From Diplonema japonicum (lineage: Eukaryota; Protista; Euglenozoa: Diplonemea), in the NCBI GenBank assembly GCA_964019335.1, contig OZ025686.1, forward strand, positions 186,001 to 250,000: a DNA stretch of 64,000 nucleotides, read 5' to 3'. The notes under the pieces were generated by a model that saw nothing but the letters and a program-made list of their open reading frames with translations, ran no database searches and had not been told where the DNA came from. A program made the position numbers and the translations under genes. Shown in pieces: positions 1 to 64,000 of this stretch. Position 1 is the stretch's first letter; each line of letters opens with the position of its first letter.

Positions 1-663
1 GAAGGGCTCCGTCCCTGTCAGCATCAAGTACGTCAAGACACCTAATGCCCAGAGGTCGTTTGGTTGCCGGTAACCTCTGCGCTTTAGCATTTCAGGTGAC
101 ATGTATTTCTGGGTCCCAACAGGTTTTTCAAGGGGGTCTTTGTTTGGGGGAAGGCTCTCGGCTGAACCGAAATCTATGAGTTTCACACAGTGCGTTGCAG
201 TTGATGGGAACATGACATTGGACGGTTTGATGTCTCTGTGGATGAGGTGCTTTGTGTGGAGGCATCCCAGTGCCTCAAGGAGCGTCTTTACTATCGTTTT
301 TGTGTTTTGTTCAGATAGTCGCTTCTTCGCGGCCAACCTGTCGCTGAGGTCGTCCCCGCCCACCCACTCGAGGACGGTGTAGAAAGTTAGCTCGTCTTCG
401 AGTAGATCCAAAAATTTAACGACGTGTGCGCTGTCTATTAATTTCAACCCGTCCATCTCCTTCCTCACTAAGTGTTCTATCCCTCTCATTTTCTTCTTCG
501 TCACCTTCACCGCTACCGTCTTCCCATCCGACTTTCTCACCGCCTTGTACACCACGCTGTACTGCCCCTCACCTCGGGCCCTGTCACTGATTTCGTAATG
601 CTGCAAAACATTACTGAACTCCTTGCATATTCGTGGCCTCACGACGATTTCGCTGTCGTTCAT
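1..663 (-). CDS. Ser/Thr protein kinase, CAMK-like (3' end outside window)
   Basis: Manual translation from ATG at 663: MNDSEIVV...GEGQYSVVYKA...VAVK...HRDIKPSN...DFG...GTQKYMSPE...DLWALGV; frame is open to the window edge. Confidence 0.92.
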   Translation of the reverse strand, partial: MNDSEIVVRPRICKEFSNVLQHYEISDRARGEGQYSVVYKAVRKSDGKTVAVKVTKKKMRGIEHLVRKEMDGLKLIDSAHVVKFLDLLEDELTFYTVLEWVGGDDLSDRLAAKKRLSEQNTKTIVKTLLEALGCLHTKHLIHRDIKPSNVMFPSTATHCVKLIDFGSAESLPPNKDPLEKPVGTQKYMSPEMLKRRGYRQPNDLWALGVLTYLMLTGTEPF

Positions 664-1086
664 ATCATGGTGTGGGGGAGGGATGCGCCTTTTCTTCTTT
701 TTCTTTTTCTTTTTTGAAAAAAAGAGAAATTTGTTGTTCAATGGGGGGGCAGGGTGGCAATAGGAATAATAACGGTAAGAATAATGTAAAATAAAAAAAA
801 ACTCGATAAAATTTCAGTGTGCATGGGGGTGCTCACTAAAAAAAAACTCAATCCCGACTTGAGAAAGCCTCTAAAAAAAGAAAATAAAAACACGACTTCA
901 CCTGGGTGGGGGGAACAAAATGTCTACCTTCCCCATTCCTTCTATTTCTGCCTAAACACGAAAGGGATGTGAGAATGTGTTTCGGGGTGCCAGGTGCTAG
1001 GAAAAAAAAAAAAAAAAGACGATGCGTAAGGGCGGACCACCCCTTAAAAAAAACTCCACTAACGAGGAAACGTGAGAAGTTATCAT

Positions 1087-4000
1087 CTAACACTTTATAT
1101 CTTTCGGGTGCAGAGGCATGCTTGCCTTCCAGACCTGCGGGTTCTGTGCATCTACGTGTACAATGCTGGCTTCAACATCGTCCAGCTGCCTTGTAACCGA
1201 TGCTTGCAAGCCAGGCATATCGGTCTCAGCGTGGGCGTCAGAAAAGTTGTACACAGACACGACCTTCCTTTTACAAGGGTCCGTCCAGCTCTCAGGGCGG
1301 ATGTGAGTGTGGTAAAACTCCACAAGCCCTTCCTTGGTAACTTTCTCCAGCTCAGCAACAATGCGCTGTGTTGTTATGTTATGATTTGCTTTTTTTTTTT
1401 TCTCCCCCCGGTTGAAGTAATACCTTTTCCTTGTCCCACCCCAGTCCGTGGAGAACCTTCTCCCTGATCTCTGAGTAAAGCTGCCCAAGGTTCCCGGGCG
1501 GAACTAGCAGTTTTTGTTTCGCACTGGAGATCACCTCCTTCAGGTCGTTCTCGCTGAACCCCCGCAGCTCCTCCTCTGTCTCCTTCAAGAACGCATCGAC
1601 ACGTTCGTGAAGTACCGACGGCGGCTGTACACCAGACTGCACCTTGAAGTTCAAGCTGAGCACGCCAAACGAACACGCGCTTGAAACACTAACAATGTAC
1701 CCAAGTTGCTGCTTTGTACGAAGTGATGTGAAAAAACGTGGCGAGATAATCTGGTGAAGCACCTCCATGTGGGCAGACATCTGGTACGTGTAAGGGCCGA
1801 GCTGGTAATGGAGTATAAGTGAAGAGTCTAGATTAGTGGGGTTCGGTGTGTGTTCGAGAATCCTGTGCTCGGCAAGTGGTGTTTCCGGTAAGGCCACCCT
1901 ATGGGGAATGGGAATCTCGCAGTGGGGAGCGTTTGTGTCCCTGCCATAGTTGTGTGCGCGAAGCGTCGCTGCAAGGTTCTTCGCGATGTCGCTGCTTGCC
2001 TCCCTCTGCTTGTTCCCGATCGCTATCACCTTCATGTTGCACGATTTCTTCACGTCTTCAAAGAACTTCACCACCGCTTCCCACGTCATGTTCCTCACCT
2101 CCTTGTCTGTCTCCGCATAGGGCGGAATAACCGTGTTGATCACTTGCGACAAGTGTGTCGCCCCTAGTTCGAGGGGGTTCTTCGTGTTTCTCGCCTCGAT
2201 CTCCCTGATCCTCTGTTCCTTCACCATGTTGAAGGTCGCTTCCTTTATATCCATTGTGAGGATGGCCTTGAGCAGTGCCTCCGTGATGGCATGCATCTTG
2301 TCGTCGTATCCGGTAACAAAAATTGAGAAGTACCCGTAGAGGAGGGAGTAGCTGAAATGCCATGGGTTGACATCCTCGAGTTCGTAAAATTGCTCAGATA
2401 GATCGATGGAGAGGATCTTGGAGACAAAAACGGTGGCAGCCTGTCCGAAAGGGGTGCTGGTGATGTCCGGAGATTCCATGTCCATTTTGAGGTACATCAT
2501 AGGGGTGTTGAAGGCAGCTTGCTTCCAGCACGTGGTGACAAGCCCTTTTGTGGACTCCTCGACCTCCACAAGATATTCAGGGTCAGCCGTTGGGTTCTCC
2601 CCCTCATACACTTCGGTTGTCTCAGGAAGGAACTTCAAGGGTGGTGGGAGCGTGTACCTCCCCACATCGCACCTTGTCGCCGCCTGGCTGTACTCTGCAT
2701 CGGTGATGTCCTTCAAGCTGTACTTCACGCCCCACCAAGGCTCCGTCTGCAGCTCAGCGTGTTCCTCAGGATGCTCATCCGCTATCATAACCAACATGTT
2801 TTTCGCCTCGAGATCCCCTAACCTTTCCTTCAGGTCATCCACGTTTAGCTCCCCCAACAACTGCTTCCCGGAAAGGAATTCCTCTGGCTCGTCGCTATGC
2901 CTCAGCTTCGCCGCGTATGCGGAGGCGCACGCGGAGCTCCTTATCTTACTGCTGGTGTCAAATTTCAGCTGCGCTACATGTCTTTCCTCCTCCCACACCC
3001 TCTTAGCTTCATCCATGTTCCCCTTCATCATTTCGATGAAGCTGAACAACTCCGCCAACACTTCAAAGGGGCGTCCGTGTCCCTCGTCCGTCAGCGTGAA
3101 GGAGACGGAAAAATGCCCGAAGTTGTCTATAATGGTCTCCGACGTCGTCAGACCGGAGATCCACCCCTTGTCGCGGAGGTACATGCATAGGGACCCCTTG
3201 CCCTCGTGGCCGAGGACGTGCGTCAAAACCCTGGAGTTCCGCTGCTTCTCGGGAACAATCTTGGAGTACGGGAACCTAACGTTCATACTCTTCTTCTTTC
3301 CGATGGGGAGGTAGTAGGCGATCTTGCCAAGCTCGGAAGGTGTGAAGTGGCTGCCTTCCCAGTCAACCTTCTTTTGAAGGCCTTTCGAGGTAACCTTTGT
3401 GAACCCCTTAAGTACCCACGACTCCATCTCATCGAGGGAGTGGTCCGACCGCATCACAAGGCTCATTATGTCCGCGGAGTAGTTCTCTGCGTAGAATGCG
3501 GAAAGCTTTTCTCTTATGTCGATACCCTTCTCCTTGGGGGTATCGAGGAGGGTGTGGAGGTTGCCGGAGCCAAACTTTGAGAAGTCGTGCTCATGGTTGG
3601 AAAGATGCTTCATGAGGTAGTAGCTGCGTTTGGAATCGCCGAGAAGGTTCTTGTGGTACTCAGACTCGATTGCATTGAGCTCCCTTAGGGTTGCGTCCTC
3701 TGTGAAGAGAGGGGACACAAAGAAGTTCAGGAAACGGTCAACGGCCCCCTCCAGGTAATCGCTGACTACGTGGAAATAGTAGCATGTAGTGGTCGTGGAG
3801 GTGTAGGCGTTGGCACCGCCACCATGTTGACGGAGGTACTGCTTGTACTCACCCTCTACGGGGTACGCTTCGTTCCCCAAGAACAGCATGTGCTCGCAGA
3901 AGTGCGCCATTCCCGGGACTTCCTTGGGGTCGCTCATGTGCCCCCTCGCCACAGCCAGTGCAACACTCGCAATCTCCTTCTCCTTCGGATTACTCACCAG

Positions 4001-4126
4001 CAGCACTGTCATTCCATTGTCCAACACCAAACCCCTGTGTTCGAGCTCATCATTCTTCGGCAGGATTGGCGTGAAGCGTGACTTTATTCCACTCATGGTT
4101 GCGAAGTTTGGAAGCACCCTTCTCAT
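1087..4126 (-). CDS. Insulysin/pitrilysin-family metallopeptidase (M16A); one intron 1366-1423
   Basis: Inverted zinc motif HFCEH, GGGANAYT, LRTKQQLGYIV. A 58-nt GTATTA...ACACAG intron joins ...WDKEK to RIVAELEK... (ORF 1087..1488 frame). Start taken at MRRVLP (4126). Confidence 0.92.
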
Positions 4127-4227
4127 GGCTACGGTGGGGGAGGGGGATTTTTTTTTTTTTTTTTTTTTTCCCAATAGCATTTCAAAAAAAAAAAAAATAA
4201 TAATAATAATAATAATAACTAAACTAA

Positions 4228-5673
4228 CTAAAGCCAAAAACCACCTTTAGCTGTGCACGACCCTCTCCGTATGCTGCCCTTTCTATACATTCCAGATCCT
4301 GTACGGGGGAGCTTGCCGGTGCTTGCCCCACCGATCATAAACGAAGGTTCCTCTTCGATATGACTGAAAGAAGAGAGTCTTCTGGAAAGAAGCCTCGTAG
4401 GAGGTTCCCGTGCAGGAGGATGGGGCGGTGCGCTCCCGCGAAGAGAAGAGGCGATTCCGGAGAGGGTGAGTGCGTAAGCGGTTTTTTTGTTTTCTCGGTT
4501 GGATTTTAGTTTTTTGCGGAGGACGTCAGCACGGGCCTGCCAGATGGCATCAAGGACAGGGTCGTCTCGACCCCGCAAAAGGATGTAAAAATACCACACG
4601 TACTCTCTGAGATAACCCCAGAGAAATGACCCGGAGTCAGCGTGTAATTTACCGATAATATTCGTTCGATGGCCCAACCCGATAGCAACGCAAAGCTGCT
4701 CGTGCTTGGACACCCACGTGGTTTGCGATCCTGTATCGCAGGACGGCGAACTGTCGTTGAGTAGATCAGGAGTTGTTTGAGTAGTTGCTTCCACAGTGTC
4801 CTTTCGAAGCTCATTGAGCTGGTGTATTGTCTTTTTTAGAGCGTCGTTTGAAACATTGACGATTCGGGTGAGCGACGGGTGAAGATTCGCTATATGAGTG
4901 TCGTCAGCGTCTTCAACAAAGGATCCGTCAAAAGATGCCGCAACGGCGTAATGAAGCCTTGCCGCGAACCGATAGAAAAACGAGAAGAATTGTTGCAATA
5001 AAACGTCTACCTTTGCAAGATTTTTCACGAGCCTCGCGAAGTTTGCGTTCATCCTGACAACGAACATCTTGACATATTGTAACAGACCGTTAAGCTCTTC
5101 AGACATGGGCTGGACTACCTCCTGAACAGAAACCAGGCTTGCGGTATGGATAAGGGTGTACCCTTCTATGGAATTCAGGTGGGAGATGACATCGGCTGGG
5201 TTATACTTGGAGAACAAAGGTTTTAACGACGATTCGTTGTGATTTTGTACCTTGTTTTTTAGAACACTCAAGTTCATGGCTATTTTAGGGTCCATTTTTT
5301 TGCACACGTTGCGGAGGCGAATATTTGTGTGAAGCCGACACGCTGTGCATTTGTCTACTCGCTGCAGCTCTTGTTCGCAGAATTCCACCAAAACATTTTT
5401 CGCGGTGTTTAAATCCCTCTCCAAACGTATCTGCTCCCTCCGTGGGATCTCCACCCCCACCGCCCCTGAGACGATGTCTTTCATGATTTCCCGTGCTATG
5501 TCCACTCCTTCGTCGCCTTCTTCCTCGTCTGCTGGGATGCTTTCCTTAACAGCATCTTTTACTTTTTTCAGAAGATCTTCCACATCCTTCACCATTCTGT
5601 ACGGCGTGCTGCACCTCTTTAAAACCACCAACACTTCTTTAAAATTCTCCTCTAAGAAACTGTGAAGACCCAT
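4228..5673 (-). CDS. Hypothetical protein, 481 aa, mostly helical with a low-complexity C-terminus
   Basis: Long ORF with coding-like composition on the gene-bearing strand; no motif recognised. Confidence 0.75.
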   Translation of the reverse strand: MGLHSFLEENFKEVLVVLKRCSTPYRMVKDVEDLLKKVKDAVKESIPADEEEGDEGVDIAREIMKDIVSGAVGVEIPRREQIRLERDLNTAKNVLVEFCEQELQRVDKCTACRLHTNIRLRNVCKKMDPKIAMNLSVLKNKVQNHNESSLKPLFSKYNPADVISHLNSIEGYTLIHTASLVSVQEVVQPMSEELNGLLQYVKMFVVRMNANFARLVKNLAKVDVLLQQFFSFFYRFAARLHYAVAASFDGSFVEDADDTHIANLHPSLTRIVNVSNDALKKTIHQLNELRKDTVEATTQTTPDLLNDSSPSCDTGSQTTWVSKHEQLCVAIGLGHRTNIIGKLHADSGSFLWGYLREYVWYFYILLRGRDDPVLDAIWQARADVLRKKLKSNRENKKTAYALTLSGIASSLRGSAPPHPPAREPPTRLLSRRLSSFSHIEEEPSFMIGGASTGKLPRTGSGMYRKGSIRRGSCTAKGGFWL

Positions 5674-5846
5674 TTCCCCCCCCCTTTTTTTTTTTTTTAA
5701 AAATAAATGTGCGTAAGTAGCAAGGATAAAAAAAAAAAAGAATATGGGGTGGAAGAGTGTTGTGGGTCAGGGAGGTGTGGGTAAGGGGAAGGCCCCTTTC
5801 TTTCTTTTTTTTTTTTTTTTTTAATTCCCCCGCTATTTCCCAGAAA

Positions 5847-5887
<41 letters not shown>

Positions 5888-6699
5888 CCACCGACTTCTT
5901 GTATTTTTCGGGTTTGACGAAGCAGGGGAGAATATGACTACGAAACAAAAGAAGAAGAAAAAAAAAGGGGAAAAAAAAAAGCCTCATTACAGCTTCATAT
6001 ATCGATGTCCTCACAGCATGGCTGCCACCACCCCCACATGTATAATGATGAGGCGGCTTTACAGTATTCCATCTTTTTTTCTGCTTCTTCTTTCAACGGG
6101 GGAGGGGAGAGAAAAGAAAATTGTGGTTTTTGTAGTTGTCGGTGTGCAGGGGCTGGACCGTATTTCTTTTTTTTTTTTTTTTTTTTAAATTTGCCAAGTA
6201 ATTCAAATTTTAATAACTCAATTACTGTAAAGAAAAAAAAAAGTAAAGAAAAACAAAATGACGGCAGTTCATCTTTTGTTTGGTTAGGGTTTGTTTTCAG
6301 GGGAAAAAAAATGTATTCTCCCCCCCCCCCCCCCCCCCCTCCCTCGTTCCTAAGAGCACTTTTTACTGGTTGTCAAGAGAGAAAGAATGTCAACAAAAAA
6401 ATCAGTGTTCAATTGTCCCACGCCGCCCGCTAAAACACTTTTACCCCTTCTTTTTTTTCCAAATAAAGATGCACAAAAAAGGAAAGGGGAGATTTTTTTT
6501 TTATTATTTTATTTTGAAAAAATAAAAGAAAGAAAGAAAGAAAAAGGCATCACTAATAAAATTAAAGTTGTCTACACCTCTCTCTTTTTTTTTTTTGCGT
6601 AATAGAAAAAACGAACAAAACAAAAAAAAACGAGAGGGAAATAATGAAGGAGGGGAAAACGCGGTTGACGGAGATAATTACCTTTTTTTATTTTTTCTT

Positions 6700-6748
6700 T
6701 TATTTTACATTCTTTGTTGCTTTGCCAAGTTCGACCTTTGTGTGTGTT

Positions 6749-6779
<31 letters not shown>

Positions 6780-6912
6780 AACTCCATTCTACTACACACC
6801 TTGGCTGCGTTGGTGGCAAACTTCAACGTGGATATAGTCTCAGGGACGTTGCTCCCCTTGGGAGATACATTCGCAAACATGAGACACTTGCAGTTTCCTC
6901 CCAATGAATCCT

Positions 6913-6962
<50 letters not shown>

Positions 6963-7093
6963 AATACCTGAAGCAACATTGTAAGCTGGCTATTCCTGAA
7001 CGGGATGTGATCCTTTTTATTAGCAAGAGAACTGATGCAGAGACCCAGTTGCGTGAGGGATTTGTTGATGTGAGTTGCTTCGATTTTACGATC

Positions 7094-7128
<35 letters not shown>

Positions 7129-9671
7129 ATTTCTTTCCACACCTCGACTTCACTTTGCTTAAGACGTTCTGAACCCGCCAAATCGACCAAATGCAGCTTA
7201 CCGTTGATGCTCTGCCCGGTGTTTTTGTTCGTTGCAACAATCCACACAGACAGGACACAATGAGACCTCGAAGAATGCTCATTCATACTTGTCCCGGCAA
7301 TAGAACGGTTCGCATACGCAGCTTCAAGTGCATCGACAACCTGTTCAGTACTCTCCACCTTGGTACGCTGCAGCGGGTTCAGAGTAACGTCACGATCCCC
7401 CTTGGTAGGAGGGCTCACTTTTACAGGCGATCTCTTATTCTGTAAATCGAAAATCTTGTCATTGTACACCTCGAGTACAGATACAGACAACTCGTAAGCA
7501 TAGTCAGCAGAGCGTTCATCTGCTATTTTAAATAGTTCTGAGACTGTTCGGAAGTTGACACCCCTGTCGTCCTGAGGACCCTCCATGGTGTAGGTTTTAC
7601 CAGAACCGGTTTGGCCGTACGCGAAAATGCACACGTAGTACCCATCGAGGACGGATATAGCAAGGCCCTTGGCCTCGTCGAAGACCTCTAGTTGCGTAGC
7701 GGACTGTGGGAAGCATTTGTCGAACTCGTATGTCTGGGTTTTGCCGTTTCCAGGGTCCTTTACCTTCAAGGTCATATCGTCGTCGAGTGTAACGCACTCC
7801 TCGTCTGAGGGCTTTATTCTGCAGTAGACCCTGATGTTGCCCTTGAGTTCCATGAGTTGGTTGTATAGTTCCCGTCTTCTTTTTTCTTCCTTTTTGTAGC
7901 GTTCTATCGCGAATTTTAAGTGTTCGTCGTTTTCCGTCATTTTTTTTATGGCGTCGTCGGCTGTTTTTCGGAGGGAATCGCGTTCCGCGGTCCATTCTGA
8001 CATTTGTGATTCGATCTCTGCGGCACGTGCCAGAGCTGACGAGGCGTTTTTGACTGCATCTTCTCGTTCTTGTTTTGCTGCGTCGCATTGTTGTGAGAGC
8101 TTTTCGATCTCGTTTTTCGCTTCCGCGCATTCTTGGTTTTTCGCTTCTAATAATTTCGACGCCTGCTCGCCTTCTTCAGCGAGGGCTCTCAGTTCAACCA
8201 GTTCCGCTTCCGTGTCGGCTCTCGCTTCTTTTTCCTTTGTTAGCTCGCTGACAGAGCTTCCGCCTTCTTTCTTCAACAATTCAATCTCTTGCAACAATTG
8301 CTTTCTTTCCTCGTCGAAGGCCTTCCCGTTCGGCTTTTCCTGTCCTTCGTTCGTTGGTGTCGATGATTTCTTCGCCTTCTCCTTCTCCAACCGCTTCTCG
8401 AGCTTTGTGTTGTACTTTTCCAACGCGGCAAGGTCTTCTTCCAACACAGCGACCTTCTTTTCCGTCTTTTTAAGACGCTTTGTCTTCTCTTTAACCTCCT
8501 CTTTGAGGGCAATGGTGTCTTCAGAAGCCTCAGCGGTAGTATTCTTCGGTGAGTGGTCTGTCTCTGCCTTCCGTTTGCCTCTTGATATGATGACAAGACA
8601 GGACTCTGTGTACCATGAATCTTCACCCGCTGCATTTCTAACACGATAGGGCATGGCTGCCCCGTCGCCTTGGTCTTCGACAATGGTGCCCTTGTCTCCT
8701 GGTTTAATACAGCCTTCGAGGTCGTTGGCGAAATCGGAGAGCGCGACCACGTCGTGCTTGTCGGGCCGTTCTCGTGGGGGTGGCGACGGGGAAGGTGAGG
8801 GGGAGGGTTTTTTCTGTTTCACTTTTTCCTCCTTCCTGCTCTTCGCTTCTTCCTTCTCGTCGGGAAGGTCCACGAGTTCATCCTCATCGAAGTCTTCATC
8901 CACACTAGACCGCCTGCTTCTTCCACGTGCTTTTTCTTTCAATGCTTCTACCTCCGCTCGCAGGCTTGCTGTGATACGGTTGGACTCTTGTAAACTGTCC
9001 TGCACGGCTACGTCTAACCACCGTTGCAGTGCCTCATCAGGTGTGTCTTTGTACTCTCTAGGCTTTGGGGATGGCTTGTCGGACTCTTGTGCAATGGTTT
9101 TCCAGTCCTCCAGTTCCAGCTGCAGTCTCCGTTCTTTTTCATGGGCGGAGGCGAGTTGCCGCTTCAGCACTGAGAGTTGTGTGTTGATGGCAGCTGCGTC
9201 GGACTTGAGTTTTTCTTTTTCAGCCTCCGACTTCGCCGCCACGTCTCGGAGCTTCAAGTTCTCTTTGGTGATAGCTTCAACTGTTTTCTGCAGCTTGTTG
9301 ACATTCGACTTCATTTTCAATGTTTTTTCGTCTTGTTTGGTGTCATCGCCACCACTGTCAGAGTCGAACCCCAGCTCCAGCCTGAGCTTTTTGTTCTTGT
9401 CGTCCGCTGTTGAAAGCCGTTCTGTGGGCGTCGAGAGCGGCAGCTGCTTCAGCTCCATCGGTCTGTTGAACCTCGGCCTGTCCTCCACCACCTTCACGTA
9501 CGTCGAAGGGAAGATCCCCATTTCCCCGTTGCCTTTCCTCCCGATCCACCACCCGCTCTTGTCCTTTTCCTCAACGCTGATTCTCTCACCAGGCTTCAAG
9601 CTGATCTGGTTGTTCTCCGCTGCCGAATAGGGGTACATGACCTCCACCAAGATCCGGTCTTTGCTCGACAT
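6700..9671 (-). CDS. Kinesin-14-type C-terminal motor with N-terminal SH3 domain; introns 7097-7142, 6911-6967, 6736-6799
   Basis: SH3 (VEVMYPY...GWWIG...GIFPSTYV), coiled coil, motor motifs LKGNIRVYCR, GQTGSGKT, NEHSSRSH, VDLAGSER, HIPFRNSQLT. Three GT-AG introns restore ...SEVE|GDRKIEAT, ...MLLQ|DSLGG, ...NAAK|VELGKATKNVK*. Confidence 0.93.
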
Positions 9672-9763
9672 TTTGTTACGATGAAGGGGCCCACCCCGCC
9701 CCCTGTACCACCCCTCTGTAGAGAATCTTAAAAAAAAAGAGAAAAAGAGAAAATAAATAGACA

Positions 9764-10480
9764 CTACAGCTGACGAAAGACGCCTTCCTCGAGTAAGTCG
9801 TGGATGTAGCTCCTGCGGATGTCCCAGGCACGTCGTGGGATGGAGGTGTTGGTGCGGTTGCGGATGTTGACGTAGATAGTGGTGGGGCGGGGGCCCCAAC
9901 GCTCATTCTCGCAATAGAGGTCTAGCTGAGTGGCGGCTTCTGGTTTGTACTTCAGTTGGGAAGTAATGTTGAGCTCGGTTCGGATCTGTCTCGCGACCCT
10001 CTTCACGTCCCACGTCCGCGTGAAGTCCAAAGAGTAGATAGCGATCACATGGACATCTGATTCCGGGGTGGCCGGCGACACCTTCGCCACACCGCACCCA
10101 AGCCCTGTGGTGTACAATGCCACGCACACCCGCTCCCATAGATCGTCTACTTCATCTCGTTCCGCCATCAGAATCCATTTCCCCAGCGTGTAGTTGTGTT
10201 TCGTGAACAATGGCGTGATGGCCGCCATGTCCACTTGGTGGACCTCCCTTGCTGCGTCCCGTTGCAACAGCTCCACTGGTACCTTTTTGTTAAACTCTTG
10301 TTCCAGCTTTGGGTGCACCGGAGGTGGTTCCCACATCTCATGCTGGTAATGTGCGCAGATCCACGGTGTGACTGTGTTCGACGTCCTGCTGGGCGGCAGC
10401 CGTGTCACAAACTCCAGCACGCTCTCCCCGCTTTTCTTGTAAGCCCACGTACCTACTTTCGGCACTAGCTCGCGCATCAT
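9764..10480 (-). CDS. DUF1917 / BLES03 (C11orf68)-like protein, eIF4E-like fold
   Basis: Family motifs GKWIL, AKVSP, HVIAIY..DF...DVKRV, LKYKPEAATQLDLY. Confidence 0.8.
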   Translation of the reverse strand: MMRELVPKVGTWAYKKSGESVLEFVTRLPPSRTSNTVTPWICAHYQHEMWEPPPVHPKLEQEFNKKVPVELLQRDAAREVHQVDMAAITPLFTKHNYTLGKWILMAERDEVDDLWERVCVALYTTGLGCGVAKVSPATPESDVHVIAIYSLDFTRTWDVKRVARQIRTELNITSQLKYKPEAATQLDLYCENERWGPRPTTIYVNIRNRTNTSIPRRAWDIRRSYIHDLLEEGVFRQL

Positions 10481-10670
10481 TTTCTTATATTAGAAAAAAA
10501 AAAAAAAAAAAAGAGGGTGCCCCTCGTTCCCCCCTCCTCCTCCTGTTTCAATTTTAGAAAAACACTCTTTTTGTGCAAATGCGAAGAATACACTTCGTTC
10601 TCGATCGATGCAGGGGGGGGGGAGGGTCATCTAGAAAGATGAAAAACCATTTTTTTTTTCCCCTCCAAAA

Positions 10671-11015
10671 TTACAGTTTCGCACGAGGCCTTATGAGCCC
10701 GGTTCGTTCTGCGTAGATAGTAGAAGCCCTTCGGAGGACAATTTGCAACACACGCCACTTCAGCCCTGCTGGGAGAGCCATCACTAGGAGGACGTCTATC
10801 ACCAAGCGGGGGTCAACATCGGCAGCCTCCGTTGTTGTTTTCTTGATTTCTTCTAGAGTCCTCAGGACAATCGATTCGCTTCTAAGGTCTGCAATGAAGG
10901 CCGCTATCTTATCAGGTCTTTCTTCTTGTATTCTGTTGCATAACGCAATCGCCAAGCTTTGTACCACGTCGTACTGCACTGCCTGGGTGAATTTACTTTT
11001 AATTCCGTTTCTCAT
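10671..11015 (-). CDS. Small hypothetical protein, 114 aa
   Basis: ATG-initiated ORF of complex sequence between homopolymer spacers, on the gene strand. Confidence 0.6.
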   Translation of the reverse strand: MRNGIKSKFTQAVQYDVVQSLAIALCNRIQEERPDKIAAFIADLRSESIVLRTLEEIKKTTTEAADVDPRLVIDVLLVMALPAGLKWRVLQIVLRRASTIYAERTGLIRPRAKL

Positions 11016-11574
11016 TTTTTTTTCTTTTTTACCACCTGCAAAATATGAATGAAAAAAAATAGGAACTGGGGCAAATCATCATAACATCTTCACGTAAAAA
11101 TGCATGGGGGGGGGGGGGGGGTAGGTAGGCGTTTCCGTGAACATATTAAAAAAAAAAGGATGAAAAATAAAAAGTGGGGGGAAGAGGGAGAGAGAGCAAC
11201 AACAGAATAATAAGAGGGGGCGGGGGTTGTTTTTTATTTCTGCGTTTTTTTTTTCTCCCCCATTTTCAGAGAGTGGAACTCAAAGCAGGGGGAGTAAAAA
11301 AAAAAAAAGGTAGATAAAACTATTCTCTTTATTATTATTATTTTTTTTTCATTACAAGATTTTATCAAAAAAAAAATTCTTTTTTTTTTCTTCTTTTTTA
11401 TCATAACCACATAGCACATTGGATGGAACGTCAGGAGGTTCTTCTGTCCCTTATTGCCCACTGTGATTCCCCCCTGTCACACTTTCCCCCCCCCCCTCTT
11501 CCTGCTGCTTATCCCTAGGCGCAACCATGGGTCGCAAAAAGGAATAAGAGCAAAAGAGAAAAAAGAGAAAAAAG

Positions 11575-11614
11575 GAGACATTTAAGGGTACCTGCGGTAT
11601 GTGGCAGGACGCCT
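11575..11614. repeat. 40-nt dispersed hairpin repeat, copy 1
   Basis: 39/40 identical to 53652-53691; CCTGC/GCAGG stem. Confidence 0.85.
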
Positions 11615-11871
11615 CCAAAATGACATCGGGGGGGAATCGATCCCGGGCCACAGGATTGGTAGCTGGCCAGGCTACCACAGGCTAGCCCCAAAAAAAAAGA
11701 GGGAAGGAGGAACCTTTAGAACAAAGGAGGATGGAGAAGAAGCGACGCGCAAAAAGGGGGGGGGAGGGAGAGAGGAAAAAAAGGAAAAAAGAAAAGCAAC
11801 GTGAGTACGGACTACGAATGAACAAGAGAGGAACAGAGAAGGTGAGGTGCATGAATCGATCTCTCTCTCTC

Positions 11872-14214
11872 TCACGGCTTGAAGGTGTAAGAGAAGCGGC
11901 CCTCAGAGACAAGCTTGGAGCAGTCCAGGGTAGCGGTGGTGGGCATGTGTAGGCCCTTGGCTCCATTGTAGAAAGCGCAGAACTCCTCAGCCATGCCTTG
12001 CTCCTGGTGCTGAGCCGACGAAGGACAAGGGTACATCTTGGGGTCAGACACAGTACCGTTCCAGATGTAGCTGAAGGAGTTCTCCTTTGGCCAGTAGCTG
12101 CAGTCAGCACTCAGTGACATGGGAGGAGGGATGATGACTCCATTTGTGTTGTTTTTCCATTCGCAGGTCCTGGTCCCATCAGTGTTGTTGGTGACTACTG
12201 TTTCAGGAGGGCAGGTTGGGGGCGGAATGGGAACACCGCCTTCCACGAACGCAAGTACTGGTGCGGACGTGATACCGCACTGGTCGGTCCCCCTCTCCAG
12301 CCTGATGAACCCGTTCTCACCCCAGTCAGAGCCCCACGAGTTCTTGATGAGCCAGTACTTGGTCCCCTTGTCCACACCGTACCCCACGATCAGCACCGCG
12401 TGGTCGGGTTCCTTGTTGCAGCACTTGTCCATGATACCACCGGTGTACGGCCACCACAGCTGCGTCATCGCGTCGAGGGAAATGGACATAGGCCCGTATT
12501 TGGCAACAGCAGCTGCCATGGCATCTTCGCTGTTGTTCACCATGAAGTAGCCGGTCACCTTCACATCTGCCATGGTATGCCCACCAGTGCACGGAGGAAC
12601 GTTGCCGTTCCCAGAGACGTACGGGTAGCTGGCCTCGGTGGCGTCACCGTGCTGCTGCACGTACTGGATGGCAAGGTATGGCCAGCCACCATCGCATTTG
12701 TCGCAGTTCTCCTCGCAGCTGACAAGTTCCTGCTCGGAAAGGCTCTGCAGCTTGTTACCAGCCATGGCCCAGGCACCCTCGATCACACCCGTTGTGCTGA
12801 ACGACCAGCATGAACCACACTGGCCCTGGTTCTTAATAGGAGTGACAACACCCTTGGTCCTCCAGTCCACAGACTCGGGGATGGCTTTAATGTCATCCTC
12901 GGTGATCACAAGCCCAGTAGGAAGGGGGGGCACGGCACCAGCAGGCATGGGTTTCGAGCAGTCCCTGAGGTGGGTCTCGAACTCCGCCTTCGTCCAGTCG
13001 GCAAGGCTGTTGGGAATGGCACTGGAGTTGTTACCGTTCACCCTGAAGAAGGCGGTCAGGTGCTTCCTGAAGTTGTTGAACCTAGAAACCTCTTCCATGG
13101 GGGATTCGTATTTCTTGTTGTGGTGCGCCTTCCACGTGTTGAACATCTTCTTGTGCTGGGCCTCAGGCAGGTTGCGCTCGACAATCTCCTCGGTGGTGGC
13201 AGGCCTCTTCCACTCCTTCTTCGTGGACTTCTTGAAGGCGCCGAACAGCGAGGTCTCGGACATCACGGCAGTGCTGATAGAGAACGATGCAGCCCCCCAC
13301 TGCATCTGGCAGGAAAACTCAGTGCCAGGAGGTAGGATGAAGTAGCAGCCGCCCTCGTCACCGTTGTTGTTTTGGTTCGACCCCCATGCGCACACGTTGG
13401 TGCCCTCGTAGGCGCAGTGGAAGGAGTTGTAGTCACCGTTTGTGCTGCTGGACGTCACCATCACGATTAGGTCCTTGTCGTTGTGGGGGTTGGTGTAGGC
13501 GCAGTCGCACATGTTAGGCTTCGGGTAGGAAACAAGAGGGCAGTTCCACTGTGCTTCGGTCTGGGCGTTGTTGGAGAGGTAGGTCTTCGCAAACTCAAGA
13601 CCAACGGAGCCCCTCATGTCGAACTGACCGTTCGCCTTGCAGGTAACAGTAGCACCCGCAGGGAGGACATACCCACAGGAGTAACCACCAGTACCGTTTA
13701 CAGCGTAGTTGCACACAGTCAGGTTGGAGTACTTGCAGTTGAAAGAGTTGTGAAGGCTGGGCTCATTGGTCTCGAAGGACTGAGCAACCCACAGGTCGGT
13801 GCTGAGCTTGTTGGTGTAGGTGCAAGTGCCGGAGCTGCATGGGATCTCGTGGGTGTTCTTGGTCAGAGCGTTGGCAGCAAGGGGCGCAGCGTGTGAGCCA
13901 ATGAAGTGGATGGTCCCTTGGGACTGGCACTGGAACTGCCCCCCCGCAGGAAGCAGGAAAAAGCAGTCGCCTGCGCTCCCGGTCTCCGACGCGGTCCACC
14001 TCCTGCTGCAGTACGTCACATCACCGCTGCTGCATTGAAAGTAACCGTCTGTCACACCATTCTGAAGCTCTACTTGGAAGAACAAGCTGACAATCTGGTC
14101 GGTGTTCCCCTGATTCTGGTAGTTGCAGTTACCGTCCCCGCCGGGGCAGTTGATCTCCGTCCACTGCACCGCATGCACCGCGGCCGCTGCAAGCAGCAAT
14201 AAAAACGACCTCAT
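11872..14214 (-). CDS. Papain-family (C1A) cysteine protease with three N-terminal Cys-rich repeats and a C-terminal extension
   Basis: Signal peptide, I29-type prodomain, QGQCGSCWSFS, DHAVLIVGYG, YWLIKNSWG. Confidence 0.95.
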   Translation of the reverse strand: MRSFLLLLAAAAVHAVQWTEINCPGGDGNCNYQNQGNTDQIVSLFFQVELQNGVTDGYFQCSSGDVTYCSRRWTASETGSAGDCFFLLPAGGQFQCQSQGTIHFIGSHAAPLAANALTKNTHEIPCSSGTCTYTNKLSTDLWVAQSFETNEPSLHNSFNCKYSNLTVCNYAVNGTGGYSCGYVLPAGATVTCKANGQFDMRGSVGLEFAKTYLSNNAQTEAQWNCPLVSYPKPNMCDCAYTNPHNDKDLIVMVTSSSTNGDYNSFHCAYEGTNVCAWGSNQNNNGDEGGCYFILPPGTEFSCQMQWGAASFSISTAVMSETSLFGAFKKSTKKEWKRPATTEEIVERNLPEAQHKKMFNTWKAHHNKKYESPMEEVSRFNNFRKHLTAFFRVNGNNSSAIPNSLADWTKAEFETHLRDCSKPMPAGAVPPLPTGLVITEDDIKAIPESVDWRTKGVVTPIKNQGQCGSCWSFSTTGVIEGAWAMAGNKLQSLSEQELVSCEENCDKCDGGWPYLAIQYVQQHGDATEASYPYVSGNGNVPPCTGGHTMADVKVTGYFMVNNSEDAMAAAVAKYGPMSISLDAMTQLWWPYTGGIMDKCCNKEPDHAVLIVGYGVDKGTKYWLIKNSWGSDWGENGFIRLERGTDQCGITSAPVLAFVEGGVPIPPPTCPPETVVTNNTDGTRTCEWKNNTNGVIIPPPMSLSADCSYWPKENSFSYIWNGTVSDPKMYPCPSSAQHQEQGMAEEFCAFYNGAKGLHMPTTATLDCSKLVSEGRFSYTFKP

Positions 14215-14337
14215 TTTTTCCGTGTAGAGTTTCTAACCTGAACAGATTGTCATTTCGAGAATAAAAAAAACTAAATTGCCCATGTAATAGGATAAAACTT
14301 CGATAAAAGGCTTACAACTTTCCCCCCCTCTCTTTGC

Positions 14338-15825
14338 TTACGTTTTAATACTCTGCCATCCGCTTGGTTTGTCGCCCTGCTCAGCGAGAGCCTTGCCCAG
14401 TCTTTTTTGCAGCTTGCGCATCTCGGCGACGGGGGTTTGCTGCCCGCGCAGCTTTCCGATTTCATCCTCGAGCTCCCCGTGGTACGCCCGGATGTGTTTC
14501 AACAATCTTGCGGTTTTCTCAAAGGAGGCTTCCGTCTTAGAAGACACAGTGGACCAGTACTGCGTGAGGACTTCTGTGACCTCCCGTTCACGAAAGGTGG
14601 GAGGAGGCAAGGCGGGGGAAGACTCTGCACACCCTGATGCTTCCTGGCTGAGAAGCCAGTCTGACACACTTGGGGCAGAGGCCCGCGTGAAGGTGAGCGG
14701 CGTTTCCACGGATGGCAACTTAACACGTTTCGCAGAAGGAAGATCATCCATCATGGTAGATTTTGCCTTGCAAGGTACACGGGTAACGATGCAAGGGGTG
14801 AGGTCGTGCTGGGCTTGGGATATTTCCTCCTGGATGGCCGGCAGCTCGGTCGTGTTTTTCAAGACGAGTCTGGAGTGGTAGTTGAACTTCTTCCCTGTTT
14901 CTTCCCCGTGAGATGTCTTGTGCTCATCGACTATTTCCATGTTGGCACCTGACCCCGTCCACTCCGATGGCTTCCGTGTACCGTACCCCTCACGGTTTGT
15001 GATGACGTCAGGCTCCAGCTGCAGAGTTGGTTTTTGCTTGTCCGCGATTTTTCTCGCCTCCTCGCGCTGAAGGATGCCTGTGAAGATATTGGACTTTCCG
15101 CCTCGTAGTTCCCTCGATTGGAAATACGGTGATTTGAGGAAGTCAGACCAGAAAGATGCTTCAGGAAGGGACTTGTGCAGGACGTGGTCAACGTACGCCT
15201 CCTCGACTAAAGGATGTTCCTCGAAAATGTCTTTAATGAGCTGTGAGTTTAATTTGTAGGTGGAAGTCTCTTGAGAGGATTCGCTGAGGAGCTCGCGGGT
15301 GAAGTGCGCGCTCCGCATGGGGGCGATGGGGGTGGAGAGGTATTGTTGTCTTGTTGCCCAGAATTCTTCGTCTGTTAAGACTTTTCGCTTTGCCACGAGT
15401 GACGCGTGAAGTGCTCCCAACGCCGGGTTCTTTGACAACACCTTTGCCTTGGTTGCCGCTTCTTCGCTTAACTCAGCTACGTTTGCCATGTCCTTCTCAT
15501 GAACGAGTTTCAACCCTTTTAAAGATAGTCTCCCTCCCCATTCGTCCCTCTCACGATTGTTCGTGAAGCTCAAGGTGGAGGCCCCGCCGTCCCCCAAGAC
15601 TATCCTCATTTTCGGGCCTTTTCTTGAAATTTTGACGCCCTTCAGGCCTTTTAGCCCGCTGGCCCATATTTCACCCCGGTCTTCTTTAACGAAGCTGACC
15701 CTGCCCTGTTTTAAGATAAGCGTGCCTTCACCAAGGTCGTCACAGCTTACGAGTGCTGTGTACTGTGGTGTCTTCGCTGGTTCTTCGCCGTCGTCTTCTG
15801 GTTTTTTCTCTTTGCGTGTTGTCAT
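14338..15825 (-). CDS. TFB1: TFIIH p62 subunit-like (PH + BSD domains)
   Basis: N-terminal PH-like region; BSD-like segments LSKNPALGALHASLV...LTDEEFWATR and IFEEHPLVEEAY...EASFWSDFLKSPYF. Confidence 0.78.
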   Translation of the reverse strand: MTTRKEKKPEDDGEEPAKTPQYTALVSCDDLGEGTLILKQGRVSFVKEDRGEIWASGLKGLKGVKISRKGPKMRIVLGDGGASTLSFTNNRERDEWGGRLSLKGLKLVHEKDMANVAELSEEAATKAKVLSKNPALGALHASLVAKRKVLTDEEFWATRQQYLSTPIAPMRSAHFTRELLSESSQETSTYKLNSQLIKDIFEEHPLVEEAYVDHVLHKSLPEASFWSDFLKSPYFQSRELRGGKSNIFTGILQREEARKIADKQKPTLQLEPDVITNREGYGTRKPSEWTGSGANMEIVDEHKTSHGEETGKKFNYHSRLVLKNTTELPAIQEEISQAQHDLTPCIVTRVPCKAKSTMMDDLPSAKRVKLPSVETPLTFTRASAPSVSDWLLSQEASGCAESSPALPPPTFREREVTEVLTQYWSTVSSKTEASFEKTARLLKHIRAYHGELEDEIGKLRGQQTPVAEMRKLQKRLGKALAEQGDKPSGWQSIKT

Positions 15826-15941
15826 TGTTCTCCCCTATTTTTTTTTCTCCTTTTTTTTTCCCCCCCTTCCCTCTCCGTACACAAATAAACCAAAAACAAA
15901 TAGCAAACGAAACAGAAGGGGGAAAAAAAACCATACCAGAT

Positions 15942-16568
15942 GGGGGGGGGGGGGGGGGGGGGGGTCACATGGTCCTAAAAAACGTGGTTAAACGTGAAAA
16001 AAAAAAGCTTTTTAAAGAATTTTCCCCTAAGGTAAAAAAAACCGCCCAATACCCTCCAAATTAACCAAAAAATCAAAATTCGCCGGATTAGAGCATTTCT
16101 GGGCACTTGTTAATACTTTATCTGTATTTAAAAACAGTGACCACGGTTTGGTACCTGAAATATTTGCAAAAACAAACTACATCCTAACCTCGGGAAAATG
16201 ATAGATATTCATCAGAAATGTCGCGCAAAACACAGAAAAGTTCACAATCGGACAATGTAAGACAGTACTCTGCCGTTCAAACGGTAGTGGCATCCTAAAG
16301 AGCCGCGTTCAAAGGGTGGAACAAACCATGGTCAATTCTAAAGTTTTCAGAAAACTCAGAACTACAGGGGAGACAACAGGCCAGGTACCAAACCGTGGTC
16401 ACCAGTTTTAAAAATGCAAAATAATGCCTTGTAGGTGCCCAAAAATGAAAAGTACAAAATCGATTTCTTGGTCGAGAAAGGGGTGTTTTACATGGTTTAA
16501 GCGGATCCAGTGTTCTGCATTTCCGAATTTGAAAAAACCCACTTTACCACCCCCATGTGACCCCCCCC
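15942..16568. mobile_element. Non-autonomous foldback/MITE-like element
   Basis: Termini (G)nTCACATGG ... CCATGTGA(C)8. Internal imperfect inverted repeat 16093-16157 / 16382-16447 with a perfect 21-bp core GTGACCACGGTTTGGTACCTG. Confidence 0.65.
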
Positions 16569-16719
16569 TAGGGCTATGCTGGCATGGAAACGCGTTTCCA
16601 TACTTTTCAAAAAAAAGGGAAACGGAAACGTTTCCTTATGTTTCCTTAAGAAGGAAGCCGTTTCCATAAGAATTTTGAAAAGTATGGAAACGGAAACGTT
16701 TCCTGCCAGCATAGCCCTA
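16569..16719. mobile_element. ~150-bp palindromic MITE-like element abutting the previous element
   Basis: TAGGGCTATGCTGGCA...CGTTTCCATACTTTTCAAAA mirrored by TTTTGAAAAGTATGGAAACG...TGCCAGCATAGCCCTA; repeated GGAAAC/GTTTCC units. Confidence 0.75.
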
Positions 16720-17426
16720 GGGGGGGGGGGGGGGGTCCTTCATGCTTGCTGTGTCCTTACGCCTCTCTTTTGGTTATTTTAAAAACCATCTCCTCCATTT
16801 ATTTATTTCTTAATTCTCCTGAAGGCCACCCGCACGCAAAAGAAAGGGGACCAGACAACTTTATAGTTTGTTTGTGTGGTGCAGTGGATAACATAGGAGG
16901 AATAAGAGTGCGTGTTACATGAGAGCAAACAAATAAAGGGTGAAACAGGGGATATACGATAGCAAAGCACCTTTCTCTTCTTTCATTATTCTCAGACCAA
17001 CAAACGCCTTTTACTGGACTGGAGACTGGAGTGCACTTAACAGTCCGTAATCAAAGGAGACTAAGTTAACTCTCGGACTCTTGGTATGCGGTGCCATACT
17101 GCTGTTAAGGGGTGGGGGTCACGAGGCCACCCAATACAATTCTTTTAAAAAAAACAAAAAAAAAACAAAAACACCCCCTTATATCCAAAAAGGTGGGCTC
17201 TTGAGAAGATTTAAAAAAAAAAAGAATCTTTTTTTTTTTTTTCTCTTTCCCCTTCTCTCTTTTAACCAAGCTGACTTGTTTTCTTGGGGGAAAAAAAAAA
17301 GGGGGCGGGAGAGGGGACAAATGGAGAGGGTTTGAACAAAAACCAAAAAAGAAAATTCAAACTCACTCTTAAGAAAAAAAACAAAAAAAAAAAAGATTTC
17401 TAATTTTTTTTTTTTTTTTTTTTTGA

Positions 17427-20400
17427 TCAATTCAAGTTCACGCTAGAGGCGACGGTAGATTTCGCAGGGTGTCTTCGGCGTCTCGGAGGCAGAAGGGGAG
17501 ACCTACGAGGCGTGGATCCAAGGCCAAGCATCGTCGATGCAGTGGCAATCACTCTGCTGTGCCTATCCTTGTTTGTTTGAATAGAAGAGAAGGAAGCGTT
17601 CGTCATAGGTGAAACAGGCGACGCCAGTAAGGGCTCAGGGGAAGGGTCCTCCGCGGCTATACGGAGGTTCTTCACAGGCAGAGCGACTTCTGTTCCAGTC
17701 TGCAGAACGTGGACCACCCACTGATCGGCTGCCTTAGCAGATCGTAACACCCGTGCTTTGCACGCGTTGAACTCAAGAGAACTCCCGTTGGTCAGGCCGT
17801 GGATTTCCACTAAGACCCCTGTTCGTATCTCAGAAGAAGTTTCAGATATGTCCTCTTCCTCTTCCTCTTCTTCTTCCCCTCCGTCGTCGTCAAGGAGGGC
17901 TTTCACAACGCTCGCATTGAGATACCGTGAACCGCTCTTCATCATCTTGTGCATGCTGGTGTTCACGCTGTGGTTCGTGTGGTTCGTCATCACAGTGTCC
18001 CCCCGCCGCCTTCCGATCCCCATGTCCTTCACAGGCGGGAACACAAACGGAGACAGAGAAGAGCTCTCCGACAGCGGCGACATCGGGCCATGTTCCGGTA
18101 TCATCATGGTCTGATGGGATTGCGATGGGGACTGCGTTGGCATCAGCGACCTCGACTGCATGCTCTCCAAGCTTGCTGTGCCCACGGAACGTCCGTCCCC
18201 CGACCCACACTCGCACAGTATCGTTGGGAACACCTTCCCCGTGTTGATCTTTTGTGTAAGTATCTCTGCAGCAGTGTCTCGTACCCCTCTGGCGTGTGCT
18301 GTCTTGAGATGAGCTTGTAGCACCGCTGAAGGGTCTTCCCCAAACACACCACCGCCTGTCACGCTGTGGAACACACCTGCAAACACGTCTCTCGACGCTT
18401 CGAGTAACTTGAATGCATCAGGTGCCATCCTCGGAAGTGGGAGCAGCTGGTACACTTCCACGTCGCTTTGGAAGCCAGGCAGGCTCACCAGGTCTATCTG
18501 CCGCAGGGCGAACTCTTCATTGTGCTGCACATCGTTCTTCAGCCGGTCTGCGATGCTGCGGCCGACAACAGCACGCGCGCCGATCGACTCACAGTGCCTG
18601 CATAATGCCTTGCTCAGCTGGGAGCCCTGGCCTATGTAGTGGAAGAAACGTCTCCCGTTAGCACCAAGGTTGCCCTTGTAAAAGTTGTCTGACACAACGC
18701 TGACCTGTACCCAGTTGTGCTGCTGACGAACACCATGGAGGGCCTCTGGTAAGGGGGCCAAGATGATCTCCGCAGCCGCACAGCACCCAAGCTTCTCGTG
18801 ATCCTTCGAGTGCTTCGGGTAGTTGAAGACACCCTCCAGCACGCCATCACTGAATGATACCACCGTGCCCTCATGTCTCCTGAGGGACTTCATCGCAACG
18901 CTGTAAAACGCATGCAGTACCTTCGAGATGTCTGGTGCCTCTAGCTGGTTCTGCATCACGTTAAATGCTGTCAGCTGCACACGGATTATGGTCAGTTCTG
19001 CGTGCACAAGACGGGCATTCCGCGCCTTTGCTTTTCGGTGCTCTTCAGCGACTTTCTCTTCTTGCTCTTCCTTCTCGTCGTCCACCAAACAGAACACCAC
19101 AAACTTCTTCACCGAACTGGCGAGGATCGCCACCACTTGCGCTGTAATCGTAATCTGCGCTGTGATGCCCTCGTTCCAGGTATCTGTTTCAGACAGATAG
19201 AACATGGTTACTAACAACGGCAGCAAGTCGCCCACCAGCAGCGAGAACATCGACCACCTGATGGCCTGGTGACGTACCTTCCGAGGCATCGGTGCATGGA
19301 ACCTCAGGAACTTCCCGATGCGCAGCCCCGACCACAACACCAGGATGTTCTGCATGTTGAAACCGCACAACACCATCACAAGGGTTGTCTCTGTCTGGAA
19401 GTACCGCGTCCACTCCGCCATCTGCTCGTCGATGTTGTTCGCCTTTCTGTTGAGCTTGAAGGACCATAAGATGTTCAGGGTGAAGCCGACCACCAGGATC
19501 ACAATCTGCACAGGTGCAAGGCGGAGTCCCATAGAGTCCCCGTCCACATACATGTTCCACACCATGATGATGAGCCCTATCTTCCCCGACACAGAAGCAA
19601 ATGCTGTCAAGGGTGCAAGGAAGTTCGCCTTGCCCGACTTTTTGACATGTATCGTGATCTCATCGGGGTTTTGAATGAGAAAATCTTGCAAGTGCGAGCT
19701 GTGCAGCAAGGGATAAGTCGTTGTGGCAACCGTGTCATCCTCGTCATCGGAATCAGGAGAGGGCACTGCGGAAAGCTCGAGGGGTTCGCCCACTAGTTCA
19801 CCCAACGCCATGCGGCATTCTCGTTGCAGCGACGTTAGTGATGCGTGGTTGGGGTCAGTGTAGTGCCACTCAAAGCTTTTGCTCTTCTTCGTGATGCTAT
19901 TCAGGCCATCTTGATTGTCCAGTTTCCTCTTTTCTAAGTTCCTTGAGATATAAACCACATGCACGGTGCACCGCCTCTCCGCTGTGTCGATGATGTCGTC
20001 GTTCCCGTCGAGGGACTCCTCTTTGTCTACCTCGTCATCCTTGCCGTGAGTGTCCATCCCCATGACTGCTGAAGGGAAGTATTTTCTGTACTCTGACAGC
20101 TGCCATACGGTTTTCCGTAAGCCTAGCTGCAGAGCCCGTACCTCGAGCAGCTTTGAAAGCGGTTTGTTCTTCTGTCGTTTCATCGCTGTTTCCAAGCGCA
20201 GCCCTGCAATGTCTTGCAGGTCCACAATCATCGTCATCAAAGCGGTCGTAGTGGCGTTGGACGCCATCAACGACAGCAGCAGCGCAAGGAACACCAGCAA
20301 GATGGACACCAGCACGAGAAAACGGTGGCTGTCCTTCTCGTTCCCACGCACACGGTTCAGCTCCCCGTCGAGCAAGGTGCGGAGCTCGAGGGTGTTTCTG

Positions 20401-22202
20401 ATCATGGAGCCTTTGACCTCCATGAGGGGCACCATCGCCATCGCTACACCGTTGAGGTTGGAATGCCTGAACATAGACGCCTTGATAAAGTATGTCTCGT
20501 TGTACACATCGACCACCTCATGCACCGAGTCGAGGGGCACGGTGCTGATGGTGGTGGAATTCGTTACGCTCAGGAAGCCCTTCACAACAGACACCACGAT
20601 CGGGTCGTTGATGGAGTAGATAGACGCCACCTTTCCCTCCCTCACGAGCGTCCCGTGCGAAGCGGCAATCACAAGCGCAGCGCTGCTGTTCTGCACGACG
20701 ACGATCCTCTCGTTGTTGTACTGCACTTTGTCCTTCAGTGTGTCCGAGATGCCTTCCAGCGTCACGTACCGCATCACAGTGTGCAGCGGGACAGAGTTGC
20801 GGTACGCTGTTGACGCTACACTGAGAGTGGCGTGGCCAAGCTGCACTGTAGGTTCAGACCATTGTATCTGCCCAGCGGGCACAATAAACCATTTCTGCGT
20901 GAATGAAGAAACCTTGACCCAGTTGGGAGAGGTTACACCAGCGACCACCTCTACACCATTACTGTCATACGTGGCGGGGCGAACAGTTTGAGCGCCGATG
21001 GTGTTCAAATTCGTGAAACCAATGTGCGCGATGGTGGTTCCTGACGGCGGGGTAAAACCGAGGAACTGCGAGGCCCGGCTGCCGTGTATGATCCGTGTGA
21101 AGCTGTCGTCCGGGGAGAACACCTGCACGGAGAACGGATGCGCGGTAGTGAGGGAAGAGTCCATGGAGAGCAGATTCTGCTGCAGGATGTTGGCAACGGT
21201 AGCGGCAACCTGTGTGTATGGCAGCATGGTCTGCACATGGCGGGTTTCTATGATAGAGAGGAATCTGTCAACATGGGTCACAGTGTGCAACGCGGTCTGC
21301 TCGAGAAACTTGTCCGACAGTTTTGAAATGGACTCGTCTGCCGTAATAAAGGTTCGTTCCTGCGTCTCACGCGCGCTGCTGAAGCTCAATTTTAGATCCT
21401 TCTCGGCTTGCGTTGTACTGACGAAGAACACGATCATACAGCTCCCCGACGCCAGGATGATGCTGATGATCTGCGTGCAGAAGCGAATCGACAACGCCCG
21501 CTCCCCAAGGTTGAATGTTTGCCCTCCTCGCTCATGATGGTTATTATTAATAACAGATGTGAAGGCCAAGGAACACCCAATGGAGAGCAAGATGGCGGCG
21601 GGCCATATAATGTAACTAAGCTCCCTTTCTTGCAACTGGTAGGACTCCGTCGACGGCGTTTTCGCCTCGTTTATTAAATCTCGGGAGTTGGACACGACAC
21701 CTATGGAACAAGGGGACTGCGCAGACTCAACACCAGATCCTGTGGACATCGTTGCGTGCAACACAGAGAGGCAGGGTTCACGCCGTTCGAATGCTGGGCA
21801 TGAGCTTAACGGGCTGTTCCATTTGAAACAATCGAGAAGAGGGAAGTTCAAACTGTCATCGACTCTCACCGCTTCGATAGGAGCACTGCATCTTTCCATG
21901 AAATTCTCGCAGTGCTGCGAACAGGCCTGAAGAGGTTTTTTCTCAGTTGTGCACCCTATGATGTCTGCGGTGCACGCCACAGTTTTCATCGCTAGTTCGC
22001 ACTCGGTGCTCATTATCCCCGTTCCTGATATCAAGGCTCGTATTGTTGCCTCCCTCTTTATCACTTCGCTGTAGCTGCTGTTTTTCAAACTGGGGTACAA
22101 CAGGTGTCCGCACATGGCTTGTATCTCCCCGGGCCATTCTGTTTTCTGTACGCAGTCTTGCGCTACTACCGTCGCTGCTACGAGAGCCAAAAGGGTGAAC
22201 AT
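17427..22202 (-). CDS. Multi-pass receptor-like protein: Frizzled-like CRD, extracellular sensor, HAMP-like segment, TM bundle, degenerate class III nucleotidyl-cyclase domain
   Basis: Signal MFTLLALVAA; CRD-like Cys spacing; several TM helices; LSEYRKYFPSAV linker; cyclase-like TIIRVQLTAF, GTVVSFSDGVLEGVFN, KGNLGANGRRFFHYIG. Confidence 0.8.
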   Translation of the reverse strand: MFTLLALVAATVVAQDCVQKTEWPGEIQAMCGHLLYPSLKNSSYSEVIKREATIRALISGTGIMSTECELAMKTVACTADIIGCTTEKKPLQACSQHCENFMERCSAPIEAVRVDDSLNFPLLDCFKWNSPLSSCPAFERREPCLSVLHATMSTGSGVESAQSPCSIGVVSNSRDLINEAKTPSTESYQLQERELSYIIWPAAILLSIGCSLAFTSVINNNHHERGGQTFNLGERALSIRFCTQIISIILASGSCMIVFFVSTTQAEKDLKLSFSSARETQERTFITADESISKLSDKFLEQTALHTVTHVDRFLSIIETRHVQTMLPYTQVAATVANILQQNLLSMDSSLTTAHPFSVQVFSPDDSFTRIIHGSRASQFLGFTPPSGTTIAHIGFTNLNTIGAQTVRPATYDSNGVEVVAGVTSPNWVKVSSFTQKWFIVPAGQIQWSEPTVQLGHATLSVASTAYRNSVPLHTVMRYVTLEGISDTLKDKVQYNNERIVVVQNSSAALVIAASHGTLVREGKVASIYSINDPIVVSVVKGFLSVTNSTTISTVPLDSVHEVVDVYNETYFIKASMFRHSNLNGVAMAMVPLMEVKGSMIRNTLELRTLLDGELNRVRGNEKDSHRFLVLVSILLVFLALLLSLMASNATTTALMTMIVDLQDIAGLRLETAMKRQKNKPLSKLLEVRALQLGLRKTVWQLSEYRKYFPSAVMGMDTHGKDDEVDKEESLDGNDDIIDTAERRCTVHVVYISRNLEKRKLDNQDGLNSITKKSKSFEWHYTDPNHASLTSLQRECRMALGELVGEPLELSAVPSPDSDDEDDTVATTTYPLLHSSHLQDFLIQNPDEITIHVKKSGKANFLAPLTAFASVSGKIGLIIMVWNMYVDGDSMGLRLAPVQIVILVVGFTLNILWSFKLNRKANNIDEQMAEWTRYFQTETTLVMVLCGFNMQNILVLWSGLRIGKFLRFHAPMPRKVRHQAIRWSMFSLLVGDLLPLLVTMFYLSETDTWNEGITAQITITAQVVAILASSVKKFVVFCLVDDEKEEQEEKVAEEHRKAKARNARLVHAELTIIRVQLTAFNVMQNQLEAPDISKVLHAFYSVAMKSLRRHEGTVVSFSDGVLEGVFNYPKHSKDHEKLGCCAAAEIILAPLPEALHGVRQQHNWVQVSVVSDNFYKGNLGANGRRFFHYIGQGSQLSKALCRHCESIGARAVVGRSIADRLKNDVQHNEEFALRQIDLVSLPGFQSDVEVYQLLPLPRMAPDAFKLLEASRDVFAGVFHSVTGGGVFGEDPSAVLQAHLKTAHARGVRDTAAEILTQKINTGKVFPTILCECGSGDGRSVGTASLESMQSRSLMPTQSPSQSHQTMMIPEHGPMSPLSESSSLSPFVFPPVKDMGIGRRRGDTVMTNHTNHSVNTSMHKMMKSGSRYLNASVVKALLDDDGGEEEEEEEEDISETSSEIRTGVLVEIHGLTNGSSLEFNACKARVLRSAKAADQWVVHVLQTGTEVALPVKNLRIAAEDPSPEPLLASPVSPMTNASFSSIQTNKDRHSRVIATASTMLGLGSTPRRSPLLPPRRRRHPAKSTVASSVNLN

Positions 22203-22811
22203 TTTGTTTGTATCATTTTTTTTTTTTTTTTTTGCCAGCCTTTTTTTTTTTTTTTTTTTTTCCAAAAAAAATAAATAAATAAAACAAGGAAGGAAGCAAA
22301 AGGGGACGGCACAAACCGTGTCACAACTCTGAAGTACAACTTTTTCTTTTTTTCCTTCTGAGATGTGACTTTTTTTTTTCTCCTTTTTTTATTTATTCAT
22401 TCGTGGCTTACACGTTCTGAGCAGGGGTCAAAAAATTCAGTTCTGCTGTGAAGCCACCCAATTTTTCGTTCTTTTTTTGTAACTAAAAAGAAGAAAAAAA
22501 TGTGCCCAAAAAAACAAAGAGAAAGGGAGGGGAGAGAGAAAGGAAAAGATAGCAGAGAATGGTTCCTTGTTATTATTTTTTTTTTTGCCGTTGTTTCTTT
22601 TTCTTTATACATTTTTTCCCCCCCCCGCCCCTGGTTTCTATTCTCTTTTTATTATATTTTTATTCTTGTCATGTGAAGCAAAACAAAAACAAAAACAAAA
22701 AAAGAAAGAAGGGACGCCCTTTGAGGGAGGGGGGAAAGAGAAACCTTTAAACGGACTTTTGCACTAGACACATGCGTGCCTGTATTGCTGTGTTCGCAAA
22801 AATGAATCGTC

Positions 22812-22846
<35 letters not shown>

Positions 22847-23392
22847 TGTAACCATCCGTAATTCAATACGGTAGCCAAAAAGGAATAATGATTTTTTTCT
22901 TCTTCTTCTTCTTCATGGGGCAGTAGTTCTTCTCGGCACCCAGTCAAAACTAAATCAAGATCCCTTTGCAGAGTAGAGGCACTTTTAAAGGAATTGGAAA
23001 AAAAAAGGGGGGGGGAATGGGGAAAGCAGAAGGGAAATCAGCGCATCACCCAATTTCAAGAGAGGAAACTGAATGACCACCGATAAATTTTGTGAGGGGG
23101 AAAAAAAAAAGACACGAAAGACGACAAAAAACCCCCAATTTATTTCTTTTTTTATTTGGTTTATCATAATCTTTTTATTTTCTTTCGTTTTTTCTTTTTT
23201 TTTTCCCTCCATCATGCAGAACAAAGCAATCCACCGGTGTCTGAAGGTGGTGAGAAAAAATCAGTGTCTCACAACCACGACAGTGAACAGGGGGGGGGGG
23301 GATGTTCATAAAAGCAAGAAAAGAGGGGGGAGAAGCTTTCATAGAACAATAAAAAATACATATATATGTCTGTCATGGTAACTCATACACAT

Positions 23393-26300
23393 TTAGATGC
23401 TGTGGAACTCAACAGCGTTTGCGGTCGTGCTCCTGAGGGCCTTTTGGTCCTCAAGCTCCTGCATGCTCATGGGTGCTTCTTCCTCTGCCTTTCTCCCCTT
23501 CGCTCTGACGAGCATGGCGGCAGCAACGAGGCCACCCATGCAGAGAAGTCCTCCCAGAGTACCTCCGATGATGGCTGCGAGGTTTGAGCTGCTGCTGCTG
23601 CTGTTGTCCTTCTTCCCTTTGCTGCCTGCGTCGTAGCCCCCCTCGACCCACCACTCGTTCATGGAGACGACCCCATCGAGCTCCTTCTTGTCGAAGGCAC
23701 CGTACAGGTTCTGCTTCTTCTCTGACTGCACCTCGACGCCGACCACCGCACCACCGTCCTCGCCCCCCAGCACCGCCCCCGCACGCCCTGACAGGTCGTA
23801 CACATCAATGCACTTCGACGCAGCGCCGAAGGGGTCTGCACAGTTCCCGAACGGGCACTCGCTGGCGGGGCACAGGTACTTCACGAGTATTGTCGCTGCG
23901 GAGTCCTCCAACCCGTCCTTCACCATCTGCTCGAAGGTCGCACGGTTGAAGTTGGCCACCCCGTTTGACAGCACGAAGGTCATTAGCTGGCGTGCCTCCT
24001 CTGCCGCAGCAGATGTCCCGAAGCACTTGTACTCCGTAGAAGGGTCGCACACCCCTGACTGCGGGATGTCCTGGCACTGGTCCCCGCCTCCCTGCATGGA
24101 GCTGCAGTACGTGTCGGCCTTCTGCCACGAGGGGCAGTTGCAGCGAGGTGCCGTCCCGGTTGCCGCCCCCAGTCCGCGGGGGTCGCGGGGGGTCTTCCCG
24201 AGGTCCCTGCAGGACCACCCGTCTCCGGGGCACACGTCCAAGCACTGCGCGTACCACCCACTCTGCTCGAAACAGGTGAGCGACCCCTCGCAGCAGTACG
24301 GTGCAGCCGTGCACGCCCCGTGCTTTTTGATCGTTTTGCTGCATAGCCCGTGCGTCGGGAGGGTCGGGGCGGGTGGGGGAACCCCCCCGCTCAGCACGTC
24401 GCAGTCCCAGCCTTTCGGGCATTTCGTGAGGCACTGTGCGTACCAGTCGTTGTTCTTGAAGCATTGGGTCCCAGAGGGGCAGCAGTCGGGGCTGTGGTGG
24501 GAATGAAAATTCAAAGCATGAGAAAAAAAAAACATACTTGTTAAGACACGCGTCGTACATCTTGCACTGCGTCGAAGGTGCGTCCGTTGCAGGCGCATCG
24601 GTCCTGACCGGTGCATCTGTGTCGGGTGCGCCTGTTGCAGGAGCCTTCGTCTCTGGAGCAGTCGTCGCAGGCGCGTCGGTTTTCGGAACCGGGGCGTCGG
24701 TAGCAGGGGCATCCGTCGCAGGTGCGTCTGTTGCAGGTGCGTTGGTCTTCGGTGCCATTGTCTCAGGTGCATCCGTTTCAGGGGCGTTTGTCTTCGGTGC
24801 ATCTGTGGCAGGGGCATCCGTTGCAGGTGCCCTTGTTTGACCAGGCTTCGTTGCTGGTGCGTCTGTTGCAGGAGCGTTGGTTTTCGGTGCCATTGTCTCA
24901 GGTGCATCCGTTACAGGAGCGTTTGTCTTCGGTGCATCTGTGGCAGGGGCATCCGTCGCAGGTGCCCTTGTTTGACCAGGCTTTGTGGCGGGTGCGTCTG
25001 TTGCCGGTGCGTTAGTCTTCGGCGCCATTGTCTCAGGTGCATCCGTTTCAGGTGCGCTTGTCCTCGGTGCATCTGTGGCAGGGGCATCCGTCTCAGGTGC
25101 ATCTGTTTTAGGAACACTTGTCTTCGGTACAGCGGTAGCCGGGGCATCTGTAGAAGGTGCACTTGTCTTGGGAACATCTGTTGCCGGTGCAGTCGTGTCA
25201 GGTGCACTGGTCACCGAAGGGGTGTTCCCACAGGTGGGTGCATTCGCCTTGATGTAGTTCTTCAAGAAGGTCCCAGAGCAACTAGTATCGTCCCAAGACT
25301 TGCTGGAGCAAGCACCTGGATTCAAAGCAGCAGACACTTCGTTCTTGTCAGCATAGCTCCACTGAGCCCAACTGATCGAAATCCCGAGAGAGCCAGCACT
25401 GTTGAAGGTGTCCAGGAATTTCTTGGTCTCAGGGAGGTACGGCCCACCGTCACCGCTCGCCATCGAGGTCCCCCATTCAGTCACGAAGATTGGGATTTGT
25501 GAAGCATAGGTCTCCACGTTCGCAAGAAGCCCTTGGTGAGAACCAGCGTAGAAGTGGAAGGTGTACATCACATTCCTGGGTTGGTCCACAGGATCAGCTG
25601 CTGCCTTGTCGATCTCCTGGCTCCAAGTGGGGGTTCCGCAGATGATGATGGTCTCGGTGTCGATGCGACGGATGGCGGCGATGATCTTGTTGTGGTACGA
25701 CTTCACCGCAGGCCACTGCACACCGTTGGGCTCGTTCGCGAGTTCGTACAGGACGTGCTTCTCGTTCTTGTAAAGGGTTGCCATCTCCTCGAAGAAGGCC
25801 TGTGCTCCGCTGTAGGTTCCATCGTTCGGGTTTCCTGGGTTCAGCATGTGCCAGTCGATCATGACGTAGATCCCGAGCTCCTTGCACCACTGAACAATGT
25901 CCTTCACAGTCTGCTTCACACTGGGGTTCGAGGCATAGCCCCCCTCACCAACGTACATTGCAGCACGGAACAGGTTGATCCCCCAGTTCTCTGTGAGGTG
26001 CTGGATCGCTTCCTTGGTGTAGCAGTTCGGGAACCAGTGAAGCCCGTGGCTGCTCATCCCCATCAACTGGACCGCTGCTCCAGATTCATCCACGAGCTGC
26101 AGCCCAGAGGGACCACCGAGGGTGAGCTTCCCGTGGCAGTCGATGAAGTTCCTGTTGTTCTTTGCAGGGGGATCCGATGGGACACCAGCAGGCATCGCAC
26201 AGTTGCTGCCGCCACCACCACCACCACCACCACCACCGTTCTGCCAGTTGCACTTGTTGGTACTGGGGCAGCAGCACCTGCAGAAGCATTCACTCCCATC

Positions 26301-29300
26301 ATCGGTTCCACAGTTAGCTCCATTGTTGGTCCACCCGCAGTCGCAGTTCGGAGATGACCCAGGGCAATTGCTCTGAGGAGGGACATCAGTGGCAGGAGCG
26401 GGGGTCATCGGTGGGGAATCAGTGGCAGGAGCAGGGGTGAGGCCCGGAACACTCGTGATCGGAGGCTTGTTTCCACAAGTAGGTGCATTCGCCTTGATGT
26501 AGTTCTTCAAGAAGGTCCCAGAGCAACTAGTATCGTCCCAAGACTTGCTGGAGCAAGCACCTGGATTCAAAGCAGCAGACACTTCGTTCTTGTCAGCATA
26601 GCTCCACTGAGCCCAACTGATCGAAATCCCGAGAGAGCCAGCACTGTTGAAGGTGTCCAGGAATTTCTTGGTCTCAGGGAGGTACGGCCCACCGTCACCG
26701 CTCGCCATCGAGGTCCCCCATTCAGTCACGAAGATTGGGATTTGTGAAGCATAGGTCTCCACGTTCGCAAGAAGCCCTTGGTGAGAACCAGCGTAGAAGT
26801 GGAAGGTGTACATCACATTCCTGGGTTGGTCCACAGGATCAGCTGCTGCCTTGTCGATCTCCTGGCTCCAAGTGGGGGTTCCGCAGATGATGATGGTCTC
26901 GGTGTCGATGCGACGGATGGCGGCGATGATCTTGTTGTGGTACGACTTCACCGCAGGCCACTGCACACCGTTGGGCTCGTTCGCGAGTTCGTACAGGACG
27001 TGCTTCTCGTTCTTGTAAAGGGTTGCCATCTCCTCGAAGAAGGCCTGTGCTCCGCTGTAGGTTCCATCGTTCGGGTTTCCTGGGTTCAGCATGTGCCAGT
27101 CGATCATGACGTAGATCCCGAGCTCCTTGCACCACTGAACAATGTCCTTCACAGTCTGCTTCACACTGGGGTTCGAGGCATAGCCCCCCTCACCAACGTA
27201 CATTGCAGCACGGAACAGGTTGATCCCCCAGTTCTCTGTGAGGTGCTGGATCGCTTCCTTGGTGTAGCAGTTCGGGAACCAGTGAAGCCCGTGGCTGCTC
27301 ATCCCCATCAACTGGACCGCTGCTCCAGATTCATCCACGAGCTGCAGCCCAGAGGGACCACCGAGGGTGAGCTTCCCGTGGCAGTCGATGAAGTTCCTGT
27401 TGTTCTTTGCAGGGGGATCCGATGGGACACCAGCAGGCATCGCACAGTTGCTGCCGCCACCACCACCACCACCACCACCACCGTTCTGCCAGTTGCACTT
27501 GTTGGTACTGGGGCAGCAGCACCTGCAGAAGCATTCACTCCCATCATCGGTTCCACAGTTAGCTCCATTGTTGGTCCACCCGCAGTCGCAGTTCGGAGAT
27601 GACCCAGGGCAATTGCTCTGAGGAGGGACATCAGTGGCAGGAGCGGGGGTCATCGGTGGGGAATCAGTGGCAGGAGCAGGGGTGAGGCCCGGAACACTCG
27701 TGATCGGAGGCTTGTTTCCACAAGTAGGTGCATTCGCCTTGATGTAGTTCTTCAAGAAGGTCCCAGAGCAACTAGTATCGTCCCAAGACTTGCTGGAGCA
27801 AGCACCTGGATTCAAAGCAGCAGACACTTCGTTCTTGTCAGCATAGCTCCACTGAGCCCAACTGATCGAAATCCCGAGAGAGCCAGCACTGTTGAAGGTG
27901 TCCAGGAATTTCTTGGTCTCAGGGAGGTACGGCCCACCGTCACCGCTCGCCATCGAGGTCCCCCATTCAGTCACGAAGATTGGGATTTGTGAAGCATAGG
28001 TCTCCACGTTCGCAAGAAGCCCTTGGTGAGAACCAGCGTAGAAGTGGAAGGTGTACATCACATTCCTGGGTTGGTCCACAGGATCAGCTGCTGCCTTGTC
28101 GATCTCCTGGCTCCAAGTGGGGGTTCCGCAGATGATGATGGTCTCGGTGTCGATGCGACGGATGGCGGCGATGATCTTGTTGTGGTACGACTTCACCGCA
28201 GGCCACTGCACACCGTTGGGCTCGTTCGCGAGTTCGTACAGGACGTGCTTCTCGTTCTTGTAAAGGGTTGCCATCTCCTCGAAGAAGGCCTGTGCTCCGC
28301 TGTAGGTTCCATCGTTCGGGTTTCCTGGGTTCAGCATGTGCCAGTCGATCATGACGTAGATCCCGAGCTCCTTGCACCACTGAACAATGTCCTTCACAGT
28401 CTGCTTCACACTGGGGTTCGAGGCATAGCCCCCCTCACCAACGTACATTGCAGCACGGAACAGGTTGATCCCCCAGTTCTCTGTGAGGTGCTGGATCGCT
28501 TCCTTGGTGTAGCAGTTCGGGAACCAGTGAAGCCCGTGGCTGCTCATCCCCATCAACTGGACCGCTGCTCCAGATTCATCCACGAGCTGCAGCCCAGAGG
28601 GACCACCGAGGGTGAGCTTCCCGTGGCAGTCGATGAAGTTCCTGTTGTTCTTTGCAGGGGGATCCGATGGGACACCAGCAGGCATCGCACAGTTGCTGCC
28701 GCCACCACCACCACCACCACCACCACCGTTCTGCCAGTTGCACTTGTTGGTACTGGGGCAGCAGCACCTGCAGAAGCATTCACTCCCATCATCGGTTCCA
28801 CAGTTAGCTCCATTGTTGGTCCACCCGCAGTCGCAGTTCGGAGATGACCCAGGGCAATTGCTCTGAGGAGGGACATCAGTGGCAGGAGCGGGGGTCATCG
28901 GTGGGGAATCAGTGGCAGGAGCAGGGGTGAGGCCCGGAACACTCGTGATCGGAGGCTTGTTTCCACAAGTAGGTGCATTCGCCTTGATGTAGTTCTTCAA
29001 GAAGGTCCCAGAGCAACTAGTATCGTCCCAAGACTTGCTGGAGCAAGCACCTGGATTCAAAGCAGCAGACACTTCGTTCTTGTCAGCATAGCTCCACTGA
29101 GCCCAACTGATCGAAATCCCGAGAGAGCCAGCACTGTTGAAGGTGTCCAGGAATTTCTTGGTCTCAGGGAGGTACGGCCCACCGTCACCGCTCGCCATCG
29201 AGGTCCCCCATTCAGTCACGAAGATTGGGATTTGTGAAGCATAGGTCTCCACGTTCGCAAGAAGCCCTTGGTGAGAACCAGCGTAGAAGTGGAAGGTGTA

Positions 29301-30917
29301 CATCACATTCCTGGGTTGGTCCACAGGATCAGCTGCTGCCTTGTCGATCTCCTGGCTCCAAGTGGGGGTTCCGCAGATGATGATGGTCTCGGTGTCGATG
29401 CGACGGATGGCGGCGATGATCTTGTTGTGGTACGACTTCACCGCAGGCCACTGCACACCGTTGGGCTCGTTCGCGAGTTCGTACAGGACGTGCTTCTCGT
29501 TCTTGTAAAGGGTTGCCATCTCCTCGAAGAAGGCCTGTGCTCCGCTGTAGGTTCCATCGTTCGGGTTTCCTGGGTTCAGCATGTGCCAGTCGATCATGAC
29601 GTAGATCCCGAGCTCCTTGCACCACTGAACAATGTCCTTCACAGTCTGCTTCACACTGGGGTTCGAGGCATAGCCCCCCTCACCAACGTACATTGCAGCA
29701 CGGAACAGGTTGATCCCCCAGTTCTCTGTGAGGTGCTGGATCGCTTCCTTGGTGTAGCAGTTCGGGAACCAGTGAAGCCCGTGGCTGCTCATCCCCATCA
29801 ACTGGACCGCTGCTCCAGATTCATCCACGAGCTGCAGCCCAGAGGGACCACCGAGGGTGAGCTTCCCGTGGCAGTCGATGAAGTTCCTGTTGTTCTTCGC
29901 AGGGGGATCCGATGGGACACCAGCAGGCATCGCACAGTTGCTGCCGCCACCAGCACCGCCACCACCACCACCACCGCCGCCACCGTTCTGCCAGTTGCAG
30001 GAGTTCTTGGTAGGACAGCAGCACCTGCAGAAGCATTCACTCCCATCATCGCTCCCACAGTTCGCCCCGTTGTTGGTCCATCCGCAGTCGCAGTTCGACG
30101 AGGCTCCAGGGCAGGTCGTGGGAGGGACAGGGGCGGGGCCAGACGGAGGAGGAAGCATCGGGGTGGGGGGAACAGGGGCGCCGTTCCCTGCAGGGTCAGG
30201 GAACTGGTCATCGTCCAACCTCCTCGATCCGCTTGCCGCCACAAGGCTGTCGGGGCACTTCACTCTCGTTGCCTGCGCTCCCGGGTTGTCGGCGTTCTTG
30301 AACCACCCGAAGCGGAAGTTGCACCCTGCCTGCAGTTCTGAAGGGAGGTTTCCGCACTCAGACAAGGAGTTCACCCCACCGTACCTCTTGCCCCATTGGG
30401 CCTCTGTCGTGCTGCTGAACTGCCCAGGGCCGTTCACAGACTGTCCTGTGCATCCGTTGAAGATACCGAAGCCGCCGCCCGGAATCTGCAGGTCGAAGTG
30501 CACGGCACCGAGGTCGTCCCCGCTGTTCACCACCTGCACCACCATCCGCTTCCCTGCCAACACAGTCGACGACTCGAACGCCAGCTCGTAGCACACAGAG
30601 CACTCCAAGTTCGCAGCCGCGTACCCGTATGCCACGTCGGCTGTCACTTCAAACGGGAGCTGGTTCGTGCACATGTAGGCGGGGCCGCTGTTCGACCCAC
30701 CCCCCGCGCAGATGTTCTTCGCGTCCCCGTCCGCGAGCGGCGCCCCGTCTAGCCCGCAGGAGTGCACAGGAGCGTCCACCCGCATCACCCCACCCTTGTT
30801 CGCGTTGGAGTCCCACGCGCACGATGGCTTGCAGCAGTCCCAGTACCGCGTCGTCTTCGCAGGCACGGCCCCGACTGCCGCTGTCAGCCCCAGAAGCACC
30901 AGCAGGGGCCCTGACAT
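23393..30917 (-). CDS. Membrane-anchored multi-catalytic cellulase: GH45 + 4x GH5 + Cys-rich modules + mucin-like stalk + 2 CBM1-like + TM (~2,492 aa); intron 24492-24537
   Basis: GH45 TTRYWDCCKPSC and HFDLQIPGGG; each GH5 has YVMIDWH, YELANEP, FHFY, FVTEWG. A 46-nt GTATGT...CCACAG intron joins ACLN|NPDCC into ORF 23393..24907, giving WYAQC domains and TM LAAIIGGTLGGLLCMGGLVAAAMLV. Confidence 0.93.
24570..25215 (-). repeat. Coding 15-bp minisatellite (xTDAP stalk) with a 135-bp higher-order repeat
   Basis: Pentapeptide periodicity; CATTGTCTCA recurs at 24756, 24891 and 25026. Confidence 0.9.
25237..30113 (-). repeat. Intragenic tandem array, ~4 x 1245 bp (415 aa)
   Basis: Shadow ORFs with identical starts recur at 25533, 26778, 28023 and 29268. 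Confidence 0.97.
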
Positions 30918-31401
30918 CTTTTCACCTCCCGCCGTCATCCAAGTCCCACGGCTTGTCTTGTGTGTTGGTTACAAACTGTGAAGAGAGTACAAAATCTGGC
31001 AACAAAAGAATAATAAACCAATGGAACAAAAAGAGAGAAGAGAGGAGGGGGAAGAAAGAAGAATCTAAAAAAGCTTCATTAAACCGCGAAACCTCACAGA
31101 AGAAGGGGTAGTGGGGGGGAGACGGGACCCAAGACATAAACAATATGTTGTTCCCTTTCGGCATCCCCTTTATTCCTTTTTCCTGGACGTTTCTTTGCTT
31201 TTGCGGCTGCTGCTTCTTTTCAATTTCTTCTTTTTTCTTCCTTTTTGTTTTTTATGAATCTTTCATCAATCGAGAAAGATATGCCCTCCCCCCATTAATA
31301 AAGAACGAGAAGAGCAAGCAAGCATTATTCTTTTGTTTGTTTTGTTTTCGCCCCTTTCAACAGAGGATCAATGCCTTTTTTTCTTTTCTTCGAGATAAGG
31401 T

Positions 31402-32061
31402 TTAAGCCTTGTAGACGGAGAAGACACCCTCCTTCTTTGCGTAGTGGGCCTTCACCACCGGGATGTTTGCGATCTTCTTGGTGTGTGCGGTGATGTTCTT
31501 GAAGGGGGCGAGGCAGTCGGTGGGGTAGCCGTCGAACTGCCCGCTCCTGAAGATGTTGGGCCAGGCGAAGACAGCGGCGTCGGCGAGGGTGAGGTGGTCC
31601 CCGACTGCGAACCCGGAGGGGTTCTTCCCGATCAACTCGTCGATGAAGGTGAGCCACTTGAAGGCGTCGCCGCCCTCCGCCACAGAGGCTGCCCTGAAGG
31701 CCTCCCTCTCAGCTCCCTCGGGGACACCGAAGCTCTTGATGAGGGGACCGAACACCTCTCCAACCATGTCCACCATCTCGTCCACGCGGAGGGCAGCAAG
31801 CGGGCACTCCGGGTACAGGGGCTTCCCCTCGAACGAAGACTTCTTCGCCGCCCACCTCGCCATCGCCACGCTCTGCGACACCTGCACACCGTCCAACTCC
31901 ATCAGAGGAAGCTGCTTGGGGGCAACCGTCGGCTTCATCTTCCCCCACGACTCCCCCGTCACGATCTCATCCTCGAAGGGCACTCCCCCGACCATCAGGC
32001 AGAACCGGGTCGGCTCCAGCCTCCCCGCAATGTCGAAGTAGGTGAGCTTCACAGACGGCAT
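31402..32061 (-). CDS. Glutathione S-transferase, sigma-like
   Basis: MPSVKLTYFDIAGRLEPTR, QLPLMELDG, SQSVAMARW, VGDHLTLAD. Confidence 0.93.
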   Translation of the reverse strand: MPSVKLTYFDIAGRLEPTRFCLMVGGVPFEDEIVTGESWGKMKPTVAPKQLPLMELDGVQVSQSVAMARWAAKKSSFEGKPLYPECPLAALRVDEMVDMVGEVFGPLIKSFGVPEGAEREAFRAASVAEGGDAFKWLTFIDELIGKNPSGFAVGDHLTLADAAVFAWPNIFRSGQFDGYPTDCLAPFKNITAHTKKIANIPVVKAHYAKKEGVFSVYKA

Positions 32062-32986
32062 TTGTGTTTTTTTTTTTCTCTTTCTTTCTTTTATTAGGAT
32101 GATGTTGAGGTGGGTGCTGGATTTAAGAGAGAAAAAAAAGTGGGTGGGGGAAAGTGAACTTATGGGAGGAATAGAATAAATCAAAAAAAAAATTGAAAAA
32201 GGTGTCAGGGTTAGATGCTTTGGGAACAGTATGAAAAAAAAAGGGGGGTGGGGATGGGTGAGCGTGGAGGATCCGAATAGGATAATTGTGGGGAAAGTTT
32301 AATAAAATATAAAAAAAAAAAAAAGAGAAAAAAAAAGATAGATTCAGTTACATCTAGGAGGAAAGCAGGAAGCAAATTAGGCTATGAGATTGAAAGGACG
32401 TGTAAGGGGGGAGAAATTTGTACTTTTTTCCCCTCCATGCTCCTTGTTTTCTCTTTTTTTTTTTGTTCTCTTCCGTAACCTCGGTTTTTCTTTTTCTTTT
32501 CTTTTTTTTAAATAAGCCACTCAGTTTTCTTTATTTTTCTTTTTTTTTATTTTCTTCAAAAAATGGAACAATTTAAAACAAAAATAATGGTGCTTCAAAA
32601 AAAAAAAAATCAGTTTATAGATTTTCTTTTTTTCTTTAAATGGGCAAATAAGAGGAAGTCAATCAACAAAGGAATGAGAATAAATAAAATAATAAAAGAA
32701 AAACACAACCTTCTTTTCTTTTCTATTTTTATAACAGAGAAGAAGGCGAGAAGCCAAAAAAAAAAATAATGGGTCAGGGGTAGAAAAAAAACCAGAAAAA
32801 AGAAAAAAAAGGCGAAAAAAGGGTTTTTTTTTTCTTTTTTTTTTTTTTTTTCCCTTTCACTTTCCGGGACTCTTCCATCTTATTTTTAATGTATTTCTAA
32901 ATCACAAAGCTTGTTTTTTGAAAAAAGGCAGAGTTTCAAAAGGGTTAAAAAAGAAAGAGCACATTCTAAGGTCTATCATAGTCTGA

Positions 32987-34660
<1,674 letters not shown>

Positions 34661-34920
34661 TTAATAAACACAAAAGGCCCACACTTTGCTGCTCTGCTCC
34701 ACACTTGAAAATGCACACTGCTGGAACAGACGAGACACAACCACACCAGAGAGACAAAGCAAGCAGCACAGGCGGAGGCCCTTGCTGCAGTGCTTTGTGT
34801 CAACGTTTTGCTTCAATATTCCTATTCACGAAGTGGAGACAACAAACAGCAAGCCTTGTGATGATTAAAACGAAAGTGCGGAAGAAAAGGGGGAAAGGGG
34901 TGATATGCTAAGAAGGATGC

Positions 34921-36036
34921 CTACTTGGCGAGAGCGAAACCCACACGGGCGTTGGTGACGTCGAACTCGAGGTAGTACTTCCTCATGAAGATGTCACCGA
35001 AGATCCAGACGGGGCCGAACGGGGGGGGCACGTCGATGCCCATGAAGCCGCTGAGGCAGGTGGTCTGAGCGCCCTGCGAGATCTTCATGATGTAGTCGTC
35101 CTGCTTGAGGGTGAAGGTGTTGCCAAGCATGGTGAGGGTGAGGTCAGGGAGGGTGTTCTCCTTGGGGCAGGTGGTGTACTGGCACTCACCGGTGGGACCT
35201 TCATTGCACCCAAGCTGCGCGTTGATCCCCTTGGCGACGCTCTTGGGGAAGGCCAGCAGACTGGTACCGGAGTCCATGACAGCGTTCACGTTCTTCCCGA
35301 CGGACTGCCCGTTGAAGGACACGTCGTCACCGTTCAGCTGCCAGTAGCCCTTCTTCGCCACAGGGACGTACACGAAGGGGGTGCTGTGGTGAGCGGGATC
35401 GGTCCCACCCATGGTGAGCTCCCCCACGTGGCTCCCGTCGTTGGTCAGGTAGAAGGCGAAGCTACCGGTCGCGACCTTGTGCTGCTCGAGCAGCGCGAAG
35501 AAAGGAGGGGTCACACCATCCACAGCGATGGTAGGCCAGCCCATACCGCAGATACCGTCGAAGTGCGCAACATCCCATGTGATACCAGGCATCTTGGTGG
35601 CCTCACCGAAGTTAAGGGTCACGTTAAGACCAGCAACACCGAGCACGTCCTTGTCGATGATACCTTCAAGGGCTCCACTGCCGTACTGGATGGAGAACTT
35701 GGTGCCGTTGGCGACGTAGGTGGACGACTTGTCAGAGTGGTACCTGTTGTCACCGGTCACCTTGGGCTCGGGTCCCGGCACCCACAAGTTGGAGCTCCCA
35801 GTGTCGAAGATCACCTTGAAGTGTTGCGGGGGGGTTCCCAGCGTGAGGGGCCCGTAGTACTGCGCGTTCTCGAAGTCCGTGATGGGGACCGAGGGGGTGG
35901 CACCGTACTTCGCGCACAACATAGCGTGGTCCGCAGACAGGGACTTCTTGCCAGCAGTCTTGGCCAGAGGGATCTTCACCACTGCGGAAGCGGAGACCAC
36001 TCCCAGCAGCATAAGGCACATAGCGCGCGACATCAT
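34921..36036 (-). CDS. Pepsin-family (A1) aspartic protease, cathepsin D-like
   Basis: Signal peptide, FDTGSSNLWV, MDSGTS, WIFGDIFMRKYY. Confidence 0.96.
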   Translation of the reverse strand: MMSRAMCLMLLGVVSASAVVKIPLAKTAGKKSLSADHAMLCAKYGATPSVPITDFENAQYYGPLTLGTPPQHFKVIFDTGSSNLWVPGPEPKVTGDNRYHSDKSSTYVANGTKFSIQYGSGALEGIIDKDVLGVAGLNVTLNFGEATKMPGITWDVAHFDGICGMGWPTIAVDGVTPPFFALLEQHKVATGSFAFYLTNDGSHVGELTMGGTDPAHHSTPFVYVPVAKKGYWQLNGDDVSFNGQSVGKNVNAVMDSGTSLLAFPKSVAKGINAQLGCNEGPTGECQYTTCPKENTLPDLTLTMLGNTFTLKQDDYIMKISQGAQTTCLSGFMGIDVPPPFGPVWIFGDIFMRKYYLEFDVTNARVGFALAK

Positions 36037-36305
36037 TGTTGCGAGATAAATTTCTTTGAATGTTATTTTTTTTATTCGTCAAGCCAAATATTACCTCAAA
36101 AAACTAAACGACAATCCCACTAGGTTTTATTTATTTAAAGAAAATAGAAAGAAAAAACAATTCAGAGTACGTTGGCGACAGAAAATTCAATAATCTCGAT
36201 TGACAGTGGACGGTCCCTACTTGGGTCCTGTCTCGAATGAGCGAGGACCGAGGGGTGCACACAATAGAAATCAAAAAAGTGGGATGTTTCGACGGCGAAT
36301 CAAAC

Positions 36306-37649
36306 TCACTTCCTGAGGGTGAGCATAGTGCCCTTGGGGGCGGTGATGCTGCTGCAGAGGTTCTCGAAGAAGGTGCCCTGGGTGTCCTGCTCGCACTGGC
36401 CGGTGGGCTGAGTGCTGGAGATGGCGAAACCACTGCAGTCAGCGGAGGTGAGGTACTCCTTCATGACGAGGCCAGAGGCATCGCAGGAGGAGATCATGGC
36501 AGAGCCACCGCCGGTGACGGGGATGCACTGGCCGATGGGGAAGGAGTGCGACTGGCAGCCCGAGGTGCAGGCAGAGTCAGTGCAGGTCTTCTGGGTGAAG
36601 GTGCCCGAAGGCGAAGGCGGGGTAGGAGGGGTGGGACCCGACCCAGACACCTTCGAGGTACAGGGGGACTGGTTCAGAAGGCACTGGTTGGTGCCCCTGG
36701 CAAGCCTGATGTACCCGTTCTCACCCCACGCCGCGCCCCAAGAGTTCTTCACGATCCAGTAGTCGGCGGCGAAACCAACGATCAGCACACCGTGGTCCAG
36801 CTGCTGGCTGATGCAGTTCGACATCACACCGCCGGTGTACGTCTGCCACGAGGTAGCGTCCACAGCGATGGAGAGGGGGCCGTTCGTCGACACCCACGTC
36901 GCCATGTCGTCCTCGTTGTGAGCAATGTCCTGGTGACCCGAGATGGTGGCACCAACAGCCTTGCCAGAGACCTCCTGGCACTGGCCGCTCACACCACCGC
37001 CCGAGGTGTAGGGGTACGAGGCCTCGGTTACAATCTGACCGTTGTGCGCGGACAACAGCCACTCGAATGCGTTGTCCATGAGACCACCATCGCAGCCATC
37101 GTCGTTCTTGTCGCACGATACAAGCTCCTGCTCAGAGAGCGAGGTCAGGGTGTTGCCGGCAAGGAACCACTGGCCCTCGATGCCACCGGTGGTGGAGAAC
37201 GCCCAGCAGCTGTGGTTGGTGTTTTTGATCTATTTGTCATATATTCCCCTTTTCACATACCTCCCGCACTGTGCCTGGTTCTTCACGTGGGTCACGGCGC
37301 CCTTGGACCTCCAGTCCACGGGGGTGGCAGCCACACCCTCGAACATCCTGGGGGGGCTCTTCTTCGCGGGGACCTTCAGGTTGTGGTGCACCTTGAACTC
37401 CTCCGCGGACAGGTCGCTGAATGCGTTCATCCCGAAGGTAGCCTTGGGGTTCGACTCCTCGAACTTCGCAGCCTTCATCATGTTCTTCTTGAAGATGGCC
37501 CTCCTGTGCGCCTCGTCGGAGCCGGTGTACTTCTTGTTGTAGGTCTCCTTGAAGTTCCTCCACAGGAGCGCTTCGTTGGCCTCGATGTACGAGGCGGGCA
37601 TGCCCGCGGTGGCCGTGGCCAGGGCGAGGATAGCAAGACTGGTCTTCAT
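36306..37649 (-). CDS. Cathepsin L-like cysteine protease with cruzipain-type C-terminal extension; intron 37210-37260
   Basis: 51-nt GTATGT...CCACAG intron restores QAQCGS|CWAFSTTG; LDHGVLIVG, WIVKNSWG; Pro-rich hinge then FTQKTCTDSACTSGC...GQC. Confidence 0.95.
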
Positions 37650-37830
37650 GTTTCTTAGTTCTCCTGTGTCGGGTGGTAAAAGACGTGTAGAAAGAGGAAG
37701 ATTATAAAAAAGAAACTGCAGGAAACAGCGAGTAGGTTTCCTGCTCATAAGAAGAGATGGTCGAACAATGAAGCAAAACGAAGCACACGTGGCAGTTCAA
37801 CTTGGTTGTCAAGAAGCCTGTCGGGGAAAA

Positions 37831-37867
<37 letters not shown>

Positions 37868-38024
37868 AGGGAGGAAGCAGCGTGCGCTAAGCACGATAGG
37901 TACTGCCGAAACGACGACGGGGCAGAAAGGGATATGCCGGACATGCCGCACTGATGGTACACACAAAAGGCATTTAGGGGGAGGTAGGGGAAGAGCGCCA
38001 ACGGTGGCTTATTATAGATGTTGC

Positions 38025-39038
38025 TCAAATCTCAGAGGTGCAGGGGGACTCGTTGAGGCCACATTCATTGTCGCCCCTCTTGACCCTGATATACCCAGCC
38101 TCGCCCCAAGACGGGCCCCAAGAGTTCTTGATGATCCAGTACTCGGGGGCGTAGCCGACAATGAGGACGCCGTGGTCGAGAGTGCAACGGGTGCAGCAGT
38201 TGGTGAGGACACCGCCCCTGTAGGTCTGCCACTTCGTGGCGTCCACAGCGATGGAGAGGGGGCCGCTGGTTCCCACAAACTCAGCCATGGCAGCCTCGTT
38301 GTGAGCGATGTTCTTGAAGCTCTTGATGGTGGCACCCACTGCCTTGCCAGAGACATCGTGGCACGCGCCGTTGACCCCGTGGCCCGAGGTGTAAGGGTAC
38401 GATGCCTCGGTCACGATCTGGCCGTTGTGGTGCTGGAGGAGCCACTTGAAGGCGTTGTCCATGAGACCACCGTTGCAGCCATCGTCAACCTTGTCGCACG
38501 ACACAAGCTCCTGCTCAGAGAGCGAGGTCAGGGTGTGTCCGGAAAGGAACCACTGGCCCTCGATGCCACCGGTGGTGGAGAACGCCCAGCAGCTGTGTGG
38601 GATGGTGTGTTATTCATCTGGTTATTCGTCTGTCACATACCTCCCGCACTGTGCTTGGTTCTTCACGTGGGTCACGGCACCCTTGGACCTCCAGTCCACC
38701 TCGGTGGGTGCACGCAGGCCGGTGCCGTTCCAGGTCGGAGCATCGATCTGTCTGACTTGAAGGTTGTGGTAGACTTTGAACTCAGCGGGGGTCAGGTCGC
38801 TGAAGACATTCACCCCGAAGGAGGCACCCATGGTCTGCTCCGCCTCGTAGTCCACACCTTGCAGAAGGTTCGCGAGGAAGACCTGGTATCTCCTCTCCTC
38901 TTCGACAATGGACGCGTACCTCTTGTTGTAGTCTTGCTTGAACACGCTGAACATGGAGCGGGCGTTGCCGCGGATGTACTCTTTGCTCAGACCCTGCACG
39001 GTCCCTGCAAGGAGCGCCATGACGATGAGCGACTTCAT
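38025..39038 (-). CDS. Cathepsin L-like cysteine protease, tandem paralog without C-terminal extension; intron 38593-38640
   Basis: 48-nt GTATGT...ACACAG intron at the same position as in the neighbour; LDHGVLIVGY, WIIKNSWG. Confidence 0.95.
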
Positions 39039-39097
39039 GTTAGTTAATGTGGTGTCTGTGGGGTGTTAAAAGCGCAGGAAGGCTTTAGAAAGTAAAG

Positions 39098-40034
39098 TTA
39101 TGTTTTGGGGCGGCATTCCGCCGGGAGCGGGGGCTCTTCGGGTTGTTTATGAAAGATTTTCAGCTCGTACTTCGTTTCGTCGAAAAAGCACGCGCTTATG
39201 GTTTTCCCCCCGAAGCTCCTACCATCAAGCTCGACAACGGATTTGATGGCTTCGGGGTTGCGGTGGAACTTAACGAAGATGCGCACTGCTTCTTCAGGAG
39301 GTACTCCATCGTCTTCGAAAACTTCGATCCCCTTGACCTCCCCGTACTTCTGGCATTCTGCTGCGACCTCCGCTTTCAGGGTGATGTCTATACCTCCCTT
39401 GTGGACCATGTTTCGTAGTAATACGATTCTGGTGGGTGTTCCAGTGATTTTTGTGTTGCCCTTCTTTCTATTCCCGCTTGGTTTAACAGCTGCGGCCGGT
39501 TGGATGACGCCTACTTTCTTGCTGACCTTTTGAACTTCCAAGGGAGTTGCCACTCCATCACCTCGCTTCCCCAAACCTTGTCCCGCCTCCCATCCTTGTT
39601 TCGCCATCATTCTCTCTGCGAATGACATTTTTTTCTCCTTTTCTGCTTTTAGGATCGCCTCGGCTTCTCTTTCGCTTTTCTCTTGTTCTTCGATGGCTGC
39701 TGCTGTTTGACTTCCAAGTGATTTTGACATGTTCAATCTTCTTTGGAAGGCTTCTTCTGCTGTTAGTTTTAGAGTTTCAGCTGTTGGTTTCAACTGGCTT
39801 ACCCTGTTTTTTTTGTTTTGTCTTTTTTGTGGTGGATATAACCTCTGTTGCTCTTGCATTTCCCACCGTCGTTTCTCCTCGTAAATCGCCTGGTGGTGTC
39901 TTTCCTCTGCACTTCGTTGCTGTTCCTGTTGCGGGGCAGATGGGGGAAGACAATATTTCGCATACCAATATTTTCGCTTCCATCCTCTTATGCATTTCCT
40001 TATCATAGTCATTTGGCTTCTCTGGATTGTACAT
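39098..40034 (-). CDS. RBM17: Splicing factor SPF45/RBM17 (G-patch + UHM); intron 39926-39965; start uncertain, may extend to 40215
   Basis: YNPEKPNDY motif joined by a 40-nt GTATGC...CAACAG intron to G-patch (MMAKQGWEAGQGLGK) and UHM (IVLLRNMV, EAVRIFVKF, LDGRSFGG). Confidence 0.88.
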
Positions 40035-40508
40035 AACACATTTATCTGGAACTGGTAACGGAGCGTCACGTCTGTGGTGTTGCTGCTGCTCTGGCGGTGG
40101 TGCCACTGGGTGCAAATGTGGGTCATAGCCTATGTGCCTCCTTTTCTCAATAGGAGCACCTGTTTATTTTAATTTGTTTTTTTTTTTTTTTTTTGCCGAT
40201 TTTTTTCCTCCCCATTTTTTTTTTTTTTAAAGCAGCTAACCAATTGCGCCCCCTGCTACTCTTTTAATCCCGGAAACTCTTTTTACTTCCATTACCGTCC
40301 CCTTGTCTTTCTTCCTTTTTTTTTTTTTTTTAATTTCCACCCTCCCCCCTCCTCCTTTCTTTTATACTCTGTTTAAAGATTAATTCAACAATTCTCACAG
40401 GAAAAACAGGAAAAAAAAAGAACGACACCCTCCCCTTTTGAGAATCTGTGCTTGAAAAAACACGGAAGATGAATATGTAAAGAGGAAGAAGAACGAAAAA
40501 TAAAAATG

Positions 40509-41335
40509 TCACGCCCAGACAAGAGGAGCCTTTTTACGTCTGGTTTCAAGGTTTTCGTTGTGGGTAGACAGGGCAGTGTGTAGCGTAGCCACCAAGGCGG
40601 AGGTGGCGTTCCAGTCATGAGGGCGTATGTGGGCCTCGAGGCGGGTGATGGCTTTTGCTAAACGGGAGCTGGAACGTGCAGAAGAAAGAGTGCTTCTTCT
40701 CGAAACAGTTTTTTTAAGCGAAGCGGCCGTGGCTGGAAGCTTGGAATTGCCTGCATCCTCTTCTTCGTCCTCTTGCTCAACCCGCAGCGCGGTCTGAGGC
40801 CGGGAGTACGCGCTTACCAAGGCTTGTTCCGTCATGCGCGAGGTAACGTGCCGTTTCCTCTCTGCAAACTGCCATGAATAGTGTTTTTTCGATTGCTCCA
40901 GAGGAGCACGCTTCTCATTCTTCTTGAGCGAGTAATCGGAGTCTGTTTTGAAGCAAAATCCGGGCGCCGGACGCTGCGCGTTGAAGTCGATATGGGGAAA
41001 TGACATCTTTCCCCCTCCTGGACTGGAAACTAACTAAGAATGTAGGAGAATAGAGGAGAATAAAAAAAAAAAAAAAAAAAAAGAGCTCACTCCCACTTCC
41101 CTGTGTTTTGGTTGTACACCTCCCAACCCTGGTCGTGCATCGAGTCTGTGTTCCCGTACTTTGCGGCTGAGAACATGTTTCTACTGGGATATCTCTTTAC
41201 AAAATTCTCCACGTTTCTCTCTGTGACCGTTATCACCTTTCTGCGGGTGCCTTTGATATCCCGCATCATGGCCACAACACTGTCCGCTGTCCAAGATCTA
41301 GATATAGTCTGCGCAAAGACGGGTCGTGTTGTCAT
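40509..41335 (-). CDS. Hypothetical protein, probably two exons; intron 41023-41090
   Basis: A 68-nt GTGAGC...TTCCAG intron fuses ORFs 41087..41335 and 40509..41006 in frame (…TGKWD PGGGKMSFPH…). Confidence 0.62.
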
Positions 41336-41501
41336 TTGTTTCTCTTCCTTCGTGGAAGAAAGGCCCGCCCCCCCCCCCCCCCCCCCCTCTGCTGGGGTTT
41401 TTTTTTTAAATGTAAAGTGTCGAATGAAGAAAAAAAAAAAAAGAAGAATGACTTTGGTTGCTTATAAACCGCCTGGCGCACAAGCAACTGCAGGCACAGT
41501 C

Positions 41502-41761
41502 TACTTGATTACAGGGGGTGCTCCTCGGCCGAGCAGTAGCTTCTTCTGCGTTCCGCGCTGTGTCCTTAATGCGTGCGGTGTGCTCAACCCTAGCCGGGGC
41601 GCCCCGGGTAACCAAGATTCTGCGCTCGTGCAGTTTGCTGCCTGTTCGTCACCCTGAGCATCTGCAATCACTCGGGCGCTACCGGTGATGACCGACGAGG
41701 AGGTCAACAGCGAACAATACATCTGATGTACTTCTTATATTTCCATGTTATCCCCACCACC
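41502..41761 (-). mobile_element. Ribozyme-headed short interspersed element, copy 1
   Basis: Highly similar to 49151-49417 and 59351-59619; begins GGTGGTGGGGATAAC and ends CCCTGTAATCAAGTA. Confidence 0.8.
41637..41761 (-). ncRNA. HDV-like self-cleaving ribozyme, copy 1
   Basis: P1 GGUGGUG/CAUCACC, P2 GCUGUUG/CAGGCAGC, P3 ACC/GGU, L3 UCCUCGUC, P1.1 CC/GG, P4 CGCCC/GGGUG, J4/2 CGAA (catalytic C at 41648). Confidence 0.85.
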
Positions 41762-41866
41762 CAAAAAAAAAAAAAAAAAGCCCGTGCGCAATTATTAAAA
41801 TGTCTTTTGGGAGTTAGAAAGAACATAAGAAACTATATTTTGATTGTGCTCTCGAATGGGAAGAGT

Positions 41867-41904
<38 letters not shown>

Positions 41905-42027
41905 CTTTGCTTGGTTTGTTGTGGCACATTGTTTTGGGAAAGTCAAGAGTTAAACTAAAAAAAAAAAAAATTAAAACTGTATGTAATTTATAAGAGATAA
42001 ATGGAACTTGTTGGCGGGTACCCCCCC

Positions 42028-42237
42028 TGTTTTGTCAAACTAAAATGAAAGAAGAAGAAAAAAAACAAAAAAAATCACACACAGCACATCACGCACTAAA
42101 ACTCGTAAGTCATGATAAAGATGCCCGTCCCCCTTCAGCCTGCTCGCGTTTTATACAACACCTACGTTTTCAAAAATCAAGGCAGAGACAAAACAATGAT
42201 TTGTATCTAAGAAGTGGAGCGGCTTTCAGGTACAGGT
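42028..42237 (-). pseudogene. Degenerate tandem duplicate of the GNAT gene 3' end and flank
   Basis: Shares TGTTTTGTCAAACTAAAA, TCACGCACTAAAACTCGTAAGTCATGAT, CGTCCCCTTCAGCCTGC and AAGAAGTGGAGCGGCTTTCA with 42237-42486, with deletions. Confidence 0.85.
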
Positions 42238-42294
42238 GTTTTGTCAAACTAAAAAAGAAAAGAAAAGAAAATAATAACACAGCATTCTCACGCA

Positions 42295-42894
42295 CTAAAA
42301 CTCGTAAGTCATGATGTACGCGTCCGTCAGTCCTTCGTCCCCCTTCAGCCTGCCTGCGTTCTTTATGACACCTACCCTTTCGAAACCGAGATCCTCCCAC
42401 AGCTTGCGTGCTGGGTTTGAGGCGAAAACAAGGTTGAAACATGACGATTTGTATCCAAGAAGTGGAGCGGCTTTCATGTACAGGTTACCCATGATACGGG
42501 CAGCCCCTTGACGCCGGTAGGAGGCTGAGGTGATGAAGCCGCCGTTGCACACATGGGAGCATCTCCCAGGGAAGTTAGGTCTTATGTAAAAGAGGGAGAC
42601 CAAGGCGCCAGTGTCAGTGGTGCGAAGGGCGAAGGCAGCATGTGATAGGAAGTACCCCTCAAAGGCTTCCCAGTCGAACGATTCTTCAAATGGCCAGCTC
42701 CTGCCGTCCTCCACCATGCTGTTGAATACCCCCAGCATTTCCTCCTTTTGCTCTTCGGTGAGTTCTGTACGGACCACCCAGTCCATCACCACGTCTCGTC
42801 CTTCCTTCAGCTTGCAGTTGAACGGTACTTCTGGAACCAACGACTTGTCCATGTTTTGTGCCGTTACTTGCTTTTTACTGTCGTAGACAGACAT
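42295..42894 (-). CDS. GNAT N-acetyltransferase, Mpr1/Spt10-like
   Basis: FYIRPNFPGRCSHVCNGGF, YRRQGAA, FNLVFASNPARKLWEDLGF. Confidence 0.9.
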   Translation of the reverse strand: MSVYDSKKQVTAQNMDKSLVPEVPFNCKLKEGRDVVMDWVVRTELTEEQKEEMLGVFNSMVEDGRSWPFEESFDWEAFEGYFLSHAAFALRTTDTGALVSLFYIRPNFPGRCSHVCNGGFITSASYRRQGAARIMGNLYMKAAPLLGYKSSCFNLVFASNPARKLWEDLGFERVGVIKNAGRLKGDEGLTDAYIMTYEF

Positions 42895-42989
42895 TTTGTT
42901 ATTGTTGTTGTGGTGTCTGTGTGAAGAGCATTTTTTTTTTCATTGTGGTTATACTTATATCAAAGAAAAAAAAAAAAAATCTAATCATT

Positions 42990-43020
<31 letters not shown>

Positions 43021-43053
43021 TTTTTTCTTCCCCCTGGGATAAAAAAATAGGGG

Positions 43054-43088
<35 letters not shown>

Positions 43089-43135
43089 AAGTTAGAGGTA
43101 TCAACAGAAAAAAAAAAAGATAAAAAATTGTTGTT

Positions 43136-43873
43136 CTAAAGGCTCTCTAAGTATTCCTCATCGACTAACCCGTTCCGACCGAAATCAAGGCAGAAATTTT
43201 CAAGTACTTTTCCTCGTTCCTCGAAAACCCCGTTGAGGTAGGGGTTCTCGGTGGAAGGCTTGTTGATGTGAAGCAGCTTGTCATAGCAATGATCGACCAT
43301 GGATGCAGACGTCCCGACGTAAGCTGCGAACCTCTCTGGGGTTGCTATGGTGTACAACTCCTCACGGGTGGAGGCACGGGGGGTAGTAGAGGTGAACAAC
43401 GGGGTGCTTGTTTCCTTCTGGTGCAAATAACACCGTTTCAACCCCTTCTCACCCAAGGCCTCAATGCGGTCTGCGTCTCTGGGCAAATACATCCAAGGAA
43501 GATGTTCAGTAGAAACCTTGTTCTTATTATCCCTACAAGACACGAGAGAGATTAACATCATCACTGTGTCAGCTCTGTCCTTGTCCCACCCAAGTTTGGT
43601 CAATATGCTTTCTGCATTTCGTGTGTTTTTCTCAAAAAGTTTGGCGTCATCTGTGTCATGAAGGATGCAAGCCATGATGACCTCTTCTTTCCTGCCTTCC
43701 CCCATGTTCTCCTCTGCTTCCACAGCCTTCTTCCCGTGCACCGCCACCGCCACTGCATGGCAAATACCATGCGAGTTCCCTTCCTCAGGCAAGATCTCTG
43801 CCGCCATCTCTGCTGCCTTGAATAGGTCTCCTTCGATGCCATGTTGCTTTAAACAGTCTTTCCATAATGGCAT
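43136..43873 (-). CDS. HD-domain metal-dependent phosphohydrolase
   Basis: SHGICHA...ILHDTDD...DADRIEALG...HCYDKLL. Confidence 0.88.
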   Translation of the reverse strand: MPLWKDCLKQHGIEGDLFKAAEMAAEILPEEGNSHGICHAVAVAVHGKKAVEAEENMGEGRKEEVIMACILHDTDDAKLFEKNTRNAESILTKLGWDKDRADTVMMLISLVSCRDNKNKVSTEHLPWMYLPRDADRIEALGEKGLKRCYLHQKETSTPLFTSTTPRASTREELYTIATPERFAAYVGTSASMVDHCYDKLLHINKPSTENPYLNGVFEERGKVLENFCLDFGRNGLVDEEYLESL

Positions 43874-44118
43874 TTTTTCCCCCCCTTTTTTTTCCCTTTA
43901 TTTTCTAGCATGGTACAATGGTATTAAAAAAAGGGGGGGGGGGGAAGAAGAACAGAAACAAAACAAGACGGAATCGGTCCTTTAAAAAAATAGGGGGGGG
44001 GTGAATATTAATAATGCGTGTAAATAAAAATTAAAAAAACTCAAAGTAGGCCGCCCTATGGGGGAAAAAAAAATGCCTCCCTCTCTTTTAAGTTCCTGCC
44101 CAAGAGGAGAAATCTAAA

Positions 44119-44149
<31 letters not shown>

Positions 44150-44198
44150 ATCTAAAAAAAAAAAAAATACAGGGGGGATATATGAATATATTGGGCAG

Positions 44199-45140
44199 CT
44201 ATAAAGCACCCGCAGTGGCACCCGATACATTGAAGGCAAAACTGGTTTTTCTTTGCAACATGGGGACAAGGCACTCTGCCCACATCGCCTCGTAGCCAGG
44301 CTGTTTAATATGCAGATTGTCAAAGTCGTAATAACCCAACCTCTGCACACGGGAGAAGGGGATGAACACCTCGGAGCAGTCGAGAAACGTGTGCCTCCGA
44401 CTCTGGAGGGCTTCTATACCGAGCCTCGTAAGATTGTTACACTGCGCCACCTTAACAGGGTAATCTCCTCTGTCGTATCGGGGCAGCACACCTATCGTGA
44501 GCACCTGGGAACCTGGATGAAGGTAGCTAAGGTACTTAGCAATGGCAACAATTCCTTGGGAGATGGAAACAGGTGGTTCTGTAGGCACGTTGTTGGTCCC
44601 AATAAGAAGCACGATGAGGGATGGCCGGACAGACCCTGGAAGCTCATCGTTCAAAAGCCGCCAAATAAGATTTTGAGTCGTGTCGCCAGCTATGCCCAGA
44701 AGTAGGGGAGAGGTGTCGTTGAAAATGTATGAGAAAGACTCTCGGAGTTCTCTAGAGGCAGCTTCTTTTCGCAGATTGGCTGTTAAGGAATCGCCCACGA
44801 AGGCTAAACCGGTATTGGGTTGGAGTAAGGATTCGTTTTTCAGCGATCCGTGAAGCCTCAGCCACGCGTCTCTCCACCATCGTTTGCGGCCGAAACTGCC
44901 TCTTGCTCTGTTCGGATACCAGCCCTTCACCTCGGATCCACAGGTTGGATATTCTTCACTGCAGTTCCCCTTCCCCGCACAGTGCCACAGCGCGCCCCCA
45001 GGGCACCGTTCTTTTTCGTTATTTTCCGTAATGATACTGTTTTCCTGGTGTGCTTTCGGTAGCCAGAGGTCTTCCGCGATGATCACAGCGCAGAATGCTA
45101 GCAGGCTGAACATAACAACCATGCTGCAGAGGAGGTTCAT
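44199..45140 (-). CDS. SGNH/GDSL hydrolase, PAF-acetylhydrolase Ib-like, with N-terminal anchor
   Basis: FVGDSL, GIAGDTTQNLIWRL, IGTNN, DNLH. Confidence 0.9.
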   Translation of the reverse strand: MNLLCSMVVMFSLLAFCAVIIAEDLWLPKAHQENSIITENNEKERCPGGALWHCAGKGNCSEEYPTCGSEVKGWYPNRARGSFGRKRWWRDAWLRLHGSLKNESLLQPNTGLAFVGDSLTANLRKEAASRELRESFSYIFNDTSPLLLGIAGDTTQNLIWRLLNDELPGSVRPSLIVLLIGTNNVPTEPPVSISQGIVAIAKYLSYLHPGSQVLTIGVLPRYDRGDYPVKVAQCNNLTRLGIEALQSRRHTFLDCSEVFIPFSRVQRLGYYDFDNLHIKQPGYEAMWAECLVPMLQRKTSFAFNVSGATAGAL

Positions 45141-45293
45141 TTTTTTTTATTGTACTATTATTATTATTCTTCCCCCCCCCCCCCCCCCTCCACACCTCCT
45201 TTGTTTCATTTTTTTTGTTCAGTTTCAGTGGAAGGGGGAAAAAAAAGAAGAAGAATTGTTCTTTTTCACATTTTTTTTTGTAATTTTCTTCTT

Positions 45294-46296
45294 TCAATGC
45301 CCAGCTCTTCGCTGGCTTTTTGCAGGTGTAGGCGATGCACCGGCTGGCCGTGCTGTTTGTTGCGTCAGCTGTGGAGAGTTTTTTTTTTTTTTTTTTTTTT
45401 TTCCCCAACCCCACATCACTTACCACTTTTTTTGCCTTCATGTCTTCTTTGTTCTTCTCGCGAATGTAAATATAGTCCCCCAAGCACTCCCCGATGAACT
45501 GCAACTGGTGTAAGATCTCCTCCCCATTCTGCTCCTCCTTGGAGCCATGCTTCCTTATGGGACGGAACTTGGAAGCATTATCAAAACAGCGATCGTAAAG
45601 GTTCTGCGTGGCCATCTTAATCTGCCCAATGGTCTTCGTGGTCGAGGTCTTCTTCTCAAGAGAGTACTCGATGTCGTCTTGGGCCTTAGTCACCTCCCGG
45701 TGGAGAGTTTCAAGTTGTTTCCCTTTGTTTGCAAGGGCGTTGGTGTAGTCAAGGATTTCAGTGGCTTTTGACTCTTTTTTCTTTTGAAGGACCTGCCGTT
45801 GTATTTCCATTTGTTGTTCCAAGTACTCTTTTCTCGCCTGTAGTTCAGTGTGGTTACCATCGAGTGTCTTCCACCTGCTGATAATATCGTTCGGGTCGCT
45901 GTACTCCTCATTCTGCTGAAGAACGTCATCAAGGTATTTCTGGTATTTTTGGTACCTTTGCAACCGGTCTTTGATTTCTTGTTTTTCTCGTTCCAAGCGT
46001 TTTGAGTCTTCGTTGAGCTGGACGATGAGTAGGTATTTTTCCTCTTTAGCGCGTTGTTCAGCCTGGGCTTTTTTCTCTGCGCGGTTTTTTTTGATCTCGT
46101 TTTCTTGGATGAACTTGTAAAACCTCACCAGCTTGTCCTGTAGATCCTGTCGCCTCTTCGCCAGCTGCTGCTCCCTCTCCTTCACGCGGTCCATTCTCTC
46201 TCGAAACTCACTCCGCTTTTGGTCCAGCTCCGCCTGTACATCCATTTGTTCCCTGCGCAGTTTCGTTGCTGCTGACACATTGTCGAGAGTAGACAT
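45294..46296 (-). CDS. CFAP73/CCDC42-like (DUF4200) coiled-coil flagellar protein; intron 45369-45423
   Basis: RFYKFIQENEIKKNRAEKKA, YQKYLDDV, IGQIKMATQNLY; a 55-nt GTAAGT...CCACAG intron removes the poly-K read-through. Confidence 0.85.
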
Positions 46297-46508
46297 GTTG
46301 TTGTGTTGTCCCCCTCCCGCCCGCCTCCCTCTTCTTGAGATCATGTAAAAAGGGGATTTTAAAAAAAAAAAAAAAAAATCACGTAGAGGAGAAAAAATTT
46401 ATACCTCCGTTTGGCCATCTGATAGCAACAACAAAACAAAAAAAAAAAAACTACAAAAAAAACTTTTTTTTTTCTTCTTTTTTTTTTTTTTTTCTTTCTT
46501 CTATTTCT

Positions 46509-47696
46509 CTATTCTTCGGGAGGTTGGGTGCGGATGCAGCAGATGAAAGTCAAAAACACGATGGAGGTCACCATGATGGCTAGCACTTGAAGGACGAAGT
46601 TCCTGCACTTGTCAAAACTCATCGCCAAGGTGATGCAAAGCATAACAATCGTCACCAAGTAGAGAATCAGTTCCACTGTGGTCAGGGAGTGGTCCGTCTG
46701 TTTGAAGAGGAACGCTGACACGGATTTCCGCTCCCTAACACGCTTCATAAACCCAACCCCACGGAAAAAAATGTACAGGGCGAAGGCAGGATAGAGGAAC
46801 AGATGGATCTCGCAGCAGATTCCGAGCATTAAAAAAGGAATTGAAAGGGAGGTGCACTCCGAATTGTGTGCATGATGATACCGCCACGTGTATAATATCC
46901 AGATTGCAAACACGAACATGATGGCGTTTGACAGAAAAACCTTTTTAACATCCTTCATGAGGTACCGGAGAAGCTCCACCCTTTCAGCGTCCTCCCGCAG
47001 CTTGTACACCTTTCTTGAAAAATATAGTAAGAGGTAAGTCACGGCGACGGGGAATAGATGTGCTAAGGTTAGGTCGCACCACCAAGGTATTTCCGTGTTC
47101 GTGGTGACAATCCGCGGTATCATAAAATCGTATCCGTAAGAAAAAGGAACCTCCTCTGTGAAAATAGAGTCTGTAAGGGTGCTCCCCCGTTTTGGGAAGA
47201 ACATGAAATTCGTTTCGTTTTTAAAGACTATTTGTACCTCGTCGGGGCGGAGCGTTGTTTTTTCGTATAGATCCCACACAGTCCCGTAGGCAAGTGTGAA
47301 GACGTATAGAACAGGCTTCATTTGGGTAAGCTCACGGACACAGGTTGCTTCAGAAGCAGTCATGTTTCCGGAAGCGGTTTTGTAGCAGTTGTTTATTTCG
47401 TCCACTAGCATAACCGTCCACACTTTGCTCATGCAGCTGGTCTCGTTGAGCCATACATAGTCCAGTGGTAGGCTTCCGGCCACCGCCGCAGCCGTTTCTT
47501 TGCATCCTGGTTCGCAGTTGTAATATTTGCACAGATTGTCAAGCTTGTTTTCTATATCCTTGCACCCCTCTGCTTGCAGAGCCTTCACGCCCGTGTTCCA
47601 TACATCCATCGGGGTGCATTGATCTTCTTGAGCGGCACTTACCCATAGTATTGCCGTTATGACCAGTAACCTCTTTCGTGCGATTGGTGCTATCAT
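46509..47696 (-). CDS. Hypothetical membrane protein: signal peptide, Cys-rich ectodomain, ~5 TM helices
   Basis: Hydrophobicity pattern of the 395-aa ORF. Confidence 0.75.
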   Translation of the reverse strand: MIAPIARKRLLVITAILWVSAAQEDQCTPMDVWNTGVKALQAEGCKDIENKLDNLCKYYNCEPGCKETAAAVAGSLPLDYVWLNETSCMSKVWTVMLVDEINNCYKTASGNMTASEATCVRELTQMKPVLYVFTLAYGTVWDLYEKTTLRPDEVQIVFKNETNFMFFPKRGSTLTDSIFTEEVPFSYGYDFMIPRIVTTNTEIPWWCDLTLAHLFPVAVTYLLLYFSRKVYKLREDAERVELLRYLMKDVKKVFLSNAIMFVFAIWILYTWRYHHAHNSECTSLSIPFLMLGICCEIHLFLYPAFALYIFFRGVGFMKRVRERKSVSAFLFKQTDHSLTTVELILYLVTIVMLCITLAMSFDKCRNFVLQVLAIMVTSIVFLTFICCIRTQPPEE

Positions 47697-48491
47697 CGGT
47701 TGGGCATTTTCTTCTTTTTTTTTTATTCCTCCCTAGTATTTTCTTCTTTTTTTTTGGGGGGGTAAAAAAAAAAAGAAAAAAAAAAGTAGGCCTAATCACT
47801 ATGATGGGAAGAAAAATAAAAAAATAAAAAAAAAGAGGGGGAGTGGGGAGTTGAGTTTTTCTCTTTGGGGAGGTCAATTGTTTCCCGTTTCTCTGTGGAG
47901 GCTCTTTTTTTTTTTTTTTTTCCACCCCCACAGGAAACAAAGGAAGGGGGGTTTCTTTTTTTAGATCGAGGAGAGAGATTTTGTTTTGTCGATATTTTTT
48001 TTCTCCCCCCCCTTTTTTTTAAGAAAAAAAACACAACAGAAACTGAAAACCAATACGCTGGGGGGGGGGGGGGGAGAAAGGGGTAAAGGGGAGGGAATAA
48101 AAATCAAAAGAACCAAGATACTTTCTACCCCACGGCACGGAGACCAACGCCTGAGGAGGGGAGTAAGGTTAAGAAGACAAGAGACGGAGGCTGGGAGGGG
48201 TCTTTAAAAAGTGAAACACCCTCTTCTCAGCCCTAATCACGGGAAAAAAAAAAAGTTAAAATCACTCGTGGGTCGATTCTTTATCTTTTTTCTTTCCTTT
48301 CTTTTCTTTTCTGACACTGAAAAGGAACAGAGTGAACAATTTATTTTGCCGGCATGACCCCAAGCGAACGAATGAAAGGGTACGCCAATTATTTTAAAGG
48401 GGTTACTTGACTTTTTTTTTTTGTCAGTTATTTTTTATTTCTCCATCCTTTATTCAGGTACCACCCTAGAAAAAAAAAAGAAAAAGAAAAG

Positions 48492-48531
<40 letters not shown>

Positions 48532-49150
48532 GTTGGAGGAAACCTGCAGTGAAAAGAAAAAAAGAAAGAAAAAAGAATTTCCGAGGAATTCTTTTTCTCG
48601 TGCGCAATGGTTTTTTTCTTTTTTTTTTTTGTGTTCCTTTTTTTTTTTTCTTTTGATAATAATTACAAGTGTTTTCCCCATTTAAAAACACATTTTTTTT
48701 TTTCTCGTTTTGGTTCGTAGAAAATCCCACCAGTGTGGTGGGAGGGGGAGAAAGAAGTGTTAGAAAAAAAAAAAAAAAAAAAAAAAACGACCCACCCTGG
48801 CGTCTTCCTCTTCTCTTGTTTTTCAAAAAAAAAAAAAAAAAAACATAACAACTCCGAAGACTGGAGTATACCCGGGGTCGTTTGGATCGAGACAGAAAAT
48901 GAAAAAAAAATAGGAGGCGAGGGGGAAGGGGGGAGAAGACCCACCCTTACTTTCTTTTTTTTTTTCTTTTTTTTTTTTGTATCTAAGAAACAAAGAAGTG
49001 AATTGGACGACTGGGTGGGGTGATTGCGGGGAGAGAGAAAATGAACGGTGCAAGGGAGAGGTAAGGTTGCCTCCCACTTTGCTGGGAATAAAAAAAAAAA
49101 ACTCGATGATTTAAAGGAAGCCGGTGGGGGCACCCTGCACAAGCACCATT

Positions 49151-49417
49151 TACTTGATTACAGAGGGCGCACCTCGGCCTAGCTGTAGCTTCTTCTGCGT
49201 TCCGCGTTGTGTCCTTAATGCGTGCGGTGTGCAGCTCAACCCCAGCCGGGGCGCCCCGGGTAACCAAGATTCTGAGCCCGTGTAGTTTGCTGCCTGTTCG
49301 CCACCCAGAGCATCTGCTTCTTCCACTTGGGCGCTACCGGTGATGACCGACGAGGAGGTCAACAGCGAACAACACATCTGATGTACTTCTTTATATTTCC
49401 ATGTTATCCCCACCACC
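49151..49417 (-). mobile_element. Ribozyme-headed short interspersed element, copy 2
   Basis: Homologous to 41502-41761 and 59351-59619. Confidence 0.8.
49289..49417 (-). ncRNA. HDV-like self-cleaving ribozyme, copy 2
   Basis: Same core as copy 1; J4/2 reads GGCGAA as in genomic HDV (catalytic C at 49300). Confidence 0.85.
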
Positions 49418-49419
49418 TG

Positions 49420-49454
<35 letters not shown>

Positions 49455-50293
49455 AGTCGCCATTCTTTTACATGTGAGGCTTAAGGGGAGGTCCGTGCTC
49501 CCCAAGACCACGTATACCTTGAAAAAAAAAAAAAAAAAAAAAAAAAAGAGGGGAGAAATAAATGTTGCCGTTTAGCCAGGCGTTGCAGTTTTTCCAGCTA
49601 GGGCGAGATTTTTGGGGGATTGCAAGGATGGGGAGGGGAGGGGGGATCAAAAAATTAAAAGTATGCCGCTGATCAATACGCGCCTCTTCAACCATAATGA
49701 AAACTGCGGTTTTTTGCAATGAAATAAAATTGGAGGTATATCGAACGAGTAAAAACTGAAAAAAAAGGGGGGGGCATAATTTTTTTAAAAAAAATTGAAA
49801 ATAAAAATTAAAAAAAAACCACATAATTCACGCCCAATGGAACTTTTTTTTTTTAAATTTATTTTTAACGGAACGACTTATGAAAAAGTGTTGTGGGGAA
49901 AGAACGTAGTGTAAACAGGAAAGAAAAACAACCAAATAAAAAAAAAAAACTTTTTTTTTTTTGCTATATATGACTCAGTGTATATAGTATTTCTTCTTTT
50001 CTTTTTTTTTTTTGCTAGCGGAAACAGAAAAGAAAAAAAAATTGGGGGAGTGGGAGGAAGGAGAGTGCTTTTCTCTTTTTTTTCTTTTCCCTCCTTCTCC
50101 CCCTCCTTTTTTTCCCCTCCCACCATAAATCACTGACAAGAGGCACATTGACCCCCCTCCCCTCGTTTTTTCAGTGCTTTTGTTCTTTCCTCTAAGTAAA
50201 AATCCGCCCCCGAAGAATGAGGAATTATGATAGCCGGGATAACTACCTTCCTTATATCTTCATCAACTCCCCGTTCCCCTTTTTTTTTATTGC

Positions 50294-50325
<32 letters not shown>

Positions 50326-50372
50326 CCCGGCAGAACGGGGGTTAACAGTATTCCTTTTTCTTTTTTGTTTTT

Positions 50373-50414
<42 letters not shown>

Positions 50415-50544
50415 GTAAACAAACGGACGTGATACCAAATGCTTCATATGAGTGGGTGGAGAGAGGGGAAGGGAGGAGGAATGCAGGCAACATCCCATCA
50501 GAAAAAAAAAAAATTTCCCCCAACACGTGTATGCAGAGGGAAAG

Positions 50545-50580
<36 letters not shown>

Positions 50581-50853
50581 GCTGCCTTAAGTAAAGGAGT
50601 CAGCCTTTCTTCCAGTCTTGAGCCGGACGAAGGTAATGTGTAGATTGGGGGGGGTCTAAAAAAAAGGGGTAGGATAGCATAAAAAATAAAAAAGTTCGCT
50701 GTGATGGAGGTTGCGGGAAGTGTTTGGCAACACCCCACCGAGAAAAGAAAAAAAAAAGAACAAAAGGAAGACCAATTCTTTCTTTCCTCTTCCCCCATTT
50801 TTTTTTTTTTTTTTTTTGAATATCATTATCAGGAATACATTCAGCTGAGGATG

Positions 50854-50884
<31 letters not shown>

Positions 50885-51679
50885 CCATATTGATATCTAA
50901 CTTTATTGGAGTCACAAAGGAGGAAGGGGATTTCAATGCAAAATAAAATTGGTCTGGAAAAAAAAAAAAAAAAAAAAAAAGGAAGCTTGCAATGGTACAC
51001 GAAATTTGAAACGGATGGAAGTACTATTGAACGTTTCTTTTTTATTTTTTTTTTAAAAAATACTATTTTCCCTCCCCGTTTGCAGCTGAAAAGCTAGCAC
51101 GAAACTTTTGTTTCCCAGTGCCGTAGTTGGTCCTTATATTTCCGGGGAAAGTTTCATAATTTTATCTGTTTCAAACATTTTCCGTTCTGAAGTCTTTTAT
51201 TTCTTCCTTTTTTTTTGACAATTATAGGGAAAACTTTTTCCACGCGGTGCAGAAGAAAGGGCAAAAAAGGGGGGGGGAAAAAAAAAAGAAAAAACATAAG
51301 GAAAAGAAGAATAAACGACCGCAGTCGCAAAAGGCAGAGGTTGCAAGAGAATTAAATCTTTTGGCTAATTTCGCCCCCCCCTTTTTTTGTTCTTCTCCCT
51401 TTTATTTTTTCGTGGTTCTGCTTGTTTGCTGCCCCCCCCCCCCCCCCCCCCTCTTCTTGTTCCCTTTTTCTGTAAAGCGGGTTGTTTTCCTGGCATTAAG
51501 CCAACTGGTCTCCCGTACAAAAAACCTGTAGATTTCTTTAGCCACTATATTTTTTTAGAGCCTTTTTTTTTTATCATAAAAAAAAAAGGGGTTTTCTTTT
51601 TTTTCCCCCCCACCCTGTCATAATTTCAGTAGCATAACAACATGACGTAGGTAGCCTCCACCAAGGGCTGCTTTCACAT

Positions 51680-51717
<38 letters not shown>

Positions 51718-52098
51718 ATTGTAAAGAGCAATTACAGGTATTAAATATATTATTATATTTTTGTTTTGTTTTTGCTTTGTTTCGGGATGAAAAAATTTTT
51801 TTTAAAAAAAAGGGGAAAGACAAAAAAAAAAAAAATGTGAATGTAAGAGAGGAAGAATAAGATAAAAAGAAATAGATATGGAGAGGAGAGGAAGAATACC
51901 TTACCGCAAGGTGCAGTGAGGTTGAACATAGAATGAAAGAAGAAGAAGAAAAAAAAGAATAACTTTTTAAACATGCCCCACACCATCTGGCCATAATGAC
52001 CAGTTTACCTCAGGGGCAGTCCTTATGGTAAACTATCATCGTTGCCTGATCCCTTGGCACTGGTCGGCTAAAACCAGATTGGTCTCGGATGTGTGCAC

Positions 52099-52134
<36 letters not shown>

Positions 52135-52266
52135 ATGCTCACACAGGTTTATCACACAAAAAAAAAAAAAATGTATCAAAATGGGGGTGGGGGAGGCGCC
52201 GGGGGTTGGACGCCAATAATAAATAATAAAAAAAAAAATATATGAACCACTTTTTTATTTTTTTTT

Positions 52267-53328
52267 TTATTTTGCAACCCTTTGCCAAAGCTGCTTGTGG
52301 GCGATGATGGTGCTGAGAGGGGTTTTCCCTCTACAATCAGCCATTTCCGCGGAGTCCCATTTCTGCAGCGCGAGGAGAAGGTACCTGAGCATGGCTTTGA
52401 TCTGCGAAATCTTAGTAAGCGCATCAGCAGCATTCGTGGTCGGGTCCGCCAGGTCACAAATAGAAACAGGGTCGTTTGGGTGCAGCTTGGCACCGCTAGC
52501 AAGAAGCGTCTGGAACTCATCAAGAGGGTTCACAGACGTGGTAGAAAAATCAAACGAGCTCCCGTAAGTTTGCAAGAAGTCCTTCAACAAATCTCCGGGC
52601 GCCACCTTCACACCCTCATACTTACGGAGAATGTGGAACACCATTAAAGAAAGAGCATAACCAGACACACCACCAGACGCAACATCTGTCAAAGAACACT
52701 GGTTTAACACAGTGCGTAAAACGAACAAAACCCCCCCAGCAGCAGGTTGTTCTGCAAAGATCTTCCTCATCCTGGCCACAGCGTAACGAACAGGCGAAGT
52801 ATGCGTGGTCAGCGTTATGTTAATCACTAGCCCTGTCCTGGAGTCAGTTACCTTAACAAAGGCATCGGTAGCACCTTCCAGTACACATGATGTTCGAAGC
52901 CCAAGAGCGTAAAGGTATGATTTGAAAGGTTCGGTGTATCCTGTTAAGTACGTTCCGCAGGATTCAACAACTAGGTCCAGCTCTGAGGAGGGGAGGGACA
53001 GCCCGCATGCATGGGAGCCGTATACTTTTACTGTTGAGGAGGCCCAGAAGTAGGATGCAGCCTGTTGTATTACCGACCTTGCCATCTGTCTCATCACCTT
53101 CTCCTGTGTGTTTAGACCGATGAACTTTGCGAAGCATTCTATTTCCTGGTCCAGGGTTATGCACTCGAAGTCGCCCTCTATCCATGGGACGGCGACCTCC
53201 TTCTCCTTCTTGCCCAGGGAGGACTCCCCTTCGCTTCTCACTTCGTCCGTTCCGTACTCAGATGTGTCGTCGGCCTTTCTCTCCGCCTCGATGGCCACGG
53301 TGCTCGGGGTCTCTGGTTCTGTGGTCAT
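52267..53328 (-). CDS. Trf4/PAPD5-like non-canonical poly(A) polymerase homolog with degenerate active site
   Basis: VYGSHACGLSLPSSELDLVV, GGVSGYALSLMV, DLLKDFLQTYG, ICDLADPTTN; start at MTTEPE. Confidence 0.85.
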   Translation of the reverse strand: MTTEPETPSTVAIEAERKADDTSEYGTDEVRSEGESSLGKKEKEVAVPWIEGDFECITLDQEIECFAKFIGLNTQEKVMRQMARSVIQQAASYFWASSTVKVYGSHACGLSLPSSELDLVVESCGTYLTGYTEPFKSYLYALGLRTSCVLEGATDAFVKVTDSRTGLVINITLTTHTSPVRYAVARMRKIFAEQPAAGGVLFVLRTVLNQCSLTDVASGGVSGYALSLMVFHILRKYEGVKVAPGDLLKDFLQTYGSSFDFSTTSVNPLDEFQTLLASGAKLHPNDPVSICDLADPTTNAADALTKISQIKAMLRYLLLALQKWDSAEMADCRGKTPLSTIIAHKQLWQRVAK

Positions 53329-53476
53329 TTTTTTTTTTTTGCTTTTATTGGATGGGGGGGGGTTTTTTTTTGTAGTAATGGAGGAGGGAAAGTATATGGG
53401 AAAAAGAGAGAGTGGAACAAAAAAAAAATGAAGAATAAAAAAAAGGTGTAGGAAAGAGGGGAGGGAGGTATTTTGG

Positions 53477-53513
<37 letters not shown>

Positions 53514-53550
53514 GTGTGTTTAAGGGCAAATCCCACTTGAGGACCACCCT

Positions 53551-53587
<37 letters not shown>

Positions 53588-53651
53588 GGAAGGGATTAAA
53601 AGAAGAAAAAGAAACGGAGCTCATGTGTGAACGGGGGATAAAAAAAAAAAA

Positions 53652-53691
53652 GAGACATTTAAGGGTACCTGCGGTGTGTGGCAGGACGCCT
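53652..53691. repeat. 40-nt dispersed hairpin repeat, copy 2
   Basis: 39/40 identical to 11575-11614. Confidence 0.85.
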
Positions 53692-54638
53692 TTAAAAAAA
53701 AGACGAAAGTACGTGTGCAGAATGGGGGGGAGGGTGGGGAAGGACTTAAAGAAGAACAGAAAGGAAGGGGAAAGAGGGGGTGACACTTCTCCGCAACTCC
53801 ATCCCCTTGTCCTCACCCTTCCTCCCTTTTTAATTGTTCTATTCTTTTCACCCTTTCCCCCTTTCTTCTAGCTGGTGTGAAAGAAAAGGGAAAGAAAAGA
53901 CAAAAAAAAGGGGGGGTGCGCTACAGCATGAGAAAGAGGAAACAATGACATAAAGTGCACTTTTCTTTTTTGCCTCATGCAAAAAGAAAGGGCAGGGTAA
54001 GTAACGGTAAGGAGAACTTATAAACTAGTACGTGCACTAAAAAAAAAAAGAGAGAGAGAACAGAACGCCAACTAGGTAAGTTATAGAAAAGGGAAAAGGG
54101 CGGGGGAGATCGAGAAAAAGAGGAAATTCTGGTTTTTCTGTTTTTTTTATTTTTTTATTTAAAGGTGATCATTTGTCTTCTCTCGTTTTTCTCTTCTTCC
54201 CCTCCATTTTCCCCCTTTATTTTTTTAATATTTCTTTTTTGTTTCTAAGTTTCTTTTTTTTTTTTACTTAAAACGGAAAAACAAGAAAATAATTTAAAAA
54301 AAAAAAGACATTTAAATAAAAGTAGTATCATAAACACGACAAAAATCTTTTTTTTTTCTTCCCCACAATACATACAGAAAAAGAAGAAGGAAAAAAAAAA
54401 AAGAACTGCTGGATTTATGCATTGAACACCATCAGGTCGCTGAATTACATGTATAAAAAAAAAAAAAAAAAAAAAAAAGAAGAGAGAGAGAGAGGACTTT
54501 GGTTGCCTCCTATGTTTTTGACAGGTCAAAGACGACATTGATCTGGAAGAAAAAAAAAATCAAGCCCTTTTGTTTTTCTTTTCTTTAAAAAAGAAATATG
54601 TGCATAGCAACACATGATTTTAAAACCGGACGTGCATG

Positions 54639-54669
<31 letters not shown>

Positions 54670-56476
54670 TTTTTTTCCCTGTTCTCTTATTTGAAAGAAC
54701 GAGATAAAAGGGGGGGTGAGGGACGAGGAAATGGGGGGGGGGGGGGGACAGTAAAAATAAAAGACTTTTCGTCACTACAGGAGGACAGGCCTCAAAGAAA
54801 GGAATGGGTGAGCACGGTATACATTAACCCCAATCACCCCTCCTTTTTTTTTTTTAAACCCCTTTTCCCCTTCCGCCAACGCTCCCTTTGCTTTTCTCGG
54901 TTTCTTTCTTTCTTTTTTTTTTTTTTTTTTTCCAGTTCTACAAAAAAAAGTGGGGATCGTGGAACCTGCGCCCCTCCCACTCCTCCTGGGCCTTTACCCA
55001 ATTCCTGGGTGGTTTTAAACCATAAAAGGGGGGGGGGGTAAAAAGAAAATAATTTAGAGGGGCGTAACAGCCAAAGCTCTGTATCAGTTTAAAGTTTAAA
55101 TTGGGGAAAGACAGGGAAAAGGAGTATGATCAAAAAATAGGTGGAAGAGAGAGAGAAAGGGGTTATGGATGGGGAGGAGGGAAAGAAGAAAGGAAGAAAA
55201 AAATGCATTTGACAATTTTCCGCAATTTGACACATTAAATAAAAAAAAAGAAGGAGAAGGAGAAGAGGAAGGGGGGGGGGGGGGGTAGAAGATGGCCGTT
55301 TTAACACACAGCCCAGTTAATAAAAGGGAAGAACAAAAAAAGGAAAGAAATAAACAGAGTGAGAACATAGATTTTTTTTTAAAATTTCTTTTTTTTTTCC
55401 AGAAATTACTTTTTATTCGGGAAAAAAAAAATTCACTATTGATAGGAACGAAGTGGTTAGCAACGGCCCGCAAAAAAAAAAAAAAAAAAAAAAAGAATTG
55501 GAAAGAACAAATGAAAAAAAGAAAAAGAGAGAAAATAAAAGAAGAGAGAAAAAAAAAGAAAAAAAAACCCATAATGCTGTTGCGTATATATTTGTCCGCA
55601 TACCTTTTTTTTTTTTTTTTTGGTATACATTACTAGGGGGTTAATCTTTTTTTTTTTTTACCCCTCATTTTTTTTCTTCCTCTTTTTTTTTTTTAAAAAA
55701 AAGAAGAAACGTTCGTAGATATGAAAAAAAAAGGGGGCGAGGAACGGATAGGATGTGTGCTTGCACTTTTTAAGCATGGGTAGATTTTGATCGCTTGTTT
55801 AAAAAAAAAAAGAAAAACTATTATAGAGAGAACGGCCCTGAACCCCCAACACCCTGTGCAAGTAAGTTTGTTTTCTGTATTAGAAAATTTTTTTTAGTTT
55901 AGAATAAACGTTACCCTGCACAAGTTTAAACAAAAAAAGGGGGGCCTTTTTTTTTAAAGGTATATAAGGGGGAGCCAGAGGAGGAAAAAAAAAAGTGATC
56001 AAAAATCGTCCAGAGACATGGCAATAGTGCAAAAAAGAAGAAGAAAAAAAAAACTTTTTTTATTTGCAAGGAAATAAAAAAAAAAAAAAAAACGAGAAAA
56101 AAAAAGAAAGAATGAAACATTCTCTCACTCATTTAAAAAAAAAAAAATCTTTTCCTTTTTTTTTTAGGGAGGGGGTGAAACATGGGTTCTAGTAGTTTGT
56201 TGCTAGCTTTTGTTTTTTGTTTTTTTTTACAAAAAAAGGGTCATTTTAGGGGAATTAAGGCAGGGTAGAGGTGAGGAAGACATGGAAACAAGATTTGACA
56301 GAGATTTGAACTCAGTCGGTAGGACAACTGTGTCCCTTATTTCCCTCTTTCCCACCCCCTTTCCCTCCCGTTTTCCCTCCCCCTTTTCCTTATAAGTTTT
56401 CATTTTTTTTTGTAATTCCTCCAACCTTTATTAATTTTCCCCCCCCCCCATAAAATAGATTCGTTATTTTCTCCCC

Positions 56477-56507
<31 letters not shown>

Positions 56508-56711
56508 GCTCTTTCCCCCCCTTTTTTTTCCGGTGGAGATTCTAAAAAAAATAAAATAAAATAAAATAAAATAAAATAAAAACTTTTTTTTTAATTCTTC
56601 ACTATGGCAACGCCAACAAAAAAAAAAAAAAAAAAAATGGGAGGGAATGTGGGAGGGGGTAATACGGGGAAACAAAAAAAAAAAAAAAAAAAGGATTTAT
56701 ATATATATATA

Positions 56712-57758
56712 TTATTCAGTAGTAATGAATGTCGATAAAATGCAAGGGTAATCAGCATAATCAGGGTGTTTGGGGTTCCACCCCTTGATAGCCAAGCTGC
56801 AGTATGCGAACATTGATTTAATTTGCTGGAACTTCGAGGCGCCATTCGCCAAATTGTGCATCTGGTCTGTGAAGTCGATTACGTACAAAGGATCCTGCTG
56901 CCCCTCCTCCTTCCTAGGAACCAAGCACCCGTAAGGCGCAATCACACACTTTCCAAGACCCACCGCTCCCGACCCGAAAAAATCGAGGAATTTCGTTAAA
57001 AGCTGTGAAGACGACGGCGGGCAACCCTGATCCCTACATAACGTATTGTAACAGTAAAACACCATCATAAGTAGAGCATAAGATGACAGCCCACCCTTTG
57101 TAGCATCCTTCAACTTACATTGCGTGAGCAGAGTTCTCAGAATCTTGTAAACGGGAGCAACGGAGGGTGACATATCCAACATTTTCTTCACCTTTAGTGC
57201 AATGGCACGCGCTGGCGATCGCGATGCCGTCAACGTAATGTTGATGTCTAGCCTCGATCTTGTTGGGTCCGACAGTTTGACAAAAGCGTCTGTGGAAGTA
57301 ATAGCCTCACCCGTGCGGATAAACCCTAAGTTTTCAAGTTCCATGCAGAAGGGGTAAAACATAGCAGATAGGCTTTCCCCGCATCCTTCAACAACTAGAT
57401 CCACGTCGCTGGAGGGAACTGATGTCCCGTAGGCACCGGACCCGTACTTCTTTACCACAGCGTCGTCCCAGAAGTAGTTGCATATCATCTGGATGTTGCC
57501 CCGCACGCTGTTTCGCTGGCTGGTCTCCTCCTCCTTCAGCATGAGTTTGTCCGCGACGCCACGTATTTCTCTGTCTAGGTTCCCGTAGGCAGATTCGTCC
57601 ATCATGCTCGCCCACCCAGGGAGAACCATGCTGCTCTGGCTGTGCGAGCTTCCGAGATCGCCCTCTGAGCTTGACATGCAAGACGACCCTGAAACATCAC
57701 AAGTTTGACTGTTGATGCTCGAGTCATCGTAGACAGAGAGGTCAGGTTGACGTGGCAT
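56712..57758 (-). CDS. Trf4/PAPD5-like nucleotidyltransferase homolog, paralog 2
   Basis: YGSGAYGTSVPSSDVDLVV, GGLSSYALLMMV, LLTKFLDFFG; start at MPRQPD. Confidence 0.85.
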   Translation of the reverse strand: MPRQPDLSVYDDSSINSQTCDVSGSSCMSSSEGDLGSSHSQSSMVLPGWASMMDESAYGNLDREIRGVADKLMLKEEETSQRNSVRGNIQMICNYFWDDAVVKKYGSGAYGTSVPSSDVDLVVEGCGESLSAMFYPFCMELENLGFIRTGEAITSTDAFVKLSDPTRSRLDINITLTASRSPARAIALKVKKMLDMSPSVAPVYKILRTLLTQCKLKDATKGGLSSYALLMMVFYCYNTLCRDQGCPPSSSQLLTKFLDFFGSGAVGLGKCVIAPYGCLVPRKEEGQQDPLYVIDFTDQMHNLANGASKFQQIKSMFAYCSLAIKGWNPKHPDYADYPCILSTFITTE

Positions 57759-58424
57759 AGTTTTTTTTTTTTTTTTTGTTCTCTTTTTTTTTTTTTTTTT
57801 TTCCAAAAATGGAGAATTTTTGAAAAAAAAAAAAAAAGAAAAATAAATAAAAATTGTGTTTGTGGTACCGTTTTTTTTTTTTTTTTTTTTTAAATGGAAC
57901 GGGGGGGAACGGGGGATTAGGGGGGGAGGGTGAATGGGTTATTATTTTTTTATTTTCCTTTTTTTTAATAAAGATCACCTGTCATTTTATTCCGGAAGGG
58001 GGTCTTCACAGTTCCCCGGGGGGGGGGGGGGGGGGCTCAAACTAGGTAGATCTAGGTAGATATGGCAAAAAATATAAAAATATAAAAGAGGGGGGGGGGG
58101 AGGATTTCCCCATTTTGTTTCATTTTTTTTATTTTGAATTTATTTATTTTTTTTTTTGGGTATGGTACACGATGTTCTTCTTTTTTCCGGAAGGACAAAA
58201 AAGAAGAAGAAAAAAAAAGACGAACGCATTTCTGACACCATGATAAGATGAGCAGTACCACAAAACCAAGGTGCTATGTTGTATTTGTGTTGTCAGTGAA
58301 CGCTTTACTAAGTTCCTTGGTTTTGGGCTTTACCATGTTGAACGCATCCTCAAGGATTTCCTCAACCTTTTTTTGTTGATTTTCTCTAGCCAAAATCCCT
58401 GGGAATCCAGAAAAAGAAATAAAA

Positions 58425-58459
<35 letters not shown>

Positions 58460-59350
58460 ACGAACCCATACAAGGAGAGAAGTAAGTGAAAAAAAATAAA
58501 ATAAAATAGAAACTTCAGGATAGGTATTTACCCCCCCCCCCCCCACACTGCGAACAGTAGTAAAAAAAGGAGACTTGACTGAAACCGAGGATATACTTCG
58601 CCCGACTGGTACCTGCAGCTGATACTTACTTTCTTGCCTGTTGGATTACAGCAAAATATGGAAATCCTAATTTTTTTTTTTTTTTTGAGTTTGCAATTTT
58701 TTCAGGTAACGGGTCTTACAGAGGTTACATTTGCTGGACAAAATAAAAAAAGGTTGGAGGGAGAAAAAAAAAAAAAAAAAAGAGTGAGATCGAGGTGTCG
58801 TGTTGTACAAGTCAAACCACTTTTATTTTTCTGTTCTCAGTTTCTCCCCCCCCCCCCCCCCCCGGAAAAAACTGAATTCAAAGTATTTCTTTTGTTACAC
58901 GGGTTAGGTGAAAACCCGCACATTTTCTTCTTTTTTTTTGTTCTTTTTTAGAATAAAATAGACGGCACGATGGAAAGTGATGGGAGAAAGAAAAGGAGAA
59001 AGAGAATAAGAAAGAAAAGGGGAAGAAGAAAAAAAAAAAAAAAAAAGGGTAAAAAAAACCCCCCCTATTTCACCCATGTTCGTACAGAGAAGGGGGGAGA
59101 AATGAAAAAAAAGAAATACCAGTTGTCTAGCAGTTTTTTTTTTTCCTGGTCCCTTCTCTTTTTTTTTTTCCTCTCTCTTTTCTTCGGTTGCCGCGCTCTT
59201 AATTTCCTAGAAAATAGTGATGAGTGCGTACAATAAAACTCAGCGTTAGGCTTAGTTTTTTTTTTTTTTTTTTTTTTTTTTTCTTTTTTTTCCACTCACA
59301 TTTCTCTGTCACGATTCACCACCACTTTTTTTTATTTTCTTTTTTTTAAG

Positions 59351-59484
59351 GGTGGTGGGGATAACATGAAAATATAAGAAGTACATCAGATGTGTTGTTC
59401 GCTGTTGACCTCCTCGTCGGTCATCACCGGTAGCGCCCGAGTGGAAGAACGTAACGCAGATGCTCAGGGTGACGAACAGGCAGC
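59351..59484 (+). ncRNA. HDV-like self-cleaving ribozyme, copy 3
   Basis: GGTGGTG-(J1/2)-GCTGTTG-ACC-TCCTCGTC-GGT-CATCACC-GG-TAG-CGCCC...GGGTG-A-CGAA-CAGGCAGC; catalytic C at 59473. Confidence 0.85.
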
Positions 59485-59619
59485 AAACTGCACGAGCGCA
59501 GAATCTTGGTTACCCGGGACGCACCGGCTAGGGTTGAGCACACCGCACGCATTAAGGACACGACGCGGAACGCAGAAGAAGCTACTGCTCGGCCGAGGAG
59601 CGCCCCCTGTAATCAAGTA
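59351..59619 (+). mobile_element. Ribozyme-headed short interspersed element, copy 3 (opposite orientation)
   Basis: Reverse-complement homolog of copies 1 and 2. Confidence 0.8.
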
Positions 59620-59779
59620 GGTAGTTCGTGCTTCATTGCACGCTTAACGCCACCTAGTGTTGCAATCAAAGCCCCATTTTTTTTCTTTCATTTTCAAGAA
59701 GGAACAAGAGGAGGGAATAAAAAACCTTTAGTGTAAAAAATTAAAGAGAGAAAAATGCTTCACAACACCAAATGTGTCG

Positions 59780-59821
<42 letters not shown>

Positions 59822-60512
59822 AACAACAACAACAACAACAAACAACATCACTCCCTATTTTTTTTTTTTTTTAAATGCATAGAGAATATTAATACAAGGG
59901 AACGGACTACAAATGACACAATTTCATGAAGCGGGGGAGGGGAGGGTCTCTCTTTTTCTTTTAATTTGTTCATTCCCTGCAACTCAAAAAAATAAGAATT
60001 GTTCCTCTCTTTACTTAGATAGTTTTTTTTTTCTCTTTTTTTTTTCTCCTTCTTTTTCCGTATCTTGCAAAACTTATTTAAGACTACTTTTTTTAAGATT
60101 TTTGGATTTGTCTTTATTAGGGATTTCTTTTTTTTTTAAAACGAAATCTTGCAAAAAAGGTTGGCTAAGAAAACTATTAGAAAACCTTGATACCGGACGG
60201 ACGCAAGGGACTGTAGTTTTTCGTTTTCGAATTTTCGAATTTTTTTTTTTCTTCGTTGTTCGAGCAAATGACCAAAAAAGAAAAAAAAAAAAAAAAAAAA
60301 AAAAAAGCTATTCACACGGATTTAAAAAACTTCGCCGAATTATTCTGGAAACAAAAAAAAAAGCAAAAATTTCCCCCTGTGCCCTACAGAAGGGGGGGGA
60401 TCAACAAAAAAAAGCAACCCTAAAACAATCCTAAAAAAAGACTTTGCCACCCCCCCCCCCCCCCCCCCACGCTCACATTTTTTTTCAATTCTTTTTTTTT
60501 TTATATATATAT

Positions 60513-61274
60513 GAGCTCGTCCGGAAAAAAATGTCAACAAATGACCCTCCTATGCGGCGGAAAACCCCCGTTAAATTTCTAAGTAAAAAAGTAGTCCGAC
60601 ACCACTTTGTGTGCAGAAATGCAGTCTAAGCTTGAACACCATATAGGTCAAAATGCTCGCCGTTTGTTTTATTTTTAAAACGCACGTGCAAAAACATGTT
60701 TTTTAGAATGGTTTTTGGCAAACGATTCAATTTGGAAGTTGCAAATAACCCAGACTCCATTTTTTATTCTGGTTTTTTCCGTGAAAAGTGACAGGAGGAA
60801 TGGACGCAGACTGAAAATCTGTGAAACCTTTGGGGTCATTTTGGGTGGGATGGACTCTAAATCACTATTAAAATGGGGTGGGGAGAACTTACCCTTACAG
60901 TGCCATTTTGGCCTATTTAAGGCTAAAATCCCTTTAAAACCCCTTGAAAAAGCAAAATTTTCACTTTTAAAGTATTATGAGTGCAAAAGAAAAGGAAAAA
61001 CCTCAGCAGATGGGAGATGCTGCAATAAAATTGCATTTTAAACATTTTTCGCCGTTTTTCTGACCTCTATTTTTCGCTTCCCGGGGGCAGCCGGTTGCAA
61101 AGCCTGCCACCCTCATGGCAAAACAAGCATCGCAATTGAAAGAACGGCGTCATGTACACCATTTATGTCATCTTCCTATGGTTGCATGCTGCCCTTTTTT
61201 TTGCTCAAATAATCAAAACAAGAAATTTTCGGAGGTGCCCAAAAAAGTGTTGACATTTTCGTCCGGACGAGCTC
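60513..61274. mobile_element. Non-autonomous DNA transposon with ~27-bp TIRs and ATAT target duplication, Sola-like termini
   Basis: ATAT|GAGCTCGTCCGGAAAAAAATGTCAACA ... TGTTGACATTTTCGTCCGGACGAGCTC|ATAT; no transposase ORF. Confidence 0.82.
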
Positions 61275-61278
61275 ATAT

Positions 61279-62526
61279 TCAGTACAATCCCTCATCGTTC
61301 AACGAAGCAAGCCTCTCCTCCTCGGTGTCGCTCAAAGCCATGCCCTCACGCACCTCCACAGCCAAGGTTCCGCTATTCTGCAAACGTTGGTTCTCAATGA
61401 GCAGGTTCTTAATAACCGCGTGAAGCCGCTTATTCTCAAAAGCAACCTCGTCCTTCTCCGCCTTGAGAACATCCAACTTCGCAAGACACGAATCCTGCAT
61501 GGCCGCCAACTGGGTTTGAAACGCTGCCTGTACTTCCGCATGTTCCTGCTCCGCTATTTTTTTGCAAGTTTGCGTACATTGTAAAGGTGTGAAATCCGAA
61601 ACGCTGGAACCGGAAACAGAATTTCTGATAAAAAACGTCTTCACAGTACCCGATCGATTGGCTGTGTGGACCTTACCAGAATATTCAGAAAGTTGGATTG
61701 AAGTTATTTCAGAGGCAGTATCGATGATTAGAGAACAAGACCCACTGTTGACCTCCCACGCCTTTACATACCCATCTCCAGACCCAGACCACAGTTCCAA
61801 ACCGGAAGAGGCAAATTGAAGCCCAGACACGAAACTAGAATGCGATTTTAACGACAGAAAGTACGCGCCTGTTACGAGGTTCCATGCTTTGATGTACCCG
61901 TCGTATCCACCGGCTGCAAGAATTGTTTTCGATGCCGCAAGAGAAAACACAGAAGACGACATTCCTTTGAACGATTTCATGGGGCGGAGCTTGCTCCCGT
62001 CAGTGCTGTACGATTTAATCGACATTGCGTCGCCGCCCGTGTACAACACAGCAGCTTCTGTTATAATAACATTGTTTGAGTAAGAGGTTTGAATGGTGTA
62101 CTCTGATTCGCAGGTATTGATGTTGACACAGAAGACGGCCTTACCTGCCGTGGCGTAGGCCAGCCCGTCCCATGTTGCGATGGATTTAATACCGGAATCG
62201 CATAGATGGAGGGATTTTATCAGAGTGTTGTCATGTCCCCATATTTTTAAATTCCCGTTGGTGTCGCCTGTTAGGATTCTCCCGCCGAAATGTGCCACGC
62301 ATAAGGCCGCTGAGCCGCATCTTAGTGTGCCTGTGACCCGGCCTTGTTTTCCAGATAGGATTACTCCGTTGCCGTCGTAGCCGGAGGCGAAAAGGTTGTT
62401 CCCCGAGACCGCCAGTCCTGTGATCCAGTCCGACGTGCACTTCACCTCGTCGCTGAGGGTGCCTATTGTGTGCTTTGTTGTGTCTTCTGCCAGACTTTCC
62501 GTGCTCGATGAGTAGGAGAGCGGCAT
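61279..62526 (-). CDS. WD40-repeat protein with C-terminal coiled coil
   Basis: Repeats LFASGYDG, TGDTNGNLKIW, AGGYDGYIKAWN, SGSGDGYVKAWE. Confidence 0.9.
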   Translation of the reverse strand: MPLSYSSSTESLAEDTTKHTIGTLSDEVKCTSDWITGLAVSGNNLFASGYDGNGVILSGKQGRVTGTLRCGSAALCVAHFGGRILTGDTNGNLKIWGHDNTLIKSLHLCDSGIKSIATWDGLAYATAGKAVFCVNINTCESEYTIQTSYSNNVIITEAAVLYTGGDAMSIKSYSTDGSKLRPMKSFKGMSSSVFSLAASKTILAAGGYDGYIKAWNLVTGAYFLSLKSHSSFVSGLQFASSGLELWSGSGDGYVKAWEVNSGSCSLIIDTASEITSIQLSEYSGKVHTANRSGTVKTFFIRNSVSGSSVSDFTPLQCTQTCKKIAEQEHAEVQAAFQTQLAAMQDSCLAKLDVLKAEKDEVAFENKRLHAVIKNLLIENQRLQNSGTLAVEVREGMALSDTEEERLASLNDEGLY

Positions 62527-62619
62527 TTTTTTTTTTTTTTTTTTTGGATACTCTCAACACACCCCCTCCTCCCCCCCCTCTCCTTGATTTATTGAGATTT
62601 TTTTTTTTTGAGGGGTTTG

Positions 62620-62662
<43 letters not shown>

Positions 62663-62921
62663 AAAAAAAAATATTTCAACAAAAAAAAAAACTGGAGGGT
62701 AATAATATGGGGGAAAGGAAGGGAAGGCTTTTTTTTTTTTTTTTAAAGTTCTTTTTAATAGAATTCTTCAACTTTTTTTTCTCTATTACGTTAATTCTAG
62801 GGGGAGGGGGGGGAGGAGGAGGAGGGAGCAAAACAGACGTGTTTATTATAATATTGCCCTTGCTAATTCACCCCTGTGGTGTATTGTGTTGTTGTTGTTG
62901 TTGTTGATGTGTTCCTTCGTC

Positions 62922-64000
62922 TCATGGATCAGAGGAGTCTTTTGAGATTGTAGACAAACAGCTTGACTTACTGACGTCGCCTTCAGGGAAGCGAGGCTTC
63001 TTCATCCAAGCGTGTTTGTGCAGAATGGTCCAGTAAGGGAAGAGCAGTCTAAGGGCCGAGAGTGTGTGCAAGAGGGAGGTGTTCTGCATCACGAGCCTCC
63101 TACTATCGTGGCCGGCTTCTTCTCGGAGTTCAGAGGCGATCTTTGGTCGGAGCTTTTTCTCGATTTCGGTTTTGAGGGCCTCCTTTATCTCGGGTGTGAA
63201 AAGCTCAATTTCTTTTTCGATCTTGGCCCGGAGGTCTGCTTCTATCTCGTTTTCCACGACAGGGCGCAATGAACGTTTTACCTCTTTTTCGATTTTTGCC
63301 CGCATTGATTTCTTCTCCTTCTGGAGGGACTCGATTTCTCCCTCCATCGCCTCCACCGTTTCCTCCAGCCCCTTGACCTCTATGACCATTGCTTGTCGTA
63401 TGGTGTCAGCACTTTTAGTTTCGAGATCCTGACTTAGTGCTGTGTTTGCCTCTTCAAGTTCTTTTTTTACTGTGAGTGCTTCTTTAAGCTCTTGTTTGAG
63501 CTTTTCGACTTCCCCTTGTTTCGATTTTGCCTTTTCGAGTTCTTTTTCTAACTTTTTTATAGTTTTTTGTTCGTTCTTCCTTGCAGAGCCCGCATCTTCA
63601 AGCTCCAGTTTGAGCCTTTCGACTTCCCCTTGTTCGTTTTTCCGTGCAGAAGTGGATTCCTCACGTTTCGTTGCAGCCTCTTCAAGTTGTCTTTTTAGCT
63701 GTTCTATTTCCTCCTGTTCGGTGTCCCTTGTCGTCAGCTCTTTCTGTAGATCTTGGATGACGCATTGGTACTTAGGGAGTTCCTCTTCCAAGATGCTTTG
63801 TCTTGCTGTGTTGTAAAGTTCCGCCTTCGCGCTGTCCAGCAGGTTATCGGTGGATGCGTTCAGGGACTGTGGTGGCAGTGCCTCTGCCTGGTCGAGCTTT
63901 GTTCGCAGGTAGGTGCTGAACCTGGCTTCCCGGACACTTCTTTGAAACATCATCCACCTGAAGTAATAGCCAAAAAGGATTTTCCGCCGGGTGCTCCTCT
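62922..64000 (-). CDS. Coiled-coil protein (5' end probably outside window)
   Basis: E/K-rich heptads; frame stays open upstream of 63953 to the window edge. Confidence 0.8.
   Translation of the reverse strand, partial: RSTRRKILFGYYFRWMMFQRSVREARFSTYLRTKLDQAEALPPQSLNASTDNLLDSAKAELYNTARQSILEEELPKYQCVIQDLQKELTTRDTEQEEIEQLKRQLEEAATKREESTSARKNEQGEVERLKLELEDAGSARKNEQKTIKKLEKELEKAKSKQGEVEKLKQELKEALTVKKELEEANTALSQDLETKSADTIRQAMVIEVKGLEETVEAMEGEIESLQKEKKSMRAKIEKEVKRSLRPVVENEIEADLRAKIEKEIELFTPEIKEALKTEIEKKLRPKIASELREEAGHDSRRLVMQNTSLLHTLSALRLLFPYWTILHKHAWMKKPRFPEGDVSKSSCLSTISKDSSDP

What the first reader, a model, noticed from the sequence alone, without database searches (positions are those of the whole stretch)
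59351..59619. Family of short elements headed by an intact HDV-like ribozyme (copies 41502-41761, 49151-49417, 59351-59619)
Seen: three ~260-nt copies share a sharp 5' boundary at GGTGGTG. That heptamer is the 5' strand of a 7-bp P1 (partner CATCACC) in a full nested double pseudoknot: P2 GCUGUUG/CAGGCAGC with one bulge, P3 ACC/GGU, L3 UCCUCGUC (genomic HDV: UCCUCGCU), P1.1 CC/GG, P4, J4/2 CGAA with the C75-equivalent. P1, P1.1, P2, P3, L3 and CGAA are invariant across copies; indels fall in J1/2 and the P4 loop. Known: HDV-like ribozymes define the 5' ends of R2, RTE and trypanosomatid L1Tc/ingi/SIDER retroelements. Inference: a non-autonomous retroposon family whose 5' end is made by self-cleavage. 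I do not recognise the Pr77 signature in it, and I am not aware of a description in this lineage.
Basis: partly seen in the sequence, partly recalled or inferred. Interest (0 to 1): 0.92.

Follow-up and report, generated by a model that had tools for sequence, protein, structure and literature searches.

The report
Ribozyme-headed SINE family in a diplonemid
A young, roughly 320-base mobile element present in at least 800 copies in a diplonemid flagellate genome begins exactly at the predicted cut site of an HDV-type self-cleaving RNA. Three protein-coding LINE families in the same genome do the same with different sequences, which puts a known retrotransposon trick into a lineage where I found no report of it.

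Summary
The three window copies exist and share a sharp start at GGTGGTG.

Corrections:
- The element is 316-326 nt, not about 260. It runs through a fast-diverging 3' hairpin tail and sits between T-rich target-site duplications.
- The host is a diplonemid, not a trypanosomatid.

The head 18-mer occurs 829 times in the 62.5-Mb genome, against 1 for the control. The 40 best-scoring copies are 99-100% identical.

Orientation and retroposition are shown by T-rich duplications, extra 5' nucleotides, 5'-truncated tail-only copies, and 8 copies with the spliced leader fused to the head.

Main support for a real ribozyme:
- LINE families G, H and F each begin exactly at the first base of an HDV-like fold.
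- Their P1, P2 and P4 sequences differ, while P3, L3 (UCCNNG), the P1.1 GG and the C-purine-AA junction are kept.
- Core positions do not vary among the window copies (0 of 49, against 16 variable columns over 135 body positions).

Cleavage itself is untested. Rfam models do not hit, and no raw RNA reads were available.

Verdict: a new member of a known kind, the ribozyme-terminated non-LTR retroposons. First-stage notes of this scan flagged the same kind of element elsewhere in this genome.

The parts
59351..59676 (+). Full SINE-like copy of the major subfamily, 326 nt: ribozyme head, GC-rich body, 3' hairpin tail ending in ...CAAAGCCCCA.
   Evidence: 100% identical over 1-269 to five further loci, and 99% to 34 more. 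The 3' extent comes from 30 loci whose flanks diverge only after CCCCA.
59351..59484 (+). Predicted HDV-like ribozyme, 134 nt. P1 59351-59357 with 59422-59428. J1/2 59358-59400. P2 59401-59407 with 59477-59484. P3 59408-59410 with 59419-59421. L3 59411-59418. P1.1 C59412-C59413 with G59429-G59430. P4 59431-59472. J4/2 CGAA 59473-59476, putative catalytic C at 59473. Predicted cleavage between 59350 and 59351.
   Evidence: Pair table and P4 folds. Strict descriptor hit with 0 hits in 200 shuffles. Core invariant among copies.
59635..59666 (+). 3' tail hairpin: AUUGCA at 59635-59640 pairs with UGCAAU at 59661-59666. Many tail-only copies begin at its base.
   Evidence: RNAfold of the tail gives -11.8 kcal/mol, only weakly better than shuffles. 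Tail-only copies L046, L047, L048 and L051 start at about position 284.
59340..59350 (+). Upstream target-site duplication TTTTTTTT (59340-59347) followed by three extra nucleotides AAG (59348-59350). Together these form a polypyrimidine tract plus AG splice-acceptor context directly before G1.
   Evidence: The AAG|G context matches the three spliced-leader fusions joined exactly at G1.
59677..59684 (+). Downstream copy of the target-site duplication, TTTTTTTT.
41446..41761 (-). SINE copy of a second subfamily. Ribozyme 41637-41761 with G1 at 41761. It has a 9-nt shorter P4 loop and a different tail hairpin, GUUGCUU/AAGCAAC. The 3' end is approximate (41446-41450). It is sense to the surrounding minus-strand ORFs.
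   Evidence: ORF orientation.
49102..49417 (-). SINE copy of a third subfamily. Ribozyme 49289-49417 with G1 at 49417. Its tail ends CTTCCTTTAAATCATCGAG, resembling the LINE-G/H 3' end CTTCCTTTAACTCATATA. It is sense to the surrounding ORFs.

Best explanation
This is a recently active SINE-like non-LTR retroposon of a diplonemid genome. Its first 125-134 nt form an HDV-like self-cleaving ribozyme.

Inferred mechanism:
1. The element has no recognised promoter. It is transcribed as part of longer read-through or polycistronic RNA.
2. The nested double pseudoknot folds, and the C of J4/2 (C59473 in the 59k copy) catalyses cleavage immediately 5' of G1. This gives an RNA that starts exactly at GGUGGUG.
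3. A LINE-encoded endonuclease and reverse transcriptase nicks an A run, which is a T run on the element's sense strand. It copies the RNA from its 3' end, which carries a small hairpin and ...CCCCA and probably a few U.
4. The result is T-rich target-site duplications, a few extra nucleotides (mostly A) before G1, and frequent 5' truncations.

Shown: the repeat family and its limits, strand, duplications, truncations and spliced-leader fusions. Also shown is that the fold sits at nucleotide 1 in the SINE and in three LINE families, with covariation between them.

Inferred: catalysis, the way the 3' end is primed, and which LINE mobilises the major subfamily.
For: Family and limits:
- 1412 first-look candidates. 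All 40 scored are 99-100% identical.
- The head 18-mer occurs 829 times against 1 for the control. The tail 20-mer occurs 407 times against 0.

Retroposition and strand:
- T-rich duplications such as TATCTTTT, with extra 5' nucleotides.
- Tail-only and 5'-truncated copies.
- Eight spliced-leader-to-SINE fusions. Their two junction types match AG acceptors formed by the extra A plus G1, or by AAG.

Ribozyme:
- Six LINE-G copies start exactly at GGGGCUGG behind unrelated flanks. Four LINE-H copies do the same.
- LINE-G fold: P1 GGGGCU/GGCCCU, P2 CUGGGGA/UCCCCAG, P3 ACC/GGU, L3 UCCACGU, GG, a 9-bp P4.
- LINE-H differs from LINE-G by a compensatory C-G to U-A change in P4.
- For LINE-F I predicted the 5' strand of P1 from CCCCACU before reading upstream. 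GGUGGGG was then found exactly at the element start in two copies with different flanks.
- The chance that the terminal 6-7 nt pair with the 6-7 nt after the P3-L3-P3' core is about 0.001-0.003 per independent family. This is my arithmetic, using a per-position pairing probability of 6/16.
- Core columns are invariant among subfamilies, P about 0.003.
- A strict descriptor gives 3 of 3 window hits and 0 hits in 200 shuffles.
- An old copy multiplied as part of a larger subtelomeric repeat, apparently at the DNA level, has lost the catalytic C: CGAA became TGAA.
- LINE-G protein is present in a transcriptome assembly at 100% identity.
Against: - No biochemical or RNA-end evidence exists. All runs that could be laid were assembled contigs, which cannot show RNA starts.
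- No Rfam HDV-type family reaches even E=10 on the SINE or on the LINE heads. Those models carry no pseudoknots, and long J1/2 insertions probably break the alignment.
- A loose descriptor gives about 1 chance hit per 95 kb, so the fold alone is weak evidence. The strict descriptor was tuned on these sequences.
- P2 has a bulge in the SINE and in LINE-F. J4/2 is 5-7 nt in the LINEs. J1/2 is long, 40-64 nt.
- The spliced-leader fusions, and a copy with the leader plus 86 nt ahead of LINE-H, show that uncleaved RNAs are also used as templates. Cleavage is therefore incomplete, or in principle dispensable.
- The partner LINE of the major subfamily was not found.
Confidence: 0.78

Rival explanations
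1. The head is mainly an internal promoter, and G1 is a transcription start, as for Pr77 of L1Tc. The HDV-like fold would then be a relic or coincidence that plays no part in making the 5' end.
For: - In trypanosomatid L1Tc the same 77 nt act as both promoter and ribozyme (PMC3383444), so a precise 5' end alone does not separate the two.
- Nothing here measures cleavage.
- Rfam does not support the fold.
Against: - Four unrelated head sequences keep the same fold with different helices and the same catalytic core. A promoter would conserve sequence, not pairing.
- Spliced-leader-fused and read-through copies show that transcription can start upstream of the elements.
- The two roles are not mutually exclusive.
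Confidence: 0.12
2. The 5' end is made by trans-splicing at the AG created at the insertion junction. The spliced leader is then lost by reverse-transcriptase stalling or truncation.
For: Eight SINE copies, and copies of LINE-G, H and F, carry the leader joined at or one base from G1.
Against: - Only 8 of at least 829 heads carry the leader.
- Loss by truncation would give ragged ends, yet the ends are exact to the nucleotide.
- Most of the 30 sampled copies have no AG directly before G1.
Confidence: 0.04
3. The family is a set of retro-pseudogenes of a cellular small RNA, or an element on the opposite strand ending in poly(A).
For: - A runs abut CCACCACC on the opposite strand in all three window copies. 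This was my first suspicion.
- Motifs resembling C and D boxes can be read on that strand by eye.
Against: - The runs are target-site duplications present on both sides.
- Spliced-leader fusions and 5' truncations fix the strand.
- No Rfam family and no tRNA on either strand.
- Subfamilies carry exchangeable 3' tails.
Confidence: 0.02

Closest known systems
L1Tc/NARTc, ingi/RIME and SIDER of trypanosomatids with the Pr77 / L1TcRz HDV-like ribozyme (PMC3185411, PMC4035085, PMC3383444)
   Same: - An HDV-like ribozyme forms the first nucleotides of both autonomous LINEs and short non-autonomous derivatives.
- Cleavage is expected 5' of nucleotide +1.
- The host is a euglenozoan with polycistronic transcription and trans-splicing.
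- Copies sit between genes.
   Different: - The host is a diplonemid.
- The ribozyme is 110-135 nt with a 40-64-nt J1/2, against 77 nt for Pr77.
- SINE and LINE heads are not alike in sequence, whereas Pr77 is one shared hallmark.
- Insertions lie in T runs without a demonstrable poly(A) tail.
R2 ribozyme and R2-derived SIDE elements of animals (PMC3774820, PMC3414825)
   Same: A 5' HDV-like ribozyme releases the element RNA from a co-transcript. Short internally deleted non-autonomous derivatives keep the ribozyme and the 3' end. The 5' junctions can carry extra nucleotides.
   Different: R2 is site-specific for 28S rDNA and has a restriction-like endonuclease. The LINEs here have an APE-type endonuclease and are dispersed in T runs.
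Genomic HDV ribozyme and cellular HDV-like ribozymes such as CPEB3 and drz families (core features recalled from my own knowledge)
   Same: The same nested double pseudoknot. L3 is UCCUCGUC, against UCCUCGCU in HDV. GG follows P1 for P1.1. J4/2 is CGAA. LINE-G, H and F have a G1-U wobble closing P1.
   Different: No Rfam model of these families matches. J1/2 is long. In the LINEs the start codon lies inside J1/2 and the fold encodes the N-terminus.
Non-LTR elements processed by other ribozymes: twister variants in Schistosoma (PMC8501958), hammerhead retrozymes (PMC4918200)
   Same: A self-cleaving RNA is used by a retroelement to define its transcript ends.
   Different: A different ribozyme class. 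Retrozymes also use a different life cycle through circular RNA.

Membership tests
HDV-like self-cleaving ribozyme | Nested double pseudoknot: P1 (6-7 bp) starting at the cleavage site, P2, P3 (3 bp), P1.1 and P4 in the canonical order. | tested here: met
   Pair table for three SINE copies and LINE-G, H and F. Strict descriptor hits.
HDV-like self-cleaving ribozyme | Catalytic cytosine at the start of J4/2, and a conserved L3 with two C pairing to GG (P1.1) and a G at the G25-equivalent position. | tested here: met
   J4/2 is CGAA in the SINE and LINE-F, CAAAC in LINE-G and CAAAAA in LINE-H. L3 is UCCUCGUC, UCCACGU, UCCAAGU or UCCACGA, with G always at position 6.
HDV-like self-cleaving ribozyme | Helices supported by covariation across homologues. 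| tested here: met
   - P1, P2 and P4 differ completely between the SINE, LINE-G/H and LINE-F while pairing is kept.
- LINE-G against LINE-H shows a C-G to U-A change in P4.
- The MAFFT alignment was not structural. The table was made by script.
HDV-like self-cleaving ribozyme | Site-specific Mg2+-dependent self-cleavage 5' of G1, leaving a 5'-OH. | not testable with these tools
   Only assembled contigs were available, so no RNA ends could be seen.
HDV-like self-cleaving ribozyme | Match to a curated Rfam model of the class. | tested here: not met
   No HDV-type family at E up to 10. I give this little weight: the models lack pseudoknots, and known HDV-like ribozymes were mostly found with structure descriptors (my own knowledge).
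SINE-like non-autonomous non-LTR retroposon | Short, non-coding and high-copy, with target-site duplications and 5' truncations. | tested here: met
SINE-like non-autonomous non-LTR retroposon | 3' end shared with a partner LINE. | tested here: inconclusive
   The 49k-type tail CTTCCTTTAAATCAT resembles the LINE-G/H tail CTTCCTTTAACTCATATA. No LINE with the major tail was found.
SINE-like non-autonomous non-LTR retroposon | Internal Pol III promoter derived from tRNA, 7SL or 5S (classical SINE definition). | tested here: not met
   No tRNA and no Rfam family. It is therefore SINE-like in the sense of NARTc or RIME, not a classical Pol III SINE.
Pr77-hallmark elements (L1Tc/ingi clade) | Sequence homology of the first 77 nt to the Pr77 consensus. 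| not tested
   No Pr77 reference sequence was available from a tool. The LINE RT clade is unresolved: it is about equally distant from L1 ORF2p and R2 in the PDB.

The most novel reading that the evidence does not exclude
Diplonemid retroelements may run a combined system that has not been described. A 5' HDV-like ribozyme removes the upstream RNA, including the spliced-leader cap. In the LINEs this leaves an uncapped RNA whose start codon lies inside the ribozyme's J1/2, which would imply cap- and leader-independent translation in an organism whose mRNAs are assumed here, from general euglenozoan biology, to be trans-spliced. Integration would be primed on U-rich 3' ends at A-run nicks. Each insertion would then duplicate a polypyrimidine tract and create a new trans-splice acceptor at its own 5' junction. 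Ribozyme-headed LINEs in both diplonemids and kinetoplastids would point to an association as old as their common ancestor.
Probability: 0.3. Interest if true: 0.75.

Novelty: new member of a known kind. Interest (0 to 1): 0.58.

Why it matters
[quoted passage not shown] Their transposable elements have not been curated: the D. papillatum genome paper explicitly defers this (PMC10161547).

No paper in the searched library links diplonemids with HDV-like or self-cleaving RNAs. If cleavage is confirmed, the genome would add four new natural HDV-like ribozyme sequences: one SINE head in at least 800 copies and three LINE heads.

This would extend the ribozyme-terminated retrotransposon strategy from trypanosomatids to their sister lineage. 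It would also give a natural system for asking how uncapped, leader-less LINE RNAs are translated in a trans-splicing organism.

Practically, the family (at least 829 heads) and its T-run target preference matter for annotating intergenic regions and trans-splice acceptor sites in diplonemid genomes.

Tried and rejected
1. Opposite-strand reading, with CCACCACC followed by poly(A). Rejected: the runs are target-site duplications on both sides, and the spliced-leader fusions and truncations fix the strand.
2. Rfam at gathering and at E up to 10 on the SINE and the LINE heads: no HDV-type hit.
3. tRNA and bacterial-type promoter or terminator scans: nothing.
4. My first loose descriptor gave 5 hits in 475 kb of reversed control. 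Fold-matching alone was therefore dropped as evidence.
5. MAFFT alignment of the six ribozymes was off register in the core.
6. Sequencing runs: only Logan contigs, none recorded as RNA. The element alone, not its flanks, appears at 90-99% identity in runs labelled as three other organisms. No RNA starts can be read.
7. Metagenome scan with the SINE core pattern: 8 chance hits that look like GC-rich bacterial coding sequence, judged by eye.
8. Partner LINE of the major subfamily:
   - 11 head-less tails were diverged, truncated or tail-only SINE copies.
   - The 3' ends of three more LINE families did not match.
   - The 3' end of LINE-F could not be delimited, because two copies stay identical for more than 460 nt downstream.
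9. A true poly(T) tail was not established. Upstream and downstream T runs have similar lengths, mean 8.5 against 10.
The N-termini of their proteins gave no clear sign of a ribozyme.
Only small stretches were sampled, so family-wide statistics are from samples.
12. OTU-bearing elements showed no ribozyme in the six loci fetched.

Full report
**1. Observation**

The three copies are present at the stated coordinates and align at about 90-95% identity. Reading the 59k copy from 59351 gives the elements below.
- P1: GGUGGUG at 59351-59357 pairs with CAUCACC at 59422-59428.
- J1/2: 43 nt.
- P2: GCUGUUG at 59401-59407 pairs with CAGGCAGC at 59477-59484, with one bulged G.
- P3: ACC/GGU.
- L3: UCCUCGUC.
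- P1.1: a GG after P1 that can pair with the CC of L3.
- P4: a hairpin.
- J4/2: CGAA, with its C at 59473.

Among the three copies no core column varies (0 of 49). In the 135 body positions there are 16 variable columns, counting a 3-nt insertion. All changes inside the ribozyme lie in J1/2 or P4 (P about 0.003).

The element continues for about 55 nt through a tail that differs between subfamilies. The three copies end at 59676, near 41446, and at 49102.

**2. Host and scale**

A neighbouring DUF4200 protein is 84% identical to Diplonema papillatum and 99% identical to a EukProt transcriptome. Several loci contain a diplonemid-type spliced leader ending ...CAGTTTCTGTACTTTATTG; the diplonemid assignment of that leader rests on my recollection of published sequences. 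The host is therefore a diplonemid with a 62.5-Mb assembly.

Copy numbers in that genome:
- The element gave 1412 first-look candidates. All 40 scored are 99-100% identical.
- The 18-nt head occurs 829 times with at most 1 mismatch, against 1 for the control.
- The 20-nt end of the major tail occurs 407 times, against 0 for the control.

Several tail subfamilies therefore share one head.

**3.

In 30 loci the flanks are unrelated up to G1 and again after ...CCCCA. Supporting features:
- The copies lie between T-rich direct repeats of 7-18 nt. Clear non-homopolymer cases are TATCTTTT (script) and ATTTCTTTTTTT (read by eye).
- One to eleven extra nucleotides, mostly A, precede G1.
- Of eleven tails without heads, five were diverged full copies, one was a copy truncated at position 149, and four were copies of only 42-45 nt that begin at the base of the 3' hairpin. 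One of the eleven, and a twelfth locus chosen because its head and tail lie 1.3 kb apart, carry internal insertions between body and tail.
- Eight copies carry the spliced leader fused to the head. Five are joined as ...ATTG|GTGGTG and three as ...ATTG|GGTGGTG. These are the junctions expected from AG acceptors formed by the extra A plus G1, or by AAG. The window copy itself has T8-AAG before G1.

My initial idea was an opposite-strand element ending in poly(A). These data reject it.

Upstream and downstream T runs have similar lengths. I therefore cannot say that there is a poly(T) tail. The safe statement is that insertions lie in T runs of the sense strand.

**4. Is the ribozyme real?**

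Fold matching alone is weak. A loose descriptor hit reversed control sequence 5 times in 475 kb. Rfam's HDV-type models do not match at all.

The stronger evidence is comparative. The genome has many intact LINEs.

*LINE-G.* It has a single 2034-aa ORF with an APE endonuclease and an RT. In six copies it begins exactly at GGGGCUGG behind unrelated flanks. From that first base it folds as follows:
- P1 GGGGCU/GGCCCU
- P2 CUGGGGA/UCCCCAG
- P3 ACC/GGU
- L3 UCCACGU
- GG
- a 9-bp P4
- J4/2 CAAAC

*LINE-H.* It is about 82% identical to LINE-G in protein. It keeps the same fold, with a compensatory C-G to U-A change in P4 and L3 UCCAAGU.

*LINE-F.* I saw the core GCC-UCCACGA-GGC-CCCCACU-GG near the ORF start and predicted a 5' strand (G/A)GUGGGG. 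The element start is GGUGGGG in two copies with different upstream sequence, one of which is a spliced-leader fusion. Its J4/2 is CGAA. Its P2 is the weakest helix, 6 bp with a bulge.

So four heads have unrelated helices and share P3, UCCNNG in L3, the GG, and the C-purine-AA junction. In each, P1 begins at the independently defined first nucleotide. By my arithmetic the chance of that pairing is about 0.001-0.003 per family.

Other supporting results:
- A strict descriptor, tuned on these data, finds only the three SINE heads in the window and the LINE-G and LINE-H heads at their 5' ends. It finds nothing in 200 shuffled windows.
- A genome census of the core pattern gave 130 hits against 7 for the control, almost all of the SINE or LINE-G/H type.
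- An old SINE copy embedded in a larger subtelomeric repeat has conserved flanks, so it was apparently multiplied at the DNA level. It shows CpG decay that includes the catalytic C, with CGAA changed to TGAA. The retropositionally expanding subfamilies keep that C.

**5. Expression**

LINE-G protein is found at 100% identity in a transcriptome assembly. No run recorded as RNA and no raw reads were available. The laid contigs show the element, but not its flanks, at 90-99% identity in runs labelled as three other organisms. One contig joins the spliced leader to GGTGG. RNA starts cannot be read from these data.

**6. Mechanism**

The mechanism is inferred except where a step above was shown. 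The element is transcribed by read-through. In the window, two copies are sense to the minus-strand ORFs and one is antisense. The ribozyme cuts 5' of G1. A LINE endonuclease and RT nicks an A run and primes on the U-rich 3' end next to the tail hairpin. The result is T-rich duplications, extra 5' nucleotides and truncations.

The tail of the 49k subfamily resembles the LINE-G/H 3' end, and the LINE-G/H tail forms a stable hairpin with z about -3. The partner of the major subfamily is unknown.

The spliced-leader fusions, and one copy with the leader plus 86 nt ahead of LINE-H, show that uncleaved RNAs are occasionally copied.

**7. Comparison and novelty**

In function and layout this matches the known class of ribozyme-terminated non-LTR elements: L1Tc/NARTc/SIDER with Pr77, and R2 with its SIDE derivatives (PMC3185411, PMC4035085, PMC3774820, PMC3414825).

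It differs in host lineage, in sequence, in its long J1/2, in the unlike SINE and LINE heads, in the T-run context, and, for the LINEs, in having the start codon inside J1/2.

No paper in the library combines diplonemids with HDV-like or self-cleaving RNAs. The D. papillatum genome paper lists LINE-like ORFs only by automatic names and defers curation of the elements.

I class this as a new member of a known kind.

First-stage notes of this scan had flagged what appears to be the same SINE, as well as ribozyme-headed LINEs and leader-capped retrotransposons, elsewhere in this genome. I used them only as leads.

Other diplonemid genomes were therefore not examined, and family-wide figures come from pattern counts and samples.

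Noticed in passing
L072 (G000:C36:428200-429000), L073 (C51:87300-88200), L074 (C17:190200-191000): Other LINE families carry 2A-like 'ribosome-skipping' peptides just upstream of the endonuclease domain: ...GDIEANPGP, ...GDVEQNPGP and ...VETNPGP. The same motif stands at or near the N-termini of relatives P0050, P0054, P0055, P0069 and P0070. By my recollection, L1Tc has a similar 2A sequence.
   Followed up: partly
L043 (G000:C52:154200-164190): A poly(A)-tailed LINE (EN-RT-RNase H, 1382 aa) with a 1026-aa ORF1 that has no Pfam match. It is arranged in head-to-tail units of about 7.65 kb, within RT-dense clusters on C51, C52 and C61.
   Followed up: partly
Genome-wide, e.g. L062 (C30:603940-604440), L068 (C3:787700-788900), C27:396671-396689, L064 (C2:150100-151100): The 3' half of the spliced leader occurs 217 times, dispersed and often near contig ends. 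It is fused to the first bases of LINE-G, H and F copies. In L064 it lies 86 nt upstream of a LINE-H start, as expected from a retroposed read-through transcript. In L062 the junction lacks two G of the normal LINE-G start, which a simple AG acceptor does not explain.
   Followed up: partly
L090-L101 (e.g. C2:58740-59130, C35:9370-9750, C57:10260-10640): A composite repeat, several copies of which lie within about 10-35 kb of contig ends. It contains an old SINE copy with conserved flanks on both sides. One flank type resembles a LINE-H tail (TTTAACTCATATATATAT). The copy shows several CpG-to-TpG changes, including the catalytic C, which hints at CpG methylation decay.
   Followed up: partly
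Contig ends, e.g. L084 (C18:1933-5190), L085 (C31:609851-613108): There are 112 OTU-domain (PF02338) matches, many within a few kb of contig ends and inside open frames of up to about 3000 aa.
   Followed up: no
L104 (G000:C17:194600-195600): A further LINE family, with a 1437-aa ORF, ends ...CCCCCTTTAAACTTTTAAA followed by T38. This is a T-run 3' context like LINE-G. The 1445-aa family (L102) ends in A35, and the 1461-aa family shares its 3' UTR with LINE-F.
   Followed up: partly
L056 (G000:C12:383500-384940) and L054 (C7:526830-527630): Longer variants of the SINE. Head and body (positions 1-280) are followed by an insert of about 1 kb (containing a tRNA-like stretch) or 118 nt, and then by the normal 45-nt tail.
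   Followed up: no
L003 and L004 (G000:C69:95644-98912 and C69:51490-54758): The same SINE copy with identical flanks occurs twice, 44 kb apart on one contig. This is a segmental duplication, not two insertions.
   Followed up: no
window 10212-10462 (+): My loose HDV descriptor also hit here, with L3 UCCCAC and a 107-nt J1/2. The strict descriptor does not hit it and the sequence is not repeated, so I take it for a chance match.
   Followed up: partly
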